Shown here: in pieces, positions 1 through 64,000 of the stretch | Position numbering within the stretch: the first letter of the stretch is position 1 | How the letters are laid out: the number at the start of each line of letters is the position of its first letter | Assembly: GCF_024502345.1 (NCBI RefSeq) | Contig: NZ_JALDNN010000001.1 | DNA from: Escherichia coli | Lineage (GTDB): Bacteria > Pseudomonadota > Gammaproteobacteria > Enterobacterales > Enterobacteriaceae | DNA length: 64,000 bases | Direction: 5' to 3' (one strand) | Position numbers and translations under genes: made by a program | The notes under the pieces: model-generated | The model's database searches: none | What the model was told of the DNA's origin: nothing | The model's input: only the letters and a program-made list of their open reading frames with translations

Positions 1-1
1 T

Positions 2-793
2 TTGCCGATGATGCACGGTTTTTATAGCCTGGGCACGCTGGCAGGCGCTGGTGTCGGGATGGCACTGACGGCCTTTGGCGTTCCGGCAACGGTGCACATT
101 TTATTGGCGGCGCTGGTAGGCATCGCGCCTATATATATCGCCATTCAGGCAATCCCTGACGGTACGGGCAAAAATGCTGCCGATGGCACCCAGCATGGCG
201 AAAAAGGCGTACCTTTTTATCGCGATATCCAGTTGCTGCTGATTGGTGTTGTGGTGCTGGCGATGGCCTTTGCCGAAGGTTCTGCCAACGACTGGTTACC
301 CTTATTAATGGTTGACGGTCACGGTTTTAGCCCCACTTCCGGCTCGCTGATTTATGCCGGTTTTACCCTGGGGATGACCGTTGGACGCTTCACTGGCGGT
401 TGGTTCATCGACCGTTACAGTCGCGTTGCCGTGGTTCGGGCCAGTGCGCTAATGGGGGCGTTGGGTATTGGGCTGATTATTTTTGTCGATAGCGCCTGGG
501 TCGCTGGGGTGTCTGTTGTACTCTGGGGACTGGGTGCCTCGCTGGGCTTCCCGCTGACCATTTCTGCCGCCAGCGATACCGGCCCCGATGCACCAACCCG
601 CGTCAGTGTGGTAGCAACGACCGGTTATCTGGCTTTCCTCGTCGGGCCGCCGCTGCTGGGCTATCTCGGCGAACATTATGGATTACGTAGTGCAATGCTG
701 GTTGTACTGGCGCTGGTTATTCTCGCGGCTATTGTCGCGAAAGCCGTCGCCAAACCCGATACCAAAACGCAGACGGCGATGGAGAATAGTTGA
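2..793 (+). CDS. ybjJ: MFS transporter YbjJ, C-terminal 263 aa (5' end lies outside the window)
   Basis: ORF runs off window start; hydrophobic multi-TM sequence; position next to ybjI as in K-12; stop TGA 791-793 overlaps ybjI ATG by 1 nt. Confidence 0.8.
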
Positions 794-1608
794 TGAGCAT
801 TAAATTAATTGCGGTAGACATGGATGGTACTTTCTTAAGCGATCAAAAAACCTATAACCGTGAGCGGTTTATGGCTCAGTATCAGCAAATGAAAGCACAA
901 GGCATTCGCTTTGTGGTCGCCAGCGGGAATCAATATTATCAGTTGATCTCTTTCTTCCCTGAAATTGCTAATGAAATTGCCTTTGTGGCTGAAAACGGCG
1001 GCTGGGTAGTGAGTGAAGGCAAAGATGTTTTTAATGGCGAGCTGTCGAAGGATGCGTTTACTACTGTCGTGGAACATTTGCTGACGCGCCCGGAAGTGGA
1101 AATTATTGCCTGCGGAAAAAATAGCGCTTATACACTCAAAAAATATGACGATGCCATGAAAACGGTGGCGGAAATGTATTATCACCGTCTGGAATACGTC
1201 GATAACTTTGACAACTTAGAAGATATCTTCTTTAAGTTTGGCCTGAATCTTTCCGATGAACTAATTCCACAAGTACAAAAAGCATTACATGAGGCCATCG
1301 GCGATATTATGGTGCCGGTCCACACCGGCAACGGCAGTATCGATCTGATTATCCCCGGCGTACATAAAGCCAATGGCCTTCGCCAACTGCAGAAATTATG
1401 GGGAATAGACGACAGCGAAGTGGTGGTCTTTGGCGATGGCGGTAACGATATTGAGATGCTGCGTCAGGCAGGCTTTAGTTTTGCAATGGAAAATGCCGGC
1501 AGCGCGGTCGTCGCAGCGGCAAAATACCGCGCAGGCTCCAATAACCGTGAAGGCGTACTGGATGTGATCGATAAAGTGCTTAAACACGAAGCGCCATTTA
1601 ACCAATAA
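793..1608 (+). CDS. ybjI: HAD-superfamily (Cof-type) phosphatase YbjI
   Basis: 271-aa ORF with DMDGTF motif near N-terminus and GDGGND near C-terminus; clear paralog of ybiV at 27776-28591. Confidence 0.9.
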   Translation: MSIKLIAVDMDGTFLSDQKTYNRERFMAQYQQMKAQGIRFVVASGNQYYQLISFFPEIANEIAFVAENGGWVVSEGKDVFNGELSKDAFTTVVEHLLTRPEVEIIACGKNSAYTLKKYDDAMKTVAEMYYHRLEYVDNFDNLEDIFFKFGLNLSDELIPQVQKALHEAIGDIMVPVHTGNGSIDLIIPGVHKANGLRQLQKLWGIDDSEVVVFGDGGNDIEMLRQAGFSFAMENAGSAVVAAAKYRAGSNNREGVLDVIDKVLKHEAPFNQ

Positions 1609-1693
1609 AAACGGCAGCACGCCCGGCAACACAATACCTGAATGAAGGCTGCATAATTCGCGGAAATTAACCCGCTGCATTATTTCAGGCGAA

Positions 1694-1978
1694 ATGATTA
1701 TGAAAAATTGTCTACTGTTGGGCGCGCTTTTAATGGGCTTTACTGGTGTGGCGATGGCGCAAAGTGTCACCGTCGATGTGCCGAGTGGATACAAAGTGGT
1801 TGTGGTTCCTGATTCAGTCAGCGTTCCACAAGCGGTCAGCGTCGCGACTGTGCCGCAAACCGTCTATGTGGCTCCTGCGCCAGCTCCGGCTTACCGCCCG
1901 CATCCTTATGTTCGCCATCTTGCCAGCGTAGGTGAAGGGATGGTTATCGAACACCAGATTGACGACCATCACCATTAA
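1694..1978 (+). CDS. ybjH: small secreted protein of unknown function YbjH
   Basis: 94-aa ORF with N-terminal signal peptide (hydrophobic core then AMA-Q), followed by terminator hairpin. Confidence 0.75.
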   Translation: MIMKNCLLLGALLMGFTGVAMAQSVTVDVPSGYKVVVVPDSVSVPQAVSVATVPQTVYVAPAPAPAYRPHPYVRHLASVGEGMVIEHQIDDHHH

Positions 1979-1984
1979 TTCGAG

Positions 1985-2020
1985 AATGCCTGATCGCACA
2001 AAGCAATCAGGCATTTTTTT
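1985..2020. terminator. rho-independent terminator between convergent ybjH and mdfA (probably bidirectional)
   Basis: inverted repeat gaatgcctgat...atcaggcatt followed by T7 run. Confidence 0.6.
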
Positions 2021-3251
2021 ACCCTTCGTGAGAATTTCCCATCTGTTTATCCTTTAAAAAGATAACCATCAGCGACAACCACAAAATTCCGTTGACAAGG
2101 TTGAAGAGATTAAACAGTCCGTTGCCCCCGTTCAGCCAGGCATGTTTGCTGATTTCAATACCGACGGTAAAGATCAGCATTTGCAGCATTCCCATCGCCG
2201 CAGAAACCGTACCTTTACTCATATGGCTGGCAAACAGGGTTAATCGCACCAGTCCCGCATTCGCCAGACCAATACCGAAAGCATAAATACTTAACCCGGC
2301 GGTCATCCATAAATACGCGTGCGATGAGATAACCGTTGCCGCAGCAGCGACCAACAGACCAATCATAATCGGCCAGCCGCCCATAATAATCAGCGAACGT
2401 ACGGTGCGGCGCGAGGTCAGACGCGCTAACAGCAAGTTACCCGCAATTAACGCCCCGAAAATAGGCACTTGCAGCAAACCATATTCATAGCTGCTCAACT
2501 GCTCGCCGGTAATGATGATAATCGGCGACTGAGCGATCCACGCCAGCAACGGCAGGCTAACGAATCCCAGCGCCAGCGCCCCCGCCACAAAGCGACCGTT
2601 CTTCAGCACCAGCTTATAGTCACGACCGAGTTCTTTCAGCGACAGTTTCTCGCCTATACGCGTGGCGGTTTCAGGCATGGCTCGTTGCAGACCGAAAAAG
2701 GAGATCGCTGCCAATGCGGCAAACAAGACAAACATCCCTTCCCAGGGCAGCACATGGATCCACGCCGCGCCCACCAGTGGACCAAGTAGCGGAGCAATCA
2801 GCGCCACGTTCGCCATCAGCGCGGTGATCTTGATACAAACCGCCTCTTCGAAGGATTCCTGAATTGCGGCGTATCCCACAGCGCCAATGAAACAGAGGCT
2901 TATGCCCTGCAAGAAGCGCAACAGGGTGAATTGTTCAATGTTTTGCGCCAGTAATATTGCCAGACAGGTGACAATAAACCACACCACACCCGCCAGCATC
3001 ACCGGACGGCGACCAATACGATCCGACAACGGCCCCAGGAGCCATTGTAAAAACATCCCGCCCGCCAGATACGCGGTCATCGAAGTAGGAACCCAATCAA
3101 TGCCCGCCTGATATTGTTCCACCACGGCCAACATACCGGGTTGAATCATATCGTTGCCGATATAGGTTGAAAATTCGTAAAGCACCAGACAGAGAGGGAA
3201 AAGTAACGCCTGACGTCCAAGCCTGGCACCGGAAGCTAATTTATTTTGCAT
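2019..3251 (-). CDS. mdfA: multidrug efflux MFS transporter MdfA (Cmr)
   Basis: 410-aa ORF, 12-TM MFS-like protein recognised as MdfA by sequence recall. Confidence 0.93.
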
Positions 3252-3535
3252 GCAATTTCTTCGCCAATAATAATCGCGCAGAGTTTAATAAAAGCGCAGC
3301 TAACGAGAAAGCGAATTTTGTAGCTGAAACCGCGGTTAAGCACATTCTTACATTATTGCGAGTATAGCTACGCTTTCTTTAAGTTTTATTTAACCTATGC
3401 CCGTTACAATCACCCACCGTAAACAGGCCGCTTGAGGGAAATAAGACGATGCCGCTTTACCCAGTTTAACCTGCACTTTATTCTCAACGACTTGCCTGTA
3501 TTGGCTCCCTTTTAATCACTTTGCGTCGGGAAGTT

Positions 3536-4132
3536 ATGCTGGAAAATTTGAATCTCTCTCTATTCTCTCTTATTAACGCGACGCCAGACTCGGCTCCGTG
3601 GATGATCTCGTTGGCGATTTTTATTGCTAAAGATTTGATTACCGTGGTGCCGCTGCTGGCCGCGGTACTTTGGTTGTGGGGGCTTACAGCACAACGGCAA
3701 CTGGTGATAAAAATCGCTATCGCGCTGGCGGTCAGCCTGTTTGTGTCCTGGACGATGGGACATCTTTTTCCGCACGACCGACCGTTTGTCGAAAATATCG
3801 GCTATAACTTCCTGCATCATGCGGCGGATGACTCATTCCCGAGCGATCACGGTACGGTGATTTTCACCTTTGCACTGGCATTTTTATGCTGGCATCGCCT
3901 GTGGTCCGGCTCACTTTTAATGGTGCTGGCCGTCGTCATTGCCTGGTCGCGCGTTTATCTTGGCGTCCACTGGCCGCTGGATATGCTCGGTGGATTGCTG
4001 GCAGGTATGATTGGCTGCCTTAGTGCCCAGATTATCTGGCAAGCGATGGGGCATAAACTCTATCAACGTCTGCAATCGTGGTATCGCTTCTGTTTTGCAT
4101 TACCGATCCGCAAAGGCTGGGTGCGTGACTGA
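3536..4132 (+). CDS. ybjG: undecaprenyl-pyrophosphate phosphatase, PAP2 family
   Basis: 198 aa from ATG 3536 (track ORF starts 15 nt upstream); PAP2 motifs PSDH and SRVYLGVHWPLD. Confidence 0.88.
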   Translation: MLENLNLSLFSLINATPDSAPWMISLAIFIAKDLITVVPLLAAVLWLWGLTAQRQLVIKIAIALAVSLFVSWTMGHLFPHDRPFVENIGYNFLHHAADDSFPSDHGTVIFTFALAFLCWHRLWSGSLLMVLAVVIAWSRVYLGVHWPLDMLGGLLAGMIGCLSAQIIWQAMGHKLYQRLQSWYRFCFALPIRKGWVRD

Positions 4133-4189
4133 TCTCTGCTAAAAAGTGTAGTATTGAGCGGCTCGCTTCAATAACTATTCAGAGGGATT

Positions 4190-4948
4190 ATGGAAACACG
4201 TCGCGAAGAGCGTATCGGGCAGCTGCTGCAAGAATTAAAACGCAGCGATAAGTTACATCTTAAAGACGCCGCCGCCCTGCTTGGGGTTTCGGAGATGACG
4301 ATTCGTCGCGATCTGAACAACCACAGTGCGCCCGTCGTTTTGCTCGGCGGCTATATTGTTCTGGAACCGCGCAGTGCCAGCCATTACCTGTTAAGCGATC
4401 AAAAATCCCGCCTGGTGGAAGAAAAACGCCGGGCGGCAAAACTGGCTGCGACACTGGTAGAACCCGATCAGACTCTCTTTTTTGACTGTGGCACCACCAC
4501 GCCGTGGATTATTGAAGCGATTGATAATGAAATCCCTTTTACCGCCGTTTGTTATTCGCTAAATACCTTTCTGGCGCTGAAAGAGAAACCCCATTGCCGC
4601 GCATTTCTGTGCGGTGGTGAATTTCACGCCAGCAACGCCATTTTCAAACCCATCGATTTTCAGCAAACGTTGAATAATTTTTGCCCGGATATCGCTTTTT
4701 ATTCCGCGGCGGGCGTGCATGTCAGTAAAGGCGCTACCTGTTTTAATCTTGAAGAGTTGCCGGTAAAACACTGGGCCATGTCGATGGCGCAAAAGCATGT
4801 GCTGGTTGTCGACCACAGTAAATTTGGCAAGGTGCGTCCGGCGCGCATGGGTGACCTGAAACGCTTTGATATTGTGGTGAGTGATTGTTGCCCGGAAGAT
4901 GAGTATGTGAAGTACGCGCAGACGCACCGTATTAAGTTGATGTATTAA
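4190..4948 (+). CDS. deoR: DeoR transcriptional repressor of the deoxyribose operon
   Basis: 252-aa ORF with N-terminal HTH and DeoR-type C-terminal sugar-phosphate binding domain. Confidence 0.93.
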   Translation: METRREERIGQLLQELKRSDKLHLKDAAALLGVSEMTIRRDLNNHSAPVVLLGGYIVLEPRSASHYLLSDQKSRLVEEKRRAAKLAATLVEPDQTLFFDCGTTTPWIIEAIDNEIPFTAVCYSLNTFLALKEKPHCRAFLCGGEFHASNAIFKPIDFQQTLNNFCPDIAFYSAAGVHVSKGATCFNLEELPVKHWAMSMAQKHVLVVDHSKFGKVRPARMGDLKRFDIVVSDCCPEDEYVKYAQTHRIKLMY

Positions 4949-4953
4949 TGACG

Positions 4954-4985
4954 TATAACCGGATGACGTTTCGCGCCATCCGGTT
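4954..4985. terminator. stem-loop between convergent deoR and dacC
   Basis: inverted repeat ataaccggat...atccggttat. Confidence 0.45.
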
Positions 4986-4994
4986 ATCAGAAGA

Positions 4995-6197
4995 TTAAGA
5001 GAACCAGCTGCCGAACCACTGATGGAATTTCATCATCACGAAATCCCACATCCGACCAAAGAATCCGCCCTCTTCCACATTTTCCATCACGATCAGCGGA
5101 CGCTGCTCAATGGATTTACCGTTAAGCTGGAAATCAATGGTCCCGACAACCTGACCTTTTTTCAGCGGTGCGGTAAGCTGCGGTTCCGTTAACGTGTAGC
5201 TCGCCTTCAGGTTTTTCAGCTGCCCACGCGGTATGGTCACTGAGCCCGCTTCGCCTGCCCCGAGATTCACTTCGCTCTTATCACCAAACCAGACGCGCTG
5301 AGTCACAAAGGTGGCATCAGGTTTAATTGGCGTCACGGTTTCAAAGAAGCGGAAACCCCAGGTCAATAATTTCTCAGACTCATTAAAACGGATACGGTCA
5401 GTTTTCGCCCCCAGCACTACGGAGATTAAACGCATATCGCCCTGGGTAGCCGAAGCAACCAGATTATATCCCGCGCCTGCCGTGGTTCCTGTCTTCATGC
5501 CATCAACATTCAGATTGCTGCTCCACAGCAGACGGTTACGGTTAGGCTGACGAATTTTGTTGAAGGTGAACTCTTTCTCTTTATGAATGGCGTACTCTTC
5601 CGGCACATCGTGGATCAATGCTTTACCCAGCAATGCCATATCGCGCGCGGTACTGAACTGCCCCGGCGCATCCAGACCGTGCACCGTCTGGAAGGTAGTG
5701 TTGGTCAGACCCAGTTTTTTGGCATAACCATTCATCAAACCAATAAATGACTCCTGGCTCCCGGCAACGTAATCGGCCAGCGCAATACAGGCGTCATTAC
5801 CGGACTGGATAATCACACCTTTGTTCAAGTCTGCCACCGAAACCTGATCGCCCGGTTTGAGGAACATTACCGATGAACCACGCAGTGCCGGATTTCCCGT
5901 CGCCCAGGCATCTTTACCGACCGTCACCATATCGGTGAGTTTAATCTTATCGGCCTTAAGCGCCTGCCCAACCACATAGCTGGTCATGATTTTAGTCAGG
6001 CTCGCGGGATCCAGTTTCTCATCCGCGTTGCCTTCTGCCAGCACTTTACCGCTGGCGTAATCCATTAAAATCCATGCACGCGCATCCACGCTCGGCGCTT
6101 CAACGGTTTGTTCCGCCGCGAATGCCGTTGGGGCAAAAAGGAATAAAAATGCAGAACCCGCTGCAAGACCACGAAGGAGAGAGGAGTATTGCGTCAT
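4995..6197 (-). CDS. dacC: D-alanyl-D-alanine carboxypeptidase PBP6
   Basis: 400 aa from ATG at 6197 (track ORF extended by 7 codons); signal peptide, SLTK active-site motif, SGN and KTG motifs. Confidence 0.93.
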
Positions 6198-6443
6198 AAA
6201 TGCCACCCGAGTATCCATTCAAAAAAAATACGTTATATCGCCGTATGATAAGTTCGGTGATTAATAACGCACACACAAACTTAAAGAAACCGTAAGTTGG
6301 TAAAGTTTTTAAAGTTTATGCAATATCCTGCCGCTTCGCTGCTTCTGGTGTCATTTTTTTGCCAGCTGTTGCTTAAAAGTTAACTTTACTTCACCATCGG
6401 AGTCCTGTTCAGCCTGTGGCTGCCTGTCGGAAAAGGGGTGAGT

Positions 6444-7070
6444 ATGATTACGCTGTGGGGTCGGAATAATTCAACCAACGTAAAAAAAGTATTGCTGACG
6501 CTCGAAGAACTGGAACTACCTTATGAGCAAATTCTCGCGGGCCGTGAGTTTGGGATAAATCACGATGCTGATTTTCTGGCGATGACCCCTAACGGGCTGG
6601 TGCCGTTGTTGCGTGACGACGAAAGTGATCTCATTCTTTGGGAATCAAACGCCATTGTCCGCTATCTGGCGGCACAGTACGGGCAAAAACGTCTGTGGAT
6701 CGACTCACCGGCACGTCGTGCGGAAGCGGAAAAATGGATGGACTGGGCAAACCAGACGCTCAGTAATGCTCATCGCGGGATCCTGATGGGATTAGTCAGA
6801 ACACCACCGGAAGAGCGCGATCAGGCCGCCATTGATGCCAGTTGCAAAGAGTGCGACGCCCTGTTTGCCCTGCTCGATGCGGAACTGGCAAAAGTAAAAT
6901 GGTTCTCTGGCGACGAGTTTGGTGTGGGCGATATCGCTATCGCACCGTTCATCTACAATTTGTTTAACGTTGGCCTGACCTGGACACCGCGTCCAAATCT
7001 GCAACGCTGGTATCAGCAACTCACTGAACGCCCCGCAGTGCGCAAAGTGGTGATGATTCCCGTTAGCTAA
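6444..7070 (+). CDS. gstB: glutathione S-transferase GstB (YliJ)
   Basis: 208 aa from second ATG; GST N- and C-terminal domains. Confidence 0.88.
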
Positions 7071-8182
7071 TTGCGTGGGCTAACTTTAAGTAATTCCCCA
7101 CTGGACTCGTCGGTGAGAACGTATAAATAACCGTCGGGTCCAGTGCGAACATCACGAATTCGCTGCCCTCTGTCCGTTAAAATACGGCCATCTTCTGTCA
7201 CTTTGTCGCCGTTGACGCTCATCACAATGACATCTTTATCTTTCAGCGCGCCAATAAATAATTTTTGCTGCCACTGGGGGAACTTATCGCTGTTATAGAA
7301 GGCCATGCCGCTCACAGCGGGCGAATCTTTCCAGTAAAAAACAGGTTGCTCGGTCCCGGCGACGATCTCCCCTTTCGCTTCCGGTATCTTAAAGCCTGAA
7401 TAGTTGATTCCCCAGGTTGCCAGCGGCCAGCCGTAGTTTTTGCCTTTTTGCGGGATATTAATTTCATCACCACCGCGCGGGCCATGTTCATTCAGCCACA
7501 GTGCATTACTCCACGGATTCATCGCCATTCCTTGCGGATTACGAATGCCATAAGACCAGATCTCGGCGCGCGCACCGGATTCCTTTATAAAAGGATTATC
7601 ATCCGGGATTTCGCCCTGATCGGTCAGACGCACCAGTTTGCCCTGTAATTTATCCAGATCCTGCGCCGTCGGGCGCTGATTGTTTTCGCCCAGAGCAATA
7701 AAAAGATAACCTTTACCGTCGAATACCAGCCGCCCGCCAAAATGGTTGCCGGTAGACAGTTTTGGCATCTGGCGGAAGACGGTGCGGAAGTCGGTCACTT
7801 TTGAGAGATCATCACTTAAGCGGCCATAACCCACAGCAGTTCCGGCTTTGCCATCATCGCCAACTTCGGAATAACTTAACCAGATGCGGCGAGACTGAGC
7901 AAAATCAGGCGCTAAAACCACGTCCAGCAGGCCGCCCTGCCCGTGCGCCCAAACGTCCGGAACTCCGGAAAGCGGCGCAGATAATCCTTTTCCTGCTTGC
8001 CAGTGACGCAACTCGCCGCCGCGCAGAGTGATTAACATACCGTGATTATCGGGTAAAAAGGCCAGTGCCCAGGGATGGTCGAGTTTGTCTTGCAGTACTT
8101 CGACATTTACCGTTGCAGGAGCCGCCCAGAGAGCGGAAGAAAGACAAATAAGGGGCACAAGGAAAAAGGATTGTCGATGCAT
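7067..8182 (-). CDS. yliI: PQQ-dependent soluble aldose sugar dehydrogenase YliI
   Basis: 371-aa ORF with signal peptide; beta-propeller glucose/sorbosone dehydrogenase-like; overlaps gstB stop by 4 nt. Confidence 0.88.
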
Positions 8183-8261
8183 AACGCCTCCGGATTGACT
8201 CTGGCTTAAAGCGTAGTCAGTGGAGGAGATAACAAATTCATTTTTACAAAAACTTAAACAT

Positions 8262-8288
8262 GAAGGGGGAGACGCTTTCTCCCCCTTA
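8262..8288 (-). terminator. stem-loop immediately downstream of bssR
   Basis: inverted repeat aaggggga...tccccctt. Confidence 0.5.
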
Positions 8289-8292
8289 GTTT

Positions 8293-8676
8293 TCAGGCCT
8301 TCTCAAGCATGGCGTGCTTCTGCAGGCTCTGGATACTCAGCGTTAAGCTCATCAGACAATTTTCAAGCTTATCGGCGTTGACGGTAATAACAGTCGGGCA
8401 ATCATGGTGCCCACTCATCAAACATACTGCGGCTGCCGCTAATGCTTCTTCAGCATGATGAAGAGCACTCCACTCTTCCTGATCCAGATGAAGATTCAAC
8501 CGCAGCGATTTATCGTGCAGTTCGCGATTCAGTTTAAAAAAGTTATCTCGTAGATGATTGCTTTCGCTGACGGACATGTATCCTTTTGCCTTCCTCAGTT
8601 GCACGTATGCAGCGAGGTCAACGCGTGCGTCGATCAACCGGTTCAGCAGATCGATTCGCTGTCTGTCAACGAACAT
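8293..8676 (-). CDS. bssR: biofilm regulator BssR (YliH)
   Basis: 127 aa from internal ATG of the 138-aa track ORF; recognised by sequence recall. Confidence 0.82.
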   Translation of the reverse strand: MFVDRQRIDLLNRLIDARVDLAAYVQLRKAKGYMSVSESNHLRDNFFKLNRELHDKSLRLNLHLDQEEWSALHHAEEALAAAAVCLMSGHHDCPTVITVNADKLENCLMSLTLSIQSLQKHAMLEKA

Positions 8677-8888
8677 ACTTCGATCCTCCTCTTTCCAGCC
8701 TTGTTGCAATTAAATAGTATGGCTATTTTTTGAGCAAAATGCTGTCCAGGATCAATTCTTCACGCCGAATTAACAAAATTTACATTTCCTTCGCCTCCGC
8801 CAGCGAATGAGATTGCGATACAAATTTTATCCAGAACTCTGTAGAATCCCTGCCCTGACCTTTCCTGTAACTGAATATTTTTTAAGCT

Positions 8889-10214
8889 ATGAGCAAAGTA
8901 ACTCCCCAGCCGAAAATCGGCTTTGTTTCCCTTGGCTGTCCGAAAAACCTTGTCGATTCAGAGCGTATTCTCACCGAACTCCGCACTGAAGGTTATGACG
9001 TGGTACCGAGCTATGACGATGCGGACATGGTGATCGTCAACACCTGCGGCTTTATTGACAGCGCGGTACAAGAATCACTGGAAGCCATTGGTGAAGCGTT
9101 GAATGAAAACGGCAAGGTAATTGTGACCGGTTGTCTGGGGGCAAAAGAAGATCAGATCCGCGAAGTCCACCCGAAAGTGCTGGAAATCACCGGGCCTCAT
9201 AGCTATGAGCAGGTTCTGGAGCACGTTCATCACTACGTGCCAAAACCGAAACACAACCCATTCCTGAGCCTGGTGCCAGAACAAGGTGTGAAACTGACGC
9301 CGCGTCATTATGCCTATCTGAAAATTTCGGAAGGCTGTAATCACCGCTGCACCTTCTGCATTATTCCGTCTATGCGCGGCGACCTGGTGAGCCGTCCGAT
9401 TGGCGAAGTGTTAAGTGAAGCGAAACGTCTGGTAGATGCGGGCGTTAAAGAGATTCTGGTGATCTCGCAGGATACTTCCGCCTATGGCGTTGATGTTAAA
9501 CATCGTACTGGCTTCCACAACGGCGAGCCGGTAAAAACCAGCATGGTCAGCCTGTGCGAACAGTTATCGAAACTGGGGATCTGGACACGTCTGCACTACG
9601 TTTACCCTTATCCGCATGTGGACGACGTCATCCCACTGATGGCAGAAGGCAAAATCCTGCCGTATCTGGACATTCCGTTGCAGCACGCCAGCCCGCGCAT
9701 TCTCAAACTGATGAAGCGTCCGGGTTCTGTAGATCGCCAACTGGCGCGCATCAAACAGTGGCGCGAAATCTGCCCGGAACTGACCCTACGCTCAACCTTT
9801 ATTGTCGGCTTCCCTGGCGAGACAGAAGAAGATTTCCAGATGCTACTCGACTTCCTGAAAGAAGCGCGTCTGGATCGCGTTGGCTGCTTTAAATACAGCC
9901 CGGTTGAAGGTGCAGACGCCAATGCCCTGCCTGACCAGGTTCCGGAAGAAGTTAAAGAAGAACGCTGGAACCGTTTCATGCAGCTGCAGCAGCAGATTTC
10001 CGCCGAGCGCCTGCAAGAGAAAGTGGGCCGTGAAATTCTGGTGATTATCGACGAAGTGGACGAAGAAGGCGCGATTGGTCGCAGCATGGCAGATGCACCG
10101 GAAATCGACGGCGCGGTTTATCTCAATGGTGAAACCAACGTTAAGCCGGGTGATATCCTGCGTGTGAAAGTCGAGCACGCCGATGAGTACGATTTGTGGG
10201 GTAGCCGGGTTTAA
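8889..10214 (+). CDS. rimO: ribosomal protein S12 methylthiotransferase RimO (radical SAM, MTTase)
   Basis: 441-aa ORF; CxxxCxxC radical-SAM motif (CNHRCTFC) plus N-terminal MTTase and C-terminal TRAM domains. Confidence 0.94.
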
Positions 10215-10220
10215 TTAATT

Positions 10221-10250
10221 CAGGCCGGGCAAAATCATTTGTCCGGCCTG
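10221..10250. terminator. bidirectional terminator between convergent rimO and dgcI
   Basis: inverted repeat caggccgggc...gtccggcctg. Confidence 0.55.
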
Positions 10251-10260
10251 CGAATAATGA

Positions 10261-11589
10261 TTACTGCCAGCTAATCTGAGCCCTGCCGTTTTTCTTACTC
10301 TTATACAGCCGCTCATCCGCCAGCATTTTCAAGCGTTCGACGGTGGTACATTCATTTGAATGCGCTACACCGATACTGGTACTTAAATTAATGCTTCCCA
10401 CCTGGAAATGAACGATTTCTTTTAGAATCGATAGCAACTCTTCCAGCGTTCCACCCGTATAAATCACCGCAAATTCGTCACCGCCGAAGCGGTAGATTTT
10501 ACCTTTATCTACCGGGATCTGTGATTTAAGGATTTTCACCACTTTCATCAACACTTCATCGCCCAGCAAATGACCGAAGGTGTCGTTAATGTTTTTGAAT
10601 TTATCGACGTCAAACAGGCACAAATAACCGCCTTTTTCCGGCAGCGCTTTTAAATCTTCGTCAAAGGATTTTCTGCCCATTGCTTTGGTCAGGTCGTCCA
10701 GGAACGCCGAGTTATACATACTGTAGAGTTTTTTGACATCGGCAGCCGAAAAGAAAAGCCCGCCATCCAGTACGCGTTCAAAATGGTTATTAATGATGGC
10801 TTCTTTCTCCACAATACCACGATTAATCACTCTGCGTACCAGATAGAGGCAACTGGTACCCGATATCACTGCCACCAATGCGGCAAAGAAAATAATCAAT
10901 GTACAGACCCGCAAATAAACATCTTTTTTATATGCAAATACGTACAATCCGGTCGGCAAATAGGCGAAGTGCTCCATCGCTTCCGAAACGGTGAAGATGG
11001 CGTTTTTAGCATTATATTCATCACCGGTCACCGGTTTACCGTTCTTAAATAGAGAGAACATCAGGTTCTCGCTGTCCATCGCCAGCGATTTTGACAGTAA
11101 AGAAAAACGCTCCAGACCAAGCAAAAATATCAGACTACGATTGTGAGTTACCGGATAGAGGTAATAGACGAAGGTTTTACCGTCAAAAGAGATAAACCCT
11201 GTATTTTTGACATGTCGATACTTCACAACCTGCATAATATCTGCACAATAATTTTTCTCGAACTCCTTTACCTGAATACATTCGTCACTGGAAATCAGAT
11301 AAGGACCGACATCGTACAAATAAGAGGGGGAAACCGAGTCGGCGTAAGCTGTGCGCAAACCAACCAACAGCTGTTCCTCCGTGGGATTTAGCGTGTTGAT
11401 AAGATCAATTGCCACGCTACGCCGATATTCAGCAATATTTGCCACCGCAAAAGCAGTATCAATAACGGACTGTTTCAGGCTATACACCCGTTCCTTTACC
11501 ATTTGAGTGTAGATCCCGCAGGCTACTGCTGAAATCATGATAAAAATCAGCAGACTGACTGTAAGTACGAACTTATTGATTCTGGACAT
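10261..11589 (-). CDS. dgcI: membrane-anchored diguanylate cyclase DgcI (YliF), GGDEF domain
   Basis: 442-aa ORF; N-terminal TM segments, C-terminal GGDEF domain with RFGGDEF motif. Confidence 0.9.
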
Positions 11590-11907
11590 ACGTAAACTAC
11601 TCTTTTACTAATTTTCCACTTTTATCCCAGGCGGAGAATGGCATGGGTTTCTGGTACAGATACCCCCGAGCCTGAACACATCCTAATTTAATTAATTCGC
11701 GCGCAACGTCTTCGCTCTCTACGCCTTCCGCAATCACCGGGATCCGGTTATAGCGTGCCAGATCGAAAATAATGCGCACAATTTTTCCCGCAGTACCGAA
11801 AATATCGCCGGTAAATTGCGAGTCCACCTTTATGCTGTCTGGATTAATTTCATAAAAACGTTTCAGGTTTGACAAACCGGTGCCAAAGTCATCAATCGAT
11901 ATCCGTA

Positions 11908-11916
11908 CCCCTTGTT
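11908..11916. repeat. IS1 target-site duplication, copy 1 (CCCCTTGTT)
   Basis: 9-bp sequence identical to 12685-12693 immediately outside the IS1 ends. Confidence 0.9.
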
Positions 11917-11931
11917 GGTAATGACTCCAAC

Positions 11932-12435
11932 TTATTGATAGTGTTTTATGTTCAGATAATGCCCGATGACTTTGTCATGCAGCTCCACCGATTTTGAGAA
12001 CGACAGCGACTTCCGTCCCAGCCGTGCCAGGTGCTGCCTCAGATTCAGGTTATGCCGCTCAATTCGCTGCGTATATCGCTTGCTGATTACGTGCAGCTTT
12101 CCCTTCAGGCGGGATTCATACAGCGGCCAGCCATCCGTCATCCATATCACCACGTCAAAGGGTGACAGCAGGCTCATAAGACGCCCCAGCGTCGCCATAG
12201 TGCGTTCACCGAATACGTGCGCAACAACCGTCTTCCGGAGCCTGTCATACGCGTAAAACAGCCAGCGCTGGCGCGATTTAGCCCCGACGTATCCCCACTG
12301 TTCGTCCATTTCCGCGCAGACGATGACGTCACTGCCCGGCTGTATGCGCGAGGTTACCGACTGCGGCCTGAGTTTTTTAAATGGCGGAAAATCGTGTTGA
12401 GGCCAACGCCCATAATGCGGGCGGTTGCCCGGCAT
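11932..12435 (-). CDS. insB: IS1 InsB (transposase catalytic part, expressed as InsAB' by -1 frameshift)
   Basis: 167-aa ORF overlapping insA in the -1 frame. Confidence 0.88.
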
Positions 12436-12629
12436 CCAACGCCATTCATGGCCATATCAATGATTTTCTGGTGCGTACCGGGTTGAGAAGCGGTGTAAGT
12501 GAACTGCAGTTGCCATGTTTTACGGCAGTGAGAGCAGAGATAGCGCTGATGTCCGGCGGTGCTTTTGCCGTTACGCACCACCCCGTCAGTAGCTGAACAG
12601 GAGGGACAGCTGATAGAAACAGAAGCCAC
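12354..12629 (-). CDS. insA: IS1 InsA (transposition inhibitor, N-terminal part of InsAB' transposase)
   Basis: 91-aa ORF with zinc-finger (CPSC...CSHC) and HTH; A6C frameshift motif near its 3' end (12371-12380 on + strand). Confidence 0.9.
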
Positions 12630-12684
12630 TGGAGCACCTCAAAAACACCATCATACACTAAATCAGTAAGTTGGCAGCATCACC

Positions 12685-12693
12685 CCCCTTGTT
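12685..12693. repeat. IS1 target-site duplication, copy 2 (CCCCTTGTT)
   Basis: 9-bp sequence identical to 11908-11916. Confidence 0.9.
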
Positions 12694-14899
12694 TACGCAG
12701 TTGTTCAATATTGAGATAAAAATGTTCATTAATTCGCTCGATCACGGTTTCAGTGATCTCAACACAGAGGCTGTTCGCCTTCAGGCCATTTTCTTTCATG
12801 ATGGTGGTAAAACGCTCATGAAAGTGCGGTTCGTTTAACTGCCAGGGCGAAACATTAATATGCAGTAAGAAATCATCCTTCAGCGACGCACGCTGACTAA
12901 AATGTCTGAATTCACCCATTGCCGTTTTAATAATCTGATAACCCAGCTCAATGATAAACCCGATATCTTCAGCAATGGTAATGAACTTCAGCGGTGAAAT
13001 GATCCCCCGCTCCGCAGAAACCCAACGGCACAACGCCTCCGCGCCCAGAATGGCGCGGGTGTTAATATCAACGATCGGTTGATAGACGAGGAATAGTTCG
13101 CCAATTTCCATTGCATGGCGAATATTACGCGCAATCCAGATATTCTCTTCTATTTCATTGAGTTTCGCGTCATCACAGAAAATAAACTCGGAGAACATAT
13201 GGTCACGGATACTGGAAATCGCCAGTTTCAGTTTTTCTGCGTAACTCCAGGCGTTTTCCCCCTGCAAAGGTTCACAAATGGCAGACTTATGGATGCGCAG
13301 ATTGCGGTAGCCAAAGCTGCTGTCAAAATCGTTTACCATCGCTATTTTACGGGTAAATGTCTGTACATTTTCCCGACACAGAAGTAAATAGAGATCGGCA
13401 TTGAATGTCACGATATCGCAGCATTGCGCATATTTCTCGGCAATTCGCTGACACAATTTCCTGACGATTTTATTGCGTTCATCAACACCAAACACCGCTT
13501 CCACGGCTTCCAGACCACACAGTTTGATGATCCCCACAGCCAGATACTGATTATTGTTGGACTCAATAATCGCCATATTTTTAATAAAACCGCTTTCCTG
13601 ATCGTAAGAGATCAGTGAGAGCAATTTATTTGACCGTTCAATTTCGGCATCTTTCATTTCCGCGATCGAATTTTTGATGCTGATAATCTCTTTCGCATCG
13701 CCTTCGCGAATTTTCAGAGCCTCGATCTGATCCGTTGAGTCGGGCAAAAACGCCAGCGTATTAACCAGCTCGGTCATTTCAGAAAATTGCCGACGGAACA
13801 CACGAGTGGTCATGAAATATACCACCAGCAACACGATAATAATGAACGCAAACGGTAGATAAAAAAGTTTATCTGATGCGTTCAATAAATTACCGCCAGG
13901 ATAATAAAAATAGATTTCGAACAATGCATTATTTGGCACTGCTGATGTCTTTGCAATATACTCCGTATCGACAGAATCAATAATATTATAATTACCTTCG
14001 CTATTATAAATAATCAGTTTTTCACGAGCGAGTTGATTCTTGGCAATGATCTCATGACCTTGTTTCAAAAATAGAACTTCATCATTAGCGCTGATTTGAT
14101 CAAGATACTCGTTCAAATACCGCCAGTTTAAATCGACATGAATTTTATCTACCGCTAACAAATCGTGATCTTTGCCGTTGATACGTAGCGTAAAAGAGAT
14201 ACATTTTTTACCCGGACGATCAAAGCAATTGTATGCCGGATTCCAGCTGTTGTTAGAGTCATCTGAAGCCACCGACCACGGTCGTTTCGATGGGTTAAAA
14301 TCGGCAAAAATAACCCGCCCTGACTCGTCGACAAGCGGTCCATTTACTTGTTCCTGATGATAAACAACGATTTTATCATTCGCCCTCCGTGAAAAGAGAT
14401 AATATTTATTATCATCAAGTACCAGTCCCACCGAGTCTAAAAATGGCATCATTTCCATTTTCAGAATCACGGCGCGTTGAATCTCCTCTGTATTTTTTAA
14501 TAAATACAGTGAGTCCTTTAATGTCAGGGCCGAACGTTCAATATCTTTAAAGAAATAGCCAACGTTTTTCTGAATAAGTTCAAAGCGGCTATCGGCACGT
14601 TTTACCGCGCGTTCCGATACCAGTTGATAGTTAATGATGAAAAAAAGACCAATAAATGACAGTGCTGCCAATAAAAATAAAATTATCAGCCTTATCTTTA
14701 TCTTTTCGTATAAACTCAGCATGTTAATACATTTAACAAAATAACTATCTGAACGCTGTGCCGCTGCAAAAATAGTCCCTTGCTGCGGCTTTTTAACCAA
14801 ATTACCCGATTCTACAAAATCAGCAGAAAGTTACAACACTTGCTTAGGGCAATAATTTCCTGTGAGGTGATTACCCTTTCAAGCAATATTCAAACGTAA

Positions 14900-15811
14900 C
14901 TATCCTTTAATTTTCGGATCCAGCGCATCGCGTAAACCATCGCCCAACAAATTGAACTCCAGTACGGTCAGAAAAATAGCCAGGGCCGGAAAAACAGCGA
15001 CATGCGGCGCGATAACCATATCCGCTCGTGCCTCATTGAGCATTGCTCCCCACTCTGGTGTCGGCGGCTGCGCACCGAGGCCGAGAAATGACAGGCTGGC
15101 GGCAGAGATAATCGAGGTGCCAATGCGCATGGTGAAAAACACCACGATAGACGAGACGGTCCCAGGCAAGATATGACGCAATAAAATGGTCATATCGCTG
15201 GCACCAATACTGCGTGCTGACTCAATAAAGGTTTGCTGTTTCAACACCAGCGTGTTGCCGCGCACCAGTCGGGCAAACGCGGGGATGGAAAAAATGGCGA
15301 CTGCGATAATCACGTTAGCAATGCCGCTTCCCAACACCGCAACAACAGCGATCGCCAGTAAAATACCCGGGAAGGCAAACAGCACATCGCAAATGCGCAT
15401 GATCAGCCGATCCCACCAGCCTTCATAATATCCAGCCAACAAGCCCAGCAACGTCCCGATCGCCGCACCGATAAACACGGCAAACACGCCCGCCGCCAGC
15501 GAGATTTGCGCACCAACCAGGACACGGCTGAAAATGTCGCGCCCCAGTGAATCGACGCCAAACCAGTGCTGCAAAGAAGGTCCGTTATTCAGATTGTCAT
15601 AATCAAAATAATTTTCGGCGTCATAGGGAGCGATCCAGCGTGCAAAAATGGCCACCACAATCAATAAAATAACGAATAATGCGGCGGTCATCGCCATATG
15701 CTGACGGCGAAATCGTCGCCAGAATTCATGCCACGGTGTACGCACCTGGTCAGGTTTGACCAGTGGCATGGCGTTTAACACCGCCTGACGTCGCCAGTTA
15801 AATAGTCGCAT
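14900..15811 (-). CDS. gsiD: glutathione ABC transporter permease GsiD
   Basis: 303-aa ORF, DppC/OppC-type permease. Confidence 0.9.
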
Positions 15812-15813
15812 CC

Positions 15814-16734
15814 TTACTTGTACCTGATAGCCGGGTTAATGGCGGCGTAAAGCACATCCACCACTAAGTTGATAAGAATAAATTCCAGCGAGAAAAGCAG
15901 AATTTCCGCCTGAATCACCGGGTAATCGCGCATTTCTACGGAGTCAACGAGTAAGCGTCCAAGTCCGGGCCAGTTGAAAACTTTCTCCACCACGATAGAA
16001 CCACCGAGCAAAAAGCCAAACTGTAAGCCCATCATGGTCACTACCGGGATCATCGCGTTACGTAGCCCGTGTTTGAGGACAACCCAGGTTTCGCTCACCC
16101 CTTTCGCCCTCGCGGTACGCATATAATCTTCGCTTAAAACATCGACAAACGACGCGCGGGTAAAGCGCGCCATCACGGCTGCCACTGCCGCGCCGAGCGT
16201 CAGGGAGGGTAAAATGTAGTGCTGCCAACTGTCTGCTCCCACGGTAGGCAGCCAGCCCAGTTCAACGGAGAATACCTGAATTAAAAGCATCCCCAGCGCA
16301 AATGCCGGAAACGAGATCCCCGACACCGCAATGGTCATACTCAATCGATCCGGCCAACGATTACGCCAGACGGCGGCGATAATTCCCGCCGCCATACCAA
16401 ATATCACCGCCCAGACCATACTGGTTATGGTCAGCCACAGCGTTGGCATAAAGCGGCTGGCAATCTCATCGGCAACCGGACGACGCGACACCATCGACAG
16501 GCCAAAATCCCCCTGCACAGCATTGCTGATATAGTGCCAGAACTGGTGATACAGCGGCTGATCCAACCCCAGCTGCTGACGCACCAGTTCTATAACCTGC
16601 GCATCAGCTTCGGGCCCGGCAATCAATCGCGCCGGATCGCCGGGCAGCATATGCACAAATAAAAACACCAGCACCGAGACGATAAACAGCGTCGGAATCA
16701 ACCCCAGTAAGCGTTTGATAACGTAATTAAGCAT
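15814..16734 (-). CDS. gsiC: glutathione ABC transporter permease GsiC
   Basis: 306-aa ORF, DppB/OppB-type permease. Confidence 0.9.
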
Positions 16735-16751
16735 TCCACTCCCTGCGTTGC

Positions 16752-18290
16752 TTATTGCAAATCCGCGTCTTCAAAGCTGAAGCCGGTGTCTGGCATGATC
16801 CAAAAACCGGTCAGGTTTTTACTGTGTGCCGACACCAGTTTTTCTACCACCAGCGGGATCCACGGCGACTCTTGCCAGATGATATCCTGCGCCGCCTTAT
16901 ACAAGCGGGTCTTTTCCGCCGGATCATTAGTTTTCAGTGCCTGAGCCAGGAAGTCGTCCACCTGTTTATTGCTGTAAAATGCGGTATTAAACAGCGTCGG
17001 TGGCCAGTTTTGCGAGGCGAACAGTGGCGATAGCGCCCAGTCCGCTTCGCCGGTTGAAGCCGACCAGCCAGTGTAGAACATCCGCACGCCGCTCTCTTTT
17101 TGCCCTTTACCTTCAACTTCTGCCGCCCGCTGTCCGGCATCCATCGCGGTCACCTGGGCTTTAATCCCGACCTGCGCTAACTGCTGCTGGGTAAATTGCA
17201 GCACTTTCTGCGCGGTGCTGTGGTTATGTGACGACCACAGCGTGGTACTGAAACCGTTGGGATATCCCGCCTCTTTCAGTAATTCGCGCGCTTTCACTGG
17301 ATCGTAAGGCCACGGTTTATAACTTTGCGCGTAGGCGATACTTGGCGGTACCACACCAGTAGCTGGCGTTGCATAGCCCGCAAAGGCAACTTTCACCAGC
17401 GCCGGACGGTTAATGGCGTAATTCAGCGCCTCACGGACCTTCGGGTTATCGAACGGCTTTTGCGTCACGTTCATACTGATATAACGCTGCATAATTGACG
17501 GACTGGCCATCAACTCGATATTTTTGTTTTTCTCCAGCAGTGTGGCCTGCTCGTAGGGAATGGGGAAAGCAAACTGCGCTTCACCGGTTTGCAGCATTGC
17601 CGCGCGGGTGTTGTTATCCGCCACCGGACGCCAGGTTATGCTGTCCAGTTTGGGCAATCCTGGCTGCCAGTAACCCGCGAATTTTTTCACCTTCACAAAA
17701 TCGGTCTGATTCCAGGTATCCAGTTCATACGGTCCGGTTCCCACCGGATGAAAACCAATCTCCTTGCCATATTTTTCCAGCGCTGCCGGTGAAATCATCG
17801 CGGTCGCCGGATGGGCAAGAATATTAATAAACGCTGAGAACGGCTGTTTGAGGGTAATCTTTACCGTTGTCGGATCGATCGCCTCCGTTTTGGCAATATT
17901 CTTATACAGGTTATAGCGTTTAAGATGATTCGCCGGATCGCTGGCCCGGTCCAGATTCGCTTTTACCGCCACTGCGTTGAAATCGATGCCATCCTGGAAT
18001 TTAATTCCTTCCCGCAATTTCACGGTGTAAGTAATGCCGTCATCGGAAACGGTATAACTCTCCGCCAGCACGTTTTTCAGTTTCATCTCTTTATCCAGAC
18101 CGAACAGCCCCTGGTAAAACGATTTCGCTACGGCCTGAGATAACGTGTCATTTGCGTCATACGGATCGAGCGTGGTGAAATTCGATCCTACCGCCACCAC
18201 CACATCTTTGGCAGCGAATGCACAAGATGCCATCAACGCTGTCGCAATGCCCAGCGCCACTAACCCACTACGGTGTACAGCTCTTGCCAT
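16752..18290 (-). CDS. gsiB: glutathione-binding periplasmic protein GsiB
   Basis: 512 aa from ATG at 18290 (track ORF is extended by 89 codons); signal peptide then family-5 solute-binding protein. Confidence 0.9.
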
Positions 18291-18309
18291 TTTATTCTCC
18301 GCCTGAATG

Positions 18310-20181
18310 TTATCTACGCATGAATGCGTATTCTGATTGTGGTTGTGCGACGTAATGCCCCGGCCCGACGCATTGCAACGAGACGGCTGCCACCTCTTCG
18401 CCACGCAGATGAATATTGCTGGGAAGATCGTCCGACAGCAGTACACGCTGCGGTCGTTGTCGGGACGGTTCCGCGACCGGAACTGCCGCCAGTAATTTAC
18501 GCGTATAAGGATGCTGCGGGTTTTCGAAGACCGCGCGCCGTGGACCAATTTCAACAATTTGCCCGAGATACATCACCGCCACACGATGACTAATCCGCTC
18601 TACCACGGCCATATCGTGGGAGATAAACAGATACGCAATGCCGAAATCACGCTGGAGATCGAGCAACAAGTTGATAATCTGCCCGCGAATAGAAACATCC
18701 AGCGCCGAAACGGCTTCGTCGGCAATGATCACTTTTGGATTCAATGCCAACGCGCGAGCAATGCAGATGCGCTGGCGCTGACCGCCGGAAAACTCATGCG
18801 GGTAACGCCAGGCATGTTCAGGTAACAGGCCCACGCGCTCCAGCAACCACGCAACGCGTGCAGCCGCGTCTTTACCTGGCAATAAACCGTGTACACGCAG
18901 CGGTTCGATAATCGAATCACCGATGGTCTGACGTGGGTCCAGCGAAGCGTAAGGGTCCTGAAAAATAAACTGAATATCCCGGCGCAATGCCTGAAGTTTG
19001 CCGGGTGACAAGGTATCGATTCTCTGACCGTTAAAGATAATTTCGCCGCCCTGCGATTCGACCAGGCGCAGCAACGCCCGCCCGGTAGTGGATTTACCGC
19101 TGCCAGACTCACCAACCAGCGATAGCGTTTCGCCAGGCCAGAGATCAAAACTGACTTTCTCAACGGCATGCACTTCCCGCGTTACGCGATTCAACAAACC
19201 GCTGCGCAAAGGGAAACGGGTGACCAGATTACGCACCCGTAAAACAGGTTCGCCATCCACCACCGTTTTCTGCTCGATGGGGGGTTCCTGTTTCGCTGGA
19301 TGTTCAAGCGATATCAACGGGAAACGTCGGGGATAATCTAACCCTTTCATCGCACCAAGTTGCGGAACAGCAGCTAACAGCGCACGGGTGTAAGGATGTT
19401 GCGGTGCATGAAAAATCTGTTCGACGGTACCCGTTTCCACCGCCTCGCCCTGATACATCACCAGTACCCGATCGGCAATCTCTGCCACCACGCCCATATC
19501 GTGAGTGATAAAGATAACGCCCATCGACATCTCTTTTTGCAATACTTTGATTAATTGCAGGATCTGCGCCTGAATAGTGACATCCAGCGCGGTGGTTGGC
19601 TCATCGGCAATCAGCACCGCCGGGCGGCATGACAGCGCCATCGCAATCATCACTCGCTGGCGCATCCCGCCAGAGAGTTGATGCGGATAACGTGAAAGAA
19701 TGGTTTGTGCCTCAGGAATGCGTACCTGATCCAGCATCCGCTTCGCCTCGACCATCGCTTCTTCACGACTGGCGTTCTGATGCAGACGAATTGATTCGGC
19801 AATCTGTTCACCCACAGTAAATACCGGGTTCAGCGATGTCATCGGCTCCTGAAATATCATCGCCATATCCGCACCGCGAACATGGCGCATTTGTGCAGCG
19901 CTCTGCTCGCTAAGTTCAATCACTTCGCGACTGCGCCGCTGCAACAGCATTTTATCGCACTGTACTAAACCGCCCGCCTGTTCCAACAGGCGCATCAATG
20001 CCAACGCAGTCACTGACTTACCGGAGCCGGATTCGCCAACAATTGCCAGCGTCTCACCGCGTTGCAGACTAAAAGAGAGATTGCGGACCGCAGCTATTTT
20101 CTGCTGGTCCTGCATAAAGGCAATATTCAGATTTTCAACCGCCAGCACATTACCGGCATCAAGTTCATCACTGTGTGGCAA
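18310..20181 (-). CDS. gsiA: glutathione ABC transporter ATP-binding protein GsiA (two fused ABC domains)
   Basis: 623 aa if initiated at the TTG at 20181, giving a 14-nt overlap with the iaaA 3' end; two Walker A (GESGSGKS) motifs. Confidence 0.85.
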
Positions 20182-21133
20182 CGGTGTCCCCTTTTTCACG
20201 GTAGATACCGGTGGTTGGCGTATCGCCTGCGTAGCCCCAGGCGCGATACATTCCTTCGGTGTTAAACGGTAGCGCGACATTCCCTTCATGGTCGATAGCG
20301 ATTAAGCCACCGCTACCGCCAAGCGCAGGGAGTTTTTCCATTACTACCCGCTCGCAGGCTTCCGCGAGACTTAATCCGCCGTAATCCATTAACGCGGCGA
20401 TGTCATATGCCGCCAGCGCGCGGATGAAGACTTCGCCCGTGCCGGTACAAGAAACCGCCACACTGGCGTTATTGGCGTAGCATCCGGCACCCACTAAGGG
20501 ACTATCGCCAACTCGTCCGGGTAATTTATTGGTCATTCCGCCTGTGGACGTGGCTGCCGCCAAATTGCCGTCTAAATCCAACGCCACGGCCCCCACGGTG
20601 CCCATTTTCTGTTTTTCATCCAGTGGCGCACCGCTATGGTCGAGGACGGTTGCCCCTTCCTTGCGCGCTGCCAGTAGTTGTTCATAACGCAAAGGCGTGG
20701 AGAAAATCTCCGGCGAGACACGCTCCATGCCACGAGCAAACGCAAAATTTTCTGCCCCTTCGCCAATCATCATCACATGCGGGCTTTGCTCCATCACCAG
20801 CCGGGCGGCAAGAACCGGATTACGCAGATGACTAACGCCCGCCACCGCACCGGCTTTCAGGGTGTTACCATCCATCACACAGGCGTCCAGTTCATGGGTT
20901 TCATCACGCGTAAAGACAGCGCCAATTCCGGCGTTAAACAGTGGACACTCTTCCAGCAGACGCACCGCTTCCGTCACCACATCCAGCGCACTTTCGCCCG
21001 CTTCCAGCATTTTCTGCCCGGTTTCAACAATGGCAGACAACGCCTCAATGTAGCGTAATTCCTGTTGCAGACTCATCTGCGCGCGGCTAATTGCACCTGC
21101 GCCACCATGAATTGCAATGACTGCTTTGCCCAT
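20168..21133 (-). CDS. iaaA: isoaspartyl dipeptidase / L-asparaginase (Ntn hydrolase) IaaA
   Basis: 321 aa from ATG at 21133; plant-type asparaginase family with conserved GT autoproteolysis site. Confidence 0.9.
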
Positions 21134-21336
21134 AGTATTCATCCATTAAGGGTGGCTCGCCACTTTTGCTATAAATATCAGAATTTTTATGAATTACTCA
21201 TTCAATTTTTGAATATAGAAAGATGGATATGGCATGTAAAGGCAGGAGCCAACGCTACGCCCGAGGTGGCATACAGTCTGTGGCGTTTTTCTGACATAAT
21301 AGGCAAATTCGATTTTGCCTCCGCAGGAGTGTTTTC

Positions 21337-22572
21337 ATGGAATTTACCACCGGATTGATGTCGCTCGACACCGCGCTTAATGAGATGCTTTCTCGCGTCA
21401 CCCCACTGACCGCCCAGGAAACGCTGCCACTGGTACAGTGTTTTGGTCGTATTCTGGCGAGCGATGTCGTTTCGCCGCTTGATGTTCCGGGGTTTGATAA
21501 CTCCGCAATGGACGGCTACGCGGTGCGTTTAGCCGATATTGCCTCCGGGCAACCGCTGCCCGTTGCCGGTAAATCCTTTGCCGGTCAGCCGTATCATGGT
21601 GAATGGCCTGCGGGCACCTGCATTCGTATTATGACCGGTGCGCCGGTGCCGGAAGGCTGCGAAGCGGTGGTGATGCAGGAGCAGACTGAACAAACGGACA
21701 ATGGCGTGCGTTTTACTGCTGAAGTGCGTAGCGGGCAAAATATTCGCCGTCGCGGTGAAGATATCTCTGCAGGTGCGGTTGTTTTCCCGGCGGGAACTCG
21801 CCTGACTACCGCAGAGCTGCCAGTAATTGCTTCACTGGGGATTGCCGAAGTTCCGGTGATTCGTAAAGTGCGTGTAGCGCTTTTTTCTACCGGTGATGAA
21901 CTCCAGTTGCCCGGTCAGCCGCTGGGCGACGGCCAAATCTACGACACCAACCGTCTCGCCGTACACCTGATGTTAGAACAGCTGGGTTGCGAGGTAATCA
22001 ACTTAGGGATTATCCGCGACGATCCCCATGCCCTGCGCGCCGCATTTATTGAAGCCGACAGCCAGGCGGATGTAGTGATCAGTTCCGGCGGTGTTTCAGT
22101 GGGTGAAGCGGATTACACCAAAACGATTCTTGAAGAGCTGGGGGAGATCGCCTTCTGGAAGCTGGCGATTAAACCAGGTAAACCGTTCGCGTTCGGTAAA
22201 CTCAGCAATAGCTGGTTCTGCGGCCTGCCGGGCAACCCGGTTTCAGCGACGCTGACCTTCTATCAACTGGTACAGCCTTTGCTGGCAAAACTAAGCGGCA
22301 ACACCGCCAGCGGCCTGCCCGCGCGCCAGCGCGTACGCACAGCGTCCCGCCTGAAAAAAACGCCAGGACGTCTTGATTTCCAGCGCGGCGTGCTGCAACG
22401 CAACGCCGACGGTGAACTTGAAGTGACGACCACCGGACATCAGGGTTCACATATATTTAGCTCCTTTAGTCTCGGCAACTGCTTTATCGTGCTGGAACGC
22501 GATCGCGGCAATGTGGACGTGGGCGAATGGGTGGAAGTAGAACTGTTTAACGCGTTGTTCGGAGGCCTGTAA
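21337..22572 (+). CDS. moeA: molybdopterin molybdenumtransferase MoeA
   Basis: 411-aa ORF. Confidence 0.93.
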
Positions 22573-23321
22573 TGGCGGAACTCAGCGATCAGGAGATGCT
22601 GCGCTACAACCGGCAAATCATTCTGCGCGGTTTTGATTTTGACGGTCAGGAGGCGCTAAAAGATTCTCGTGTGCTGGTAGTCGGCCTCGGTGGACTCGGC
22701 TGCGCAGCTTCGCAGTATCTGGCAAGCGCCGGTGTCGGCAACCTGACGCTGCTCGACTTCGACACGGTTTCGCTCTCGAATCTGCAACGCCAGACACTGC
22801 ACAGTGATGCCACGGTCGGGCAACCGAAGGTGGAATCCGCCCGTGACGCCCTGACGCGGATCAACCCACATATCGCGATTACGCCAGTCAATGCACTGCT
22901 AGATGACGCAGAACTTGCAGCATTGATTGCTGAACACGATCTGGTGCTCGACTGTACGGATAACGTTGCGGTACGTAATCAACTGAACGCAGGCTGTTTT
23001 GCCGCGAAGGTGCCGCTGGTTTCCGGCGCGGCAATTCGTATGGAAGGGCAAATCACGGTCTTCACTTATCAGGACGGCGAACCTTGCTATCGCTGCCTTA
23101 GCCGTTTGTTTGGCGAGAACGCATTAACCTGCGTAGAAGCAGGCGTGATGGCACCGTTGATCGGCGTAATTGGTTCGTTGCAGGCAATGGAAGCGATCAA
23201 ACTGCTGGCAGGTTATGGCAAACCGGCCAGCGGGAAAATCGTCATGTACGATGCGATGACCTGTCAGTTTCGCGAAATGAAACTGATGCGCAATCCGGGG
23301 TGTGAGGTGTGCGGGCAGTAA
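22572..23321 (+). CDS. moeB: molybdopterin-synthase adenylyltransferase MoeB
   Basis: 249-aa ORF; ThiF/MoeB fold with GLGGLG nucleotide motif and CxxC pairs; ATG overlaps moeA stop (TAATG). Confidence 0.93.
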   Translation: MAELSDQEMLRYNRQIILRGFDFDGQEALKDSRVLVVGLGGLGCAASQYLASAGVGNLTLLDFDTVSLSNLQRQTLHSDATVGQPKVESARDALTRINPHIAITPVNALLDDAELAALIAEHDLVLDCTDNVAVRNQLNAGCFAAKVPLVSGAAIRMEGQITVFTYQDGEPCYRCLSRLFGENALTCVEAGVMAPLIGVIGSLQAMEAIKLLAGYGKPASGKIVMYDAMTCQFREMKLMRNPGCEVCGQ

Positions 23322-23332
23322 TTGCCACCTCC

Positions 23333-23415
23333 AGGCCTGATAAGACGCGACAAGCGTCGCATCAGGCATTTGCTCCAGACGCCAGATGCGGCGTGAACGC
23401 CTTATCTGGCCTACG
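23333..23415. repeat. REP elements (BIME-type pair) downstream of moeB
   Basis: aggcctgataagacgcgacaagcgtcgcatcaggc and gccagatgcggcgtgaacgccttatctggcctac, typical REP palindromes. Confidence 0.8.
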
Positions 23416-23499
23416 GTTCGGGCACAGATTTCCAAGCGCGGCAGGCATCGGTGCACTCCGCCACGTCATCAGCAATTTATGAGGATGCAGAACGTCCGG

Positions 23500-24162
23500 T
23501 TAAATCGACGTTCTGCCAAACGCTCCCTGCCAGTCCTGCTCAAACTTCGCCACAGCGGCTTCCACCGCCGGATAGCTAATCATCTGTTGTGCCACATCCA
23601 GTGGCAGAGTAATTGATTCACATCCTGCCAGTAAGCAGTCCAGCGCCTGACGCGGGGTTTTGAAACTCGCTGCCAGCACTTTCGCCTGCGGCGCATGCAT
23701 TTTCAATAACTGGTGTAAGTCGATCACAGTCTGAATGCCGCTACCGCCCTGAGCATCAATACGATTAACGTAAGGCGCAACATATTCCGCACCTGCCAGC
23801 GCCGACAGCAGCCCTTGTGCTGCGCCATATACCGCGGTTCCCAGCGTTGGAATCCCTTCCGCTTTTAACATCTTAATAGCTGCCAGCCCCTCGGCGGTCA
23901 CCAGAACTTTCACCACGATATCCGCAATAATAGAACGCAATTTACGTGCGTCATTCACCATCCCTTCAGCAGTGGTAGCCATTACCTGGGCAAACAGACG
24001 CCCCTGACCGCCCATCGCTTCATGAAGTTGCGGAAGCACAACATCCAGCGTTTTTTTACCCGCGGCGATAATGCTTGGGTTAGTGGTCACACCCGCCAGC
24101 GGAAAAATACGTGACAGCGCCTTCACCGCAACAACGTCTGAAGTATCCAGATACAGTTCCAT
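23500..24162 (-). CDS. fsaA: fructose-6-phosphate aldolase 1 (transaldolase-like)
   Basis: 220 aa from ATG at 24162 (track ORF extended by 24 codons). Confidence 0.9.
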
Positions 24163-24292
24163 AACCATCCTCAAAATGTACTTTTTGTCTGAATGTAGAC
24201 TATCACGGGAAAACTCTCTGAACAGTTGACGCACATCAATCTAACTTTCATTCGAAAGTATTTTAATGTTTGAACGAAACAGAGAGGCAACT

Positions 24293-25192
24293 ATGATTTT
24301 CAATATTCAGCGCTACTCGACCCATGATGGCCCCGGTATCCGCACGGTCGTATTTCTTAAAGGCTGTTCGCTGGGCTGCCGCTGGTGTCAGAACCCGGAA
24401 AGCCGCGCCCGCACGCAGGATCTGCTGTATGACGCACGACTGTGTCTGGAAGGCTGCGAGCTGTGCGCTAAGGCCGCGCCGGAAGTGATTGAGCGCGCGC
24501 TGAATGGTTTGCTTATTCATCGGGAAAAGTTAACCCCGGAGCATCTGACGGCGTTAACCGACTGCTGTCCGACACAGGCATTAACCGTGTGTGGTGAAGT
24601 GAAAAGCGTTGAGGAGATCATGACGACCGTTCTGCGCGATAAACCGTTTTACGATCGCAGCGGCGGCGGTTTAACGCTTTCGGGTGGTGAACCCTTTATG
24701 CAGCCGGAAATGGCGATGGCGCTACTGCAAGCCAGCCACGAGGCAGGCATTCATACTGCGGTAGAAACCTGTCTGCATGTGCCGTGGAAATATATCGCCC
24801 CTTCTCTGCCCTATATCGATCTGTTTCTTGCCGATTTAAAACACGTTGCCGACGCGCCGTTTAAACAGTGGACCGACGGTAACGCCGCCAGAGTGCTGGA
24901 TAACCTGAAAAAACTCGCCGCAGCGGGCAAAAAAATCATTATCCGCGTGCCGCTGATTCAGGGCTTTAATGCCGACGAAACCTCTGTAAAAGCCATTACC
25001 GATTTTGCCGCCGACGAGCTGCACGTTGGCGAAATTCATTTTCTGCCCTACCACACGCTGGGCATCAACAAATATCACTTACTTAATCTGCCCTATGACG
25101 CCCCGGAAAAACCGCTTGATGCGCCAGAACTGCTCGACTTTGCCCAGCAGTATGCCTGCCAGAAAGGGTTAACCGCGACCTTACGAGGATAA
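24293..25192 (+). CDS. ybiY: glycyl-radical enzyme activating protein (radical SAM) YbiY
   Basis: 299 aa from ATG 24293 preceded by AGAGAGG; an in-frame ATG at 24266 is an alternative start; CxxxCxxC motif and extra Cys clusters. Confidence 0.85.
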
Positions 25193-25197
25193 CAACC

Positions 25198-27630
25198 ATG
25201 ACCACACTGAAACTGGACACGCTCAGCGACCGCATTAAAGCGCACAAAAATGCGCTGGTGCATATTGTGAAACCGCCAGTCTGTACCGAGCGCGCGCAGC
25301 ACTATACCGAGATGTATCAACAACATCTCGATAAGCCGATCCCGGTACGTCGCGCGCTGGCACTGGCGCATCACCTGGCGAATCGCACCATCTGGATCAA
25401 ACACGATGAGTTGATCATTGGCAACCAGGCAAGCGAAGTTCGCGCCGCGCCGATCTTCCCGGAATATACTGTCTCGTGGATCGAAAAAGAGATTGATGAT
25501 CTGGCAGATCGTCCCGGTGCTGGCTTTGCGGTGAGCGAAGAGAACAAACGCGTTCTGCATGAAGTGTGCCCGTGGTGGCGCGGTCAGACCGTACAGGATC
25601 GCTGCTACGGCATGTTTACCGATGAGCAAAAAGGTCTGCTGGCGACCGGAATCATTAAAGCGGAAGGCAATATGACCTCCGGCGATGCGCACCTGGCGGT
25701 GAATTTCCCGCTGCTGCTGGAAAAAGGTCTTGATGGTCTGCGTGAGAAAGTAGCGGAACGTCGCTCGCGCATCAATCTGACGGTGCTGGAAGATTTACAT
25801 GGCGAACAATTCCTGAAAGCGATTGATATCGTGCTGGTGGCAGTCAGTGAACACATTGAACGTTTCGCTGCCCTGGCGCGTGAAATGGCTGCTACCGAAA
25901 CTCGCGAAAGCCGTCGCGATGAACTGCTGACGATGGCAGAAAACTGCGATCTTATCGCCCACCAGCCGCCGCAGACTTTCTGGCAGGCGCTGCAACTGTG
26001 TTACTTCATCCAATTGATTTTGCAGATCGAATCTAACGGTCACTCGGTATCGTTTGGTCGTATGGACCAGTATCTCTACCCGTACTATCGCCGCGACGTT
26101 GAACTCAACCAGACGCTGGATCGCGAACACGCCATCGAGATGCTGCATAGCTGCTGGCTGAAACTGCTGGAAGTGAACAAGATCCGCTCCGGCTCACACT
26201 CAAAAGCCTCTGCGGGAAGTCCGCTGTATCAGAACGTTACCATTGGCGGACAAAATCTGGTTGATGGTCAACCAATGGATGCAGTGAATCCCCTCTCTTA
26301 CGCGATCCTCGAATCCTGCGGTCGCCTGCGTTCCACTCAGCCTAACCTCAGCGTGCGTTACCATGCAGGAATGAGTAATGATTTCCTCGACGCCTGCGTA
26401 CAGGTGATCCGTTGCGGCTTCGGGATGCCGGCGTTCAACAACGACGAAATCGTGATCCCGGAATTTATTAAACTCGGTATTGAACCGCAGGACGCTTACG
26501 ACTACGCAGCGATTGGTTGTATCGAAACCGCCGTCGGTGGCAAATGGGGCTATCGCTGTACCGGCATGAGCTTTATCAACTTCGCCCGCGTGATGCTGGC
26601 GGCGCTGGAAGGCGGGCGTGATGCCACCAGCGGCAAAGTGTTCCTGCCACAAGAAAAAGCGTTGTCGGCAGGCAACTTTAACAATTTCGATGAAGTAATG
26701 GACGCGTGGGATACGCAAATCCGTTATTACACGCGTAAATCAATCGAAATCGAATATGTCGTCGACACCATGCTGGAAGAGAACGTACACGATATTCTCT
26801 GCTCGGCGCTGGTGGATGACTGTATTGAGCGAGCGAAAAGTATCAAGCAAGGCGGCGCGAAATATGACTGGGTTTCTGGCCTGCAGGTTGGCATTGCCAA
26901 CCTCGGCAACAGCCTGGCGGCAGTGAAGAAACTGGTATTTGAACAGGGCGCGATTGGTCAGCAACAGCTGGCTGCCGCACTGGCGGATGACTTCGATGGC
27001 CTGACTCATGAGCAACTGCGTCAGCGGCTGATTAACGGTGCGCCGAAGTACGGCAACGACGATGATACCGTCGATACGCTGCTGGCTCGCGCTTATCAGA
27101 CCTATATCGACGAACTGAAACAGTACCATAACCCGCGCTACGGTCGTGGTCCGGTTGGCGGCAACTATTACGCGGGTACCTCGTCTATCTCCGCTAACGT
27201 ACCGTTTGGCGCGCAAACTATGGCAACACCGGACGGGCGTAAAGCCCACACCCCGCTGGCAGAAGGCGCAAGCCCGGCCTCCGGTACTGACCATCTTGGC
27301 CCTACTGCGGTCATTGGCTCGGTGGGTAAACTGCCTACGGCAGCGATTCTCGGCGGCGTGTTGCTCAACCAGAAACTGAATCCGGCAACGCTGGAGAACG
27401 AATCTGACAAGCAGAAGCTGATGATCCTGCTGCGCACCTTCTTCGAGGTGCATAAAGGCTGGCATATTCAGTACAACATCGTTTCCCGCGAAACGCTGCT
27501 GGAGGCGAAAAAACATCCGGATCAGTACCGCGATCTGGTAGTGCGTGTCGCGGGTTATTCCGCCTTCTTCACCGCGCTCTCTCCAGACGCTCAGGACGAT
27601 ATCATCGCTCGTACTGAACATATGCTGTAA
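25198..27630 (+). CDS. ybiW: glycyl radical enzyme (pyruvate formate-lyase homolog) YbiW
   Basis: 810-aa ORF with C-terminal glycyl radical motif (RVAGYSA). Confidence 0.92.
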   Translation: MTTLKLDTLSDRIKAHKNALVHIVKPPVCTERAQHYTEMYQQHLDKPIPVRRALALAHHLANRTIWIKHDELIIGNQASEVRAAPIFPEYTVSWIEKEIDDLADRPGAGFAVSEENKRVLHEVCPWWRGQTVQDRCYGMFTDEQKGLLATGIIKAEGNMTSGDAHLAVNFPLLLEKGLDGLREKVAERRSRINLTVLEDLHGEQFLKAIDIVLVAVSEHIERFAALAREMAATETRESRRDELLTMAENCDLIAHQPPQTFWQALQLCYFIQLILQIESNGHSVSFGRMDQYLYPYYRRDVELNQTLDREHAIEMLHSCWLKLLEVNKIRSGSHSKASAGSPLYQNVTIGGQNLVDGQPMDAVNPLSYAILESCGRLRSTQPNLSVRYHAGMSNDFLDACVQVIRCGFGMPAFNNDEIVIPEFIKLGIEPQDAYDYAAIGCIETAVGGKWGYRCTGMSFINFARVMLAALEGGRDATSGKVFLPQEKALSAGNFNNFDEVMDAWDTQIRYYTRKSIEIEYVVDTMLEENVHDILCSALVDDCIERAKSIKQGGAKYDWVSGLQVGIANLGNSLAAVKKLVFEQGAIGQQQLAAALADDFDGLTHEQLRQRLINGAPKYGNDDDTVDTLLARAYQTYIDELKQYHNPRYGRGPVGGNYYAGTSSISANVPFGAQTMATPDGRKAHTPLAEGASPASGTDHLGPTAVIGSVGKLPTAAILGGVLLNQKLNPATLENESDKQKLMILLRTFFEVHKGWHIQYNIVSRETLLEAKKHPDQYRDLVVRVAGYSAFFTALSPDAQDDIIARTEHML

Positions 27631-27775
27631 TCTCTTCGGCCCGGCTGCGGCGTCGCCGGGCTAAATCATTCACATCATCAATTTCATCCTTACTTTCATT
27701 CGAAATATAATTTGTGCTCTGCGTCACATTGTTATTACACTGTTACGGTTTCATTTTCGAGCCAGGAGCACACCT

Positions 27776-28591
27776 ATGAGCGTAAAAGTTATCGTCACAG
27801 ACATGGACGGTACTTTTCTTAACGACGCCAAAACGTACAACCAACCACGTTTTATGGCGCAATATCAGGAACTGAAAAAGCGCGGCATTGAGTTCGTTGT
27901 CGCCAGCGGTAATCAGTATTACCAGCTTATTTCGTTCTTTCCTGAGCTAAAGGATGAGATCTCTTTTGTCGCGGAAAACGGCGCACTGGTTTACGAACAT
28001 GGCAAGCAACTGTTCCACGGCGAACTGACCCGACATGAATCGCGGATTGTTATTGGCGAGTTGCTAAAAGATAAGCAACTCAATTTTGTCGCCTGCGGTC
28101 TGCAAAGTGCATATGTCAGCGAAAATGCCCCCGAAGCATTTGTCGCACTGATGGCAAAACACTACCATCGCCTGAAAGCTGTAAAAGATTATCAGGAGAT
28201 TGACGACGTACTGTTCAAGTTTTCGCTCAACCTGCCAGATGAACAAATCCCGTTAGTGATCGACAAACTGCACATAGCGCTCGATGGCATTATGAAACCC
28301 GTCACCAGTGGTTTTGGCTTTATCGACCTGATTATTCCCGGTCTACATAAAGCAAACGGTATTTCGCGGTTACTGAAATGCTGGGATCTGTCACCGCAAA
28401 ATGTGGTAGCGATTGGCGACAGCGGTAACGATGCGGAGATGCTGAAAATGGCGCGTTATTCCTTTGCGATGGGCAATGCTGCGGAAAACATTAAACAAAT
28501 CGCCCGTTACGCTACCGATGATAATAATCATGAAGGCGCGCTGAATGTGATTCAGGCGGTGCTGGATAACACATCCCCTTTTAACAGCTGA
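27776..28591 (+). CDS. ybiV: HAD-superfamily sugar phosphatase YbiV
   Basis: 271-aa ORF, DMDGTF and GDSGND motifs; paralog of ybjI. Confidence 0.9.
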
Positions 28592-28598
28592 CCTCTCT

Positions 28599-28632
28599 AC
28601 CGGAGCCGTGCGCTCCGGTTTTCCCTTCTTTT
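28599..28632 (+). terminator. rho-independent terminator after ybiV
   Basis: accggagc...gctccggt hairpin followed by T-rich tract. Confidence 0.55.
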
Positions 28633-28736
28633 TACATCCTGTACATCACATCAAATCATTAAACTTGCATTAACTTATTTATAACTTATATTGTCACATG
28701 CAAATCAGAATGGTTTCGAATGAAAGTTAATGAGAG

Positions 28737-30008
28737 GTGGTTATAGCTTCTACTTTTACCAGCGACACATTGCCTGCCGATCACAAAGCAGCTATCCGTC
28801 AGATGAAGCACGCGCTGCGGGCGCAGCTTGGCGACGTCCAGCAGATCTTTAATCAGCTAAGCGATGACATTGCCACGCGAGTGGCTGAAATCAACGCACT
28901 CAAAGCACAGGGCGATGCCGTCTGGCCGGTGCTGTCTTATGCCGATATCAAAGCAGGTCATGTTACTGCAGAGCAGCGCGAACAGATTAAACGTCGCGGT
29001 TGTGCGGTGATAAAAGGCCATTTCCCCCGCGAACAAGCGCTAGGCTGGGATCAGTCGATGCTGGACTATCTGGACCGCAACCGCTTTGACGAGGTCTACA
29101 AAGGCCCCGGCGATAATTTCTTCGGGACGCTCAGCGCTTCACGTCCCGAGATTTACCCCATCTACTGGTCGCAGGCGCAAATGCAGGCCCGCCAGAGTGA
29201 AGAAATGGCGAATGCGCAGTCGTTTCTCAATCGTCTGTGGACATTTGAAAGTGATGGAAAGCAATGGTTTAACCCGGATGTGAGCGTCATCTACCCTGAC
29301 CGTATCCGCCGCCGTCCGCCCGGAACGACCTCCAAAGGTCTTGGAGCGCATACCGACTCCGGGGCGCTGGAACGCTGGCTGCTTCCAGCGTATCAGCGCG
29401 TTTTCGCCAACGTCTTTAATGGCAATCTGGCGCAATATGATCCCTAGCATGCGGCACATCGTACGGAAGTTGAAGAGTACACGGTGGACAACACCACCAA
29501 ATGTTCCGTGTTTCGGACATTCCAGGGCTGGACAGCGCTCTCTGATATGCTGCCTGGTCAGGGGTTGCTGCACGTTGTGCCCATTCCTGAAGCCATGGCG
29601 TACGTACTGTTACGTCCGCTGCTTGATGATGTGCCGGAGGATGAACTGTGCGGCGTAGCGCCCGGAAGAGTGTTGCCGGTATCAGAGCAATGGCATCCAC
29701 TGTTAATTGAGGCGTTAACCAGCATTCCAAAACTCGAGGCCGGAGACTCCGTCTGGTGGCACTGCGACGTCATCCATTCCGTTGCCCCCGTTGAAAATCA
29801 ACAGGGTTGGGGCAACGTGATGTACATTCCTGCGGCACCGATGTGCGAGAAAAATCTTGCCTACGCGCACAAGGTGAAGGCCGCACTGGAAAAAGGCGCA
29901 TCGCCGGGCGACTTCCCGCGCGAGGACTATGAAACAAACTGGGAAGGACGCTTTACGCTTGCCGACCTCAACATTCACGGTAAGCGAGCGTTGGGCATGG
30001 ATGTTTGA
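28737..30008 (+). pseudogene. ybiU: ybiU (DUF1479 protein) with an in-frame TAG at 29445-29447
   Basis: ORFs 28737-29447 and 29484-30008 are in the same frame with no other stop between them; together they give a ~423-codon product. Confidence 0.75.
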
Positions 30009-30061
30009 GAGTTAATGGAAGTGAATTGATGTGGGATTAAGAAAATCGATTCGACGTTACT

Positions 30062-30210
30062 CAGATTGCTGACAAGTGCGCTTTCTTAATGCCTGATGCG
30101 GCGTTAACGCCTTATCTGGCCTACAAAGTCCTGCAGATTCAATATATTACAGGTACTGCGTAGGCCTGATAAGCGTAGCGCATCAGGCTATTTTGCATTT
30201 GTCATCAGCC
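30062..30210. repeat. composite REP/BIME cluster, paralogous to 55240-55390
   Basis: REP palindromes gcctgatgcggcgttaacgccttatctggcctac and gtaggcctgataagcgtagcgcatcaggc with shared flanking blocks. Confidence 0.8.
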
Positions 30211-30211
30211 G

Positions 30212-30240
30212 CCGTCACCCCGACAGTATCGGGGTGACGG
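30212..30240 (-). terminator. stem-loop immediately downstream of ybiT
   Basis: cgtcaccccg...cggggtgacg perfect hairpin. Confidence 0.5.
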
Positions 30241-30248
30241 ATAATCAC

Positions 30249-31841
30249 TTACTCGATCCCTTTACTACGCAGGTAATCTTCGTAATTACCGCTAAAGTCG
30301 ATCACGCGTTCCGGGGTGATTTCCAGAATGCGGGTCGCCAGGGAGCTTACGAACTCACGGTCGTGTGAAACAAAGATCAGCGTGCCCTGATACAGTTCCA
30401 GCGCCATGTTCAGTGACTCGATGGATTCCATATCCAGGTGGTTGGTCGGTTCGTCCATGATCAGAATGTTCGGCTTCTGCATCATTAACTTACCAAACAG
30501 CATCCGCCCTTTTTCCCCACCGGAAAGCACTTTAGCTGGCTTTTTGATGTCGTCCTGGCTGAACAGCAAACGACCGAGAATGCTGCGTACCGCCTGCTCG
30601 TCATCGCCTTCCTGCTTCCACTGACTCATCCATTCGAACACGGTCAGATCATTTTCAAACTCATATTCGTGGTCCTGGGCGTAGTAACCAATGCGCGCGT
30701 TTTCAGACCATTTTACGGTGCCGCTGTCCGGTTGCAGATCGCCCACCAGCGTTTTCAGCAGCGTTGATTTACCGACGCCGTTGGTACCCAGTACCGCAAG
30801 TTTTTCACCGACCTCCAGCAGCAGGTTGAGATTTTTAAACAGTGGACCGTTATCAAACCCTTTGGTCAGACCTTCCACTTCCAGCGCGTTACGGAACAGT
30901 TTCTTATCCTGTTCAAAACGGATGAACGGGTTCTGACGGCTGGAGGCTTTCACCTCTTCCAGTTTGATTTTATCAATCTGGCGCGCGCGCGAAGTTGCCT
31001 GGCGAGATTTCGAGGCGTTGGCGCTAAAGCGGCTAACGAAAGATTGCAACTCAGCAATCTGCGCTTTCTTCTTGGCGTTATCGGCCAGCAGACGTTCACG
31101 CGCCTGGGTCGCCGCCGTCATGTACTCATCGTAGTTACCCGGATAAACGCGCAGCTCGCCGTAATCCAGATCCGCCATGTGGGTACAGACCATGTTAAGG
31201 AAGTGACGGTCGTGCGAGATGATGATCATGGTGCTGTCACGCTCGTTCAGCACCTGTTCCAGCCAGCGAATGGTGTCGATGTCGAGGTTGTTGGTCGGTT
31301 CGTCGAGCAGGAGAATATCCGGATCAGCAAACAGCGCCTGCGCCAGAAGCACACGCAGCTTCCAGCCAGGAGCAACTTCACTCATCGGGCCGTAGTGCTG
31401 TTCCACTGGAATTCCCACGCCAAGCAACAATTCACCGGCGCGAGCTTCCGCAGAGTAACCGTCCATTTCGCCGTATTTAACTTCCAGATCGGCCACTTTA
31501 TAGCCGTCTTCCTCACTCATTTCCGGCAAAGCATAGATGCGGTCACGCTCCTGCTTCACTTCCCACAACTCTTTATGCCCCATGATCACCGTATCCAGCA
31601 CAGTGAACTCTTCAAAGGCAAACTGATCCTGACGCAGCTTACCAATGCGCTCGTTGGGATCGAGGGAAACGTTACCCAAAGTCGGCTCTAAGTCGCCGCC
31701 GAGGATCTTCATAAAGGTGGATTTACCACTACCGTTCGCGCCAATCAGGCCGTAACGGTTGCCGCCGCCAAATTTGACGGAAATGTTTTCAAACAACGGC
31801 TTACTGCCGAACTGCATGGTGACGTTACTGGAAACTAACAC
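30249..31841 (-). CDS. ybiT: ABC-F family ATPase YbiT (two ABC domains, no membrane domain)
   Basis: 530-aa ORF with two Walker A motifs and two ABC signature motifs. Confidence 0.92.
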
Positions 31842-32059
31842 AGGCGTATCCTGAAAAGAGATATGACAAACCGCGCATTATGCCATAAGTCTGAAAGAAG
31901 ATCCTGCTCCTCGCTTAAGGTCTACACTCAAGCCAAAGGCAAAAAATGTGATTTCGTACACATCTGATTTCACTGTGAGCTGGAATGAACTTATAATGCG
32001 CTTCCAATACTCTAATATTCTCAACCCAATGGCCTGCCAGGCACAAAATCTCGCTTAAC

Positions 32060-32980
32060 ATGAATATGAAATTGAAAACATTATTCGCAGCGGCCTTCGC
32101 TGTTGTCGGCTTTTGCAGTACCGCCTCTGCGGTAACTTATCCTCTGCCAACCGACGGGAGTCGCCTGGTTGGTCAGAATCAGGTGATCACCATTCCTGAA
32201 GGTAACACTCAGCCGCTGGAGTATTTTGCCGCGGAGTACCAGATGGGGCTTTCCAATATGATGGAAGCGAACCCGGGTGTGGATACCTTCCTGCCGAAAG
32301 GCGGTACTGTACTGAACATTCCGCAGCAGCTGATCCTGCCGGATACCGTTCATGAAGGCATCGTCATTAACAGTGCAGAGATGCGTCTGTATTACTATCC
32401 GAAAGGGACCAACACCGTTATCGTGCTGCCGATCGGCATTGGTCAGTTAGGCAAAGATACGCCTATCAACTGGACCACCAAAGTTGAGCGTAAGAAAGCA
32501 GGCCCGACCTGGACGCCGACCGCCAAAATGCACGCAGAGTACCGCGCTGCGGGCGAACCGCTTCCGGCTGTCGTTCCGGCAGGTCCGGATAACCCGATGG
32601 GGCTGTATGCACTCTACATCGGTCGCCTGTACGCTATCCATGGCACCAACGCCAACTTCGGTATCGGCCTGCGTGTAAGTCATGGTTGTGTGCGTCTGCG
32701 TAACGAAGACATCAAATTCCTGTTCGAGAAAGTACCGGTCGGTACCCGCGTACAGTTTATTGATGAGCCGGTAAAAGCGACCACCGAGCCAGACGGCAGC
32801 CGTTATATTGAAGTCCATAACCCGCTGTCTACCACCGAAGCCCAGTTTGAAGGTCAGGAAATTGTGCCAATTACCCTGACGAAGAGCGTGCAAACAGTGA
32901 CCGGTCAGCCAGATGTTGACCAGGTTGTTCTTGATGAAGCGATCAAAAATCGTTCCGGGATGCCGGTTCGTCTGAATTAA
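32060..32980 (+). CDS. ldtB: L,D-transpeptidase LdtB (YbiS)
   Basis: 306-aa ORF; signal peptide, YkuD domain with catalytic SHGCVR motif. Confidence 0.92.
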
Positions 32981-33000
32981 TCGTCAAAACGTAAAACAAA

Positions 33001-33027
33001 GGCGGACTCATAATCCGCCTTTTTTAT
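33001..33027. terminator. bidirectional rho-independent terminator between ldtB and ybiR
   Basis: ggcgga...tccgcc hairpin flanked by A-run upstream and T-run downstream. Confidence 0.65.
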
Positions 33028-33037
33028 TTGCCAGACC

Positions 33038-34156
33038 TTACCAGGCCGGGATCATAACTAACAAAACGTATCCCACCAGCGCCGCCCACAACAGCATCGG
33101 TATTGAATAGAGATGGAAACGCCACCAGATGCGGCGATCGTTCGCCATACGTAGCGCAATCAAATTTGCCAGCGATCCTGGTAATAAACCAAAGCCCCCC
33201 ACGTTTACCGCCCATACCAGTAATAAAGACGGCGGCACATAGTTCAGCAACAATATGGTACTCGGCACGTTACTGATCACCTGCGATAAACCGATTGCCG
33301 TTAACCATAACCCGGGTTCAGATAGATGACTCACGTTACCCAACACGCCTTGCAACGCTGGAAGCTGGGTCAGTAAATGGACGTCGATAAACATCGCCAT
33401 AAACACCAGCAGCAGCGTCCAGTCCACACTGAGCACCACGCGACGTGCCAGCAGCGCAAAGCCCACCGCCACAATCACCAGTCCCCACAGCTCTTGTTTT
33501 AACTCCAGCGCCGTCAGAAAGACGATATACAGTCCCAGACAACTCCACACCAGCCGCGGTTTCCACTCCGGCGTTTGCACCCCCGTATGGTATTGCAGCG
33601 CCTTTCCAGGGAAACAACACCAGCACAGGAGCAGGAGCGTCAGCATCATTGCGCCAGCCAGCGGTGCCATTTGGGCAATAAATCCGGCAAACGAAAGACC
33701 AGAACGTCCCCAGATAAGAATATTTTGCGGGTTGCCAATTGGCGTCAGTAGCGAACCAGCGTTGACTGCCAGCGCCTCAAAAATAATCAGCCGATTAACC
33801 GGGATCTCACACAGTCTTTTTAGCGTGATAGTCAGCGGAACAACAATAAACAGCGCGACATCGTTGGTCAGAAAGGTAGAAAGCAGCGCCGCCGCCAGCA
33901 CCATAAACATCGCCAGCCGACGCTCCGTAGCAAAGCGGCGCACCATTTTGCGCCCCAGCACATCAAAATAACCGCTTAACTCCACACCTTTGGTCAGCAG
34001 CATCAGGCCGCTTAAGGTGATGATGGTGTGCCAGTCGATAGCAGCAGGCCAGGATTTCGGTGCAAAGGGCACGAAAACGCTTAATCCGATACCAACAAGA
34101 ATTAATAACTGAAAAAAACGATCGCCTTGCAGCGTGCGTAAAAAAGGCAGGCTCAT
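33038..34156 (-). CDS. ybiR: putative anion transporter YbiR (ArsB/NhaD permease superfamily)
   Basis: 372-aa polytopic membrane protein. Confidence 0.88.
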
Positions 34157-34620
34157 TTGGCACCGTGTTTCTGGGTAAACAAACGAAAAGCGTCGAGCGT
34201 CTCTTCACTAACATGGTGCTCCATGCCTTCCGCGTCGCGACGGGCGATTTCCGGACTGACGCCCAACATCAACAAGAAATTTTCGACTATCTGATGTCGC
34301 TCGCGGCTTTCCTGCGCCAGCTTCTCTCCTTCTGCCGTTAAAAACACGCCACGCCAGGGGATCATTTCAATCAGCCCCATGGTTGCCAGCCGCTTAAGCA
34401 TTTTAGCCACCGTCGGTTGCGAAACTCCCAGACGAGCAGCCATGTCCACCTGACGAGCTTCCCCCACTTCCCTGATCAAGTCAGAAATCAGCTCAACGTA
34501 ATCATCAATAAGCTCGCGCCGATGCGCCTCTCTGACCTGGCGGAACCCTTCAACGTGCTCTTCCACGTTCACTAACTGCGTCACTTTTTTTGCTGTTGGC
34601 GTACCTGCGCGACGACTCAT
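34153..34620 (-). CDS. mntR: manganese-responsive transcriptional regulator MntR (DtxR family)
   Basis: 155-aa ORF; overlaps ybiR start by 4 nt. Confidence 0.92.
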
Positions 34621-34716
34621 TGTGCTTCCTCATTATGGTGACGCATACATAGCGTTCTCATTTCGTGCGCACATTGTAAACCAGAGTTGCGAAGGTACAA
34701 AAAATTAACGTTTTAG

Positions 34717-34745
34717 CAATAGCTATATAATATAGCCTGTGCTAT
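34717..34745. promoter_or_regulatory. candidate MntR operator(s) upstream of mntS
   Basis: inverted repeat ATAGC-ctgt-GCTAT (34732-34745) and adjacent atagctatataatatagc; matches the MntR half-site as I recall it. Confidence 0.5.
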
Positions 34746-34805
34746 ATCTGTATGTAATGCAATCATCCCTCAAGGATCGACGGGATTAGCAAGTCAGGAG
34801 GTCTT

Positions 34806-34934
34806 ATGAATGAGTTCAAGAGGTGTATGCGCGTGTTTAGTCATTCTCCCTTTAAAGTACGGTTAATGCTGCTCTCTATGTTGTGCGATATGGTCAACAA
34901 CAAACCGCAGCAAGATAAACCTTCCGATAAATAG
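34806..34934 (+). CDS. mntS: small protein MntS (42 aa)
   Basis: ATG preceded by AGGAGG at 34794-34799; translation MNEFKRCMRVFSHSPFKVRLMLLSMLCDMVNNKPQQDKPSDK; below the ORF-track size cutoff. Confidence 0.85.
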   Translation: MNEFKRCMRVFSHSPFKVRLMLLSMLCDMVNNKPQQDKPSDK

Positions 34935-35205
34935 CGGCGTCGCGGTACGCCGCTTCACTCCTGCTTTCATGCAGGCATAACGCGTTTTGGTCTGAAAAAC
35001 CCCACTTTTTGTCGGATTTGCAATCCCCTTCGCAAAAGATTTGTTCGTCAGTAGTTGACCTGAACGGCGGCTCGCTCTATCTTCTTGCAGCCCTGCGTAT
35101 ATTGCGGCTCGCGGATGCGGACCCCTTTCCACTCTTCACGCACTCTTGCAGGTATTGACCCTTGACGCCAGGGTAAGCACATGGCGTTTGTTACGATAGT
35201 GGCAT

Positions 35206-36789
35206 ATGAATTTAACCCTCAAAGAATCGCTTGTTACCCGTAGCCGGGTATTTAGCCCGTGGACTGCGTTCTACTTTTTACAGTCGCTATTAATTAACCT
35301 CGGCTTAGGTTACCCCTTCAGTTTGCTCTACACCGCTGCGTTTACGGCTATTTTGCTTTTGCTATGGCGAACATTGCCTCGCGTACAAAAAGTTCTGGTC
35401 GGTGTCAGTTCGCTGGTGGCGGCTTGTTATTTCCCTTTTGCTCAGGCCTACGGCGCGCCTAATTTCAATACATTGCTGGCATTGCACTCCACCAATATGG
35501 AAGAGTCGACCGAAATCCTGACGATTTTTCCGTGGTACAGCTACCTGGTCGGCTTATTTATTTTTGCGCTCGGCGTAATAGCAATCAGGCGAAAAAAAGA
35601 GAATGAAAAAGCGCGCTGGAATACCTTCGACAGCCTGTGTCTGGTATTCAGTGTGGCGACATTTTTTGTTGCTCCCGTGCAAAACCTGGCCTGGGGTGGC
35701 GTATTTAAACTGAAAGATACTGGCTATCCGGTATTTCGTTTTGCTAAGGATGTCATCGTCAATAATAACGAGGTGATTGAAGAGCAAGAACGGATGGCAA
35801 AACTTTCCGGAATGAAAGATACCTGGACGGTCACTGCCGTTAAGCCGAAGTATCAGACCTATGTGGTGGTGATCGGTGAAAGCGCGCGTCGCGATGCCCT
35901 CGGTGCCTTTGGCGGTCACTGGGACAATACCCCGTTTGCCAGCAGCGTTAACGGTTTGATATTTGCTGACTACATTGCCGCCAGTGGCTCCACGCAGAAA
36001 TCGCTTGGCTTAACGCTCAATCGCGTAGTCGATGGCAAACCACAGTTTCAGGATAACTTTGTCACCCTGGCAAATCGCGCGGGCTTCCAGACCTGGTGGT
36101 TTTCCAACCAGGGCCAAATCGGCGAATACGATACTGCTATCGCCAGCATCGCCAAACGTGCAGATGAAGTGTACTTCCTGAAAGAAGGTAATTTTGAAGC
36201 AGATAAAAACACGAAAGACGAAGCGTTACTGGATATGACCGCTCAAGTGCTGGCGCAAGAGCACTCGCAACCGCAGCTGATTGTTCTGCATCTGATGGGC
36301 TCGCATCCGCAGGCCTGCGACAGGACACAAGGCAAATACGAAACCTTTGTGCAATCGAAAGAAACGTCGTGCTATCTCTATACCATGACGCAAACGGACG
36401 ATTTACTGCGCAAGCTGTACGATCAGTTACGCAACAGCGGCAGCAGCTTCTCGCTGGTTTACTTTTCTGACCACGGTCTGGCCTTTAAAGAGCGCGGCAA
36501 AGACGTGCAATACCTTGCCCATGATGATAAATATCAGCAAAATTTCCAGGTGCCTTTTATGGTCATTTCCAGCGACGATAAAGCGCATCGTGTGATTAAA
36601 GCCCGCCGCTCAGCCAATGACTTCTTAGGCTTTTTCTCCCAGTGGACGGGAATTAAAGCGAAGGAAATTAACATCAAATACCCGTTTATATCTGAGAAGA
36701 AAGCCGGGCCGATATACATCACCAACTTCCAGTTACAGAAGGTGGATTACAACCATCTCGGAACCGATATTTTCGACCCGAAACCTTAA
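35206..36789 (+). CDS. opgE: phosphoethanolamine transferase OpgE (YbiP)
   Basis: 527-aa ORF, N-terminal TM helices and C-terminal sulfatase-like domain. Confidence 0.9.
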   Translation: MNLTLKESLVTRSRVFSPWTAFYFLQSLLINLGLGYPFSLLYTAAFTAILLLLWRTLPRVQKVLVGVSSLVAACYFPFAQAYGAPNFNTLLALHSTNMEESTEILTIFPWYSYLVGLFIFALGVIAIRRKKENEKARWNTFDSLCLVFSVATFFVAPVQNLAWGGVFKLKDTGYPVFRFAKDVIVNNNEVIEEQERMAKLSGMKDTWTVTAVKPKYQTYVVVIGESARRDALGAFGGHWDNTPFASSVNGLIFADYIAASGSTQKSLGLTLNRVVDGKPQFQDNFVTLANRAGFQTWWFSNQGQIGEYDTAIASIAKRADEVYFLKEGNFEADKNTKDEALLDMTAQVLAQEHSQPQLIVLHLMGSHPQACDRTQGKYETFVQSKETSCYLYTMTQTDDLLRKLYDQLRNSGSSFSLVYFSDHGLAFKERGKDVQYLAHDDKYQQNFQVPFMVISSDDKAHRVIKARRSANDFLGFFSQWTGIKAKEINIKYPFISEKKAGPIYITNFQLQKVDYNHLGTDIFDPKP

Positions 36790-36792
36790 AAC

Positions 36793-36823
36793 AAAAAATC
36801 CGCCCCGAGAGGCGGATTTTTTA
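36793..36823. terminator. bidirectional rho-independent terminator between opgE and ompX
   Basis: aatccgcc...ggcggatt hairpin flanked by A6 and T6 runs. Confidence 0.7.
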
Positions 36824-36837
36824 TATCACCAAAGTGA

Positions 36838-37353
36838 TTAGAAGCGGTAACCAACACCGGCAATCCAGGTGCCTACGTCAACGCTACGAATACGGCTCTG
36901 CTCGTAAGAGAAGTCCAGAGCAACGTTTTCCATCGGGTTGAACTGCAGACCAGCACCGTAGGAGAAACCGTAGTCGCTGGTGTCGTGTTTGTAGGTCGGG
37001 TATTCAGTGGTCTGGAATTTACCATAACCCACACCCACTACACCGTAGATGCTTGCCCAGTCGTTAATGCGGTAAGCCGGACCAGCAGTGATGCCGTAGT
37101 ACTGGTTTTTGTTGTAGTCACCAGAGCTTGCAGTACGGCTTTTCTCGGTGTAAGTGAAAGAACCGATCACACCCAGCGGGCTGTTGTCTTCTTCATAGCG
37201 GTATTTCAGGTTGAAACCGCCCATTTTGTTCATTTGGCCCTGAGCGTCGCTCTGTGCGTAACCGCCAGTTACGGTAGAAGTCGCAGCTACGGAAGTACCT
37301 GCGGTGAAAGCCAGAACTGCGGCCAGTGCTGAAAGACATGCAATTTTTTTCAT
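36838..37353 (-). CDS. ompX: outer membrane protein OmpX
   Basis: 171 aa from ATG at 37353; signal peptide and 8-strand beta-barrel ending in aromatic residue. Confidence 0.93.
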   Translation of the reverse strand: MKKIACLSALAAVLAFTAGTSVAATSTVTGGYAQSDAQGQMNKMGGFNLKYRYEEDNSPLGVIGSFTYTEKSRTASSGDYNKNQYYGITAGPAYRINDWASIYGVVGVGYGKFQTTEYPTYKHDTSDYGFSYGAGLQFNPMENVALDFSYEQSRIRSVDVGTWIAGVGYRF

Positions 37354-37705
37354 AACCACCTCAAATGTGATTCAAATAAGTCCTAAGTTTTAAATATATC
37401 AAAAATTAATGGGAAACTCTTCGCGATTTGTGATGTCTAACGGGCCATTTCATGTAACAGAACGTTTCCATACACCGCTATCCATCTAAATTTAAATCAC
37501 TTTTTCAGAGAACTGCGTAAGTATTACGCATGTTTTCCCTGTCATTCATCCAGATTATTCCTAATCACCAGACTAATGATTCCATCAATCCTGGCGCATT
37601 TTAGTCAAAACGGGGGAAAATTTTTTCAACAAATGCTCAACCAGCATTGGGTATATCCAGTACACTCCACGCTTTACTTAAGTCTAGATATTTGTGGGAG
37701 AAAGG

Positions 37706-38593
37706 ATGCCTGGTTCATTACGTAAAATGCCGGTCTGGTTACCAATAGTCATATTGCTCGTTGCCATGGCGTCTATTCAGGGTGGAGCCTCGTTAGCTAA
37801 GTCACTTTTTCCTCTGGTGGGCGCACCGGGTGTCACTGCGCTGCGTCTGGCATTAGGAACGCTGATCCTCATCGCGTTCTTTAAGCCATGGCGACTGCGC
37901 TTTGCCAAAGAGCAACGGTTACCGCTGTTGTTTTACGGCGTTTCGCTGGGTGGGATGAATTATCTTTTTTATCTTTCTATTCAGACAGTACCGCTGGGTA
38001 TTGCGGTGGCGCTGGAGTTCACCGGACCACTGGCGGTGGCGCTGTTCTCTTCTCGTCGCCCGGTAGATTTCGTCTGGGTTGTGCTGGCGGTTCTTGGTCT
38101 GTGGTTCCTGCTACCGCTGGGGCAAGACGTTTCCCATGTCGATTTAACCGGCTGTGCGCTGGCACTGGGGGCCGGGGCTTGTTGGGCTATTTACATTTTA
38201 AGTGGGCAACGCGCAGGAGCGGAACATGGCCCTGCGACGGTGGCAATTGGTTCGTTGATTGCAGCGTTAATTTTCGTGCCAATTGGAGCGCTTCAGGCTG
38301 GTGAAGCACTCTGGCACTGGTCGGTTATTCCATTGGGTCTGGCTGTCGCTATTCTCTCGACCGCTCTGCCTTATTCGCTGGAAATGATTGCCCTCACCCG
38401 TTTGCCAACACGGACATTTGGTACGCTGATGAGCATGGAACCGGCGCTGGCTGCCGTTTCCGGGATGATTTTCCTCGGAGAAACACTGACACCCATACAG
38501 CTGCTGGCGCTCGGCGCTATCATCGCCGCTTCAATGGGGTCTACGCTGACAGTACGCAAAGAGAGCAAAATAAAAGAATTAGACATTAATTAA
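37706..38593 (+). CDS. rhtA: threonine/homoserine exporter RhtA (DMT/EamA family)
   Basis: 295 aa from ATG 37706 (track starts at upstream GTG). Confidence 0.9.
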   Translation: MPGSLRKMPVWLPIVILLVAMASIQGGASLAKSLFPLVGAPGVTALRLALGTLILIAFFKPWRLRFAKEQRLPLLFYGVSLGGMNYLFYLSIQTVPLGIAVALEFTGPLAVALFSSRRPVDFVWVVLAVLGLWFLLPLGQDVSHVDLTGCALALGAGACWAIYILSGQRAGAEHGPATVAIGSLIAALIFVPIGALQAGEALWHWSVIPLGLAVAILSTALPYSLEMIALTRLPTRTFGTLMSMEPALAAVSGMIFLGETLTPIQLLALGAIIAASMGSTLTVRKESKIKELDIN

Positions 38594-38602
38594 ATTTACA
38601 TT

Positions 38603-38630
38603 TCTGCATGGTTATGCATAACCATGCAGA
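38603..38630. terminator. 28-bp perfect palindrome downstream of rhtA (probable terminator)
   Basis: tctgcatggttatgcataaccatgcaga is its own reverse complement. Confidence 0.5.
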
Positions 38631-38747
38631 ATTTCTCGCTACTTTTCCTCTACACCGTCTTTATATATCGAATTATGCAAAAGCATATTTATTCCGAAAA
38701 TTCCTGGCGAGCAGATAAATAAGAATTGTTCTTATCAATATATCTAA

Positions 38748-39395
<648 letters not shown>

Positions 39396-39434
39396 ATCCA
39401 TCGCTGATGGTGCAGAACTTTAGTACCCGATAAA

Positions 39435-39467
39435 AGCGGCTTCCTGACAGGAGGCCGTTTTGTTTTG
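39435..39467 (+). terminator. rho-independent terminator of dps
   Basis: cggcttcct...aggaggccg hairpin then ttttgtttt. Confidence 0.65.
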
Positions 39468-39610
39468 CAGCCCACCGCAACGCACTTATTTAGTGCATCC
39501 ATCTGCTATCTCCAGCTGATTAAGTAAATTTTTTGTATCCACATCATCACACAATCGTTACATAAAGATTGTTTTTTCATCAGGTTTTACGCTAAATAAT
39601 CACTGTGTTG

Positions 39611-39656
39611 AGTGCACAATTTTAGCGCACCAGATTGGTGCCCCAGAATGGTGCAT
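39611..39656. promoter_or_regulatory. NtrC (NRI) binding-site cluster upstream of glnH
   Basis: overlapping near-palindromes tgcac...gcgcaccagattggtgc...cagaatggtgca resembling TGCACC-N5-GGTGCA. Confidence 0.55.
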
Positions 39657-39728
39657 CTTCAGGGTATTGCCCTATAAATCGTGCATCACGTTTTTGCCGC
39701 ATCTCGAAAAATCAAGGAGTTGCAAAAC

Positions 39729-39744
39729 TGGCGCGATTTTTTCA
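39729..39744 (+). promoter_or_regulatory. sigma-54-type promoter (glnHp2-like), -24/-12 elements
   Basis: TGGCGCGATTTTTTCA matches TGGCAC-N5-TTGCA with GG conserved and a weak -12 (TC); 55 nt upstream of glnH ATG. Confidence 0.5.
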
Positions 39745-39783
39745 TATATGTGAATGTCACGCAGGGGATCGTCCCGTGGATAG

Positions 39784-40545
<762 letters not shown>

Positions 40546-40574
40546 TAACGCTACACCTGTAAAACGCACTGGCA

Positions 40575-40640
40575 GTTCCCTCTCCCCTATGGGGAGAGGA
40601 TTAGGGTGAGGGGCGCAAACCCGCTCCGGGGCCATTAATT
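40575..40640. repeat. GC-rich boxC-like intergenic repeat between glnH and glnP
   Basis: ccctctcccctatggggagagg hairpin followed by attagggtgaggggcgcaaacccgctccggggcc; resembles the E. coli boxC family as I recall it. Confidence 0.5.
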
Positions 40641-40683
40641 ACCCTGAATTTGATTATTTACACCACGGTAACAGGAACAACAT

Positions 40684-41343
40684 ATGCAGTTTGACTGGAG
40701 TGCCATCTGGCCTGCCATTCCGCTTCTGATTGAAGGTGCCAAAATGACCCTGTGGATTTCGGTCCTCGGTCTGGCAGGCGGTCTGGTAATCGGATTGCTG
40801 GCAGGTTTTGCACGCACCTTCGGAGGTTGGATAGCCAACCACGTCGCGCTGGTCTTTATTGAAGTGATCCGCGGCACACCTATCGTCGTCCAGGTGATGT
40901 TTATTTATTTCGCCCTGCCGATGGCGTTTAACGACTTACGCATCGACCCATTTACTGCGGCGGTGGTCACCATCATGATCAACTCCGGCGCGTATATTGC
41001 GGAAATCACGCGTGGTGCGGTGCTGTCTATTCACAAAGGTTTTCGTGAAGCAGGACTGGCGCTCGGTCTTTCACGTTGGGAAACCATTCGCTACGTCATT
41101 TTACCGCTGGCACTGCGTCGTATGCTGCCGCCGCTGGGTAACCAGTGGATCATCAGCATTAAAGACACCTCGCTGTTTATTGTGATCGGCGTGGCGGAAC
41201 TGACCCGTCAGGGGCAAGAAATTATTGCCGGTAACTTCCGCGCCCTTGAGATCTGGAGCGCCGTGGCGGTGCTCTATCTGATTATTACCCTGGTGCTGAG
41301 CTTTATTCTGCGTCGTCTGGAAAGAAGGATGAAAATCCTGTGA
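40684..41343 (+). CDS. glnP: glutamine ABC transporter permease GlnP
   Basis: 219-aa ORF. Confidence 0.93.
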
Positions 41344-42062
41344 TTGAATTTAAAAACGTCTCCAAGCACTTTGGCCCAACCCAGGTGCTGCACAATATCG
41401 ATTTGAACATTGCCCAGGGCGAAGTCGTGGTGATTATCGGGCCGTCCGGTTCCGGTAAATCGACCCTGCTGCGCTGCATCAACAAACTGGAAGAAATCAC
41501 CTCCGGCGATCTGATTGTCGATGGCCTGAAGGTTAACGATCCGAAAGTTGACGAGCGCCTGATTCGCCAGGAAGCAGGTATGGTGTTCCAGCAGTTTTAC
41601 CTCTTCCCGCATCTGACGGCGCTGGAAAACGTCATGTTTGGTCCGCTACGCGTGCGTGGCGCGAACAAAGAAGAGGCGGAAAAACTGGCGCGTGAGCTGC
41701 TGGCGAAAGTCGGTCTGGCAGAACGTGCACATCACTACCCTTCCGAACTTTCTGGTGGTCAACAGCAGCGTGTGGCGATTGCCCGCGCGCTGGCGGTGAA
41801 GCCGAAAATGATGCTGTTTGATGAACCGACTTCCGCTCTTGACCCGGAACTGCGCCATGAAGTGCTGAAGGTTATGCAGGATCTGGCTGAAGAAGGGATG
41901 ACGATGGTGATCGTGACCCACGAAATCGGTTTTGCCGAGAAAGTAGCTTCGCGGCTGATCTTTATCGACAAAGGCCGGATTGCGGAAGATGGCGATCCGC
42001 AGGTATTGATCAAGAACCCGCCGAGCCAGCGCTTGCAGGAATTTTTGCAGCACGTCTCTTAA
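41340..42062 (+). CDS. glnQ: glutamine ABC transporter ATP-binding protein GlnQ
   Basis: 240-aa ORF, GTG start overlapping glnP stop; Walker [10 protein letters not shown]. Confidence 0.92.
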
Positions 42063-42178
42063 CTTCTCTGCCTCCCTTTCACCCGAAAGGGAGGCACACC
42101 AGATTCCTCTCATTTAAAATCGCCCCTCCCCCAGCATCTATACTTATCTTTTTGCTCTGTTTTCTCACTGGAGGAGTC

Positions 42179-44404
42179 ATGCGGTGGATCCTGTTCATCC
42201 TCTTCTGCCTGCTGGGCGCACCTGCCCACGCGGTATCCATACCCGGCGTTACAACCACAACGACAACGGACTCAACGACTGAACCGGCCCCGGAACCGGA
42301 TATCGAACAAAAAAAAGCGGCCTATGGCGCACTGGCGGATGTGCTGGATAACGACACCTCGCGTAAAGAATTGATCGACCAGTTGCGTACTGTCGCCGCG
42401 ACGCCCCCTGCGGAACCGGTCCCGAAGATCGTGCCGCCGACGCTGGTTGAAGAGCAAACCGTGCTGCAAAAGGTCACCGAAGTCAGCCGCCATTATGGTG
42501 AAGCCCTTTCCGCCCGCTTCGGGCAACTTTATCGCAATATCACCGGCTCCCCGCATAAGCCATTTAATCCACAAACCTTCAGCAATGCGCTGAGCCATTT
42601 TTCAATGTTAGCGGTATTAGTGTTTGGTTTTTACTGGCTGATTCGCCTGTGCGCACTGCCGCTGTATCGCAAAATGGGTCAGTGGGCGAGGCAAAAAAAT
42701 CGTGAGCGCAGCAACTGGTTGCAGCTTCCGGCGATGATTATCGGGGCGTTTATTATCGACCTGCTGTTACTGGCCCTGACATTATTTGTCGGCCAGGTAT
42801 TAAGCGACAACCTGAATGCAGGCAGTCGCACCATCGCTTTCCAACAAAGTTTGTTTCTCAATGCCTTTGCCCTGATTGAATTTTTCAAAGCCGTACTACG
42901 CCTGATTTTTTGCCCAAACGTGGCGGAGCTGCGTCCGTTCACGATTCAGGACGAGAGCGCCCGTTACTGGAGTCGTCGCCTGAGCTGGTTAAGCAGTTTG
43001 ATAGGTTATGGCCTGATTGTGGCCGTGCCGATTATCTCTAATCAGGTGAATGTACAGATAGGTGCGCTGGCGAACGTCATCATTATGCTGTGCATGACCG
43101 TCTGGGCGTTGTACCTGATCTTTCGTAATAAAAAAGAGATTACCCAGCATTTGCTCAACTTTGCGGAGCATTCGCTGGCCTTTTTCAGCCTGTTTATCCG
43201 CGCCTTTGCGCTGGTGTGGCACTGGCTGGCAAGCGCCTATTTTATCGTGCTGTTTTTCTTTTCGTTGTTCGATCCGGGCAACAGTCTGAAATTTATGATG
43301 GGTGCAACGGTGCGCAGCCTGGCGATTATTGGTATCGCAGCGTTTGTTTCCGGTATGTTTTCCCGCTGGCTGGCGAAAACCATCACCCTCTCGCCACATA
43401 CTCAGCGTAACTATCCGGAGCTACAAAAACGGCTGAATGGCTGGCTTTCGGCGGCGCTGAAAACGGCGCGTATTCTGACCGTCTGCGTGGCAGTAATGTT
43501 GCTGTTGAGCGCATGGGGATTGTTCGATTTCTGGAACTGGCTGCAAAACGGCGCGGGGCAGAAAACCGTAGATATCCTGATCCGCATCGCACTCATTCTT
43601 TTCTTCTCGGCGGTTGGCTGGACGGTGCTCGCCAGTTTGATCGAAAACCGGCTGGCTTCGGATATTCATGGCCGCCCGCTACCCAGCGCCCGTACGCGTA
43701 CCCTGCTGACGCTGTTTCGTAACGCGCTGGCGGTGATTATCAGTACCATCACCATCATGATTGTGTTGTCGGAAATCGGCGTCAATATCGCGCCATTGCT
43801 GGCAGGTGCCGGGGCATTAGGTCTGGCTATCTCGTTTGGTTCGCAAACGCTGGTGAAAGATATCATTACCGGGGTGTTTATTCAGTTTGAAAACGGCATG
43901 AACACTGGAGATTTGGTGACTATCGGGCCGTTGACCGGCACAGTGGAACGGATGTCGATTCGCTCCGTGGGCGTGCGCCAGGATACCGGGGCGTATCACA
44001 TCATTCCGTGGTCTTCGATAACCACCTTTGCTAACTTCGTCCGCGGTATTGGTTCGGTAGTGGCAAACTACGATGTTGATCGCCATGAAGATGCTGATAA
44101 AGCCAATCAGGCACTGAAAGATGCGGTAGCGGAATTGATGGAAAACGAAGAAATTCGCGGGCTGATTATTGGTGAACCGAATTTTGCCGGGATTGTCGGC
44201 TTAAGCAATACCGCGTTTACACTGCGTGTTTCGTTCACCACGCTGCCACTCAAACAGTGGACGGTACGCTTTGCCCTCGACAGCCAGGTGAAAAAACATT
44301 TCGACCTGGCGGGCGTTCGCGCGCCAGTGCAGACTTATCAGGTGCTGCCTGCTCCGGGCGCGACCCCGGCTGAACCGCCGCCGCCGGGGGAGCCAACGCT
44401 TTAA
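42179..44404 (+). CDS. ybiO: mechanosensitive channel YbiO (MscS family)
   Basis: 741 aa from ATG 42179; signal peptide, multiple TM helices, MscS-like C-terminal domain. Confidence 0.9.
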
Positions 44405-45327
44405 CGTTGGCGATTAACAAAACGGCGGCGCTGCTCGTCGTTCATAAAGGTCCAGGCAATAAAGCGACTCTGCTTTTGCCCCTGGGCCATCTCTTTTTTT
44501 ACCACCTTCACCGCGCCCACGTCGGTCAGAGCACGATACAACGGCGGTAAGTTTTCACCACGAGATACCAGCGAGGTAAACCACATCACCTGCTTCGCGA
44601 AGCCTTTGCTCTCTTCAATCATCTTTTTGATAAAGTTGACTTCACCGCCTTCACACCACAACTCCTGTTGCTGACCACCAAAGTTCAGTGCATCGTCTTT
44701 GTTCAGCCCCAGGTTACGGCGTTTACGCTCACTACCTGCCCGCGCCGCAGCGGCGGAATCGTGGAATGGCGGGTTACACAAGGTCGCGTCGTATTGCTCG
44801 TTTTTGTGGATGATGCCGTTAAAAATCGCCCCACTCTCTTTTTGCCGACGCAGACGAATGGCGCGGTTAAGCCCCGGATTAGCACTGATAATCGCCTGCG
44901 CACTGCTTAACGCCTGGCTGCTGGTTTCACTACCGGTAAAACGCCAGCCATATTCATGTACGCCAATCAGCGGATAAATACAGTTCGCACCAACGCCGAT
45001 ATCCAGAATGCTGGCATTCGCTGGAATTGTTCCGCTTGCTTCAGCCAGTAAATCGGCAAGGTGATGAATATAATCCGCCCGGCCCGGTACTGGTGGGCAG
45101 AGAAAACCGTCGGGGATATCCCAGTTCGCTACGGCGTAAAAATGGGCCAGCAACGCCTTATTGAGCGCCTTCACCGCCAGCGGATTGGCAAAGTCTACGC
45201 TTTGCTCCCCTGCGGGTGTAAGCGTGAGGAATTGCCTGAGTTCAGGATTGACCTGACAAAGCGTGGCGAGATCGTAGCGGCTGTGATGACGGTTGCGCGG
45301 ATGCAACCCCGGTTTCTGGGCGGACAT
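44401..45327 (-). CDS. rlmF: 23S rRNA m6A1618 methyltransferase RlmF (YbiN)
   Basis: 308 aa from ATG at 45327; SAM-MTase with NPPF motif; stop overlaps ybiO stop. Confidence 0.9.
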
Positions 45328-45602
45328 AGCATTCTCCTTTAAGCAGCGGCGTAAGATACCCGCATAACGCGACAGGGTAAATATCTGGCTGCGTTTATCA
45401 TTCCCCAAAACCTTAACATGGCTATGGTTTATGGCAATTCATCATAAAAATCAGCATTATGCATGTCATTGATTTGTCTTATTTTGTAAAAATATATCGT
45501 TCAAAAAATAAGCACATCTCTGTCAATTTTTTGCGTCATTTTCATCGCCCAGGCGACCTACACTTATCAGGCACTACCCGTTGTATTTATGAGGATGTCA
45601 TT

Positions 45603-45863
45603 ATGAAAAAGTGCCTCACACTACTGATTGCCACCGTCCTGAGCGGAATCTCTCTCACGGCTTATGCCGCGCAACCGATGAGTAACCTGGACAGCGGTCA
45701 GCTACGGCCCGCCGGTACCGTTTCGGCAACTGGCGCATCAAACCTAAGCGATCTGGAGGATAAACTGGCAGAAAAAGCGCGCGAGCAAGGCGCGAAAGGT
45801 TATGTCATTAATTCCGCAGGCGGAAATGACCAGATGTTCGGTACTGCAACCATCTACAAATAA
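45603..45863 (+). CDS. mcbA: DUF1471 (YdgH/BhsA/McbA family) small periplasmic protein McbA (YbiM)
   Basis: 86 aa from ATG 45603 (track ORF extended by 48 codons); signal peptide; paralog of ybiJ. Confidence 0.85.
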   Translation: MKKCLTLLIATVLSGISLTAYAAQPMSNLDSGQLRPAGTVSATGASNLSDLEDKLAEKAREQGAKGYVINSAGGNDQMFGTATIYK

Positions 45864-45875
45864 CCCCACCAACGT

Positions 45876-45905
45876 AACTGCATTCGCCTCTGGATGCAGT
45901 TTTCG
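45876..45905 (+). terminator. stem-loop after mcbA
   Basis: actgcat...atgcagt then T-rich tract. Confidence 0.45.
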
Positions 45906-45996
45906 CCTGTTTTGTAATCAAAAAACATCAAATATGAACGCAATGTAAATAAATGTATTTCTTTTTCGCGCAATGGGTGATAGAAAATCGCGCCAA

Positions 45997-46028
45997 GTGA
46001 TAATGCTTATCAAAATTATTATCACTTG
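45997..46028. promoter_or_regulatory. Fur box upstream of fiu
   Basis: GATAATGCTTATCAAAATTATTATCA resembles the GATAATGATAATCATTATC consensus. Confidence 0.7.
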
Positions 46029-46127
46029 CACGAACACTATCACGAGATTAACAGTGGCATCGCATCCGCAGAGAGGCTTTCTCGTGGCAGTGAAAATTTC
46101 AACATATAAAAAAAAGTCACCTGCAAA

Positions 46128-48410
46128 ATGGAAAACAATCGCAATTTCCCTGCCAGACAATTTCATTCGCTCACGTTCTTTGCCGGTCTTTGTATTGGCA
46201 TCACGCCTGTGGCTCAGGCACTCGCCGCCGAAGGGCAAACTAACGCGGATGACACGCTGGTTGTCGAAGCATCAACGCCTTCGCTTTATGCGCCACAACA
46301 ATCTGCCGATCCGAAATTCTCGCGTCCGGTAGCGGATACTACCCGCACGATGACGGTGATTTCTGAACAAGTGATTAAAGATCAGGGCGCAACCAACCTT
46401 ACCGACGCGCTCAAAAACGTCCCCGGCGTGGGTGCGTTTTTTGCGGGTGAGAACGGTAACTCCACCACTGGCGACGCCATTTATATGCGCGGTGCTGATA
46501 CCTCTAACAGTATTTATATTGATGGCATTCGCGATATCGGCAGCGTCTCGCGCGACACCTTCAATACTGAGCAGGTCGAAGTGATTAAAGGGCCTTCCGG
46601 CACCGACTACGGGCGCAGCGCGCCGACGGGCTCGATCAATATGATCAGCAAGCAGCCGCGCAATGATTCCGGCATTGACGCCTCCGCCAGTATTGGCAGC
46701 GCCTGGTTCCGCCGCGGCACGCTGGACGTCAATCAGGTCATTGGTGATACCACTGCGGTGCGCCTGAATGTGATGGGCGAAAAAACGCACGATGCCGGAC
46801 GCGACAAAGTCAAAAATGAGCGTTACGGCGTCGCCCCTTCTATCGCTTTTGGCCTTGGTACAGCGAATCGTTTGTATCTTAATTATCTGCATGTCACCCA
46901 GCACAACACGCCAGACGGCGGCATTCCGACCATCGGTTTGCCGGGTTATTCTGCCCCATCTGCGGGAACAGCGGCTCTGAATCATTCCGGAAAAGTTGAT
47001 ACTCATAACTTTTACGGCACGGATTCCGATTACGACGATTCGACCACCGACACCGCCACCATGCGTTTTGAGCACGACATCAACGATAACACCACCATTC
47101 GCAATACTACCCGTTGGTCGCGCGTAAAGCAGGATTACCTGATGACGGCGATTATGGGCGGGGCGTCGAATATTACTCAGCCCACCAGCGATGTGAATAG
47201 CTGGACCTGGTCACGCACGGCGAATACCAAAGATGTGAGTAATAAAATTCTCACCAACCAGACCAACCTGACCTCGACGTTCTATACCGGTTCTATCGGT
47301 CATGATGTCAGTACCGGCGTGGAATTTACCCGTGAAACGCAGACTAACTACGGCGTTAATCCGGTGACGTTACCCGCGGTAAATATTTATCATCCTGACA
47401 GCAGCATTCATCCCGGCGGCCTGACGCGCAACGGCGCAAACGCCAATGGTCAGACGGATACCTTCGCAATTTACGCCTTCGATACGCTGCAAATCACCCG
47501 TGATTTTGAGCTGAACGGCGGGATCCGTCTGGATAATTATCATACTGAATATGACAGTGCCACCGCCTGCGGCGGCAGCGGACGCGGTGCCATCACCTGC
47601 CCAGCTGGTGTGGCAAAAGGTTCTCCGGTCACCACCGTCGACACCGCCAAGTCGGGCAATCTGGTGAACTGGAAAGCCGGGGCGCTGTATCACCTGACGG
47701 AAAACGGTAATGTCTATATTAACTATGCCGTTTCCCAGCAGCCTCCGGGCGGCAACAACTTCGCCCTTGCGCAGTCTGGCAGCGGTAACAGTGCCAACCG
47801 CACCGATTTTAAACCGCAAAAAGCCAACACCAGCGAGATTGGCACCAAATGGCAGGTTCTGGATAAACGTCTGTTGCTCACCGCCGCGCTGTTCCGTACT
47901 GATATCGAAAATGAAGTTGAGCAAAATGATGACGGAACTTACTCGCAATACGGTAAGAAACGCGTCGAAGGCTATGAGATATCCGTGGCCGGGAATATCA
48001 CTCCCGCGTGGCAGGTGATTGGCGGCTATACCCAGCAAAAAGCAACCATCAAAAACGGCAAAGATGTTGCCCAGGATGGTTCCTCATCGCTGCCGTATAC
48101 CCCGGAGCACGCCTTCACCTTATGGAGCCAATATCAGGCAACCGACGATATCTCTGTTGGCGCGGGCGCACGCTATATCGGCAGTATGCATAAAGGTTCA
48201 GACGGCGCGGTGGGAACGCCAGCATTTACCGAAGGTTACTGGGTCGCCGATGCCAAACTGGGGTATCGGGTTAATCGCAATCTCGACTTCCAGCTAAACG
48301 TCTACAACCTGTTTGATACTGATTACGTCGCCTCAATCAACAAGAGCGGCTACCGTTATCACCCGGGCGAGCCAAGAACCTTCTTGCTCACAGCCAATAT
48401 GCATTTCTGA
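46128..48410 (+). CDS. fiu: TonB-dependent catecholate siderophore receptor Fiu
   Basis: 760-aa ORF; signal peptide, plug and barrel domains, C-terminal aromatic residue. Confidence 0.93.
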
Positions 48411-48451
48411 TTCAGATGTGGGGCGCAGGCCCCACTTTTTGGAGAACTTGT

Positions 48452-49129
48452 ATGATGTACCACATTCCCGGCGTGTTATCGCCACAGGACGTCGCCCGGT
48501 TTCGCGAACAACTGGAACAAGCCGAATGGGTGGATGGACGCGTCACCACCGGCGCACAAGGTGCGCAAGTTAAGAACAATCAACAGGTCGACACCCGCAG
48601 CACGTTATACGCCGCCCTGCAAAATGAGGTGCTGAACGCGGTTAACCAACATGCTTTGTTCTTTGCCGCGGCCTTGCCGCGTACCCTTTCCACGCCGCTG
48701 TTTAATCGCTATCAGAACAATGAAACCTATGGTTTCCATGTGGATGGCGCAGTACGCAGCCATCCACAAAACGGCTGGATGCGTACTGACCTTTCTGCCA
48801 CGCTGTTTTTAAGCGATCCACAAAGCTACGACGGCGGCGAACTGGTCGTTAATGACACCTTCGGACAACATCGGGTAAAACTCCCGGCAGGCGATCTCGT
48901 GTTGTATCCCTCCAGCAGCCTGCATTGCGTGACACCCGTAACCCGCGGCGTACGAGTGGCATCATTTATGTGGATCCAGTCGATGATCCGCGATGATAAA
49001 AAGCGCGCCATGCTGTTTGAACTGGACAACAATATTCAGTCGCTGAAAAGCCGCTACGGCGAAAGTGAAGAGATCCTGTCGCTGCTTAATCTTTATCATA
49101 ATCTGCTGCGGGAATGGTCGGAGATCTGA
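48452..49129 (+). CDS. ybiX: Fe(II)/2-oxoglutarate-dependent oxygenase (PKHD-type hydroxylase) YbiX
   Basis: 225 aa from ATG 48452; HxD...H iron-binding pattern. Confidence 0.88.
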
Positions 49130-49202
49130 TGCTTGAACTGCCCGAGTTCGTCCCTGGATTAGCTACACTTAACTGTACAAGTATTGATATGGGGAGGTCG
49201 AT

Positions 49203-49469
49203 ATGGCATCCGGTTGGGCTAACGATGACGCCGTCAACGAACAGATCAACAGTACAATTGAAGATGCGATTGCCCGCGCTCGGGGTGAAATTCCGCGTGG
49301 CGAAAGCCTGTATGAATGTGAAGAGTGCGGTGCCCCCATCCCGCAAGCCCGTCGGGAAGCCATTCCTGGCGTGCGCTTATGCATTCATTGTCAGCAGGAG
49401 AAAGATTTACAAAAACCAGCTTATACAGGATATAATCGCAGAGGTTCGAAAGACAGCCAGTTACGTTAA
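49203..49469 (+). CDS. ybiI: DksA/TraR-family C4-type zinc-finger protein YbiI
   Basis: 88-aa ORF with CEECGAPIP...CIHCQ zinc finger. Confidence 0.85.
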   Translation: MASGWANDDAVNEQINSTIEDAIARARGEIPRGESLYECEECGAPIPQARREAIPGVRLCIHCQQEKDLQKPAYTGYNRRGSKDSQLR

Positions 49470-49733
49470 CTACAACTGGCGAGATGTATAGCGAGTATAA
49501 TTTGTATTTTGCGTGGCATTCCGTGCCTTTAACGCTGTCGTGACTGCCACGCTGCATAAAACAAGTCCATAAGTACAACAAATAAATGGTTTATCAGTAT
49601 GTTAGATATCAATCAATTTATTTGAACAAGGCGGTCAATTCTCTTCGATTTTATCTCTCGTAAAAAAACGTGATACTCATCACATCGACGAAACAACGTC
49701 ACTTATACAAAAATCACCTGCGAGAGATTAATT

Positions 49734-49994
49734 ATGAAAACTATCAATACTGTTGTTGCTGCTATGGCTCTTTCAACTCTGTCATTTGGCGTGTTTGCCG
49801 CGGAACCGGTAACGGCATCCCAGGCACAGAACATGAATAAAATCGGCGTGGTTTCTGCCGATGGCGCATCCACCCTCGATGCCCTGGAAGCGAAACTGGC
49901 TGAGAAAGCCGCGGCAGCCGGTGCCAGTGGATACAGCATCACTTCCGCCACCAACAACAATAAATTAAGCGGTACTGCGGTAATTTATAAGTAA
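49734..49994 (+). CDS. ybiJ: DUF1471 small periplasmic protein YbiJ
   Basis: 86-aa ORF with signal peptide; shares LEAKLAEKA and VIYK motifs with mcbA. Confidence 0.85.
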   Translation: MKTINTVVAAMALSTLSFGVFAAEPVTASQAQNMNKIGVVSADGASTLDALEAKLAEKAAAAGASGYSITSATNNNKLSGTAVIYK

Positions 49995-49997
49995 TTC

Positions 49998-50120
49998 GTA
50001 GGACGGATAAGGCGTTTACGCCGCATCCGGCAACAGATGCCTGATGCGACGCTACCGCGTCTTATCAGGCCTACAAAATCCGAACCGTTGGACGGATCAG
50101 GCGTTTACGCTACGTCCAGC
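49998..50120. repeat. REP element cluster (three REP-like palindromes) downstream of ybiJ
   Basis: gtaggacggataaggcgtttacgccgcatccggc, gcctgatgcgacgctaccgcgtcttatcaggcctac, ggacggatcaggcgtttacgctacgtcc. Confidence 0.8.
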
Positions 50121-50194
50121 ACAAGTATTTCCCTGTCTGTTTGCCGACAGACGCATATGCTCTAACCCTCATTGATCCTATGTTACCCTTGTTT

Positions 50195-50222
50195 GCCCGT
50201 CCGCCACTGGACGGGCTTTTTT

Positions 50223-50224
<2 letters not shown>
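50195..50224 (+). terminator. rho-independent terminator between ybiJ and ybiC
   Basis: gcccgtcc...ggacgggc hairpin followed by T8. Confidence 0.6.
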
Positions 50225-51439
<1,215 letters not shown>

Positions 51440-51445
51440 AAAGAA

Positions 51446-52408
<963 letters not shown>

Positions 52409-52435
52409 TTACGACTCCTTACCTGACTCACATCA

Positions 52436-54586
52436 TTAACGCCGCCGACGGCGTGGGGATTTCGTTTTTTCTTTCTTTTTAACTATACCTTCAGGGACTT
52501 CCGGTTGCTCTATCGGAAATACCGGTAATGCATCCAGTAGTCGCTTGCCATAATTTTTGGTCAGCAAGCGTTTGTCGTAGATAACCACTTCGCCCCAGCA
52601 ACCGTGGCTTCGAATCAGTCGCCCAACCTGCTGAATCAGGTTAAACGAGGCGCTCGGCAGGCTTTGCACCTCAAACGGATAGCGGTTGAGGCTTTTCAGC
52701 CATTCCCCTTCGGTGATCACCACCGGGCTGTCGATGGGCGGAAAAGCGATTTTGTGGATATGCACCTGGCTGAGCAGATCACCTTTCAAATCAAGCCCTT
52801 CGGCAAATGACTGTAAGCCCACCAGCACACTACGCTCACCGTTGGCAACGCGTTTGCGGTGCAGTTCAACTAAGCGATAACGCGGCTGATCGCCCTGCAC
52901 CAGCAGCATCAGGCGTAAATCCGTCACATAGTCGAGAAAGCGCTGCATCGCCCGTCCGCTGGCAAACAGTACCAACATACCGAGATGTTTTTTGCTCTCC
53001 ACCTGCTTACGGAAAAAGGCCGCCATTTCGGCAATATGCTGCTCTTCGTTGTCGATGGAAGGCTCAACGCGCATCCGGGGAATAACAATTTTGCCCTGTT
53101 CGCAGTGGTTAAAGGGGGAATCCAGCGCCACAAAACGGTCGCCCGCTTTCTCTTTCAGACCACTCATCTCCTGCAAACGCGAAAAACTATTCAGCGAACG
53201 CAAGGTTGCGGAGGTAACAATAATGTGCGGAATACTGCGCCACAGCAGCCTTTCCAGCTGATCGCTGACACGTATCCCCACGCAGTGAAACCAGAGATGC
53301 AGCTGCCCTTCGCGCTCTTCCCGCGTCGCCCATTTGGTCACCGGCGCACCGGAAGATTGCGCCAGAGACGCCAGCCGCCAGAGTTTGCTTTGCGCCTCGA
53401 ACATCCCCAACGCGCGGTTCATCTGCAAAATCAACCGATGCAGACGCACAATATCGTGGCTGCCGGTTTTCTCACTTAAATCGTTAAGAAATAACTCCGC
53501 CAGACCACGCAGCATCTCGGTGAGTTTTGCCAGCCGCTGGCAGATCTCCAGCACTTCATCAGGCAGTTCGCCCATCGCAAAACGGTGCTCTGCCTCCTGC
53601 CCGGCAGGCATGTAGAGATTGAGAATGTTGTTTAACGAGGCGATAAGCTCATACAACTCTTCACAATGCGCATTCAAACGTTCAGGGATCGCCAGCGGTG
53701 GGATGGTCTTCGGGCGAAACTGCTCCATGCAGGTAGCGACCAGTTTCGTGAACAAGTCCAGCTGTAGTCGATACCAGGGCGCGGTGATTTCGGCACTCAT
53801 CTCCAGCGCATCCCGGGCCACATCTGGCAGGTGATGACCTTCGTCCAGCACCAGCAGCAGATTTTTCGGGTCAGGTAGTACGGCTTCGCTTTCCATCGCC
53901 GCCATCACCAGCGCATGGTTTGCCACCACCACTTCCGCTTCCTGAATCTCCCGACGAGCAACAAAAAACGGGCATTCACGATAGTAGTAACAGTTGCGGT
54001 TGAGGCAGCTGGCTTTGTCGGTACTTAAACGACGCCAGAGATCGTCATCTATAGCGATATCAGTATGATCGCGCAGACCATCCCATTTATAAGTGTCGAG
54101 ATCGCCCTTCAGCTTCGCACAACGTTTTTGCTCTTCCTGATTATTTGGCGTCAGTTCGTCGTCAAGAAACGCCAGCAGATCCTGTTGCGTGGGCTCAGTG
54201 CTGGCGAGCGCCGTCAGATTACGCGGGCAAACGTAGCGCCCACGCCCAAAAGCGGCAGTGAATTTAAGATCGGGAATGATCTTTTTCAGCAGCGGTAAAT
54301 CTTTGCTGTAAATCTGATCCTGCAACGCCACGTTGGCGGTACTCACCACCAGCGTTTTTTGCTCTTCGCGGGCAATGGCGATGCCGGGGATCAAATAGGA
54401 GAGCGTTTTCCCAACACCGGTGGGGGCTTCAATCGCCAGATGCCGCCCTTCTTCTCCGGCCAGCGTTTTGGCGACGTCCGCAATCATCTGCCGCTGCGGC
54501 GCACGGGGAATAAAGTCGGGGATCTGTTCCTGAAGCGCCTTATACCAGGCGGCAATTTGCGCTTTAAGCGCGGCGGTTAATGCCAT
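52436..54586 (-). CDS. dinG: ATP-dependent DNA helicase DinG (Fe-S, superfamily 2)
   Basis: 716 aa from ATG at 54586 (track ORF extended by 45 codons); Walker A APTGVGKT, DEGH box, Cys cluster. Confidence 0.93.
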   Translation of the reverse strand: MALTAALKAQIAAWYKALQEQIPDFIPRAPQRQMIADVAKTLAGEEGRHLAIEAPTGVGKTLSYLIPGIAIAREEQKTLVVSTANVALQDQIYSKDLPLLKKIIPDLKFTAAFGRGRYVCPRNLTALASTEPTQQDLLAFLDDELTPNNQEEQKRCAKLKGDLDTYKWDGLRDHTDIAIDDDLWRRLSTDKASCLNRNCYYYRECPFFVARREIQEAEVVVANHALVMAAMESEAVLPDPKNLLLVLDEGHHLPDVARDALEMSAEITAPWYRLQLDLFTKLVATCMEQFRPKTIPPLAIPERLNAHCEELYELIASLNNILNLYMPAGQEAEHRFAMGELPDEVLEICQRLAKLTEMLRGLAELFLNDLSEKTGSHDIVRLHRLILQMNRALGMFEAQSKLWRLASLAQSSGAPVTKWATREEREGQLHLWFHCVGIRVSDQLERLLWRSIPHIIVTSATLRSLNSFSRLQEMSGLKEKAGDRFVALDSPFNHCEQGKIVIPRMRVEPSIDNEEQHIAEMAAFFRKQVESKKHLGMLVLFASGRAMQRFLDYVTDLRLMLLVQGDQPRYRLVELHRKRVANGERSVLVGLQSFAEGLDLKGDLLSQVHIHKIAFPPIDSPVVITEGEWLKSLNRYPFEVQSLPSASFNLIQQVGRLIRSHGCWGEVVIYDKRLLTKNYGKRLLDALPVFPIEQPEVPEGIVKKKEKTKSPRRRRR

Positions 54587-54598
54587 GAGAAAACCTGA

Positions 54599-54618
54599 AA
54601 TACTGTATAAACAGCCAA
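54599..54618. promoter_or_regulatory. LexA (SOS) box upstream of dinG, non-canonical left half
   Basis: minus-strand TATTGGCTGTTTATACAGTA compared with consensus TACTGT-N8-ACAGTA. Confidence 0.6.
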
Positions 54619-54705
54619 TATTGTGGCATTTTTCGGTTTTCAGGGGTAATGGTTTTTCTGTTTCTGGAAAGCGGCTCGCAATAACCACCAACATAATGCG
54701 GTTTA

Positions 54706-55188
54706 ATGCCCGTTCGAGCACAAAGGATCCAACACGTCATGCAAGACACCATCATAAATTTCTACAGCACCAGCGATGACTACGGTGATTTTTCTAACTT
54801 TGCCGCCTGGCCCATCAAGGTTGACGGGAAAACCTGGCCCACCTCAGAACACTATTTTCAGGCACAAAAATTCCTTGATGAAAAATACCGCGAAGAGATC
54901 CGTCGGGTTTCTTCCCCTATGGTCGCCGCACGCATGGGGCGCGATCGTTCTAAGCCTCTGCGTAAAAACTGGGAGTCGGTCAAAGAACAGGTGATGCGAA
55001 AAGCACTTCGCGCTAAATTCGAACAGCATCCAGAACTGCGTGCGCTCTTGCTGGCAACCGCGCCCGCAAAACTGGTTGAGCATACGGAAAACGATGCTTA
55101 CTGGGGAGACGGTGGTAATGGTAAGGGCAAGAATCGACTGGGCTACCTTTTAATGGAGTTGCGCGAACAATTGGCTATAGAGAAGTAA
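54706..55188 (+). CDS. ybiA: N-glycosidase YbiA (DUF1768)
   Basis: 160-aa ORF. Confidence 0.85.
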   Translation: MPVRAQRIQHVMQDTIINFYSTSDDYGDFSNFAAWPIKVDGKTWPTSEHYFQAQKFLDEKYREEIRRVSSPMVAARMGRDRSKPLRKNWESVKEQVMRKALRAKFEQHPELRALLLATAPAKLVEHTENDAYWGDGGNGKGKNRLGYLLMELREQLAIEK

Positions 55189-55239
55189 CGTCTCGGTGGC
55201 TTATGGGCGGTAAAACAGATAAATTTTTTCCCGTGTTCT

Positions 55240-55390
<151 letters not shown>

Positions 55391-55419
55391 TGATGCCGGG
55401 CATAGCCCGGCATAAAAGA

Positions 55420-56784
55420 TTACTGCGCAGCGGTAGGTTTACGCGGACGGCGGCGACGTTGTTGTTCGCCTGCCGGTTTGGCATCGCCGAGGCGGCGAGA
55501 CGGTTTTTCTGCAGGTTTCGCGCTTGCAGATTTTGCGCCACCTTCCCCACGGCGTGGTTGCTGTTGACCGCGACCACCACCTTGCCCACGACCGCCGCCG
55601 CCACGTTGCTGGCGACCGTTCTGGATCGGTTCGGCTTTGATTGACGGGTCCGGCTCATAGCCCGGAATCGCAATGCGCGGGATCTCTTTTTTCAGCAGTT
55701 TTTCGATATCACGCAGCAGTTTGTGTTCATCAACACACACCAGCGACAACGCTTCACCGGTAGCAGCCGCACGACCGGTACGCCCGATACGGTGGACATA
55801 ATCTTCAGGTACGTTTGGCAGTTCATAGTTGACGACGTGCGGCAGCTCTTCAATATCCAGGCCGCGCGCAGCGATGTCAGTTGCCACCAGTACACGAATA
55901 TCGCCCGATTTAAAATCAGCCAGCGCACGAGTACGCGCACCTTGCGATTTATTGCCGTGGATCGCCGCACTACGGATGCCATCTTTATTGAGCTGTTCAG
56001 CCAGATGGTTAGCGCCGTGTTTGGTACGGGTAAACACCAGCACCTGCTGCCAGTTCCCTTTCCCAATCATGTGCGACAGCAATTCGCGTTTGCGTTTCTT
56101 ATCGACAAAGTGAACGTGCTGGGTCACCTGATCAGACGCGGTATTGCGGCGTGCCACTTCGATTTCCAGCGGGTTGTGCAACAGTTTTTCCGCCAGGGCT
56201 TTAATATCATCAGAGAAGGTCGCGGAGAATAACAGGTTCTGGCGCTTCGCAGGTAGTTTTGTTAACACGCGACGGATATCGTGGATAAAGCCCATGTCGA
56301 GCATGCGGTCAGCTTCATCGAGGACGAGGATTTCAACCTGATCCAGCTTCACTGCATTTTGATGTTCCAGGTCCAGCAAACGTCCCGGCGTTGCCACCAG
56401 CACATCAACGCCGCCGCGCAACTTCATCATTTGTGGGTTAATGCTGACACCGCCAAACACCACCAGCGAACGAATGTTCAGGTATTTGCTGTAATCACGG
56501 ACGTTTTCGCCAATCTGTGCCGCCAGTTCACGGGTCGGGGTAAGAATGAGCGCACGTACCGGACGACGCCCTTTGGCGTGCGGCTGGCGAGTGATCAGGT
56601 GTTGCAACAGCGGCAGCGTAAAGCCCGCTGTTTTGCCGGTGCCGGTCTGGGCGCTAGCCATCAGGTCGCGGCCTTCCAGCACCGCAGGGATCGCCTGCTG
56701 CTGAATAGGGGTGGGTTCACGGTAACCCTGCTCGGCAACGGCGCGCAGGATATCAGGGCTTAAACCCAAAGAATCGAAAGACAT
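55420..56784 (-). CDS. rhlE: ATP-dependent DEAD-box RNA helicase RhlE
   Basis: 454-aa ORF; Q motif, Walker [13 protein letters not shown] box, basic RG-rich C-terminal tail. Confidence 0.94.
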
Positions 56785-56975
56785 AACTACTCCGAACCGC
56801 CCCGACCGTTACCGGTGTAGTTTTCAGGGAGATACTGAAAAGGAAAATGACAAAAACCACAATGTCATGAGGGAGCGGAGTGTAGCAGTTTTTGTGACGC
56901 AGCGCATAAATTATCCCTGTGACTGGCGTAGCTAAAATTCTTAGCCATACTGGACAACTCCCATATGGAGTCATA

Positions 56976-56999
56976 ATCTTAATCAATCATTTGATTAAG
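56976..56999. promoter_or_regulatory. candidate operator: perfect 10-bp inverted repeat upstream of cecR
   Basis: TCTTAATCAA-tcat-TTGATTAAGA ending 14 nt before the cecR ATG. Confidence 0.45.
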
Positions 57000-57012
57000 A
57001 ATGGACTGTGCG

Positions 57013-60403
<3,391 letters not shown>

Positions 60404-60411
<8 letters not shown>

Positions 60412-61537
60412 CCCGATCCTGTCCTGGCGTCGCGTACGGGCGCTGTGCGTTAAAGAGACGCGGCAGATCGTTCGCGATCCGAGTAGCTGGCTGATTGCGG
60501 TAGTGATCCCGCTGCTACTGCTGTTTATTTTTGGTTACGGCATTAACCTCGACTCCAGCAAGCTGCGGGTCGGGATTTTACTGGAACAGCGTAGCGAAGC
60601 GGCGCTGGATTTCACCCACACCATGACCGGTTCGCCCTACATCGACGCCACCATCAGCGATAACCGTCAGGAACTGATCGCCAAAATGCAGGCGGGGAAA
60701 ATTCGCGGTCTGGTGGTTATTCCGGTGGATTTTGCGGAACAGATGGAGCGCGCCAACGCCACCGCACCGATTCAGGTGATCACCGACGGCAGTGAGCCGA
60801 ATACCGCTAACTTTGTACAGGGGTATGTCGAAGGGATCTGGCAGATCTGGCAAATGCAGCGAGCGGAGGACAACGGGCAGACTTTTGAACCGCTTATTGA
60901 TGTACAAACCCGCTACTGGTTTAACCCGGCGGCGATTAGCCAGCACTTCATTATCCCCGGTGCGGTGACCATTATCATGACGGTCATCGGCGCGATTCTC
61001 ACCTCGCTGGTGGTGGCGCGAGAATGGGAACGCGGCACCATGGAGGCTCTGCTCTCTACGGAGATTACCCGCACGGAACTGCTGCTGTGTAAGCTGATCC
61101 CTTATTACTTTCTCGGGATGCTGGCGATGTTGCTGTGTATGCTGGTGTCAGTGTTTATTCTCGGCGTGCCGTATCGCGGGTCGCTGCTGATTCTGTTTTT
61201 TATCTCCAGCCTGTTTTTACTCAGTACCCTGGGGATGGGGCTGCTGATTTCCACGATTACCCGCAACCAGTTCAATGCCGCTCAGGTCGCCCTGAACGCC
61301 GCTTTTCTGCCGTCGATTATGCTTTCCGGCTTTATTTTTCAGATCGACAGTATGCCCGCGGTGATCCGCGCGGTGACGTACATTATTCCCGCTCGTTATT
61401 TCGTCAGCACCCTGCAAAGCCTGTTCCTCGCCGGGAATATTCCAGTGGTGCTGGTGGTAAACGTGCTGTTTTTGATCGCTTCGGCGGTGATGTTTATCGG
61501 CCTGACGTGGCTGAAAACCAAACGTCGGCTGGATTAG
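60404..61537 (+). CDS. ybhS: ABC-2 type permease YbhS
   Basis: 377-aa membrane protein; overlaps ybhF by 8 nt. Confidence 0.9.
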
Positions 61538-61547
61538 GGAGAAGAGC

Positions 61548-62654
61548 ATGTTTCATCGCTTATGGACGTTAATCCGCAAAGAGTTGCAGTCGCTGCTGCG
61601 CGAACCGCAAACCCGCGCGATTCTGATTTTACCTGTGCTTATTCAGGTGATTCTGTTCCCGTTCGCCGCCACGCTGGAAGTGACTAACGCCACCATCGCC
61701 ATCTACGATGAAGATAACGGCGAGCATTCGGTGGAGCTGACCCAACGTTTTGCCCGCGCCAGCGCCTTTACTCATGTGCTGCTGCTGAAAAGCCCACAGG
61801 AGATCCGCCCAACCATCGACACACAAAAGGCGTTACTCCTGGTGCGTTTCCCGGCTGACTTCTCGCGCAAACTGGATACCTTCCAGACCGCGCCGTTGCA
61901 GTTGATCCTCGACGGGCGTAACTCCAACAGTGCGCAAATTGCCGCCAACTACCTGCAACAGATCGTCAAAAATTATCAGCAGGAGCTGCTGGAAGGAAAA
62001 CCGAAACCTAACAACAGCGAGCTGGTGGTACGCAACTGGTATAACCCGAATCTCGACTACAAATGGTTTGTGGTGCCGTCACTGATCGCCATGATCACCA
62101 CTATCGGCGTAATGATCGTCACTTCACTTTCCGTCGCCCGCGAACGTGAACAAGGTACGCTCGATCAGCTACTGGTTTCGCCGCTCACCACCTGGCAGAT
62201 CTTCATCGGCAAAGCCGTACCGGCGTTAATTGTCGCCACCTTCCAGGCCACCATTGTGCTGGCGATTGGTATCTGGGCGTATCAAATCCCCTTCGCCGGA
62301 TCGCTGGCGCTGTTCTACTTTACGATGGTGATTTACGGTTTATCGCTGGTGGGATTCGGTCTGTTGATTTCATCACTCTGCTCGACACAACAGCAGGCGT
62401 TTATCGGCGTGTTTGTCTTTATGATGCCCGCCATTCTCCTTTCCGGTTACGTTTCGCCGGTGGAAAACATGCCAGTATGGCTGCAAAACCTGACGTGGAT
62501 TAACCCTATTCGCCACTTTACGGACATTACCAAGCAGATTTATTTGAAGGATGCGAGTCTGGATATTGTGTGGAATAGTTTATGGCCGCTACTGGTGATA
62601 ACGGCCACGACAGGGTCAGCGGCGTACGCGATGTTTAGACGTAAGGTGATGTAA
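61548..62654 (+). CDS. ybhR: ABC-2 type permease YbhR
   Basis: 368-aa membrane protein, paralog of ybhS. Confidence 0.9.
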
Positions 62655-63026
62655 CTTCTTATCTTTCGCCAGCAAAGACACTACCGCCGGGCCGGCAAGG
62701 ATTGCCAGCCCTGCAATTGCCAGCAAAAAGTTGTTTTCCAGTACGCGGGACAACAGCCACAGCACAATCAGCGCTGCGCCAAAATACCAGGTCGTGGTCA
62801 GCTCTTCCAGCACGTCTGCCACCTCACGCCAGCGTTGCTCGGGGTGGCGCTGAAACACCAACATCATCACTACCGTGACACAATACAGTGCGCATAATCC
62901 CACGCCGACGTGAACCAGAGTCTTACTCATCCAGCCCACCACCAGCAGCGCCACTACCAGTAAATGCAACATAATCTGCCAGCAACTTAGACCCGTTGCG
63001 ACACGAACACGTTGTTGCCACTTCAT
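62616..63026 (-). CDS. ybhQ: inner membrane protein YbhQ
   Basis: 136-aa hydrophobic ORF; 3' end overlaps ybhR 3' end by 39 nt. Confidence 0.8.
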
Positions 63027-63158
63027 GGCTTCTCTCCTGAAGAATTTATCTCTACTTACTCAGAGTACCGAACTTTACGGAAAATTCCGTAAGACCGCAC
63101 CTTTTTGTGACGCCGACTACACTATTTCAATGAGATAAGAGGCAAAGACAGGAAAATT

Positions 63159-63920
63159 ATGCCCGATCAAACACAACAATTTTCGTTCAAGGTGCTCACC
63201 ATCAATATTCACAAAGGCTTTACCGCGTTTAACCGACGCTTCATTTTGCCGGAACTTCGCGACGCGGTGCGCACCGTCAGCGCCGATATTGTTTGCCTGC
63301 AGGAAGTGATGGGCGCGCACGAAGTTCATCCGCTGCATGTGGAAAACTGGCCCGATACTTCGCACTACGAGTTTCTCGCCGACACTATGTGGAGCGATTT
63401 TGCCTACGGTCGCAATGCCGTCTACCCGGAAGGGCATCACGGTAACGCCGTACTGTCGCGCTATCCCATTGAACATTATGAGAATCGCGATGTTTCGGTC
63501 GATGGTGCGGAAAAGCGCGGCGTGCTCTACTGCCGCATTGTGCCGCCGATGACCGGAAAAGCGATTCATGTGATGTGCGTACATCTGGGCCTGCGTGAGG
63601 CGCACCGTCAGGCGCAGCTTGCGATGCTCGCCGAATGGGTGATTGAACTGCCGGACGGCGAACCAGTATTGGTGGCGGGTGATTTCAACGACTGGCGGCA
63701 AAAAGCTAATCATCCGTTAAAAGTGCAGGCCGGGCTGGATGAGATATTTACCCGCGCCCACGGACGCCCGGCGCGCACGTTTCCGGTGCAATTTCCTCTA
63801 CTACGTCTGGACAGGATCTATGTCAAAAATGCCAGCGCCAGCGCACCAACCGCGTTGCCGCTGCGGACATGGCGACACCTTTCTGATCATGCCCCTTTAA
63901 GTGCGGAGATTCATTTATGA
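63159..63920 (+). CDS. ybhP: endonuclease/exonuclease/phosphatase (EEP) family protein YbhP
   Basis: 253-aa ORF. Confidence 0.88.
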
Positions 63921-64000
63921 AATGTAGCTGGCGCGAAGGCAATAAGATCCAGTTGCTGGAAAACGGCGAGCAATATTATCCCGCGGTGTTTAAGGCGATT
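63917..64000 (+). CDS. clsB: cardiolipin synthase B, N-terminal 28 codons (3' end outside the window)
   Basis: ATG 63917 overlapping ybhP stop (ATGA); translation [28 protein letters not shown] runs off window end. Confidence 0.75.

Follow-up and report, generated by a model that had tools for sequence, protein, structure and literature searches.

A 30-bp perfect palindrome between rhtA and dps of Escherichia coli as the probable DNA counterpart of a stem-loop at the 3' end of the rhtA mRNA

What does a long and perfect palindrome do in the intergenic region between rhtA and dps of Escherichia coli? The palindrome lies within a 64,000-nucleotide stretch of DNA, here called the window, in which the surrounding gene order is ompX (minus strand) followed by rhtA, dps, and glnH (all plus strand). 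The upstream gene, rhtA, encodes a threonine/homoserine exporter of 295 amino acids and occupies 37706 to 38593 of the plus strand, with its TAA stop codon at 38591 to 38593; the assignment follows the list of open reading frames, the RefSeq annotation of b0813, the identical locus in K-12, and more than 5400 E. coli genomes. The downstream neighbour, dps, extends from 38892 to 39395 of the plus strand (open reading frame list and RefSeq annotation), and its ATG at 38892 is 261 bp downstream of the palindrome, which in its hairpin form would set dps apart from rhtA transcription. In 5421 of 5426 complete E. coli genomes this part of the window has a match of 95 to 100% identity, annotated there as rhtA followed by dps, and the arrangement is widespread: Dps is encoded downstream of rhtA in 79 of 80 loci from Enterobacteriaceae and relatives, with a median rhtA-dps gap of 302 nt. 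An earlier note on this DNA had proposed that the palindrome is the rhtA terminator, and also that it could be the site of a dimeric regulator and insulate or regulate dps. We think it likely that the palindrome reflects, at the DNA level, a stem-loop at the 3' end of the rhtA mRNA. The support for the RNA hairpin is structure, covariation, and strand bias, all computed here, together with a 3' end position taken from published data.

The 28-mer TCTGCATGGTTATGCATAACCATGCAGA at positions 38603 to 38630 is exactly self-complementary, as had been noted, although this slightly understates its extent: one further base pairs on each side, giving a perfect palindrome of 30 bp at 38602 to 38631, with 15-nt arms and no spacer (NC_000913.3 849172-849201 in K-12, by coordinate transfer from the window). 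The distances given previously are also right, with the 28-mer separated from the rhtA stop by 9 nt (8 nt for the 30-mer) and dps beginning about 260 bp further on. The perfect palindromes that come next in length in the 64-kb window reach 14 bp, and first-order Markov simulation of the window, repeated 200 times, gave longest palindromes with a mean of 16 bp and never above 24 bp; an analytic estimate places the chance of such a palindrome at about 6e-5 per window. Its length is thus far beyond chance. We found no second copy in the window, even with three mismatches allowed, and the palindrome is present at one locus per genome in 5420 of the 5426 complete E. coli genomes (the two places per genome that the search returns are the two strands of one site), so that looking for it elsewhere in the genome, as the earlier note advised, leads back to the single locus. 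A scan of positions 38590 to 38650 against Rfam gave no matches, even at E ≤ 10.

Palindromes located after genes bring to mind the REP/BIME elements, which the rhtA palindrome resembles in being extragenic, in following a gene, and in being able to stabilise the upstream mRNA; it differs from them in being single-copy in every genome, unrelated to the REP consensus, and without an Rfam match. Identity as a repeated element of this kind is ruled out by the one locus per genome in 5420 genomes, and by the lack of any other copy in the window or in the 80 loci.

When the region is read as RNA on the rhtA sense strand, the arms form a 13-bp stem with five G-C pairs, closed by a 4-nt loop (UGCA), and the fold is the same as RNA on either strand. 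The predicted energy is -18.7 kcal/mol (z = -6.0 to -6.4), and none of 200 shuffled sequences folds as well. Stem size, loop size, and energy all fall within the normal range for intrinsic terminators. The sequence 3' of the stem on the sense strand, UUUCUCGCUACUUUUCCUCU, is less typical of a terminator; of the first 8 nt past the stem (UUUCUCGC) four are T, compared with the five or more U's in 8 nt that we took as the approximate threshold for a U-tract, and a consensus terminator scan does not call the rhtA hairpin.

We compared the rhtA loci of 80 species belonging or related to the Enterobacteriaceae, and in about 72 of them a hairpin with arms of 10 to 16 nt starts 5 to 12 nt past the rhtA stop codon. 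The outer arms, TTCTGCATG and CATGCAGAA, are identical in Escherichia, Citrobacter, Salmonella, Enterobacter, and Lelliottia, and both arms are altered together in Kosakonia (TTCAGCATGAG), Buttiauxella (TTTACCGTGG), Atlantibacter (TTCCGCATC), Franconibacter (TTTCCGC), and Pantoea (TTCAGCTG). In a genus-level alignment of 28 sequences, 91% of the pair cells contain standard pairs, compared with 32 to 46% when the partner is slid by one to three columns; 12 of the 14 stem pairs have changed on both sides with pairing kept, and none of 500 shuffles reaches the observed pairing and covariation measures. The same helix is predicted independently by RNAalifold, with compensatory changes at 11 of 13 pairs, and a covariance model built from the 28 sequences gives a single match in the window and, over the window and the 80 loci, recovers the rhtA hairpin site only. 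A cmsearch alignment (A2), which mixes both strands of the palindrome, was left out of the pair counting.

A palindrome that is selected as duplex DNA and one that is selected as the template of an RNA hairpin can be distinguished by the mismatches that they tolerate. An A·C mismatch on the sense strand is a G·U pair on the other strand, and a palindrome acting at the DNA level should therefore show no bias between the two. In a search that scored all mismatch types alike, internal arm mismatches were G·U on the rhtA sense strand at 29 loci (14 distinct contexts) and A·C at four loci (four contexts), a bias with a binomial p of 0.03 on distinct contexts, which is of moderate significance given shared ancestry. 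The direction of the bias argues for selection on the sense RNA rather than on duplex DNA.

A published data set bears directly on where rhtA transcripts end. Supplementary Data 3 of the TRS paper (Nat Commun 2023, PMC10687069; LB RNAtag-seq) lists a minus-strand RNA 3' terminus in MG1655 with its dominant position at 849165 and a peak at 849163-849170, the latter corresponding to window positions 38633 to 38640; after coordinate transfer the dominant end is at 38638, 7 nt past the last paired base. The entry is labelled 'rhtA, Primary', the fold given upstream of it is exactly the rhtA hairpin at -18.7 kcal/mol, and another table of the same paper gives the rhtA 3' UTR as 46 nt. Support for this terminus is uneven over the three libraries (adjusted p = 0, 0.19, and 0.003), and the position comes from this one data set; a search of supplements to Adams 2021 and TERMITe 2025 found no entry for rhtA. 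Mapping of rhtA 3' ends had been suggested previously as a check on the terminator proposal, and the terminus in Supplementary Data 3 supports that proposal, being located within the weak U-tract and tail UUUCUCGCU at 38632 to 38640 of the plus strand, at the distance from the stem base (about 7 to 9 nt) at which intrinsic terminators release the transcript.

We propose the following course of events. Once RNA polymerase has passed the rhtA stop codon, the nascent RNA would fold into a hairpin of 13 to 15 bp that starts 8 nt past the stop, and mature rhtA transcripts would end about 7 nt beyond it. The hairpin would set the transcript end and shield it against 3'-to-5' exonucleases, and it would part rhtA transcription from the dps promoter region. 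Because the U run is short and interrupted and is followed by C-rich, G-poor RNA, we infer that termination is non-canonical, and release could occur by weak intrinsic termination at the UUUCU tail, by Rho acting further downstream with exonuclease trimming back to the hairpin, or by both. The proposal that the palindrome is the rhtA terminator thus stands for a 3'-end hairpin, on the strength of its position, covariation, G·U bias, the 3' end in Supplementary Data 3, and a replacement in Mangrovibacter described below, and fails for a textbook intrinsic terminator, given the weak U-tract and the lack of a call in the scan. Insulation of dps would hold only trivially, as it would for the gene following any terminator.

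Between weak intrinsic termination and Rho-dependent termination with trimming we see roughly even odds. The rhtA hairpin is like intrinsic terminators in lying just past the stop codon on the sense strand, in its normal stem, loop, and energy, and in having the reported 3' end 7 nt on; three U's directly follow the stem in K-12. Mangrovibacter adds to this side, since two species (L066, 2427-2455; L069, 2416-2447) are without the conserved hairpin and instead have canonical hairpin-plus-U-tract terminators 28 to 39 nt past the rhtA stop, a swap at the same position that indicates functional equivalence. In other respects the hairpin departs from intrinsic terminators: its U-tract is short and interrupted (the tail past the stem is UUUCUCG in this strain and AAUAUYC past the G-C core in most other genera), and at the stem base U's predominate on the 5' side and A's on the 3' side, with flanks in most genera of the form 5'-UAUU...AAUA-3', the reverse of the canonical A-tract/U-tract arrangement.

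These departures agree with the description of Rho-dependent 3' ends by Dar & Sorek 2018 (NAR, PMC6061677), in which a protective stem-loop has reduced U past the stem, no A-tract upstream, and C in excess of G downstream. The rhtA end has a stable stem-loop just before the steady-state 3' end reported in Supplementary Data 3, low U after it, and no A-tract before it (the UAUU flank), and it shows the same rut-like downstream enrichment of C over G. In the 100 nt past the hairpin, the 80 orthologous loci average 21.9% C and 11.8% G, with C exceeding G in 73 of the 80, and the skew is weaker further downstream (19.9% C and 15.5% G); the corresponding C-rich, G-poor stretch in the window, at 38632 to 38731 of the plus strand, is by its composition in the 80 loci a putative Rho-utilisation region, and it is also the distal part of the dps upstream region. 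The three U's immediately past the stem in E. coli K-12 set it apart from the Rho-dependent ends. Orthologues of the rhtA hairpin have a median of four T's in the 10 nt past the outermost G-C pair, compared with a median of five, and in many cases five to eight, for the hairpins after dps at the same loci, a comparison that separates the two classes weakly, partly because the simple hairpin finder sometimes misses the true dps terminator. A stable stem also halts exonucleases several nucleotides to its 3' side, and the 7-nt distance of the reported end therefore does not separate intrinsic from Rho-dependent termination. A literature search found no report on Rho dependence of the rhtA 3' end or on read-through into dps.

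Could the palindrome instead work as duplex DNA, as an operator from which a dimeric transcription factor regulates dps (or rhtA), about 220 to 260 bp upstream of the dps promoter? A perfect 30-bp palindrome formally has the shape of a dimer site, and the identity of the outer half-sites in five genera would agree with that, but the spacing of the half-sites does not. Among 32 loci, TCTGCAYG and CRTGCAGA are separated by 9, 10, 11, and 12 nt in 1, 5, 22, and 4 loci, respectively, a range that a dimeric DNA-binding protein would not tolerate, and in distant genera it is the complementarity that is kept (at the 12 of 14 pairs above), not the half-site sequence. The strand asymmetry of the mismatches toward G·U also stands against an operator, as does the single copy per genome with no second site in the window; moreover, what we take to be the known MntR box of dps is elsewhere, near 38822 to 38845 and far from the palindrome. 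A literature search linked no specific regulator to the site, and the binding that has been reported there is an in vitro DNase I footprint of Dps, a largely non-specific DNA binder. We regard an operator as very improbable, and the dimeric-regulator site proposed for dps in the earlier note is not supported, given the variable spacing, the conservation of complementarity rather than sequence, and the restriction of the perfect centre to one genus. This centre, GGTTATGCATAACC, is Escherichia-specific, the Citrobacter form GGTT(T)GCATAACC differing by an inserted base or two, and the 12-nt spacing of E. coli, which is the only one that gives a perfect palindrome through the centre, is a minority state; because of this the exact perfection is probably incidental. 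That incidental centre is the one feature in keeping with a chance or selectively neutral palindrome, a reading that otherwise has no positive support. Length far beyond expectation, a structure kept with covariation across genera, and near-invariance over 5420 E. coli genomes leave it next to no probability, and the conservation data effectively refute it.

A role in DNA structure deserves more weight. The palindrome is the same sequence as the '30 bp inverted repeat' of the distal dps regulatory region (PMC5553809, PMC4433220). Antipov et al. 2017 (PMC5553809) place the repeat in the middle of a Dps footprint, about 216 to 250 bp before the start of dps transcription, and speculate that it affects promoter topology; accordingly the inverted repeat, perhaps extruded as a cruciform, might be a favoured contact for Dps that shapes dps promoter topology and autoregulation. 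Reporter activity of the dps promoter is about 1.5-fold lower in a dps-null strain (PMC5553809), Dps has affinity for branched DNA (Melekhov et al. 2015, PMC4433220), and we find that the palindrome arms fold as single-stranded DNA at -13 kcal/mol. However, Antipov et al. credit the reporter effect mainly to Fis competition at a proximal site, Dps binding was weaker in the distal half of the region than in the promoter-proximal half (PMC4433220), and the footprint appears only when the protein, which binds most DNA, is in molar excess. Neither the G·U strand bias nor an RNA 3' end just past the stem is predicted by a role in DNA only, Mangrovibacter has an ordinary terminator in place of the repeat, and in one natural isolate the hairpin and dps are separated by an 11-kb transposon. 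We consider this reading unlikely, although Dps binding could be a secondary property alongside the RNA role. The two papers treat the repeat as a DNA structural target of Dps and do not link it to the rhtA 3' end, whereas the comparative evidence here points to RNA.

One feature of the alignment fits a structural hairpin less well. The closing U-A pairs (columns 13-42 and 14-41; window positions 38602-38603 with 38630-38631) are invariant in 27 to 28 of the 28 sequences, whereas 11 or 12 inner pairs covary, which a pure structure model does not account for; AT-rich intergenic composition or overlap with a tail signal may be responsible. The invariant closing pairs (UU...AA), the lack of a U-tract, and the constant position 5 to 12 nt from the stop would also suit a sequence-specific 3' element that is read by an RNA-binding protein or RNase, or by the terminating ribosome, and that tunes read-through from rhtA into dps, or else an element with two uses, the DNA form being a Dps target in autoregulation, as in the proposal of Antipov et al. 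We think either form quite unlikely.

Variation within E. coli is consistent with a 3'-terminal stem-loop of the rhtA mRNA in which the stem, and not the exact U run, is constrained. The inner 28 nt have an internal mismatch in 13 of 5420 genomes. A 34-nt query spanning the junction of stem and tail shows one or two differences in 1222 genomes, and the neighbouring 34-nt tail differs in 453. The polymorphism at the junction trades closing pairs for U's: the window and K-12 have GCAGAAUUUCUC (AAUUUCU; window positions 38631-38632), ST131 strain EC958 has GCAGAUUUUCUC (AUUUUCU; L082, 91-93), with one closing pair fewer and one U more, and L001 (2424-2426) and one Norwegian isolate have GCAGAAAUUCU (AAAUUCU), with one pair more and one U fewer. 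The inner stem is thus near-invariant, and the junction is polymorphic. The transposon mentioned above is found in a pig isolate (L083, NZ_LR881940.1, 1096-12200); it is an element of about 11 kb and of the TnAs1 type, inserted between the hairpin and the dps promoter at the equivalent of window position 38666 or thereabouts, about 35 nt past the hairpin, and it carries tet(A)/tetR, a DMT transporter, and a chemotaxis-protein gene, with rhtA, the hairpin, and dps all intact.

Both the repeat and the rhtA 3' end are already in the literature, and the element that they describe is an ordinary one. Recognising the palindrome as the 3' stem-loop of rhtA assigns a 3' end to the rhtA transcription unit and accounts for a striking sequence previously discussed as a Dps target. 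Interpretations of protein binding or of 'structural DNA' in the distal dps region should weigh selection on the repeat as an rhtA RNA hairpin. As a clean, well-covarying, U-tract-poor 3' stem-loop it is also a possible test case for weak intrinsic termination as opposed to Rho with trimming. Beyond correct annotation it matters little.

Several minor observations were made at the same locus. In the Enterobacter/Lelliottia group (L036, L065, L032, and L051, at about 2388 to 2440) an extra outer clamp, GGCC...GGCC or similar, surrounds the hairpin, and the fold energy drops to about -26 to -32 kcal/mol. A sigma-70 consensus scan of the 2.5 kb from 37300 to 39800 returned no promoter-like sites, where shuffles would lead one to expect 4.4; the promoters of rhtA and dps do sit within this interval, and such a consensus scan is therefore weak evidence either way. 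At the other end of dps, Rfam matches below threshold fall at 39386 to 39468 (ctRNA_p42d, at 26.9 bits compared with a gathering score of 50, STnc70, and isrD), all of them on the hairpin of the canonical dps terminator, GGCUUCCUGACAGGAGGCC, with GUUUUGUUUUG after it, and they most likely reflect generic terminator resemblance; the TRS data (PMC10687069) place a dps RNA 3' end at MG1655 position 848334. Finally, the sequence TTATGCAAAAGCAT at 38673 to 38686 is 86% complementary to 38608-38621 within the large palindrome and is a small palindrome itself (TATGC-AAAA-GCATA), sharing TTATGCA with the centre of the large one; it may have arisen by chance, or may be a small site within the distal part of the region upstream of dps.

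Follow-up and report, generated by a model that had tools for sequence, protein, structure and literature searches.

The intergenic region between dps and glnH in this Escherichia coli chromosome raises the question of whether the palindromes and the -24/-12-like element found between positions 39611 and 39744 constitute a working nitrogen-regulated promoter and, if so, whether this promoter is one that is already known. The window, i.e. the whole stretch of 64,000 nucleotides that was analysed, is about 99% identical to K-12, and it encodes, all on the plus strand, Dps (38892-39395), GlnH (39799-40545), and then GlnP, GlnQ and YbiO, an order around glnH that is the same in the K-12 annotation. 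The glnH gene, the first of glnHPQ, codes for the glutamine-binding protein, which is the same as GlnH of K-12, and the reading frames of GlnH, GlnP and GlnQ are intact. A query of 435 bases that spans the dps-glnH spacer was matched in 5,421 of 5,426 complete E. coli genomes, directly 5' of the annotated glnH; with respect to K-12, 433 of the 435 bases are identical, and the two differences are a G in place of T at 39477 and a G in place of A at 39733. On sequence grounds the window is identified as an Escherichia/Shigella-type chromosome, and the piece 39611-39744 as the dps-glnH intergenic region with the promoter glnHp2. The position between dps and glnH, the leader of about 43 nt, and the gene of a glutamine-binding protein in the first place are all those of a glnHp2 orthologue. 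We are confident that 39481-39798 represents the control region of glnHPQ and that the flagged piece is its sigma-54 half, glnHp2. This promoter of glnHPQ, which depends on NtrC, IHF and sigma-54, is already known and well studied. It offers nothing new in regulatory terms and has served as a model of IHF-assisted, enhancer-dependent transcription from 1991 onwards.

The published evidence for glnHp2 is extensive. Tandem promoters, namely glnHp1 (sigma-70/CRP) and glnHp2 (sigma-54 and phosphorylated NtrC), have been described with reference to Claverie-Martin and Magasanik 1991 (PMC1865078), and glnHp2 has been counted among the promoters at which looping requires a bend induced by IHF (PMC2709558). 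In K-12, NtrC ChIP-seq gave a 75-fold peak at glnHPQ, gSELEX placed both an RpoN holoenzyme peak and an NtrC peak in the glnH-dps spacer, and the sigma-54 ChIP-seq site OS06, CTGGCACGATTTTTTCA, falls exactly on the glnHp2 motif, 44 nt from the ATG, and is listed as "experimentally confirmed". Overexpression of sigma-54 up-regulates glnH, and EcoCyc also regards the sigma-54 promoter of glnHPQ as "confirmed". In Salmonella, glnHPQ shows 7.1-fold rpoN-dependent expression and a sigma-54 ChIP-chip signal of 16, with the site TGGCATGATTTTTTCATT. For IHF, PMC8407004 refers to footprinting and ChIP-qPCR at glnH, and its amplicon corresponds to 39648-39752 of the window, while in a synthetic-biology study (bioRxiv 10.1101/086108) glnHp2 was measured as a "weak" sigma-54 promoter. 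The earlier note had read the piece as having the architecture of nitrogen-regulated, enhancer-dependent promoters, and this reading is borne out by its orthology to K-12 glnHp2, at which binding of sigma-54, NtrC and IHF has been published. The positions of sites given here were rebuilt from secondary papers and from the mapping of published primers. In particular, the cloned fragment published as "-289 to +63 of glnHp2" (PMC1865078) maps, with its primers, to 39467-39818, which places the transcription start of glnHp2 at 39756 on the plus strand; counting back from the ATG by the 44 nt predicted from ChIP-seq leads to 39755.

The putative enhancer consists of two overlapping palindromes. NtrC site 1, CGCACCAGATTGGTGCC, occupies 39626-39642 (centre 39634) and agrees with the consensus at 12 of 14 positions, and NtrC site 2, TGCCCCAGAATGGTGCA, occupies 39639-39655 (centre 39647), agrees at 13 of 14, and shares 4 bp with site 1. 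Since the mapped primers place +1 at 39756, the two centres correspond to -122 and -109, so that two palindromes of the TGCACCAnnnTGGTGCA type are found within the interval of about 100-150 bp upstream of the start that is expected of an NtrC enhancer. The overlapping GCACC-N5-GGTGC-like palindromes described in the earlier note are indeed there: GCACC-AGATT-GGTGC at 39627-39641, which is the sole perfect GCACC-N5-GGTGC in the 64 kb, compared to 0.11 expected, and GCCCC-AGAAT-GGTGC at 39640-39654, which overlaps it with an offset of 13 bp downstream. Their distance from the promoter element, put at about 90 bp, agrees with the centres being 96 and 83 bp upstream of the sigma-54 GG. Matches to the 17-mer NtrC box consensus TGCACCAnnnTGGTGCA (PMC8743547) with up to three mismatches were counted across the window, and their total (4 compared to 3.7 expected) is not above chance. 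Three of these four, at 39613-39629, 39626-39642 and 39639-39655, are nonetheless consecutive, and the packing of three NtrC-like matches into 43 bp is above chance, with an estimated probability of roughly 1e-5. The first of the three, the weak NtrC-like 17-mer TGCACAATTTTAGCGCA (39613-39629), has 3 mismatches and low conservation, and it is probably incidental, as its sequence is not conserved beyond Escherichia. The sequence of the NtrC sites in the window is that of the K-12 orthologue, on which the ChIP-seq and gSELEX peaks fall.

The sigma-54 element of glnHp2 lies at 39729-39744 on the plus strand and reads TGGCGC-GATTT-TTTCA, compared to TGGCAC-GATTT-TTTCA in K-12. The earlier note had located it correctly and miscounted the spacer by one: the element given there as TGGCGCG-N5-TTTCA is TGGCGC-N5-TTTCA or, equivalently, TGGCGCG-N4-TTTCA. 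With respect to the consensus TGGCAC-N5-TTGCW, the GG is at 39730-39731 and the spacing is correct, while TC takes the place of the GC of the -12 box, here and in all 79 orthologues. The deviation of the -12 region from TTGCA was therefore rightly pointed out (the TTTCA is invariant in 79 species), although the -24 box, TGGCGC, deviates too, which had gone unremarked. Taken alone, the element is not above chance, with 22 matches of up to two mismatches in the window compared to 27 expected. In an E. coli sigma-54 matrix built from the intergenic ChIP-seq sites of Bonocora et al., the window version of glnHp2 ranks about 10th among 128,000 17-mers, and its score of 12.4 bits (14.8 bits for K-12) is within the range of genuine sites, yet it is reached by about ten other 17-mers of the window. 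We therefore accept the element as real because of its orthology, its conservation and the published experiments, and not on the basis of the motif match. Bonocora et al. list 50 intergenic sigma-54 sites in E. coli, and none of them except glnHp2 is missing the G of the -12 GC; restoring this G would add about 7.6 bits on the E. coli matrix. As the G of this "GC" is replaced by T, glnHp2 is intrinsically weak, and this weakness would make its expression dependent on IHF and on specifically bound NtrC. Because the TTTCA is invariant in 79 species and the site is the sole intergenic one without the -12 G, the weak -12 box appears to be a maintained design feature rather than a product of drift. 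Magasanik's group reportedly found that a T-to-G change at -14 makes glnHp2 stronger and less dependent on IHF; if +1 is at 39756, position -14 is the T at 39742, which is consistent with this change.

The third component is the IHF site AATCAAGGAGTTG (39710-39722, plus strand), a perfect match to WATCAANNNNTTR centred 13 bp upstream of the GG. A need for DNA bending, for example by IHF, had been anticipated in the earlier note, which did not locate the IHF consensus; such a bend is the published conclusion for glnHp2, and a consensus site is found between the enhancer and the promoter, at a fixed distance from the GG. Conservation was assessed in an aligned footprint of the glnH locus from 80 species of Enterobacteriaceae. 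In 79 of the 80 species the promoter reads TGGCA(C/T)G-N4-TTTCAT and lies 68-71 bp before the ATG (74 bp in one species). The alignment shows little or no variation in the GCAC at 39627-39630, the GC at 39640-39641, the GTGC at 39651-39654, the IHF core or either promoter box, whereas the spacers and the interval 39656-39705 are variable. Of 81 regions, 79 carry the IHF core A(A/T)CAA-N4-TTG, which is 13 bp away from the GG in 65 out of 65. NtrC site 1 lies 96 bp from the GG in 61 of 66 species and 94-97 bp from it in the remainder. Fixed spacings of this kind are a requirement of looping geometry and would not be expected of chance motifs. Within the otherwise variable interval between the enhancer and the IHF site there is also a conserved GTGCA pentamer (39681-39685, at about -75), which resembles an NtrC half-site.

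Taken together, these data make us strongly favor the interpretation of glnHp2 as an IHF-assisted, NtrC-activated, weak sigma-54 promoter. According to this mechanism, under nitrogen limitation phosphorylated NtrC would bind the overlapping palindromes at -122 and -109 and oligomerise there. At 39710-39722, immediately before the promoter, bound IHF would bend the DNA in such a way that the NtrC oligomer could contact sigma-54 RNA polymerase in the closed complex at TGGC(A/G)C-N5-TTTCA. ATP hydrolysis by NtrC would then open the complex, and transcription would start at about 39756, 43 nt before the ATG of glnH.

Comparison with other promoters indicates which of these features are shared and which are peculiar to glnHp2. 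The window shares with K-12 glnHp2 the locus, the NtrC palindromes, the IHF site, the TTTCA of the -12 box, the leader and GlnH, and it differs in TGGCGC in place of TGGCAC (39733) and in one base at 39477, both private to the strain. The glnAp2 promoter of E. coli and Salmonella also relies on phosphorylated NtrC, bound at about -110 to -140, that loops to a -24/-12 promoter, and it is likewise preceded by a tandem sigma-70/CRP promoter (glnAp1). However, it is a stronger promoter, TTGGCACAGATTTCGCT, which keeps the GC of the -12 box that is defective in glnHp2; its strong NtrC sites are separate (-108 and -140) whereas those of glnHp2 overlap; and it lacks an IHF site and does not need IHF, while glnHp2 possesses a promoter-proximal IHF site. 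In Klebsiella nifH/nifU and in Pseudomonas Pu a weak closed-complex promoter is similarly offset by an IHF bend between the enhancer and the promoter, but the activators are NifA and XylR, and the IHF site is located roughly midway, whereas in glnHp2 it is directly adjacent to the -24 box, the centre being 13 bp from the GG. Finally, the E. coli promoters patA (ygjG), GTGGCGCAATCCCTGCA, and xdhA, CTGGCGTAAATCTTGCC, carry TGGCG in the -24 box just like the window allele, and are bound in vivo and confirmed as promoters; unlike glnHp2, they keep the G-C of the -12 box.

An alternative arises from the upstream promoter. The degenerate CRP site of glnHp1, ttgTATCCacatcaTCACAcaa, for which a centre at -61.5 has been published (PMC1865078), is found verbatim in the window at 39533-39554 (plus strand), in a conserved block. 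As the centre of this site is at -61.5, the start of glnHp1 should be at about 39605, and an approximate sigma-70 core can be proposed at 39569-39605 on the plus strand, with the candidate -35 and -10 hexamers TTGTTT (39569-39574) and TAAATA (39593-39598). The glnHp1 blocks GATTGTTTT and GCGCTAAATA are conserved in the footprint. A scan of 39380-39830 with the sigma-70 consensus detected no strong promoter, which fits the published description of glnHp1 as one that "binds very weakly" and offers no independent support for its position. With the start at about 39605, the NtrC sites take up about +22 to +50 with respect to glnHp1, and could therefore hinder this promoter as well. Moreover, a third NtrC-type palindrome, CGCACTTATTTAGTGCA (CGCACT-TATTT-AGTGCA, 39481-39497), with 10 of 14 consensus positions, is centred at 39489, i.e. 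at -267 of glnHp2 and about -116 of glnHp1. Its GCAC-N7-GTGC recurs in 72 of 81 orthologous regions. The palindrome is separated from NtrC site 1 by 145 bp in 48 of 61 cases and by 144-147 bp in all but one, and together with the sites at -122 and -109 it brackets glnHp1. We found no description of this palindrome in the accessible literature.

It is tempting to consider the overlapping palindromes as mainly an NtrC operator of glnHp1, which would block this promoter or, possibly with the palindrome at -116, loop it out, rather than as an enhancer. The location of the inferred glnHp1 start just upstream of the palindromes agrees with such a role, as does the conserved 145-bp distance to the NtrC-type palindrome on the other side of glnHp1. 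In glnAp1, NtrC sites overlap the promoter and repress it, and a similar arrangement may, by analogy, operate here. However, an enhancer role is compatible with an additional effect on glnHp1, and both the fixed 96 bp to the GG and the fixed position of IHF are what an enhancer needs; furthermore, NtrC-dependent activation of glnHp2 has been published, whereas no NtrC repression of glnHp1 is reported in the accessible literature. We regard a predominant operator function as possible but rather doubtful, and retain the interpretation of the palindromes as the enhancer of glnHp2.

The only new point concerning glnHp2 in this sequence is the private G in the -24 box. The A>G substitution at 39733 (plus strand) affects base 5 of TGGCAC, i.e. 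position -23 with +1 at 39756. None of 5,403 complete E. coli genomes and none of 79 other species has a G at this position, and metagenome contigs show 28 cases of A and none of G. Relatives that share the exact YbiO or RlmF protein have the canonical bases at both 39477 and 39733, and even the closest assemblies, identified via the lineage-specific MntR V118M substitution, still have A at 39733 and T at 39477. It could be that the G at 39733 is a sequencing error. The other substitution, T>G at 39477, is also private to the strain (G is absent from about 5,300-5,400 complete E. coli genomes) and is located 4 nt upstream of the upstream palindrome, just 3' of the dps terminator hairpin, among bases that are not conserved between genera. 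One of these closest assemblies, L114, has 4 mismatches to the window in 14.4 kb, and in comparison with both L114 and the relative L111 there are 4 window-private differences in 14.4 kb, 2 of which fall inside the 403-bp spacer (binomial p ~0.004); in a broader panel the background amounts to 31 private sites in 25 kb (~0.1%). The clustering of private changes in the dps-glnH spacer is taken as suggestive only, as the test was post hoc.

In terms of the E. coli sigma-54 matrix, the A>G change costs 2.4 bits. Of 49 intergenic sites bound in E. coli, 7 have G at the corresponding -24 position, among them the confirmed patA and xdhA promoters, and the occupancy of the sites with G is similar (median FAT of 10 compared to 12). 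All 7 of them retain the GC of the -12 box, and the double deviation of the window allele is without precedent in the 50 intergenic sites. Considering the 2.4-bit cost, the binding of G-bearing sites elsewhere and the unprecedented combination, we predict that the substitution lowers the affinity for sigma-54 modestly, and we infer that the window allele still works like glnHp2 of K-12. The allele may be considered a natural single-base test of the importance of -24 quality when the -12 element is poor.

A more drastic consequence would be that glnHp2 is effectively dead in this strain, glnHPQ being transcribed from glnHp1 only and its nitrogen induction being lost by a decay event. The invariance of the A in all 5,403 E. 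coli genomes, in 79 species and in 28 metagenome contigs implies strong purifying selection, no bound intergenic site joins TGGCG to a -12 box other than GC, and gene decay is evident nearby, both in the IS1 insertion into pdeI and in ybiU, which has lost its start codon and acquired a nonsense codon. A matrix from 28 intergenic Salmonella sites also points in this direction, as it puts the A>G penalty at 5-8 bits; however, this figure was discarded as a zero-count artefact, because G is present in 7 of 49 E. coli ChIP-seq sites. The loss of function is also difficult to reconcile with the similar occupancy of these G-bearing sites, with a cost of just 2.4 bits that leaves the window allele outscoring 6-7 of the 49 genuine sites, and with the intact NtrC and IHF sites and intact GlnH, GlnP and GlnQ frames. 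Thus, a dead glnHp2 appears improbable, and a modestly weakened but functional promoter is preferred.

Another, speculative scenario combines the two promoters. It assumes that an NtrC loop shuts glnHp1 while the same oligomer fires glnHp2, and that the substitutions at 39477 and 39733, the only two private changes of the strain in 10 kb, represent a paired, possibly adaptive retuning of glutamine uptake and not noise; we consider it improbable as a whole. At the bottom of the scale, the notion that the motifs arose by chance in AT-rich intergenic DNA and play no regulatory role, for which one could quote the lack of enrichment of the isolated sigma-54-like element and an NtrC-like 17-mer total equal to expectation, can be practically dismissed in view of the three NtrC-like sites within 43 bp, the perfect palindrome where 0.11 is expected, the conservation of bases and spacing across 80 species, and the experimentally demonstrated protein binding at the orthologue.

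Several minor observations were made in the course of this work. Downstream of the glnHp2 start there is a conserved 5'-UTR block, CACGCAGGGGATCGTCCCGTGGAT (39758-39781, plus strand), which is near-invariant in 80 species and corresponds to CACGCAGGGGATCG(T/C)CCCGTGGAT, i.e. to +3 to +26 of the glnHp2 mRNA. It contains a GATC and a predicted GGGG/CCCC hairpin. This hairpin exhibits no covariation of its pairs and no match to Rfam, and because covariation is lacking we make no structural claim. The block may serve to stabilise the 5' end of the mRNA or to bind a protein. Near the opposite end of the spacer, the terminator hairpin of dps (39433-39468) consists of GGCTTCC-TGACA-GGAGGCC followed by a T-rich tail; the Rfam family ctRNA_p42d matched it at 26.9 bits, compared to the gathering score of 50, and we take this sub-threshold hit as a chance hairpin resemblance.

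Elsewhere in the window, TTGGCGAAGAAATTGCA at 3251-3267 (minus strand), in the ybjG-mdfA spacer region, is the sigma-54 ChIP-seq site OS07 (Bonocora et al. 2015; FAT of 10), a bound site without an assigned nearby gene, and GTGGCGCAAAATCTGCA at 55525-55541 (minus strand), near rhlE, is the top-scoring sigma-54-like 17-mer of the window (15.7 bits). A 768-bp IS1 with the InsA and InsB reading frames (11917-12684) splits pdeI (yliE), and ybiU (28743-30008) is a pseudogene, in which the ATG>ATA change at 28745 is private to the window and the W235* nonsense mutation (29446) is shared with the relatives L111 and L114. The IS1 in pdeI and the lesions in ybiU suggest a natural Escherichia/Shigella-type lineage with some gene decay. 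In addition, about 17 substitutions with respect to the closest complete E. coli genomes are clustered at 33038-33572 in ybiR, in what looks like a short recombination tract.

What the first reader, a model, noticed from the sequence alone, without database searches (positions are those of the whole stretch)
40575..40640. GC-rich boxC-like structured repeat inside the glnH-glnP intergenic region
A perfect hairpin (ccctctcccc-tatg-gggagagg) followed by gggtgaggggcgcaaacccgctccggggcc sits between the binding-protein gene and the permease genes of one operon. This placement is typical of intra-operon elements that attenuate read-through or stabilise upstream mRNA, giving binding protein in excess over membrane components. 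It resembles the boxC repeat family as I recall it.
Basis: partly seen in the sequence, partly recalled or inferred. Interest (0 to 1): 0.3.

Follow-up and report, generated by a model that had tools for sequence, protein, structure and literature searches.

The report
BoxC repeat hairpin ending glnH mRNA
The GC-rich structure between glnH and glnP is a slightly degenerate copy of the known E. coli BoxC repeat, and published RNA 3'-end maps place an abundant transcript end four bases after its hairpin, so it most likely protects the binding-protein message from decay rather than acting as a classical terminator.

Summary
The window is the E. coli dps-glnHPQ-ybiO region. At 40579-40599 there is a perfect 9-bp hairpin, followed by GGGTGAGGGG.

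A covariance model built from 12 other K-12 copies hits 40558-40641 at 54.9 bits (E about 8e-14). The sequence recurs about 13 times per E. coli genome. It has one mismatch to the strict published TMECO consensus and is missing from that paper's list of 23 K-12 copies.

About 5400 of 5426 complete E. coli genomes keep the copy. E. marmotae, an E. albertii-like genome, Salmonella, Citrobacter, Klebsiella, Enterobacter and Kluyvera types lack it. Each carries a different GC-rich stem-loop in the same slot: REP-like elements or a plain terminator-like hairpin. The slot lies upstream of a conserved U-rich tract and the validated GlnZ sRNA site.

Published Term-seq lists an RNA 3' end at K-12 847200, which is window 40603, four nt after the hairpin, in all three conditions.

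Best reading: a hairpin barrier to 3' exonucleases that stabilises glnH mRNA. It works like REP in malEFG and is not an intrinsic terminator. This is a known kind of element with a modest new functional link.

The parts
39799..40545 (+). glnH, periplasmic glutamine-binding protein gene (upstream cistron)
   Evidence: ORF; identical to the annotated K-12 glnH context
40558..40641 (+). Full BoxC repeat copy: left arm, 36-nt core and right arm
   Evidence: Model R1, built from 12 other K-12 copies, matches its full length at 54.9 bits, E 8e-14; alignment
40578..40613 (+). BoxC/TMECO type-A core CCCTCTCCCCTATGGGGAGAGGATTAGGGTGAGGGG. It has one mismatch (GGA instead of GGG at 40598-40600) to the strict consensus
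   Evidence: Compared with the consensus and Table 1 of PMC4666352
40579..40599 (+). SL1: perfect 9-bp GC-rich hairpin with loop UAU
   Evidence: dG -18.3 kcal/mol, pair probability 0.7-1.0. Stems invariant in 6 divergent E. coli alleles; only the loop varies
40603..40603 (+). Mapped RNA 3' end (K-12 coordinate 847200, minus strand), 4 nt after SL1
   Evidence: Adams et al. 2021 Supplementary file 1: scores 30331.8, 130459 and 42295.2 in LB OD 0.4, LB OD 2.0 and M63; coordinate mapping checked
40601..40647 (+). SL2 (predicted): UUAGGGUGA pairs with UUACCCUGA and encloses a small inner hairpin. The 5' half is the third BoxC block
   Evidence: dG -18.5, pair probability about 0.9. Prediction only. 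No mapped 3' end follows it (no entry at 8471xx)
40648..40659 (+). Conserved single-stranded U-rich tract AUUUGAUUAUUU, a candidate endonuclease entry site (inferred)
   Evidence: Conserved next to the GlnZ site in all 12 lineages; mean unpaired probability 0.73
40663..40672 (+). GlnZ sRNA pairing site CCACGGUAAC, just upstream of the glnP Shine-Dalgarno
   Evidence: The seed duplex is -18.4 kcal/mol here. Published repression of glnP by GlnZ. The Salmonella C-18G mutation primer lies in this motif
40673..40676 (+). glnP Shine-Dalgarno AGGA
   Evidence: Sequence; conserved in all orthologous intergenic regions
40684..42062 (+). glnP (40684-41343) and glnQ (41340-42062), the membrane and ATPase subunits (downstream cistrons)

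Best explanation
The element is a solo, slightly degenerate type-A copy of the BoxC repeat, also called PIT or TMECO. It became fixed in the glnH-glnP spacer of E. coli after the split from E. marmotae. In the glnHPQ mRNA, its Watson-Crick hairpin SL1 forms a stable 9-bp stem. The downstream part of the transcript is probably lost by endonucleolytic cleavage in the U-rich tract or in glnP, including cleavage promoted when GlnZ-Hfq blocks glnP translation. 3'-to-5' exonucleases then trim back and stall a few bases after SL1. This leaves a stable glnH-only RNA, so the binding protein can be made in excess of the membrane subunits and is shielded from GlnZ-driven loss of glnPQ. Shown: the family identity, the hairpin, an abundant in vivo 3' end at SL1+4, and a structured element in this slot in all relatives. 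Inferred: that the 3' end arises by exonuclease stalling rather than termination, that it lengthens glnH mRNA life, and the link to GlnZ.
For: Identity: the core matches the published type-A sequence, the arms align with 12 K-12 copies, the covariance-model hit has E 8e-14, and there is a median of 13 places per genome in 5425 genomes. In vivo 3' end: 847200(-), which is window 40603, appears in all three Term-seq conditions. In M63 its score (42295) is comparable to the operon-terminal end after glnQ (29295). In the LB passages read, that terminal end is not listed at all. The hairpin is stable and strictly conserved while the third block decays in O157 and B2 alleles. Twelve lineages each carry a different strong stem-loop in the same slot, with folding z-scores from -2.0 to -5.9. 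This is the same arrangement as the malE-malF model (reviewed in PMC5927463). In Salmonella a GlnZ pulse lowers glnP and glnQ more than 4-fold, but glnH is not in that list.
Against: No experiment has tested this copy. glnHPQ was among the operons analysed by Dar and Sorek but is not in their list of differentially decaying operons. Six other sense-oriented K-12 BoxC copies show no curated 3' end, so the effect is context dependent. The family as a whole shows no association with gene function or operon position (PMC4666352). Fixation in E. coli and turnover between species are also what a neutral insertion at a permissive site would produce. The whole-spacer folding z-score in E. coli is only -2.0 to -2.5.
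Confidence: 0.6

Rival explanations
1. The element is a partial transcription terminator (attenuator): RNA polymerase stops at or just after the BoxC structure, so fewer transcripts reach glnPQ.
For: There is a strong Term-seq 3' end at SL1+4. In Kluyvera-, Enterobacter-, L135- and L136-type genomes the same slot holds a textbook hairpin plus a run of five U, CAGGGGCG..CGCCCCUG CUAUUUUU. In E. coli the predicted SL2 abuts a U-rich tract.
Against: SL1 is followed by AUUAGGGUG, not a U-tract, and the terminator scan finds nothing in the spacer. No 3' end is mapped after SL2 or the U-rich tract. PIT/BoxC elements were reported to lack terminator activity and not to affect RNA polymerase. adk transcripts read through a sense BoxC. 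My search of the Rho-termination table (Supplementary file 2) for coordinates starting 8470, 8471 or 8472 found no entry at this locus.
Confidence: 0.15
2. The element is a neutral or selfish repeat with no selected role here. BoxC landed in a permissive, hairpin-rich insertion hot spot, and the RNA 3' end is an unselected by-product of any stable hairpin.
For: BoxC copies sit in all kinds of intergenic contexts and orientations with no functional pattern, including antisense copies inside the pst and yih operons. The cassette in this slot differs even among Escherichia species, as expected for a hot spot of repeat insertion. The triplex and G4 signatures of this copy are decaying.
Against: All 12 lineages examined keep a strong stem-loop followed by a U-rich tract although the sequences are unrelated. 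None of these 12 has an empty slot. SL1 stems are invariant across divergent E. coli alleles while the loop and third block vary. The copy is far more stable across strains (5400 of 5426) than typical TMECO loci, of which only 38% showed no change.
Confidence: 0.2
3. The element acts at the DNA level: an intrastrand triplex or G-quadruplex that perturbs replication or recombination, as proposed for TMECO elements.
For: The family forms triplexes in vitro and its loci are more rearranged among strains. One strain has ISEc10 inserted inside SL1 together with a rearrangement.
Against: This copy breaks the triplex register (GGA) in all E. coli alleles seen, and the third block is further mutated in O157 and B2. 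It no longer matches a three-tetrad G4 motif. The locus is intact in 5400 of 5426 genomes. Published in vivo footprinting did not detect a triplex.
Confidence: 0.05

Closest known systems
BoxC repeat of E. coli, also called PIT element (Hoyne et al. 2000) or TMECO (Holder et al. 2015, PMC4666352)
   Same: It has the same 36-nt three-block core (CCCTCNCCCC, loop, GGGGAGAGGN, TTA, GGGTGAGGGG) with the type-A TTA second loop. Left and right arms are homologous, the location is intergenic, and the sequence is multi-copy in E. coli.
   Different: There is one mismatch in block 2 (GGA), so it fails the strict TMECO pattern and is not among the 23 listed K-12 copies. The G-to-T change makes its hairpin perfect, whereas most type-A copies carry a mismatch. 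It is much more stable across strains than typical TMECO loci. It is tied to a mapped RNA 3' end, whereas no function is known for the family.
REP/BIME elements between the binding-protein and permease genes of ABC-transporter operons (malE-malF, hisJ-hisQ)
   Same: The position in the operon is the same, and it is a GC-rich stem-loop in the mRNA. The proposed action as a 3' exonuclease barrier gives more binding-protein mRNA (model summarised in PMC5927463). REP-like hairpins occupy this very slot in Salmonella, E. marmotae, Citrobacter and an Enterobacter-cluster genome.
   Different: The sequence family is unrelated: there is no GCCGGATG...CCGGCCTAC consensus. No stabilisation experiment exists for BoxC.
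Intrinsic (Rho-independent) terminator or attenuator
   Same: It is a stable GC-rich hairpin associated with an RNA 3' end. Orthologous spacers in Kluyvera- and Enterobacter-type genomes have a canonical hairpin plus U-run here.
   Different: No U-tract follows SL1, and the 3' end lies in AUUA|GGG. The family is reported to lack terminator activity.
GlnZ sRNA control of glnP (Walling et al. 2022; Miyakoshi et al. 2022)
   Same: It is in the same intergenic region. The GlnZ site (40663-40672) lies 16-22 nt downstream of the BoxC cassette.
   Different: It is a separate element. BoxC does not overlap the pairing site and is not mentioned in those studies. Any coupling, such as protection of glnH from GlnZ-triggered decay, is my inference.

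Membership tests
BoxC repeat family (by homology) | Significant similarity to other genomic copies over the core and both arms | tested here: met
   A covariance model built from 12 other K-12 copies hits 40558-40641 over its full length at 54.9 bits, E 8e-14. There is no other hit in the window or in 11 outgroup loci.
BoxC repeat family (by homology) | Dispersed, multi-copy and intergenic in E. coli | tested here: met
   blastn with the 138-nt spacer finds 66264 places in 5425 genomes, median 13 per genome. This copy is intergenic.
TMECO sensu stricto (Holder et al. 2015) | Exact match to CCCTCNCCC-N3-6-GGGNGAGGG-N3-GGGNGAGGG | tested here: not met
   Block 2 reads GGGAGAGGA, one mismatch. 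No entry near 847 kb appears in their Table 1 of 23 K-12 copies. I therefore file it as a degenerate BoxC copy, not as a strict TMECO.
TMECO / PIT | The single strand folds into an intrastrand purine-motif triplex | not testable with these tools
   This needs CD or NMR. From the sequence, the G-to-A change removes one triplet, and the O157 and B2 alleles alter block 3.
REP / BIME | REP consensus palindrome (GCCGGATG..., ...CCGGCCTAC tail) | tested here: not met
   No such sequence occurs at 40546-40683. REP-like tails (CCGGGCCTAC) do occur in the Salmonella, Citrobacter and L146 spacers.
Intrinsic terminator | GC-rich stem directly followed by a U-tract | tested here: not met
   The scan finds no + strand site in the spacer. 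SL1 is followed by AUUAGGGUG. SL2 abuts AUUUGAUUAUUU, but no 3' end is mapped there.
mRNA 3'-end protective hairpin (functional class, as in malE-malF) | A stable RNA 3' end maps a few nt downstream of the stem in vivo | tested here: met
   Published Term-seq 3' end at 847200(-), window 40603, which is SL1+4, in three conditions.
mRNA 3'-end protective hairpin (functional class, as in malE-malF) | The upstream cistron's mRNA lives longer than the downstream cistrons', and this depends on the hairpin | not testable with these tools
   No mutant data exist. glnHPQ is not in the published list of differentially decaying operons.
Any Rfam family | Score at or above the gathering threshold | tested here: not met
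   The best overlapping hits are 15-18 bits against thresholds of 37-40.

The most novel reading that the evidence does not exclude
The glnH-glnP spacer may be a selected 'hairpin slot' that different lineages fill with whatever stem-loop is available: a plain terminator-like hairpin, REP, or in E. coli BoxC. The BoxC hairpin would then be an exapted decay barrier that defines the glnH mRNA 3' end and insulates glnH from GlnZ-triggered destruction of glnPQ. That would be the first physiological role assigned to a BoxC/PIT element about 30 years after the family was described.
Probability: 0.4. Interest if true: 0.5.

Novelty: new member of a known kind. Interest (0 to 1): 0.35.

Why it matters
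BoxC/PIT/TMECO repeats have been catalogued since the 1990s, and no function has been found for them. This copy gives a concrete, testable case. A BoxC hairpin coincides with an abundant mRNA 3' end inside an ABC-transporter operon, next to a validated sRNA target. The same slot is filled by unrelated hairpins in other enterobacteria. If confirmed, it would show that BoxC can do the job known for REP elements. It would also show how sRNA control of the downstream cistrons is kept from spreading to the upstream one. If not, it remains an ordinary repeat copy.

Tried and rejected
- **Rfam:** the scan of 39400-41400 gave only sub-threshold chance hits.
- **Promoter and terminator scan:** no sigma-70 promoter and no + strand terminator in the spacer, so an internal glnP promoter or a classical terminator is not indicated.
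- **SL2 plus U-rich tract as a leaky terminator:** I considered this from the fold. I set it aside because Term-seq has no 3' end at 8471xx.
- **Genome contigs motif scan:** I fetched the K-12 copies individually instead.
- **Duplex prediction with full-length GlnZ:** this gave a meaningless 125-nt duplex. Only the 25-nt seed was informative.
- **Strain FORC_042:** its low coverage is an IS26 deletion of glnP, unrelated to BoxC.
- **Searches that found nothing:**
  - The Dar and Sorek S3 table lists glnHPQ only among the operons analysed.
  - The TERMITe supplements gave no hit.
  - No text is held for the Rend-seq annotation supplement or the 3'-UTR valve supplement.
  - Li et al. 2014 is not held.
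  - Mao et al. 2007 has no Northern data.
- **CCCT at 40642-40645:** whether it is the stump of a lost inverted type-B partner could not be settled. In the A+B pairs the 28-nt spacer has the same length and is 17/28 identical. Whether CCGGGGCC is a remnant of an older REP also could not be settled.

Full report
**Setting.** The window carries rhtA, dps, glnH (39799-40545), glnP (40684-41343), glnQ (41340-42062) and ybiO on the + strand. This is the E. coli K-12 region 843-850 kb read in reverse. For the region analysed here, K-12 coordinate = 887803 minus window coordinate (checked). The finding lies in the 138-nt glnH-glnP spacer (40546-40683).

**Observation.** CCTCTCCCC (40579-40587) and GGGGAGAGG (40591-40599) form a perfect 9-bp inverted repeat with a 3-nt loop.
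- As RNA, the first hairpin (SL1) has dG -18.3 kcal/mol. Eight of its nine pairs have probability 0.99-1.0; the outermost pair is 0.7.
- A second predicted structure (SL2, 40601-40647, dG -18.5, pair probability about 0.9) pairs UUAGGGUGA with UUACCCUGA.
- The whole spacer folds only moderately better than shuffles (z = -2.5).
- The core pattern is expected 0.02 times by chance in the window.

**What it is.** The published consensus for the E. coli BoxC/PIT/TMECO element is CCCTCNCCC-N3-6-GGGNGAGGG-N3-GGGNGAGGG (Holder et al. 2015, PMC4666352).
- The most common K-12 form ('type A mm') is CCCTCGCCCCTTTGGGGAGAGGGTTAGGGTGAGGGG.
- The glnH-glnP copy, CCCTCTCCCCTATGGGGAGAGGATTAGGGTGAGGGG, differs at three positions:
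  - a G-to-T change that removes the usual stem mismatch;
  - a change in the loop;
  - a G-to-A change that makes block 2 GGA.
- Because of the G-to-A change it fails the strict pattern. It is absent from that paper's table of 23 K-12 copies; none lies near 847 kb.
- I fetched 12 of those copies. Similarity extends into a left arm (..GCACGGACGGTC) and a right arm of about 28 nt.
- A covariance model built from those 12 copies, without this one, hits window 40558-40641 over its full length at 54.9 bits, E about 8e-14. It hits nothing else in the window or in 11 outgroup loci.
- The spacer sequence finds a median of 13 places per genome in 5425 of 5426 complete E. coli genomes.
- Rfam has nothing.

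I file this as a degenerate BoxC copy, not as a strict TMECO.

**Distribution of this copy.**
- About 5400 of 5426 E. coli genomes carry the whole glnH-spacer-glnP stretch at 95% identity or more.
- The exceptions I inspected are an IS26 deletion and an ISEc10 insertion inside SL1.
- Among six divergent alleles the SL1 stems are invariant and the loop varies (TAT, TCT, GCC).
- The third block is GGGTGAGGGG, GGGTGA-GGG (O157) or GGGTGAAGGG (B2).
- The Watson-Crick hairpin is therefore kept while the triplex and G-quadruplex signature decays. The family consensus matches a canonical four-tract G4 motif, but this copy does not.

**Relatives.** I recovered orthologous spacers through GlnH homologues.
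- E. marmotae (93% identical genes), an E. albertii-like genome (89%), Salmonella, Citrobacter sedlakii, Klebsiella-, Enterobacter- and Kluyvera-type genomes and three unnamed enterobacterial contigs all lack BoxC. The Salmonella sequence is identical to the published glnHP fusion insert.
- The right flank, U-rich tract plus CCACGGUAAC plus AGGA, is conserved in all 12, with one- or two-base variants in some lineages.
- Between the glnH stop codon and that flank, each lineage has a different strong stem-loop:
  - a textbook hairpin plus a run of five U in the Kluyvera, Enterobacter, L135 and L136 types;
  - REP-like hairpins in Salmonella, E. marmotae, Citrobacter and L146;
  - other hairpins in the Klebsiella type and in L137.
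- Folding z-scores for this part range from -2.0 (E. coli) to -5.9.
- BoxC therefore entered this slot in the E. coli lineage. The slot always holds a structured element.

**The other functional element in the spacer.** GlnZ is the sRNA from the glnA 3' UTR. It represses glnP by pairing just upstream of the Shine-Dalgarno sequence in both E. coli and Salmonella.
- The K-12 GlnZ seed pairs best with window 40663-40672 (-18.4 kcal/mol).
- The published Salmonella compensatory mutation lies in this motif.
- The site sits 16-22 nt downstream of the BoxC cassette and does not overlap it.
- After a GlnZ pulse in Salmonella, glnP and glnQ fall more than 4-fold. glnH is not in that list.

**Direct transcript evidence.** Adams et al. 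2021 (PMC7815308, Supplementary file 1) give curated Term-seq 3' ends for MG1655.

| K-12 3' end (strand) | Window position | LB OD 0.4 | LB OD 2.0 | M63 | What it is |
|---|---|---|---|---|---|
| 847200 (-) | 40603 | 30331.8 | 130459 | 42295.2 | 'orphan' end, 4 nt after SL1 |
| 848340 (-) | 39463 | 89018 | 681605 | 262901 | dps terminator, for scale |
| 845561 (-) | 42242 | not listed in passage read | not listed in passage read | 29295 | operon-terminal end after glnQ |

- The 847200 entry comes with the flanking sequence ...GGGGAGAGGATTA|GGGTGAGGGG. The position is four nt past the last SL1 pair.
- No 3' end is listed at 8471xx, which would be after SL2 or the U-rich tract.
- The adk transcript, which contains a sense-oriented BoxC, ends only at a downstream hairpin plus T-run at 497939.
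- Six other sense copies have no curated 3' end.
- Two 3' ends flank the BoxC pair in the fepB leader.

**Mechanism.** SL1 has no U-tract after it.
- BoxC/PIT elements were reported to have no promoter or terminator activity and no effect on RNA polymerase (Hoyne and Maher 2002, as summarised).
- adk mRNA reads through a BoxC.
- A 3' end a few bases past a very stable GC stem, with none at the weaker AU/GU-rich SL2, fits 3' exonucleases trimming back from a downstream break and stalling at SL1.
- This is the mechanism established for REP between malE and malF (summarised in PMC5927463).
- I therefore favour a decay-barrier role that yields a stable glnH-only RNA (confidence about 0.6).
- The origin of the downstream break is inferred. 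Candidates are RNase E in the U-rich tract, decay of untranslated glnP after GlnZ binding, or Rho-dependent polarity.

Rivals are partial termination (0.15), a neutral repeat whose 3' end is an unselected by-product (0.2), and a DNA-level triplex or G4 role (0.05).

Evidence against my reading:
- glnHPQ is not in Dar and Sorek's list of differentially decaying operons.
- The family shows no general functional pattern.
- No mutant has been made.

**Novelty and verdict.** The family, its sequence and its lack of known function are all in the literature. Hairpin stabilisers in binding-protein operons are textbook. Three points appear to be unremarked in the papers I could search:
- the strict TMECO catalogue missed this degenerate copy;
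- this copy coincides with a strong mapped 3' end;
- unrelated hairpins fill the same slot in other enterobacteria, next to the GlnZ site.

This is an ordinary kind of element with a modest, testable functional angle. Interest is 0.35.

Noticed in passing
Sources include Pseudomonas, Polaromonas, Bradyrhizobium, delta-proteobacteria, Thermodesulfobacteriota, cyanobacteria, Verrucomicrobia and Elusimicrobia. 96 of 118 have CCCTCNCCC just upstream. Pseudomonas copies even share an E. coli-like left arm (..GAACGGTC|CCCTC). Why such a motif is shared across phyla is unexplained.
   Followed up: partly
family consensus; window 40591-40613: The family consensus GGGGAGAGGGTTAGGGTGAGGGG has four G3 tracts with 3-nt loops, a canonical G-quadruplex motif that contains the telomere-like GGGTTAGGG. 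The glnH-glnP copy (GGA) matches only a two-tetrad pattern.
   Followed up: partly
L150 about 3480-3500 (E. coli strain B2.3), equivalent to window about 40586-40590: An IS21-family ISEc10 is inserted inside the 5' arm of SL1. Unrelated DNA (a DUF4942 gene) lies upstream instead of glnH, so there is an IS-associated rearrangement at the BoxC hairpin.
   Followed up: partly
L122 (E. coli FORC_042), equivalent to window about 40500-41340: IS26 replaces the 3' end of glnH, the spacer and all of glnP, so this strain lacks the permease gene.
   Followed up: yes
window 39746 (K-12 848057, minus strand): A curated Term-seq 3' end lies 53 nt upstream of the glnH start codon, inside the glnH leader (LB OD 2.0 list). 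It may be a leader attenuation or processing product.
   Followed up: no
window 42242 (K-12 845561, minus strand): The operon-terminal 3' end after glnQ maps to a hairpin CCTCCCTTTCACCCGAAAGGGAGG with no T-run. It is listed in M63 but not in the LB passages I read.
   Followed up: no
L133 (K-12 fepB-entC, 624567 and 624680, minus strand): Term-seq 3' ends flank the inverted A+B BoxC pair in the fepB leader. One is just 5' of the type-B copy and one is 12 nt 3' of the type-A hairpin.
   Followed up: partly
L129 (pstA-pstB) and L130 (yihS-yihR): Two other K-12 BoxC copies lie inside operons, but in the antisense orientation relative to the mRNA (C-rich strand transcribed).
   Followed up: no
window 40556-40575 compared with L151, L152, L154: The left arm is polymorphic in E. 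coli. B2 and Ecol_316 alleles have GCGCC-TGTAA(A/G)-GCGC, which can form a small extra hairpin that K-12 (ACACC...AACGC) cannot.
   Followed up: no
window 40135-40635, minus strand: A 166-aa antisense ORF starts inside the BoxC element (MAPERVCAPHPNPLPIGERE...) and runs antisense through glnH. It is almost certainly spurious and is the kind of ORF that BoxC repeats generate.
   Followed up: no
window 39433-39468: The weak Rfam ctRNA_p42d hit (26.9 bits, below threshold) coincides with the dps terminator hairpin, whose Term-seq 3' end is 848340, window 39463.
   Followed up: partly

Follow-up and report, generated by a model that had tools for sequence, protein, structure and literature searches.

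Genes and features of the window

The window is the whole stretch of E. coli DNA that was analysed (64,000 nucleotides) and is ordinary core chromosome. It contains two pairs of paralogous genes, mcbA and ybiJ on either side of fiu, ybiX and ybiI, and ybjI and ybiV. All four genes are on the + strand, at the positions reported in the preliminary description of this DNA. The features are as follows.

793-1608, + strand: ybjI, Cof-type HAD phosphatase (open reading frame; PF08282, 186.9 bits)
27776-28591, + strand: ybiV (supH), Cof-type HAD sugar phosphatase (open reading frame; PF08282, 180.5 bits)
45603-45863, + strand: mcbA (ybiM), 86-aa DUF1471 periplasmic protein (open reading frame; PF07338, 69.8 bits; RefSeq annotation)
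45877-45903, + strand: terminator-like hairpin 3' of mcbA, read from the sequence (ACTGCAT / ATGCAGT stem, then a T run)
45997-46025, + strand: Fur-box-like palindrome GTGATAATGCTTATCAAAATTATTATCAC in the fiu promoter region, likewise a reading of the sequence
46128-48410, + strand: fiu, TonB-dependent catecholate siderophore receptor (PF07715, PF00593, annotation)
48452-49129, + strand: ybiX, PKHD-type Fe(II)/2-oxoglutarate hydroxylase (PiuC-like; PF13640, PF18331), which forms a two-gene module with fiu
49203-49469, + strand: ybiI, DksA/TraR-type C4 zinc-finger protein (PF01258)
49734-49994, + strand: ybiJ, 86-aa DUF1471 protein (open reading frame; PF07338, 64.8 bits)
50001-50121, + strand: two REP-type repeats 3' of ybiJ (one at 50001-50071, with a match to Rfam naRNA4, and one at 50086-50121)

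The segment 45400-50100 is found at a coverage of at least 80% in 5416 of 5426 complete E. coli genomes, where RefSeq names its genes mcbA, fiu, ybiX, ybiI and ybiJ. The REP-type repeats downstream of ybiJ account for the many BLAST places of this segment, with a median of 11 per genome. A horizontal-transfer signature was considered and rejected, as the base composition is unremarkable over 43000-52500. When the open reading frames of the window were compared all against all, only ubiquitous ABC ATPase domains paired up beyond mcbA/ybiJ and ybjI/ybiV.

The hairpin 3' of mcbA has a loop of 10 nt and was therefore not flagged by the consensus scan. It may act as a terminator, which suggests that mcbA is monocistronic. 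Another hairpin, at 48418-48435 between fiu and ybiX, might attenuate transcription from fiu into ybiX-ybiI. The palindrome at 45997-46025 shares positions with promoter-like hexamers (45977-46004). No canonical Fur box was found when up to three mismatches to the 19-mer consensus were allowed, and the palindrome is more diverged than this limit. The genes fiu, ybiX and ybiI belong to the Fur-1 iModulon, and the accessible part of the iModulon table contains neither mcbA nor ybiJ alongside them (PMC10164565). In E. coli ybiI is co-expressed with fiu and has been reported in an operon with fiu-ybiX (PMC12004943). The literature describes mcbA of E. coli as repressed by McbR. The genes mcbA and ybiJ each appear to form their own transcription unit.

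McbA, YbiJ and BhsA

McbA and YbiJ are identical at 40 of 86 positions (47%) in an ungapped alignment with a BLASTP E-value of 7e-16. Both match the full 55 positions of the PF07338 (YdgH_BhsA-like) profile, which has a gathering score of 27, and both are typical members of the DUF1471/YhcN/BhsA-McbA family (a signal peptide and a single PF07338 domain in about 86 aa). Their equal length and signal-peptide-like N-termini were described correctly before. The putative signal peptides, read from the sequence, are basic-hydrophobic-AxA segments with MKK or MKT, a core of hydrophobic residues and the motif AYA|A or VFA|A; YbiJ is Sec-dependent and McbA periplasmic according to the literature. The motifs GAKGY/GASGY and TIYK/VIYK were found as described. 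The motif LEAKLAEKA had been given as common to both proteins, but McbA has LEDKLAEKA and only KLAEKA is shared. Among solved structures, two further members of the DUF1471 family, 2NOC and 2MA4, are nearest in sequence (E-values of 3e-5 to 4e-4).

The paralogy of McbA and YbiJ is already known from the literature and from RefSeq annotation, as is that of YbjI and YbiV, and YbiJ has been termed an McbA paralog (bioRxiv 10.1101/2025.02.11.637708). The accessible sections of Eletsky et al. (2014, PMC4092069) include BhsA, BsmA, McbA, YahO, YbiJ, YdgH, YhcN, YjfN and YjfY among the E. coli DUF1471 paralogs. They also invoke repeated duplication for the expansion of the family, citing the adjacent yjfN-yjfO and yhcN-ycfR-like pairs and the three-domain YdgH fusion; mcbA and ybiJ are not mentioned there as a positional pair.

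McbA, YbiJ and BhsA form a subgroup with a mutual identity of 43-47%, and the remaining family is at 20-40% (cf. PMC4092069). The bhsA gene is more than 300 kb from mcbA and ybiJ in K-12. The preliminary description held that a similarity no higher than between random family members would imply independent acquisition. The outcome is divided: the pair exceeds random family members, but BhsA is equally similar to each of the two.

The order of branching was addressed with a neighbor-joining (NJ) tree of 94 family members and with a four-group bootstrap of 200 replicates on three column sets, using YhcN as the outgroup. Many of the 150 hits in the representative library were frameshifted or chimeric predictions and were removed by filtering. 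Three distant family representatives (P0040, P0051 and P0082) lie on short metagenomic contigs with uninformative contexts. In the 94-member tree the genes at the mcbA position form one clade and those at the ybiJ position another, with many other lineages between them. No arrangement of McbA, YbiJ and BhsA exceeds 70% of the 200 replicates, and the favoured topology shifts with the column set. Sequence comparison by itself therefore cannot show a local duplication of mcbA and ybiJ.

It is possible, if somewhat unlikely, that one of the two genes, with mcbA as the more plausible candidate, goes back to a bhsA-like gene which entered the slot between rlmF and ybiB independently, by copying or by transfer, in which case the proximity of mcbA and ybiJ would reflect a permissive insertion slot. 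McbA+BhsA comes up most often (84-140 of 200) when the full-length or the mature-region columns are used, and in one BLAST direction McbA-BhsA scores 68 bits and McbA-YbiJ 53 bits. On the conserved-domain columns, however, McbA+YbiJ is the commonest NJ grouping (95 of 200), although the group-distance measure on the same columns places YbiJ+BhsA (85) slightly above McbA+YbiJ (75). The mean between-group identity is also marginally highest for McbA-YbiJ (0.43-0.49 versus 0.40-0.46), and the regional composition does not favor a transfer. Lateral transfer and duplication have both been considered for the DUF1471 family in the accessible text of Eletsky et al. (PMC4092069). The gene order of the slot bears on this question from both sides and is described below.

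The rlmF-ybiB slot across genera

The genes mcbA and ybiJ share a conserved slot between rlmF and ybiB, and about a dozen genera of the Enterobacteriaceae keep them in the same position and orientation relative to each other. The pattern in 42 Enterobacteriaceae loci is [flavin reductase][mcbA][fiu-ybiX][ybiI] ybiJ [hcxB], and both order and orientation are constant. In Pluralibacter gergoviae mcbA is directly upstream of ybiJ with a gap of 440 bp. Enterobacter cloacae and Trabulsiella have mcbA-ybiI-ybiJ, with ybiI alone in between. The upstream genes of Enterobacter and Pluralibacter are McbA orthologs, since they are 61-62% identical to E. coli McbA and 40-42% to BhsA. The gain and loss of modules in the slot (flavin reductase, fiu-ybiX, ybiI and hcxB) and the patchy distribution of mcbA would fit an independent insertion of mcbA. 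Against an independent insertion stands the constant placement of mcbA relative to ybiJ in several clades, including the adjacent genes of Pluralibacter.

The preliminary description presented mcbA and ybiJ as flanking the fiu operon. This is true of E. coli, but the arrangement is lineage-specific. The fiu-ybiX(-ybiI) genes lie between mcbA and ybiJ in E. coli, Citrobacter, Leclercia, Raoultella and others, and fiu-ybiX is missing from the slot in Salmonella, Enterobacter, Trabulsiella, Kosakonia and Pluralibacter. The ybiI gene remains with ybiJ in four genera where fiu-ybiX is absent (Salmonella, Enterobacter, Kosakonia and Trabulsiella). The fiu-ybiX pair also occurs alone in other contexts, without DUF1471 flanks, in Pantoea, Rouxiella, Serratia and Tatumella. 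Fiu-ybiX is thus variable cargo between mcbA and ybiJ. Escherichia and Citrobacter carry it whereas Salmonella does not, and Leclercia carries it whereas Enterobacter does not, which points to deletions at least in the Salmonella and Enterobacter lineages; in other lineages the module may have been either gained or lost.

Modules of a TonB-dependent receptor and a 2OG/Fe(II) oxygenase are known as Fiu-YbiX, PiuA-PiuC and CciT-CciO, and fiu-ybiX is a conserved two-gene module in many Proteobacteria. The E. coli module differs from these in its placement between two DUF1471 genes and next to ybiI. As the comparison of loci shows, the mobile fiu-ybiX module includes neither ybiI nor the DUF1471 genes.

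The direct orientation of mcbA and ybiJ around a module that some genera have and others lack could suggest that the two genes serve as direct repeats, which mobilise or delete fiu-ybiX-ybiI by homologous recombination and make the bracket a functional cassette. The similarity between the two genes is low at the DNA level, where it is confined to the coding sequence with a best ungapped stretch of 59 nt at 71% and no long identical tracts. If the paralogs recombined with each other, ybiI would be lost and a chimeric gene would remain. Enterobacter and Trabulsiella, which lack fiu-ybiX, retain both genes intact together with ybiI, and Salmonella retains ybiI and a fully YbiJ-like gene. Since these genomes have ybiI and non-chimeric genes, and since fiu-ybiX is found elsewhere without DUF1471 flanks, the cassette idea is largely refuted and has scarcely any probability left.

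The two copies differ in their conservation. In the same genomes the identity to the E. coli ortholog is 45-74% for McbA and 70-85% for YbiJ. Every Enterobacteriaceae locus that covers the position of ybiJ has the gene. In six loci without mcbA, no remnant of it was detected by tblastn at E-values up to 10. In the Salmonella slot mcbA is absent without a recognisable remnant, which agrees at the locus level with the absence of McbA from Salmonella already stated in the accessible part of PMC4092069. YbiJ is the conserved and always-retained copy, and mcbA is the fast-evolving, often lost and dispensable copy.

YbjI and YbiV

YbjI and YbiV are clear paralogs, as had been described, with 141 of 270 residues identical (52%) in an ungapped alignment (E=5e-103) and a common run of 18 residues. 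Both have the DMDGT nucleophile motif at residues 9-13 and match PF08282 (Hydrolase_3) over the full length. YbiV has solved structures, PDB 1RLM and 2HF2, which it matches over its full length (590 bits). E. coli has seven Cof-like phosphatases with overlapping substrate ranges (PMC3040653). The Cof-type (subclass IIB) HADs are Cof, YbhA, YbiV/SupH, YbjI, YidA, YigL and YedP, and YbjI and YbiV are themselves the annotated members of this group. Within E. coli they are reciprocal best paralogs (52%, 288 bits), and the next-best paralogs among YidA, YbhA, YigL and Cof (YedP left out) reach at most 26% and 69 bits. This relationship of closest mutual paralogs without co-duplicated neighbors is added here to what was known.

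The two genes are 27 kb apart on the same strand, with about 25 unrelated genes between them. Their neighbors are not co-duplicated, so the duplication was of a single gene and not segmental. YbjI has been reported as a phosphatase of FMN and of the riboflavin intermediate ArPP (PMC7017516). YbiV, unlike YbjI, acts on sugar phosphates according to the literature.

Origin of the two pairs

Both pairs are old, given identities of 47% for McbA/YbiJ and 52% for YbjI/YbiV, as had been proposed. The proposal of tandem or segmental duplication has to be divided. Segmental duplication is not borne out, since there are no co-duplicated neighbors and no DNA similarity survives in the sequence flanking the mcbA and ybiJ coding regions. 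The conserved position of mcbA and ybiJ, their adjacency in Pluralibacter and the single intervening ybiI in Enterobacter and Trabulsiella are as a tandem origin would predict. A larger ancient segmental duplication was also considered, in which bhsA-ldtC would correspond to mcbA...ldtB and fhuE to fiu, and it has no specific support. The nearest paralog of LdtB is LdtA (64%) and not LdtC (51%), whose gene adjoins bhsA, and the similarity of Fiu and FhuE (25%) is at the level of the family.

Placement by chance, with no local duplication behind either pair, is very improbable. With 9-10 DUF1471 genes and seven Cof-like HADs in E. coli some proximity is expected; the nine retrieved K-12 DUF1471 paralogs make 36 pairs, and the probability that at least one of these lies within 4.1 kb is about 0.06. 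The start-to-start distance from mcbA to ybiJ is 4131 bp, and for a given gene pair the chance of lying within 4.1 kb is about 0.002. McbA and YbiJ also belong to the tightest DUF1471 subgroup, and different genera have preserved the association of their genes. Among the HADs, YbjI and YbiV are by far the most similar pair, and for these two in particular the probability of a chance distance of 27 kb or less is about 0.012. A sister relationship, seen for the HAD pair only and within E. coli only, also stands against chance.

Two separate and ancient single-gene pairs are the preferred reading (probability of roughly 0.6), with mcbA/ybiJ as a tandem pair of the Enterobacteriaceae ancestor that later diverged and ybjI/ybiV as one old duplication. 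A tandem origin of mcbA and ybiJ is most likely, and it is the position of the genes that favors it. According to this history, a tandem duplication in the Enterobacteriaceae ancestor would have placed mcbA and ybiJ in the slot between rlmF and ybiB. Where the Fur-regulated fiu-ybiX(-ybiI) unit is present, as in E. coli, Citrobacter, Leclercia and Raoultella among others, it separates the two genes, and in genera without fiu-ybiX they are adjacent or nearly so. The copies diverged after the duplication: ybiJ evolves slowly and is retained universally, and mcbA evolves faster, is lost repeatedly and in E. coli has its own regulation. The genes ybjI and ybiV are the products of one old gene duplication. 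Published work describes differing roles or regulation within McbA/YbiJ and within YbjI/YbiV, and both pairs have presumably diverged in function.

A quite speculative extension is that the rlmF-ybiB slot is a modular hotspot, in which an ancestral tandem DUF1471 pair captured the Fur-regulated fiu-ybiX and several lineages lost it again. The DUF1471 genes on both sides might then be kept through a functional link of RcsF-like periplasmic proteins to outer-membrane receptor and envelope-stress physiology, and not through mere history.

Significance

Little is at stake in the paralogies: both pairs are already annotated as such, the genome is among the best studied, and duplication as the source of the DUF1471 expansion has been a topic in the literature since 2014. 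The comparative addition is modest. The bracket seen in E. coli is one of the forms that a modular slot takes; mcbA and ybiJ, probably once a tandem pair, mark its fixed ends, and ybiI accompanies ybiJ rather than fiu-ybiX. Fiu-ybiX-ybiI should therefore not be taken as an evolutionarily fixed operon. The results may also be of use in choosing DUF1471 paralogs for joint deletion in tests of redundancy.

Results and discussion

The window is part of the E. coli core chromosome. Positions 45400-50100 are present at a coverage of at least 80% in 5416 of the 5426 complete E. coli genomes, and the best matches (99.8-99.9%) are annotated as rlmF, mcbA, fiu, ybiX, ybiI, ybiJ, ybiE and hcxB. The four genes of interest lie where the preliminary description placed them:

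45603-45863, + strand: mcbA, DUF1471 protein
49734-49994, + strand: ybiJ, DUF1471 protein
793-1608, + strand: ybjI, HAD phosphatase
27776-28591, + strand: ybiV, HAD phosphatase

The window also has REP/BIME-type repeats at 50001-50071, 50086-50121 and 23334-23411 (- strand), with matches to Rfam naRNA4 (78-80 bits). In the region 3' of ybiJ (50001-50121) the second REP-like copy sits 89 nt downstream of the first, and the RefSeq annotation of ybiE (19 aa) falls inside these repeats. These repeats account for the median of 11 BLAST hit sites that the query has in each genome. A match to the Rfam sRNA ES036 (CssrF) at 55304-55346 is marginal (37.9 bits against a gathering score of 37.6 bits).

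An IS1 copy at 11917-12684 interrupts pdeI (yliE), which encodes a c-di-GMP phosphodiesterase with a CHASE9 sensor and lies beside dgcI. The insertion probably inactivates this biofilm-related gene. Only 70 of the 5426 complete genomes have the configuration at a coverage of at least 80%; therefore, it marks a strain lineage.

YbjI and YbiV (271 aa each) are 52% identical without gaps (E=5e-103). The Cof-type HAD hydrolase family PF08282 spans both proteins, and the solved SupH/YbiV structures 1RLM and 2HF2 match YbiV over its full length. Compared with Cof, YbhA, YidA and YigL of K-12, the two are reciprocal best hits (52%, 288 bits); the next-best paralog is YidA at 23-26% and no more than 69 bits. 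They are a genuine closest-paralog pair, derived from a single-gene duplication. According to the literature, YbiV is a sugar phosphatase, and YbjI removes phosphate from FMN and from ArPP, a riboflavin intermediate (PMC7017516).

McbA and YbiJ (86 aa each) are 47% (46.5%) identical over their full length without gaps (E=7e-16), and both score far over the threshold of PF07338 (YdgH/BhsA/McbA-like, DUF1471). The motif LEAKLAEKA that the two were said to share reads LEDKLAEKA in McbA; the rest of that observation stands. Among the K-12 paralogs BhsA, YhcN, YahO, YjfN, BsmA, YjfY and YdgH, two are about as close, with identities of 43% for McbA-BhsA, 46.5% for YbiJ-BhsA and 45% for YbiJ-YhcN. 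The remaining members are at 20-40%, in agreement with Eletsky et al. 2014 (PMC4092069). On sequence, McbA and YbiJ belong to a tight BhsA/McbA/YbiJ(/YhcN) subgroup in which mutual nearest-relative status is not demonstrable.

Neighbor-joining trees combined the genes at the McbA and YbiJ positions of 37 Enterobacteriaceae loci (YbiX scan, one genome per species), 64 intact representatives of the family, taken from a profile search over 1.84 billion proteins, and the K-12 paralogs. The McbA-position genes form one clean clade and the YbiJ-position genes another; these are never exclusive sisters, with BhsA and many other lineages in between. A rival explanation is that mcbA came from a bhsA-like source, and in one direction McbA does give a higher BLAST bit score with BhsA than with YbiJ. 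Mean between-group identities are nearly equal, at 0.43-0.49 for McbA-YbiJ, 0.40-0.45 for McbA-BhsA and 0.42-0.46 for YbiJ-BhsA. When McbA, YbiJ, BhsA and the outgroup YhcN were bootstrapped on full-length, mature or domain-only columns, every topology stayed below 70% of 200 replicates and the favoured grouping shifted with the column set. About 60 informative sites are too few, so sequence alone speaks neither for nor against a local duplication.

Gene position is more informative on the origin of the pair. Across 42 loci the slot between rlmF and ybiB reads [flavin reductase] [mcbA] [fiu-ybiX] [ybiI] ybiJ [hcxB], with optional genes in brackets and invariant order and orientation.

Gene content of the slot between rlmF and ybiB
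mcbA-fiu-ybiX-ybiI-ybiJ: Escherichia, Citrobacter, Leclercia, Silvania, Raoultella, one Pseudocitrobacter
mcbA-fiu-ybiX-ybiJ (no ybiI): Kluyvera
fiu-ybiX-ybiI-ybiJ (no mcbA): two Klebsiella species
ybiI-ybiJ alone: Salmonella, Kosakonia
mcbA-ybiI-ybiJ (no fiu-ybiX): Enterobacter cloacae, Trabulsiella
mcbA immediately 5' of ybiJ: Pluralibacter gergoviae

Only ybiJ is constant in the slot. In Enterobacter and Pluralibacter the upstream gene is a true ortholog of McbA, with 61-62% identity to E. coli McbA and 40-42% to BhsA. Identity to the respective E. coli protein is 45-74% among mcbA orthologs, whereas it is 70-85% among the YbiJ orthologs of the same genomes. The Salmonella slot has no mcbA, which confirms the published absence of McbA there, and no mcbA remnants are detectable in slots that lack the gene. 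In Pantoea, Rouxiella, Serratia and Tatumella, fiu-ybiX occurs in other contexts without a DUF1471 neighbour.

The simplest reading of mcbA and ybiJ is a DUF1471 pair of old tandem (or near-tandem) origin, with fiu-ybiX as variable cargo between them. The module may have been inserted into the slot, or it may be ancestral and have been deleted repeatedly. Escherichia and Citrobacter have it and Salmonella does not, and Leclercia has it and Enterobacter does not, which argues for deletions in these lineages at least. From this positional evidence, mcbA and ybiJ are probably an ancient tandem pair (probability about 0.6).

Other origins were considered. An all-against-all comparison of the window ORFs finds no co-duplicated neighbours and the mcbA-ybiJ DNA similarity ends at the coding-sequence boundaries; a segmental duplication is therefore rejected. 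A recombination cassette is rejected because genomes without fiu-ybiX keep ybiI and intact, non-chimeric genes. In K-12 (L002:9074-10375) bhsA adjoins ldtC, and ldtB is at 32060-32980 of the window, 12.6 kb from mcbA. A larger duplication joining bhsA-ldtC to mcbA...ldtB has no specific support, since LdtB is closer to LdtA (64%) than to LdtC (51%) and the co-occurrence does not point specifically to a segmental duplication that the two regions share.

The slot varies in other respects. A flavin reductase gene (204 aa, PF01613) lies between rlmF and mcbA or fiu in Klebsiella, Raoultella, Kluyvera, Pluralibacter, Kosakonia, Trabulsiella and one Pseudocitrobacter species (loci L019, L026, L030-L040, L094, L095 and L099); it is missing in Escherichia, Citrobacter, Salmonella, Enterobacter and Leclercia. 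The gene hcxB occurs only in Escherichia and some Citrobacter slots. Escherichia sp. MOD1-EC7003 (L008) lacks hcxB and has ybiI in two pieces, apparently by frameshift. The McbA orthologs of Kluyvera georgiana and Kluyvera genomosp. 3 (L039, L034) are shorter, with 82-83 aa. At the end of the signal region they have ...TTGC or ...TTAC instead of the AxA site of the others, which hints at a BsmA-like lipoprotein-type signal.

McbA is periplasmic, is repressed by McbR/YncC and affects colanic acid and biofilm, according to Zhang et al. 2008 (as cited). YbiJ, explicitly named as a McbA paralog, carries a Sec signal and has an RcsF-like fold; it localises weakly to the envelope and is induced by acid and by other stresses (bioRxiv 10.1101/2025.02.11.637708). 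The genes fiu, ybiX and ybiI are described as an operon (PMC12004943) and belong to the Fur-1 iModulon; mcbA and ybiJ are absent from the table consulted (PMC10164565). A terminator-like hairpin 3' of mcbA and the 264-bp intergenic region upstream of ybiJ are consistent with separate transcription units for the two. Between the fiu stop and the ybiX start, which are 41 nt apart, there is a GC-rich hairpin (GTGGGGC...GCCCCAC, then TTTTT; 48418-48435) that may act as an attenuator within the fiu-ybiX-ybiI unit.

The preliminary observation is correct, and its interpretation is supported in part. All of these genes are annotated and both paralogies are published. From the reported functions, divergence since the duplications is plausible for mcbA/ybiJ and ybjI/ybiV alike, with strict subfunctionalisation as a hypothetical form of it.

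Follow-up and report, generated by a model that had tools for sequence, protein, structure and literature searches.

The locus examined here raises the question of whether a siderophore receptor, an iron-dependent oxygenase, and a small zinc-finger protein, whose genes follow one another on one strand of Escherichia coli DNA, are expressed as a single unit and serve a single task. Within the window, i.e., the whole 64-kb stretch of DNA that was analyzed, positions 45998–49469 carry a tandem Fur box followed by fiu, ybiX, and ybiI, an arrangement shared by 5417 of the 5426 complete genomes of E. coli. A 3.7-kb block is at least 95% identical in 5420 of the 5426 and is annotated there as fiu/ybiX/ybiI. 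The locus is the well-annotated, iron-repressed fiu-ybiX-ybiI of E. coli, and its organization, its control by Fur, and the partnership of receptor and oxygenase have already been published. With spacers of 41 nt (fiu-ybiX) and 73 nt (ybiX-ybiI), an internal terminator-like hairpin (48418–48440), and an internal sigmaS promoter (49162–49172), it is a complex operon rather than a simple single transcription unit. The explanation that we consider best, and hold with good confidence, is an operon repressed by Fur and controlled internally at two points, the hairpin and the sigmaS promoter of ybiI. The present analysis makes modest additions, namely the conservation of the intra-operon hairpin and evidence for ybiI as an independently evolving TraR-like gene. 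The locus is clinically relevant because cefiderocol and other siderophore-conjugated drugs enter cells through Fiu and PiuA-type receptors. The genes are as follows:

45606–45863, + strand: mcbA (ybiM), a DUF1471 paralogue and the upstream boundary, not Fur-responsive in published fur-deletion RNA-seq (PMC10164565)
46128–48410, + strand: fiu, TonB-dependent catecholate siderophore receptor, 760 aa, with Plug and TonB-dependent barrel domains
48452–49129, + strand: ybiX, putatively cytoplasmic PKHD/PiuC-type Fe(II)/2-oxoglutarate oxygenase, 225 aa, with 2OG-FeII_Oxy_3 and PKHD_C domains
49203–49469, + strand: ybiI, TraR-like C4 zinc-finger protein, 88 aa, with a zf-dskA_traR domain and a conserved C-terminal tail GYNRRGSKDSQLR
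49734–49994, + strand: ybiJ, a DUF1471 paralogue downstream, with some Fur-dependent read-through (PMC10164565)

Fur control of the operon

Two elements were found upstream of fiu:

45977–46004, + strand: candidate sigma70 promoter of fiu (GTGATA, 16 nt, GATAAT), 9 of 12 matches in a consensus scan
45998–46024, no strand assigned: tandem Fur box, two 7-1-7 motifs TGATAATGCTTATCA and TCAAAATTATTATCA with 3 bp in common, the best Fur-motif match in the window

The first-pass annotation had recognized a Fur box about 100 bp upstream of fiu, and the box indeed lies 104–130 nt upstream of the fiu ATG (46128). A strict search with the 19-bp Fur consensus, allowing up to three mismatches, gave no match anywhere in the 64-kb window, which means that the box is a typical imperfect Fur site. 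Mismatches to the 7-1-7 motif TGATAATNATTATCA were counted instead; the window's best match is at 45998–46012, with one mismatch, and a second copy with two mismatches follows at 46010–46024, while 15 of the 19 positions of the longer consensus are matched at 45999–46017. The window has five 7-1-7 sites with at most two mismatches, compared with 0.17 expected on shuffling; the remaining three sit within long ORFs, so that no pair other than 45998–46024 is intergenic. The box is kept at about −130/−118 relative to fiu in nearly all loci of Enterobacterales.

In the presence of iron, Fur binds the tandem box. The −10-like GATAAT of the candidate fiu promoter (45999–46004) falls within it, so the binding of Fur would be expected to block transcription. 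Without iron, a fiu-ybiX-ybiI transcript would be made, part of which would run on into ybiJ; the terminator scan of the window found no canonical terminator after ybiI. An Rfam scan detected no known RNA family within the cluster, and its sole match was a REP/naRNA4 element downstream of ybiJ. Published data agree with Fur control of the locus: a Fur ChIP-exo peak assigned to the transcription unit fiu-ybiX(-ybiI) corresponds, by an inferred coordinate conversion, to about 45988–46012 of the window, on the box, and all three genes are derepressed by deletion of fur (PMC10164565). The log2 fold changes for fiu, ybiX, and ybiI are 5.5, 5.2, and 3.0 in MG1655, and 10.0, 7.1, and 5.3 in W3110, respectively; in MG1655 the expression values change from about 38 to 1760 for fiu, from about 10 to 380 for ybiX, from about 22 to 185 for ybiI, and from about 31 to 75 for ybiJ (PMC10164565). 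The checks that had been proposed for this locus, on Fur dependence and on ybiX phenotypes with siderophore-conjugated drugs, have largely been done in published work.

A conserved hairpin between fiu and ybiX

The 41-nt spacer between fiu and ybiX contains the first internal control point:

48418–48440, + strand: hairpin GUGGGGC-GCAG-GCCCCAC followed by UUUUU, a terminator-like site in the scan and a proposed leaky intrinsic terminator/attenuator

The hairpin ends 16 nt before the ATG of ybiX, whose ribosome-binding site GGAGA is at 48441–48445, and a 61-nt stretch around it has a folding energy of −21.6 kcal/mol (z = −2.96). When hairpins were detected sequence by sequence in 43 enterobacterial loci, one was found at the same position in 42 of the 43 fiu-ybiX spacers, with at least five unrelated stem sequences. 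RNAalifold on a MAFFT alignment of the spacers returned no consensus structure because the differing stems were aligned out of register.

In fur deletion strains, the mRNA level falls 4.6–5.9-fold from fiu to ybiX, and the step coincides with the hairpin (PMC10164565). The hairpin is probably a leaky internal terminator. Together with its U-tract, it would terminate or otherwise limit about 80% of the transcripts past fiu, and as a consequence the outer-membrane receptor would outnumber the cytoplasmic enzyme four- to six-fold. A separate ybiX promoter was considered and rejected, as the 41-nt spacer offers neither room nor a consensus match for one. The mRNA step could, however, come from differential stability instead of termination. 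The hairpin might also not be a terminator at all, but a 3′ stabilizer or processing barrier for fiu mRNA, or a translational element of ybiX. The U-tract is degenerate in several genera, some loci of Citrobacter and Leclercia having 1–3 U of 8, and yet the stem and its distance of 16–22 nt to the ybiX ATG are kept; moreover, Pseudocitrobacter has REP-like hairpins in place of this hairpin, and REP hairpins are known mRNA stabilizers. Against such a role stands the canonical form of an intrinsic terminator, 5–7 U of 8 right after the stem, in Escherichia, Kluyvera, Pantoea, and some Tatumella, and we regard the non-terminator role as rather unlikely. The hairpin probably sets the ratio of receptor to enzyme, and the reported IS and point mutations in the spacer would act through it.

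The receptor-oxygenase pair

Fiu contains PF07715 and PF00593 and scores 1508 bits with the NCBIfam Fiu equivalog NF007349 (cut-off 686). Inspection of its translation by eye shows a hydrophobic leader up to AQALA, followed by DDTLVVEAS, which together represent a signal sequence and a TonB box. From what is known of its family, Fiu brings monomeric catecholates, as well as beta-lactams conjugated to catechol, into the periplasm. The equivalog score and a spacer of exactly 41 nt agree with the first-pass description of a TonB-dependent receptor gene followed 41 bp later by ybiX. The description of ybiX as an Fe(II)/2OG oxygenase-like gene was likewise upheld by its domains, a 520-bit equivalog score, and a conserved iron triad. 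The triad HxD...H is formed by H96, D98, and H158, and the 2OG-binding arginine is R168; across 46 diverse homologues D98 and R168 are invariant, and H96 and H158 are at least 90% conserved. The double-stranded beta-helix (DSBH) fold and the PKHD_C helical domain are both present. Judged from the triad, the 2OG-binding arginine, and the DSBH fold, YbiX is a complete Fe(II)/2OG oxygenase.

The coupling of an iron-uptake receptor to this oxygenase, as suggested earlier, is maintained well beyond E. coli: 79 of the 80 species loci across Proteobacteria retain the pair. These loci were gathered with a single YbiX protein as the query, so that sampling outside enterobacteria was limited to homologues of about 50% identity. 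Pairs of a receptor and a 2OG oxygenase (PiuA-PiuC, CciT-CciO, and Fiu-YbiX) have been published as co-conserved and functionally linked. The notion that the two genes are side by side by chance, ybiX being unrelated to iron uptake, is effectively refuted by this retention, by Fur co-regulation (PMC10164565), and by genetic dependence: CciT depends on CciO, the MIC of cefiderocol for a cirA ybiX double deletion is far above that for either single deletion, and a ybiX nonsense mutation confers resistance to a catechol-PNA conjugate. Loss of the neighboring oxygenase (ybiX or piuC) contributes to resistance to siderophore-conjugated drugs.

Searches of the literature on PiuC and YbiX found no biochemical function or substrate reported. 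Solved structures exist for PiuC and Shewanella homologues. The chemistry put forward in the first-pass annotation, in which the imported catecholate or a cellular target would be modified, matches speculation in published work. The usual guess in the literature is that YbiX processes the imported catecholate or siderophore, or its iron complex, in the cytoplasm for iron release, detoxification, or maintenance of an inward gradient. This idea deserves serious consideration, but we do not favor it, since Fiu delivers to the periplasm only, and cefiderocol acts in the periplasm and yet loss of ybiX or piuC leads to resistance; in addition, the characterized folds closest to YbiX are those of protein prolyl hydroxylases. 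The N terminus of YbiX shows by eye no hydrophobic, signal peptide-like stretch. Because cefiderocol acts in the periplasm and resistance nevertheless follows from loss of ybiX or piuC, YbiX would have a cytoplasmic target on which uptake of the Fiu type depends, and would not act on the drug; a cellular target, putatively a protein, is slightly favored over a siderophore-derived metabolite. PiuC has been reported to be involved in piuA expression.

ybiI as an independently evolving gene

The second internal control point lies in the spacer between ybiX and ybiI:

49162–49172, + strand: sigmaS-type extended −10 GCTACACTTAA, with the hexamer TACACT and a C at −13, found by motif search within the 73 nt that separate ybiX from ybiI

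This site is the only match to KCTAYRCTTAA on both strands of the 64 kb, and similar −10 elements with C at −13 occur in Citrobacter and Klebsiella. Published work places sigmaS peaks from ChIP-seq and SELEX, as well as rpoS-dependent expression, in the same spacer, and the element agrees in location with the published sigmaS-dependent ybiI promoter. The ribosome-binding site of ybiI, GGGGAGG, is at 49191–49197. A terminator between ybiX and ybiI was ruled out by folding, in which the spacer gave no stable structure (z = 0.37). In iron-replete wild-type MG1655 the expression of ybiI (∼22) exceeds that of ybiX (∼10), which fits an independent promoter. In low iron, ybiI is probably transcribed by read-through, and in stationary phase its own sigmaS promoter would serve.

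The assignment of ybiI to the DksA/TraR family as an 88-aa C4 zinc-finger protein has proved sound, with CxxC motifs at 39 and 60 and a 161-bit score with its own equivalog. The first-pass annotation had also presented the receptor as coupled to both other gene products, but a single functional module of all three genes is not supported. A dedicated module in which YbiI is a specific regulator or partner of Fiu-YbiX uptake would account for the common strand and short spacers, for the co-expression of ybiI, ybiX, and fiu in both the Fur-1 and a “ybiIXL” iModulon, and for the Fur dependence of ybiI mRNA (PMC10164565). Such a module is nevertheless improbable because ybiI has its own sigmaS promoter and is missing from 50 of the 80 YbiX loci, including 16 in Enterobacterales, e.g., in Kluyvera, Pantoea, Serratia, and Tatumella; the 30 loci that have it all belong to Enterobacteriaceae. 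Its retention and loss are also independent of the pair, as ybiI is intact at two loci (L045 and L047) where fiu and ybiX are pseudogenes and is a pseudogene at another (L005) where both are intact. Furthermore, the Proteus orthologue is unlinked to fiu-ybiX and adjoins unrelated genes, and YbiI has full-length phage relatives. We conclude that ybiI is a later, lineage-restricted addition downstream of fiu-ybiX in one enterobacterial clade, and that a role for it in the uptake machinery should not be taken for granted.

YbiI would instead be a separate TraR-like factor and a putative binder of the RNA polymerase secondary channel. It scores 47 bits with PF01258 (cut-off 24.9) and 62.8 bits with TIGR02419 (cut-off 59.7), and it hits TraR at 1e-11, with a phmmer E of 2e-11 to the TraR chains 5W1S and 6N57. 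An NMR entry exists for YbiI itself (2KGO); its AF2 model is of low confidence (pLDDT 66), including the helix at 8–28. Overexpression of YbiI rescues dksA auxotrophy, which is cited in the source as “data not shown.”

Comparison with known systems

F-plasmid TraR regulates RNA polymerase from the secondary channel, where it mimics the combination of DksA and ppGpp. YbiI shares with it the zinc ribbon CxxC-x17-CxxC (C39, C42, C60, and C63 in YbiI), the PIPEARR motif, a predicted N-terminal helix, and a short C-terminal helix. Unlike TraR, YbiI is chromosomal and under the control of Fur and sigmaS. The stretch before its zinc ribbon is two residues longer (C39 versus C37), with three residues more in the helix and one fewer in the linker, and its invariant acidic pair is D8-D9, in contrast with D3/D6 of TraR. 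In an ungapped register the N terminus of YbiI is out of line with the essential D3/D6, but from the two-residue offset D8 or D9 may sit roughly at the position of TraR D6. YbiI also carries the invariant 13-residue tail GYNRRGSKDSQLR, which TraR lacks. That tail is found in phage “DksA-like zinc-finger proteins” (PHROG 54): gp134 of Proteus phage P59, for example, is 56% identical to YbiI over the full length, and its tail is identical. Unlike ybiI, the PHROG 54 genes lie in early/auxiliary regions by MazG, PRPP synthetase, and NAMPT, not near iron genes. It is tentatively proposed, as a possibility that we would not yet call likely, that YbiI represents a distinct phage-related, TraR-like secondary-channel subfamily with an invariant, predicted-disordered tail, captured by one enterobacterial clade behind a Fur-controlled operon and a sigmaS promoter, and that its link to fiu-ybiX is regulatory hitch-hiking with no shared biochemical task. 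If that is true, transcription would be reprogrammed in a stringent-like manner, independently of ppGpp, when cells starve for iron or enter stationary phase.

The receptor-oxygenase pair has its own counterparts. piuA-piuC of Pseudomonas aeruginosa and Acinetobacter, like fiu-ybiX, encodes a receptor and a PKHD-type hydroxylase (PiuC), but the non-enterobacterial loci examined have no ybiI-like gene. cciT-cciO of Caulobacter crescentus is likewise a Fur-regulated gene pair for a receptor and a 2OG/Fe(II) dioxygenase. It differs from the fiu locus in that CciT does not import cefiderocol and in that an sRNA, but no TraR-like gene, is part of the Caulobacter operon. For CciT to function, the dioxygenase CciO is strictly required, and the authors of that study explicitly named Fiu/YbiX as the E. 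coli counterpart.

Locus layout and Fur control

The locus is a typical E. coli one. Of 5426 complete E. coli genomes, 5417 match a 3.7-kb query (45900-49600) over at least 80% of its length; there, fiu is annotated as encoding a catecholate siderophore receptor, ybiX a PKHD-type hydroxylase, and ybiI a C4-type zinc finger protein, and the gene order in K-12 is identical. Each of the three proteins scores far over the cut-off of Pfam and NCBIfam equivalog models. The first-pass annotation had read a Fur-box-controlled cluster of these genes from the sequence; its coordinates and gene descriptions proved exact when compared with the annotation, the family models, and the spacer lengths (fiu-ybiX, 41 nt; ybiX-ybiI, 73 nt; ybiI-ybiJ, 264 nt). 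The order in window 45.6-50.0 kb is mcbA-fiu-ybiX-ybiI-ybiJ, all on the + strand:

45606-45863, + strand: mcbA (ybiM), DUF1471 (YdgH/BhsA-like) paralogue, upstream flank
46128-48410, + strand: fiu, TonB-dependent catecholate receptor
48452-49129, + strand: ybiX, PKHD/PiuC-type 2OG oxygenase
49203-49469, + strand: ybiI, TraR-like zinc finger protein
49734-49994, + strand: ybiJ, DUF1471 (YdgH/BhsA-like) paralogue, downstream flank
50001-50130, downstream of ybiJ: REP/BIME element (Rfam naRNA4, 78 bits); K-12 annotation places sRNA ZbiJ and small protein YbiE here

The mcbA and ybiJ flanks recur in most Enterobacteriaceae loci.

The canonical 19-mer Fur consensus has no match in the window with up to three mismatches. 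For the 7-1-7 Fur motif, the window's top match, with one mismatch, is at 45998-46012 (TGATAATGCTTATCA), followed by a second copy at 46010-46024 (two mismatches); the 19-mer at 45999-46017 scores 15/19, and the box itself contains a -10-like GATAAT. Five 7-1-7 sites with up to two mismatches occur in the window versus 0.17 expected; the remaining three, each with two mismatches (14400-14414, 28519-28533, and 36522-36536), all fall within long ORFs. Almost every Enterobacterales locus keeps the tandem box, at roughly -130/-118 relative to the receptor gene, and an upstream site with up to two mismatches was found in 46 of 79 fetched loci versus 0.04 expected per 450 nt. Published Fur ChIP-exo peak numbers, we presume, follow the older K-12 coordinate version, the only one that they fit, which is about 778 bp lower in the fiu region. 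On that numbering, the peak at 840869-840893, labelled "fiu-ybiX, intergenic" (PMC10164565), precedes the fiu ATG by 116-140 nt, which puts it at window about 45988-46012, on the box.

In expression terms, the whole fiu-ybiX-ybiI cluster is Fur-controlled. From wild-type MG1655 to the fur deletion, RNA-seq values rise from about 38 to 1760 for fiu, 10 to 380 for ybiX, 22 to 185 for ybiI, and 31 to 75 for ybiJ, with mcbA unchanged, and the log2 fold changes in W3110 are 10.0, 7.1, 5.3, and 3.1 for fiu, ybiX, ybiI, and ybiJ, respectively (PMC10164565 supplement). The Fur-1 iModulon groups ybiI with fiu and ybiX, one iModulon is named "ybiIXL", and serum induces ybiI in ExPEC. The fur-deletion RNA-seq and the iModulons thus bear out the proposed Fur and iron dependence of both ybiX and ybiI. 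The derepression of ybiJ is mild (log2 1.2-3.1), is not shared by mcbA, and presumably occurs via read-through; no canonical terminator was found downstream of ybiI, which fits this milder effect.

A hairpin between fiu and ybiX

In the 41 nt that separate the two genes, GUGGGGC-GCAG-GCCCCAC followed by UUUUU (48418-48440) precedes the ybiX ribosome-binding site. Among 80 YbiX loci fetched from one-genome-per-species contigs, spacers were examined for the hairpin in 43 enterobacterial loci, and a strong GC hairpin is present in 42 of them. Its folding energy ranges from -7.5 to -27 kcal/mol (mostly -14 to -19), and 13-37 nt, mostly 16-22, separate its 3' end from the ybiX ATG. In Escherichia sp. 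MOD1-EC7003 (L005), the only hairpin that a simple scan picked up is weak, unrelated, and within an inserted REP element. The structure is conserved and the sequence is not: stems vary by genus (GUGGGGC/GCCCCAC, GCGGGGCG/CGCCCCGU, GCCGCAG/CUGCGGC, CGCCACCUG/CAGGUGGCG, or REP-like), and 1-7 U occur among the following 8 nt. Since published RNA-seq shows mRNA declining from fiu to ybiX by 4.6-fold (MG1655) and 5.9-fold (W3110), the simplest reading of the hairpin is a leaky intrinsic terminator, the main alternative being that it stabilises the upstream mRNA segment. A leaky terminator would set the receptor in excess over the enzyme. A cefiderocol-resistance IS insertion and a gut-adaptive mutation have both been reported in this spacer. 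In Escherichia whittamii (L006, 5800-5945) and L005, a BIME of about 170 nt with two REP elements expands the spacer from 41 to 212 nt; L006 retains a GUGGGGU-GAAA-GCCCCAC hairpin and U-tract beside ybiX.

ybiI as an add-on with its own promoter

KCTAYRCTTAA is an extended sigmaS -10 pattern, and its single match in the 64 kb, GCTACACTTAA at 49162-49172, is 31 nt before the ybiI ATG and within the converted sigmaS ChIP and SELEX intervals. The ybiI promoter is sigmaS-preferred according to ChIP-seq, rpoS-dependent qRT-PCR, gel shifts, and KMnO4 footprints, and Genomic SELEX places a sigmaS holoenzyme site within the ybiX/ybiI spacer. C at -13 is a determinant of sigmaS promoter recognition, and Citrobacter and Klebsiella have C-13 type -10 elements in the equivalent position. 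In iron-replete wild-type MG1655, ybiI mRNA exceeds ybiX mRNA (published RNA-seq), as expected from an independent promoter. Structure in the ybiX-ybiI spacer is not significant (z = 0.37), so that read-through from ybiX should be unhindered. ybiI has its own promoter besides Fur-dependent read-through. An imperfect 9-bp palindrome without a U-tract, GCCAGUUACGUUAACUACAACUGGC, spans the ybiI stop codon (49456-49480).

Only 30 of the 80 loci have a YbiI-like gene after ybiX; they belong to Escherichia, Citrobacter, Leclercia, Silvania, Pseudocitrobacter, Klebsiella, Raoultella, and Enterobacter. Such a gene is absent from the YbiX loci of Pantoea, Rouxiella, Serratia, Tatumella, and Kluyvera (in Kluyvera, ybiX is followed directly by ybiJ), and was undetected within the retrieved sequence of all 34 non-enterobacterial loci. 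Decay of the two parts is separable: ybiI is intact despite fiu and ybiX pseudogenes in Citrobacter sp. Awk 4 (L045) and Leclercia NCTC13032 (L047), and L005 carries a ybiI pseudogene (5725-5987; in-frame stop, frameshift, spacer partly deleted) beside intact ybiX and fiu (98% identity). A Proteus mirabilis orthologue (64% identity) adjoins pyruvate kinase and transporter genes. Thus, ybiI is an add-on to the receptor-oxygenase pair.

YbiI relatives occur in 885 phage records (PHROG 54 family); the best, in Proteus, Cronobacter, Serratia, Klebsiella, and Acinetobacter phages, show 53-56% full-length identity. The C-terminal GYNRRGSKDSQLR, predicted by AF2 to be disordered, is identical in E. 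coli, Proteus, and one Proteus phage and occurs exactly in 16 viral contigs, including phages of about 90 kb and about 260 kb. TraR chains match YbiI at E about 1e-11 but lack this C terminus. YbiI has its own NMR entry, 2KGO, and overexpressing it was stated, as data not shown, to rescue dksA auxotrophy. Residue 36 (49308-49310), three residues before the first zinc-ligand Cys, is Tyr in the source strain, E. albertii, Citrobacter amalonaticus, and one Enterobacter, and His, Thr, or Glu in other genera; the TraR Tyr sits one position later. K-12 and 2KGO have Asp36, which may be a K-12-lineage substitution. In Proteus phage P59 (L084, 1144-3900), a YbiI-like gene lies near MazG-like pyrophosphatase, ribose-phosphate pyrophosphokinase, and nicotinamide phosphoribosyltransferase genes, a nucleotide- and alarmone-related neighbourhood.

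The receptor-oxygenase pair

The proposed coupling of receptor and oxygenase is upheld by the comparison of loci and by published genetics. A Fiu-like receptor gene or remnant lies upstream of ybiX on the same strand in 79 of the 80 loci, which range from Escherichia to Tatumella and include beta-, gamma-, alpha-, and epsilon-proteobacteria whose YbiX is about 50% identical; most spacers are shorter than 90 nt, and Tatumella sp. JGM91 is the sole locus without a receptor. fiu and/or ybiX are fragmented or mostly deleted in L045, L047 (Leclercia adecarboxylata), and two Kluyvera species (L031/L036), the latter having fiu as two ORFs. H96, D98, H158, and R168 of YbiX are conserved across 46 diverse homologues, its AF2 model has a pLDDT of 97, and structures have been solved for homologues from Shewanella (3DKQ) and P. 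aeruginosa (PiuC; 9GHL, 9QN0-4). YbiX also matches PHROG 61, "2OG-Fe(II) oxygenase" (E = 6e-49), indicating that PiuC/YbiX-like auxiliary genes are present in phages.

Deleting cirA and ybiX together raises the cefiderocol MIC well over that of either single deletion, and resistance to a catechol-PNA conjugate results from a ybiX nonsense mutation. Our literature search found no published substrate for YbiX/PiuC. Because YbiX has no obvious signal peptide and the cefiderocol target is periplasmic, we infer that YbiX does not modify the drug but acts in the cytoplasm, supporting the expression or function of the transporter. The first-pass observation is confirmed, and its interpretation is supported in part, for Fur control and for the receptor-oxygenase pair, with ybiI as an add-on; the supported part is already published. 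The co-occurrence reproduces published synteny analyses, and the pair has counterparts in Caulobacter, where CciT requires CciO, and in PiuA-PiuC of Pseudomonas and Acinetobacter, where cefiderocol-resistant P. aeruginosa repeatedly carries piuC mutations and piuA expression is said to be affected by PiuC.

Follow-up and report, generated by a model that had tools for sequence, protein, structure and literature searches.

The site TATTGGCTGTTTATACAGTA, a 20-mer located 14 nt upstream of the dinG start codon (ATG at 54586), is very probably the SOS operator of the E. coli dinG-ybiB operon. It occurred as a single copy in the window, that is, the whole 64-kb stretch of E. coli chromosome analysed in this study, and shuffles of the window yielded none. 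For the site, the sequence, score, and conservation were computed here, as were the layout of the genes, the absence of an internal terminator, and the terminal hairpin. LexA binding, damage induction, and co-transcription were taken from the literature, the first and the last of these by second-hand citation. All of the following has been published already (1992-2015): the dinG box, its asymmetry, LexA control, and the transcription of ybiB together with dinG. The positions of the features are collected in Table 1.

Table 1. Positions of the dinG operator, the predicted promoter elements, and the two genes in the window.
Feature	Position	Strand	Basis
LexA (SOS) box of dinG, TATTGGCTGTTTATACAGTA	54601-54620	minus	exact match, matrix score, conservation, literature
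Predicted extended -10 element TGcCACAAT (last T is box position 1)	54620-54628	minus	phylogenetic footprint
Predicted weak -35-like hexamer TTACCC, 18 nt 5' of the -10-like element	54644-54649	minus	only the leading TT conserved (65/81 and 79/81)
Shine-Dalgarno-like AGG, 7 nt before the dinG ATG	54594-54596	minus	sequence; CAGG kept in most species
dinG CDS, 716 aa + stop, XPD/Rad3-type ATP-dependent DNA helicase	52436-54586	minus	ORF list; RefSeq annotation of a 99.8% identical region
dinG-ybiB spacer, 27 nt, with the ybiB ribosome-binding site AAGGAG (52420-52415)	52409-52435	minus	sequence
ybiB CDS, 320 aa + stop, TrpD2-family DNA-binding protein	51446-52408	minus	RefSeq annotation
Terminator-like hairpin AGCCGGAUGA-gccaug-UCAUCCGGCU followed by UUUUA, 11 nt past the ybiB stop	51407-51435	minus	folding

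The dinG box and the consensus TACTGTATATATATACAGTA agreed at 15 of 20 positions, and the mismatches were located at positions 3 (C>T), 6 (T>G), 7, 9, and 11. Positions 15-20 of the box read ACAGTA, which is a perfect right half with the CAG trimer. The left half reads TATTGG and carries the trimer TTG, not CTG, and T4 and G5 alone are retained of its core. The spacer GCTGTTTATA is A/T at 7 of 10 positions, and its left end, GCTG, is G+C-rich. The canonical gammaproteobacterial SOS box is TACTG(TA)5CAGTA, that is, CTG-N10-CAG. A search of the window for the CTG-N10-CAG pattern gave 21 matches against 12 expected; the dinG box was not among them, and none of the 21 had an A+T-rich spacer at a promoter. 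Because TTG stands in the place of CTG and the pattern search misses the site, the dinG box is not canonical, and the literature files it as "non-canonical" or "asymmetric". The first-pass annotation had described an off-consensus LexA box at dinG, with TTGG replacing CTGT beside a perfect ACAGTA, and the sequence bears this description out. The interval given there, 54586-54618, begins at the first base of the dinG ATG, ends at box position 3, and so omits the two outermost box bases, 54619-54620.

A symmetric LexA matrix was built from 17 other E. coli SOS boxes (PMC3009722, Table 4), with dinG omitted. The dinG box was the highest-scoring site of the 64-kb window (14.5 bits), and this score lies within the range of the proven SOS boxes used for training (13.6-28.6 bits). 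Approximately 0.16 sites with a score at least as high are expected per random 64 kb. A chance match within the 119-bp dinG/ybiA intergenic region is therefore unlikely (about 3e-4 by simple proportion). The approximate heterology index computed for the dinG box was 9.3, and it was 12.8 when dinG was left out. The box also contains an inner palindrome, CTGT-N4-ACAG (box positions 7-18), which was considered as another LexA register or as the site of a second regulator. The LexA spacing in E. coli is CTGT-N8-ACAG; the inner palindrome has the wrong spacing, and it was rejected as unsupported.

The conservation of the box was determined in a footprint alignment of 81 sequences, in which 80 other Enterobacteriaceae species were sampled and Salmonella was not represented. 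In each of the 80 species, 13-16 nt separated the dinG box from the ATG. Box positions 4-19 were identical in at least 79 of the 81 sequences, and the ACAGT of the right half was identical in all of them. Position 3 was the sole freely varying base inside the box (G in 76 sequences, T in 4, and A in 1). The genera other than Escherichia, leaving aside the unsampled Salmonella, had G instead of T at this position, and C was never found there in the 80 species or in 5413 E. coli genomes. Within E. coli, 5379 of 5421 genomes matched the 91-bp region at 99% identity or more. The sequence farther upstream of the box region could not be aligned across species. The retention of a degenerate half-site across the Enterobacteriaceae argues that a weak operator is maintained and is not decaying. 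This family-wide conservation of the off-consensus left half is a small addition of this analysis. In a homologue search with the DinG protein, the best 120 matches were all at least 87% identical, and there were no more distant orthologues (e.g., from Yersinia or Vibrio) among the matches listed. A metagenome scan for the consensus-restored variant ACTGGCTGTTTATACAGT returned 24 matches as a raw count, none of which adjoined a dinG, ybiB, or ybiA homologue.

Published data place the dinG operator among the weaker ones. The heterology index published for it, 8.6-8.65, puts it in the weaker half of the classical SOS boxes, and the site is an experimentally characterised LexA operator according to the literature that cites the original work. 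AZT induced dinG 3.2-fold, and the lexA (lexA3) dependence of this induction was small (1.7-fold). After ciprofloxacin treatment, dinG RNA and DinG protein both increased (log2 of approximately 1-1.7), and a tiling-array study showed that UV also induces dinG. The first-pass annotation had suggested weaker LexA repression at dinG, and both the heterology index and the modest induction (approximately 3-fold) agree with that suggestion. We attribute the middling to weak affinity of the operator and the modest induction ratio to the poor left half-site. The dinG gene of Salmonella enterica has one box 14 nt from the ATG, a heterology index of 10.08, and 10.6-fold induction by nalidixic acid. The 14-nt spacing in Salmonella agrees with the range found here in the 80 species. 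In a published Salmonella dinG::gfp fusion, fluorescence was undetectable.

The two genes controlled by the proposed operator were identified with protein family models. DinG scored 1054 bits against the NCBIfam equivalog NF008729 (cut-off 598) and 326 bits against the model of its paralogue YoaA, which is under the cut-off of 680. The Pfam domains Helicase_C_2, DEAD_2, DEAD, and ResIII were found on DinG. YbiB scored 500 bits against the NCBIfam equivalog NF006005, "DNA-binding protein YbiB" (cut-off 185), and 53.8 bits against TIGR01245 (trpD), far under the cut-off of 199. Among the Pfam models, Glycos_trans_3N was above its cut-off on YbiB and Glycos_transf_3 was below. DNA binding by YbiB is described in the literature.

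The spacer between dinG and ybiB had no significant fold (z = -0.73 compared with shuffles), and no terminator was called in it. The hairpin after ybiB had a minimum free energy of -18.3 kcal/mol (z = -5.06, about -5.1), and none of 200 shuffles folded as well. The simple terminator scan missed this hairpin because only four U follow it. The UV tiling-array study reported one up-regulated transcript touching "ybiB, dinG", with the dinG box upstream; the supplements of the UV study mention neither ybiA nor ybiB. Schneider et al. 2015 (J Biol Chem 290:19527), the paper that defined the TrpD2 family, is cited as describing dinG-ybiB as an operon that LexA controls and DNA damage induces; the pair, the gene order, the strand, and the LexA claim are the same as here. 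The first-pass annotation had placed ybiB after dinG on the same strand, with a terminator only after ybiB, and had proposed that the two genes are co-induced. The unstructured spacer and the hairpin with its U-run confirm the first statement, and the published operon and the single UV transcript support the second, with which the gene layout agrees.

ybiB was found directly 3' of dinG in 63 of the 80 Enterobacteriaceae species, and the median spacer was 29 nt (62 species measured). In the other 17 species, the box was kept without ybiB downstream. This indicates that control of dinG is the primary role of the operator, and ybiB is perhaps only carried along. These adjacency counts are all that is added here to the work of Schneider et al. 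2015.

The simple sigma-70 scan of 51000-55300 called no promoter at dinG. Folding and the phylogenetic footprint were used in place of the simple promoter and terminator scan, and conservation alone was used to place the putative -10 element, -35 element, and start site of dinG. In the footprint of the -10-like element, TG was present in 81 of 81 sequences and was followed by one variable base and then by C (79), A (81), C (77), A (81), A (81), and T (81). The consensus for an extended -10 element, for comparison, is TGnTATAAT. The TT bases of the -35-like hexamer are provided in many genera by the T-run of an upstream terminator. The first base of the box is also the last of the -10-like element, and the operator therefore probably covers the end of the -10 element, the discriminator, and the start site. 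That the box adjoins a conserved extended -10-like element is the second small addition of this analysis.

Taken together with the literature, the following mechanism is proposed. In undamaged cells, a LexA dimer would occupy 54601-54620 on the minus strand, with one monomer on the perfect ACAGTA half-site and the other on the degenerate TATTGG. The box would then extend over the discriminator, the predicted start (approximately 54614-54611), and roughly the first 12 bases of the transcript. LexA bound there would block RNA polymerase, and the predicted position of the promoter suggests that it does so by occlusion. After DNA damage, RecA would be activated, LexA would cleave itself, and the promoter would fire. 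A single mRNA would probably carry dinG and, 27 nt on, ybiB with its own strong ribosome-binding site, and transcription would stop at the hairpin 3' of ybiB.

Instead of having decayed, the off-consensus left half may be constrained by the promoter that it overlaps, and we put this forward tentatively, as a possibility that we consider doubtful on balance. Box position 3 is the discriminator base two positions 3' of the predicted -10 element. At this discriminator position, Haugen and colleagues reportedly found in 2006 that G is the best base and C the worst for the contact with sigma region 1.2. If the promoter does hold this half-site, repair of TTG to CTG would tighten LexA binding and weaken a promoter that is already poor at -35. 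Such a constraint would also account for the variability at position 3 alone for the absence of C from the 80 species and the 5413 E. coli genomes, and for the lack of any dinG-linked C variant in the metagenome scan. The data fit such a constraint but do not distinguish it from simple drift at a base that LexA no longer reads, and position 3 has changed independently only about two or three times.

The box could also be shared with the divergent gene ybiA, which encodes a NADAR N-glycosidase, and repress both genes as a bidirectional SOS pair. The ybiA ATG (54706) is only 85 nt from the edge of the box, a weak -35-like TTGTGG (54621-54626) adjoins the box with GGTAAT 18 nt beyond, and PMC11125620 places ybiA, dinG, rhlE, and ybiB in one LexA-controlled operon. 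However, ybiA lies on the opposite strand and therefore cannot belong to the dinG transcript, and the main text of the UV and AZT studies does not mention it among the induced genes. A ybiA-like sequence was located 5' of dinG in only 2 of the 80 species, both of them Escherichia, whereas the box was present in all 80, which shows that the box did not evolve for ybiA. We consider joint repression of ybiA unlikely.

It is less likely still that ybiB is expressed mainly from a promoter of its own within the 3' end of dinG, perhaps under a separate LexA site (52520-52539), so that its SOS behaviour would be independent of the dinG operator. In favour of an internal promoter, ybiB has the strong ribosome-binding site AAGGAG of its own, and in the part of the ciprofloxacin proteome supplement examined, the YbiB protein did not change significantly at the time points covered. 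Moreover, TACTGGATGCATTACCGGTA, which ranks second in the window on the LexA matrix (12.9-13.0 bits), lies in dinG approximately 112 nt 5' of the ybiB ATG. This score, however, is about that of the top chance match in 64 kb of random sequence (mean maximum, 12.1 bits), and TACTGGATGCATTACCGGTA has CGG where CAG is required. The site erodes at its synonymous positions outside Escherichia, and the scores of most species are under 6 bits or negative. Because of the chance-level score and the lack of conservation at synonymous positions, 52520-52539 was rejected as a ybiB operator. A separate ybiB promoter also fits poorly with the one UV-induced transcript that spans both genes and with the single LexA-controlled operon reported in the literature, as cited. 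ybiB may nevertheless have a constitutive internal promoter in addition to that of the operon.

The conserved block might instead be essentially a promoter (extended -10 element, discriminator, and start site) and 5' leader, with an incidental likeness to a LexA box and a small role of LexA in dinG. LexA sites normally leave spacer positions 6-14 free to vary, and here the footprint continues without a gap from the TG to the end of the box, these positions included; the lexA dependence of dinG after AZT was just 1.7-fold, and on the bare matrix score a site of 14.5 bits is expected approximately 0.16 times per random 64 kb. We give this explanation the least credence of all, because the invariant ACAGT lies 3' of the predicted start, where promoters need no such sequence, the site is described in the citing literature as an experimentally characterised LexA operator, and UV, AZT, ciprofloxacin, and nalidixic acid all induce dinG in independent studies.

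As the operator of dinG and ybiB, the site is the "asymmetric dinG operator" of E. coli K-12 (Lewis, Jenkins & Mount 1992; Lewis & Mount 1992, J Bacteriol 174:5110): the 20-mer, its place, and the TTG for CTG are identical. The sequence of the box is printed verbatim in PMC8265657 and PMC3009722. The site is already in the standard lists of SOS boxes, and our result has little weight as a discovery. It has value as a calibration: a genuine operator, overlooked by a plain CTG-N10-CAG search, was correctly recognised from the raw sequence. Lewis and Mount are said to have characterised the dinG operator in 1992 by binding and mutational experiments, and both a LexA footprint over 54601-54620 and constitutive dinG expression upon mutation of ACAG have reportedly been obtained.

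The arrangement of one box at the promoter of the first gene, with a second gene that lacks a box and is induced by read-through, is also found in lexA-dinF, recA-recX, umuDC, and ruvAB. Read-through induction is stated explicitly for dinF and recX in a review (PMC6590174). Unlike the dinG box, the boxes of these four operons carry the canonical CTG...CAG. The YbiB literature suggests "genomic hitchhiking" as a possible reason for the presence of YbiB in the SOS response. That ybiB is under the dinG operator in the majority of species, though not in every one, is relevant to the question of whether YbiB plays a genuine role in the SOS response or is a "hitchhiker", and the weak operator retained across the family may reflect a trade-off between promoter and operator.

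The sequence TATTGGCTGTTTATACAGTA occurs once as an exact match in the window, 14 nt 5' of the dinG ATG. Of its 20 positions, 15 agree with the LexA consensus TACTGTATATATATACAGTA. The right half-site follows the consensus throughout, and in the left one TTGG replaces the expected CTGT. This bears out the first-pass annotation, which had described a non-canonical box of exactly this composition at dinG. The interval it gave (54586-54618) covers most of the box; it begins at the ATG and clips the two outermost bases. A symmetric LexA weight matrix was trained on 17 other SOS boxes (Table 4 of PMC3009722), with dinG left out. The dinG box was the top site of the entire 64-kb window (14.5 bits). 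The training sites themselves score 13.6-28.6 bits, and the dinG box falls within their range, near its lower end. About 0.16 sites with at least this score are expected by chance per random 64 kb, and the score on its own is only suggestive. Because the site also lies in a 119-bp intergenic region right before the gene of a DNA-repair helicase, a chance explanation is unlikely.

The off-consensus, matrix-positive site directly before dinG is conserved. The dinG loci of 80 other Enterobacteriaceae species were compared, giving 81 sequences with this window. The LexA matrix picked out the orthologous box as the highest-scoring site 5' of dinG in all 80 species, with 13-16 nt between box and ATG. 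At least 79 of the 81 sequences agreed over box positions 4-19; at position 20, 70 had A and 11 had G. Position 3, the C of the consensus CTG, was G in 76, T in 4 and A in 1, and C occurred in none of the 81. The four T carriers are all Escherichia, including this window, and the A carrier is E. whittamii. Farther than approximately 35 nt 5' of the box, no alignment was possible. Among E. coli genomes, 5379 of 5421 carried the 91-bp promoter/operator stretch at an identity of at least 99%. A query with C at position 3 matched no E. coli genome, and its best full-length alignment reached 98.3%. A metagenome collection, scanned for the C variant only, gave 24 contigs, with none adjoining a dinG homologue. 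In these environmental contigs (L082-L105), the consensus-restored 18-mer ACTGGCTGTTTATACAGT is a canonical-looking LexA box unrelated to dinG. In about 10 contigs, the reverse complement of a gene start (…AGAGGA…ATGGCTGT…) is found some 25-35 nt away from this box, suggestive of a common SOS-regulated gene of other Gammaproteobacteria.

The window is from the E. coli chromosome. Of 5426 complete E. coli genomes, 5421 have a match to the region 51300-54800, with an identity of 95-100%. The genes of this region are ybiA, dinG, ybiB and hcxB in the RefSeq annotation. The dinG product scored 1054 bits against the curated DinG equivalog model (cut-off 598). The ybiB product scored 500 bits against the YbiB equivalog model (cut-off 185) and far under the cut-off of the TrpD proper model. 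The dinG frame is open further upstream to a GTG, and this longer frame crosses the operator and promoter. A cluster of 761-aa proteins has 11,659 member sequences, and the over-long start is thus common among automatic gene calls. RefSeq and the conservation pattern support the ATG at 54586 as the start. Three Rfam matches exceeded the gathering score; naRNA4/CssrE is a repeat-derived nucleoid-associated RNA. No tRNA genes were found within the 64-kb window.

Features of the dinG region and other sites in the window
Feature	Position	Strand	Remarks
dinG	54586..52436	minus	716 aa; ORF and RefSeq
dinG frame from GTG 54721	52436-54721	minus	761-aa ORF
ybiB	52408..51446	minus	320 aa; ORF and RefSeq
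ybiA	54706..55188	plus	divergent from dinG; NADAR domain
rhlE	55420-56784	minus	beyond ybiA
ybiT	30249..31841	minus	ABC-F ATPase gene
LexA box at dinG	54601-54620	minus	TATTGGCTGTTTATACAGTA
Predicted dinG transcription start	54614-54611		approximate
Second-best matrix site	52520-52539	minus	TACTGGATGCATTACCGGTA; within dinG 3' end
Third-best matrix site	31826-31845		GCCTGTGTTAGTTTCCAGTA
naRNA4/CssrE	23334-23411	minus	Rfam
naRNA4/CssrE	50001-50071	plus	Rfam
ES036/CssrF	55304-55346	plus	Rfam; between ybiA and rhlE

The first-pass annotation had also placed dinG and ybiB on one strand with a terminator only after ybiB, and this arrangement was found. The two reading frames are separated by 27 nt. 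This spacer folds no better than its shuffles (z = -0.73) and carries AAGGAG 6 nt before the ybiB ATG. A hairpin (10 bp, G+C-rich, 6-nt loop, followed by UUUUA; -18.3 kcal/mol, z = -5.1) begins 11 nt after the ybiB stop. In 63 of the 80 species, ybiB comes directly after dinG in the same orientation, with a median gap of 29 nt (62 loci; the sixty-third, truncated, shows only the ybiB start). The remaining 17 species, from the Enterobacter cloacae complex, the Citrobacter amalonaticus/sedlakii group and Pseudenterobacter, keep the box intact and have a different, apparently convergent reading frame immediately after dinG (loci L008, L009, L016, L040, L044, L049, L050, L052, L054, L056, L057, L063, L065, L066, L072, L078 and L079). 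The dinG-ybiB spacer grows to 75-111 nt in three loci from Kluyvera and a related isolate (L007, L013, L015), where it contains inserted REP-like palindromic elements (GCCTGATAAGCG…CATCAGGC). In the complete genome of Kluyvera genomosp. 3 YDC799 (L077), the dinG frame (about 4001-6134) is broken early on by a stop codon or a frameshift; either dinG is a pseudogene there or the sequence contains an error.

The divergent ybiA may also be controlled by the dinG box in E. coli. However, a ybiA-like gene adjoins dinG in only 2 of the 80 other species, so ybiA cannot account for the existence of the box. ybiA, dinG, rhlE and ybiB have been described as one LexA-controlled operon (PMC11125620). This cannot literally be one transcript, as the divergent ybiA cannot be co-transcribed with dinG. 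An internal ybiB operator at TACTGGATGCATTACCGGTA was considered and rejected. This site (about 13 bits, chance level) precedes the ybiB start by approximately 112 nt and has CGG in place of the needed CAG. It is not conserved outside Escherichia and is therefore probably a coincidental match within the coding region. The third-best site, which extends over the initial codons of ybiT, is a true CTG-N10-CAG. Its score of 12.0 bits is at the level of the best chance match in a random window.

A conserved promoter-like element runs across the left edge of the dinG box. Immediately 5' of the box, the 81 sequences share an invariant TG, one variable base and CACAAT (C79, A81, C77, A81, A81, T81), whose final T is box position 1. 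The extended -10 promoter pattern is TGnTATAAT. TG-n-CACAAT retains its usual invariants (TG, A at the second position, T at the sixth) and is probably an extended -10-like element. Conservation at the weak -35 is limited to TT, and a simple promoter scan made no call here. In many genera, the terminator of the upstream gene stops about 30 nt before the box, so the dinG promoter must sit in the short interval between. The box would then span approximately -7 to +13, and the predicted leader of about 26 nt would carry an AGG ribosome-binding site. A purely promoter origin of the conserved block fails, since the perfect ACAGTA falls 3' of the predicted start and LexA binding is reported in the literature.

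Earlier work already covers the dinG site, including its asymmetry and function, and the dinG-ybiB operon. The 1992 work on the dinG operator (Lewis and Mount; Lewis et al.) reportedly includes gel-shift and operator-mutant experiments. The gene dinG figures in the standard table of known SOS-box genes. Its published heterology index is 8.6-8.65. AZT raised dinG 3.2-fold, with a 1.7-fold dependence on LexA cleavage; after ciprofloxacin the change was log2 ~1-1.7, and the DinG protein increased later. The published Salmonella dinG box likewise lies 14 nt from the ATG (index 10.08; 10.6-fold induction by nalidixic acid). In a UV tiling-array study, "ybiB, dinG" are the genes touched by a single up-regulated transcript, and this motif lies upstream of it. 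The literature reports that LexA binds the dinG site and that dinG and ybiB are damage-induced under LexA on one transcript, in line with the co-induction suggested earlier. The LexA binding and ybiB induction experiments proposed with it appear to be contained in substance in the 1992 papers and the 2015 work of Schneider et al. A paper citing the latter considers "genomic hitchhiking" of YbiB in the SOS response possible. The literature surveyed, to which the primary 1992 and 2015 papers did not belong, did not mention the family-wide fixation of the degenerate half-site or its overlap with an extended -10-like element.

This fixation and overlap tentatively raise a promoter–operator trade-off at box position 3, which we consider rather doubtful. 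In the main model, LexA would repress dinG by covering the stretch from the -10 end through the discriminator to the start site. A weak operator and a modest induction ratio would follow from the poor left half-site. ybiB would be induced by read-through from dinG and translated from its own ribosome-binding site.

Follow-up and report, generated by a model that had tools for sequence, protein, structure and literature searches.

The convergent genes ybhR and ybhQ of Escherichia coli share 39 nt of coding sequence at their 3' ends. Taking the evidence as a whole, we consider it probable that this is a genuine ancestral overlap in which each gene carries its 3'-end signals inside its partner, because intergenic DNA is absent. 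The DNA that we analysed, a stretch of 64,000 nt referred to here as the window, is reverse-colinear with MG1655 823656-887655, and an MG1655 position m converts to a window position w by w = 887656 - m, a map that we verified. ybhR, the last gene of the cecR-ybhGFSR cluster in the RefSeq annotation, lies at 61548-62654 on the plus strand and encodes an ABC-2 permease of 368 aa (open reading frame (ORF) list, Pfam, RefSeq annotation). ybhQ lies at 62616-63026 on the minus strand and encodes an inner-membrane protein of 136 aa belonging to PF11076 (ORF list, Pfam, homologues). The overlap, read from the sequence, therefore spans 62616-62654 on both strands. An earlier note on this DNA had described it, and its coordinates match the ORF list exactly. 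That note had allowed for a ybhQ stop ahead of the overlap or for transcripts that end before reaching it; the ORF list holds no earlier ybhQ stop, and the published ybhQ 3' end lies 79 nt inside ybhR.

Both genes are well supported. YbhR matches the Pfam family ABC2_membrane_3 at 3.8e-51 and YbhQ matches PF11076 (YbhQ) at 2.4e-73 across residues 1-132 of 136, both far over the cut-off. Among 817 YbhQ homologues, proteins of 136 aa were found in Citrobacter, Salmonella, Leclercia and Enterobacter. The same two coding sequences with the same 39-nt overlap appear in the PGAP/RefSeq annotation of strain 2014C-3011 and of MG1655, and of the 5426 complete E. coli genomes, 5423 contain the ybhR-ybhQ region with an identity of at least 95%. 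It is hardly credible, then, that ybhQ is shorter than annotated or is no real gene, which would leave no true coding overlap. The one point in favour of such an artefact was that public assemblies contain many YbhQ variant calls of 159-165 aa; otherwise we found no support for it. These long variants look like indel errors, and further arguments against an artefact are that ybhQ has no earlier in-frame stop, that the family profile extends to YbhQ residue 132, that the length of 136 aa and the tail are kept in many genera, and that the position of the ybhQ stop is under selection (see below). We had considered the variants as natural frameshifts within the overlap and rejected this, as the frame switches at differing points. 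One long-YbhQ assembly that we inspected has a fragmented ybhR, and the variants were thus treated as indel errors.

Near the locus, Rfam gave no match at the gathering threshold, and none at E values up to 1 in 62300-63200. Elsewhere in the window, it gave two matches to naRNA4 and one to ES036, the sites being 23334-23411 (minus strand), 50001-50071 (plus) and 55304-55346 (plus). The first naRNA4 match overlaps the edge of an insertion of ~103 nt relative to MG1655 (about 23350-23452). Conversely, the 139 nt of MG1655 845602-845740 are missing from the window (at about 42058-42062).

Since the length of the overlap is a multiple of three, the two frames lie codon on codon, with position 1 of either gene opposite position 3 of the other. 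The ybhQ stop TGA (62616-62618, minus strand) is the ybhR Ser357 codon TCA, and the ybhR stop TAA (62652-62654, plus strand) is the ybhQ Leu125 codon TTA. The YbhQ tail L125-R136 is consequently the exact antisense reading of YbhR S357-M368 plus the stop, and small or hydrophobic YbhR residues (A, A, Y, A, M, F) become mostly basic YbhQ residues (R, R, V, R, H, K). The YbhQ residue opposite the ybhR stop is always L or S, as the genetic code demands. In this register, antisense stops come only from the ybhR codons TTA, CTA and TCA, which make up 14 of its 369 codons (3.8%), and 12 open antisense codons are expected by chance ~60% of the time. The scarcity of stop-giving codons means that the length of the overlap is by itself not beyond chance; what is beyond chance is its conservation. 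A second convergent coding overlap in the window, of 4 nt at 44401-44404, falls at the position of MG1655 rlmF/ybiO, a pair that is also in ExcludonFinder.

To describe this conservation, we fetched 80 loci, one per species, together with an alignment of YbhQ homologues, and measured the distance from stop to stop in these and in the window (81 loci). The overlap was exactly 39 nt in 66 of them, from about 20 genera that include Escherichia, Salmonella, Citrobacter, Leclercia, Enterobacter, Kluyvera, Yokenella, Atlantibacter, Mangrovibacter, Siccibacter, Cedecea, Trabulsiella, Pseudocitrobacter and Superficieibacter. Only in Kosakonia cowanii (locus L050, 2873-2920) was a stop shifted within the overlap: YbhR Ser357 has become Thr, the ybhQ stop is lost and the overlap is 48 nt. 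In 13 loci, the genes are separated by 2-206 nt. The overlap was lost with both genes kept in at least four lineages, and the YbhR C-terminus is identical in all arrangements, with or without overlap. By parsimony, the overlap is ancestral and was then resolved several times.

A repeat inserted just beyond the ybhR stop accompanies the separation in 8 of the 13 loci (Raoultella, three Kosakonia species and two others). This ERIC/IRU-like element lies at 2870-3118 in L068, 2870-3144 in L069 and 2870-2985 in L070, and it is also present in L026, L028, L029, L062 and L071. L068 and L069 carry it in two tandem copies, which in L069 (Raoultella ornithinolytica) are 122 nt apart. In L069, a 40-nt stretch of the repeat agrees at 33 of 40 positions with the ERIC core. 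The inserted repeat encodes a replacement YbhQ tail, FGLHQGGNAANPxKHR; an ERIC-like element has thus been recruited as coding sequence for a new YbhQ C-terminus. A search of the element against E. coli genomes gave no match.

Two further departures were seen. In Phytobacter (L030 and L032), the ybhQ stop falls 18 nt short of the ybhR stop, and a perfect hairpin of 11-13 bp (GGCGTAAGGT...ACCTTACGCC, -25 to -27 kcal/mol) lies across the ybhR stop at 2899-2945 and 2902-2948, respectively, which is a different solution to 3'-end formation. In the type strain of Escherichia albertii, NBRC 107761, ybhQ contains an early amber codon (W16, TGG to TAG, L005 574-576), the only one in the 81 loci, while the remainder of ybhQ and the 39-nt geometry are intact. 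A recent pseudogene, a gene restarting at M19 or a sequencing error could each account for it.

We next aligned the ybhR codons and calculated third-position entropy at fourfold-degenerate sites in 61 species with the overlap and 13 without it. In the overlap species, the 179 fourfold-degenerate sites had a mean entropy of 1.11 bits and 13 of them were below 0.3 bits. Six of these 13 nearly invariant sites fall in the last 22 ybhR codons, compared with 7 of 166 sites elsewhere (Fisher p = 5e-5), and the seven elsewhere are all in the favoured codons CTG or CCG. Three of the six constrained sites face the ybhQ stop, R136 and R135, and the others fall in codons 347, 352 and 353, part of a hairpin described below; codon bias accounts for one of them (CCG). 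Between the two groups, the three sites of spacer codons 354-356 are saturated (1.4-1.9 bits). The third position of ybhR Ser357 is A in 61 of 61 overlap species, versus 10 A and 3 G in the non-overlap species. Furthermore, these six sites lose their constraint in the 13 species without the overlap: their summed entropy there is 4.29, whereas none of 2000 subsamples of 13 overlap species exceeded 1.63; this subsample test and the shuffle control ignore kinship, and the species are phylogenetically related. In these alignments, then, the ybhR silent sites that face the ybhQ stop, its last two codons and one arm of the hairpin appear nearly invariant only in species that keep the overlap, which is a new observation. 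As the invariance accompanies the overlap alone, the comparison indicates that the ybhQ stop and last two codons are under selection of their own and that the YbhQ tail is not merely tolerated.

These data bear on a simpler explanation, in which a functionless YbhQ tail arose when the ybhQ frame ran into antisense ybhR and persists through the constraint that YbhR places on the DNA. Some of our observations agree with such neutral overprinting. The register is permissive, with 3.8% antisense stops, and residues 126-130 of the tail are freely variable. In addition, eight loci, Raoultella and Kosakonia among them, have a repeat-encoded tail in its place, Phytobacter has a shorter one, and the YbhR C-terminus is unchanged with or without the overlap. 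However, constraint on YbhR cannot explain invariant silent sites opposite the ybhQ stop, R135 and R136 that are relaxed elsewhere. Moreover, YbhQ K131, H132 and R135 are invariant in a 12-sequence alignment, and most replacement tails likewise end in basic residues, which fits a cytoplasmic basic tail. From four predicted membrane helices and the positive-inside rule, the YbhQ tail is indeed predicted to be cytoplasmic and basic. We therefore regard neutral overprinting as unlikely.

The constrained hairpin codons belong to a GC-rich structure that folding predicts in ybhQ-sense RNA at 62582-62608 (minus strand), with an 11-bp stem and a 5-nt loop. It begins 8 nt past the ybhQ stop, within ybhR codons 345-353 and 44-70 nt before the ybhR stop. 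Its pairing is kept in 93% of alignment cells across 65 distinct sequences, one-sided changes at the core pairs nearly all lead to G-U, and two pairs show compensatory changes (GC to AU; CG to UG to UA). In this strain, the hairpin is more stable in ybhQ-sense RNA than in ybhR-sense RNA (-16.5 versus -9.6 kcal/mol), and across species this asymmetry is small (1.1 kcal/mol, p = 0.02). A weaker hairpin was expected in species without the overlap, but the difference was not significant (-16.5 versus -18.4 kcal/mol, p = 0.32). The nearly equal stability without overlap and the slight strand bias suggest that the link between the hairpin and ybhQ is not exclusive.

Of the features of an intrinsic terminator, the structure has the GC-rich stem-loop (11 bp, -16.5 to -18.5 kcal/mol) but lacks the U-rich tract: the stem is followed by AAACUAUUCC, and a terminator scan made no call there. 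It also lies inside the ybhR coding sequence instead of between the two stops, and has no A/U tracts of the kind expected of a bidirectional terminator. A stem-loop has been reported to position head-on polymerase collisions at convergent pairs (bioRxiv 10.1101/2022.10.23.513370), and here the stem is a near-perfect palindrome in most species, so that one might picture the hairpin as a collision-type or intrinsic bidirectional terminator serving both genes. This is very unlikely. Termination at the hairpin, 44-70 nt upstream of the ybhR stop, would truncate YbhR; flanking A or U tracts are absent; the hairpin is weaker on the ybhR-sense strand in E. coli; and the ybhR-sense Rho region sits 73 nt beyond the ybhR stop. 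Two other candidates in the region were rejected. A predicted plus-strand hairpin after the ybhR stop (62686-62714) is not a conserved terminator, since fourfold sites of ybhQ show saturation along its length (entropy 1.0-1.9), and a minus-strand terminator-like scan call at 62698-62684 precedes the ybhQ stop and is not conserved.

Published transcript data place the ends of both mRNAs inside the partner genes. The dominant ybhQ 3' end in the Term-seq data of Adams et al. 2021 (eLife, PMC7815308, supplementary file 1) is at 62576 on the minus strand (MG1655 825080 +), where two growth conditions show it and the study labels it 'primary' with respect to ybhQ and 'antisense' with respect to ybhR. 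This end is 6 nt past the hairpin, 40 nt past the ybhQ stop and 79 nt inside ybhR, with no U tract. The Rho-inhibition data of the same study (supplementary file 2) give two Rho termination regions, whose positions are coarse, each being the best score in an 800-nt window. One, for ybhQ-sense read-through antisense to ybhR, is at about 62474 on the minus strand (MG1655 825182 +, Rho score 3.9), and the other, ybhR-sense and antisense to ybhQ, is at about 62727 on the plus strand (MG1655 824929 -, Rho score 3.9). In these published data, read-through is reported as bicyclomycin-sensitive on both strands. The RNA is C-rich past both stops, with a C/G ratio of 1.5-1.9 beyond that of ybhQ and 1.3-1.4 beyond that of ybhR. 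No dominant 3' end is listed for ybhR (PMC7815308). Beyond the ybhR stop, the silent sites of ybhQ are saturated, a pattern compatible with diffuse Rho-dependent termination in that stretch. Neither ybhQ nor ybhR has an entry in TERMITe, SMRT-Cappable-seq, the 2023 transcriptional-interference paper or Bury-Moné 2009.

Any mRNA for full-length YbhR or YbhQ must include the 39 nt, and the 3' ends are therefore antisense to each other. The earlier note had proposed as much, and the published ybhQ end inside ybhR and the listing of the pair in ExcludonFinder bear it out. The mRNAs are complementary across 62576-62654, a minimum of 79 nt, and the shared stretch probably extends to about 62727, which would bring it to about 150 nt. 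The note had also stated that there is no room between the genes for a conventional terminator. This is literally true but misleading, since a 3'-end hairpin and Rho regions are present inside the partner genes.

At the other end of ybhQ, codons 8-10 (62997-63005; CGT GTC GCA) have unusually conserved silent sites, and published Term-seq data contain an internal 3' end at 62966 (minus strand), 61 nt into ybhQ, with an intrinsic-terminator score of 4.9 and a Rho score of 0.6. The internal end and the conserved codons may reflect premature termination or a 5' structure.

Together, these results suggest how the two mRNAs would be ended. RNA past the ybhQ stop is untranslated and C-rich and carries the conserved hairpin from ybhR codons 345-353. 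Most likely, Rho would terminate ybhQ transcription ~100 nt further on and exonucleases would trim the RNA back to the hairpin; weak hairpin-dependent termination is a less likely source of the 3' end. The ybhGFSR transcript has no conserved structure past its stop and would be ended diffusely by Rho within antisense ybhQ. Beyond the trimming itself, we infer that hairpin and Rho would stop ybhQ transcription from running far into the ybhGFSR operon and so limit antisense transcription into ybhR, with whatever effect this may have on expression. The result would be a constitutive convergent-excludon architecture in which full-length transcripts are always complementary. Since each stop codon doubles as a sense codon of the other gene, the arrangement is locked.

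The two genes respond to different regulators. Published work reported that ybhQ is induced 5-fold by sigma-E, that its P2 promoter responds to sigma-E induction, and that Salmonella has a sigma-E ChIP peak in the interval from ybhP to ybhQ. In agreement with these regulon data, we found a sigma-E-like promoter motif (GGAATTT-N17-TCTGA) upstream of ybhQ at 63060-63088 on the minus strand, the sole match in the 64-kb window, where 0.03 were expected. ybhQ is thus a member of the sigma-E response. The ybhGFSR genes, according to PMC12998191, are controlled by CecR. Negative coupling between ybhQ and ybhR expression, which the earlier note had raised, is plausible as a putative effect, and if true, it would link envelope stress to the expression of an ABC efflux pump.

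A regulatory excludon would go further and have the overlap kept for mutually exclusive expression: by means of colliding polymerases or of RNase III acting on the duplex, a rise in ybhQ under sigma-E would reduce ybhR and with it the YbhFSR pump, or a CecR-dependent rise in ybhGFSR would reduce ybhQ. The separate regulators, sigma-E for ybhQ and CecR for ybhGFSR, agree with this, as do the retention of the arrangement across genera and the place of the pair within the ExcludonFinder core set. On the other hand, we found no expression data for the pair in the literature with anticorrelation, and in PMC12288877, p19 dsRNA capture could not validate convergent excludons. Both genes are also weakly expressed (Term-seq scores of 3000-4700 versus tens of thousands for their neighbours, PMC7815308), which suggests that collisions or duplexes may be rare. 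Finally, at least four lineages dropped the overlap yet retained both genes, and the conserved hairpin and Rho would restrict read-through, not promote it. We therefore doubt that mutually exclusive expression is what maintains the overlap. More speculative still, and improbable in our judgement, is a conserved antagonistic switch made of the overlap and the hairpin, which would set envelope-stress ybhQ (sigma-E) against drug-efflux ybhGFSR (CecR) through antisense RNA or polymerase collision. In such a switch, the hairpin would have a dual use, encoding a membrane-helix segment of YbhR and setting how far ybhQ transcription reaches into ybhR. The preferred reading remains an ancestral overlap with nested 3'-end signals.

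Earlier work already covers the overlap, its antisense transcripts and the label of excludon, and the case is genuine but ordinary. What this analysis adds is the conservation across genera, the silent-site evidence and the loss of the overlap through repeats. The import beyond the locus is small: it provides a clean, conserved case of stop codons and 3'-end signals nested in a partner gene, shows that silent-site conservation can expose hidden signals and that repeat insertion can undo such an overlap, and carries the practical point that recoding or deleting the 3' end of ybhR or ybhQ alters the other gene too.

Among known systems, the locus resembles the Rho-dependent transcripts whose 3' ends are trimmed to a stem-loop (Dar and Sorek 2018, PMC6061677, in the summary given by Adams et al. 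2021). Like them, it has a defined 3' end just past a stable hairpin that lacks a U tract, with bicyclomycin sensitivity some 100 nt further downstream. It differs from them in that the ybhQ hairpin is in the coding sequence of an opposite-strand gene, and trimming at ybhQ would be by analogy. The eight separated loci recall ERIC/IRU intergenic repeats in that a repeat parts ybhQ and ybhR, but here the element contributes coding sequence, namely the YbhQ tail.

ExcludonFinder (Sanmartin et al., NAR 2025, PMC12288877) lists ybhQ-ybhR in Table 1, among 165 convergent excludons of E. coli MG1655, as observed in at least 50% of 58 RNA-seq samples; its main text, in the part available, contains no pair-specific validation. 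The same source reports that most convergent excludons have terminators inside the transcription unit of the neighbour. Like them, our pair consists of convergent neighbours whose 3' transcription overlaps, with a short intergenic region or none at all, and it has termination signals in the partner's unit. It differs in that the overlap extends from the 3' UTRs to the coding sequences. E. coli has 75 convergent overlaps among 663 overlapping pairs. With conserved convergent overlapping pairs (Rogozin et al. 2002, cited in PMC2478687; Huvet and Stumpf 2014, PMC4161906), ybhR/ybhQ has in common a tail-to-tail overlap set by stop-codon position and conservation between species, and it belongs with them in that both genes are real, the 3' bases are shared without an earlier stop and the arrangement is conserved. 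Longer overlaps are described in this literature as tolerated only in the convergent orientation. At 39 nt, ybhR/ybhQ is longer than the 4 nt of rlmF/ybiO, the sole other overlapping convergent pair in the window, and its exact length is kept in about 20 genera, a wider range than the 'very close species' in which most long convergent overlaps are reported.
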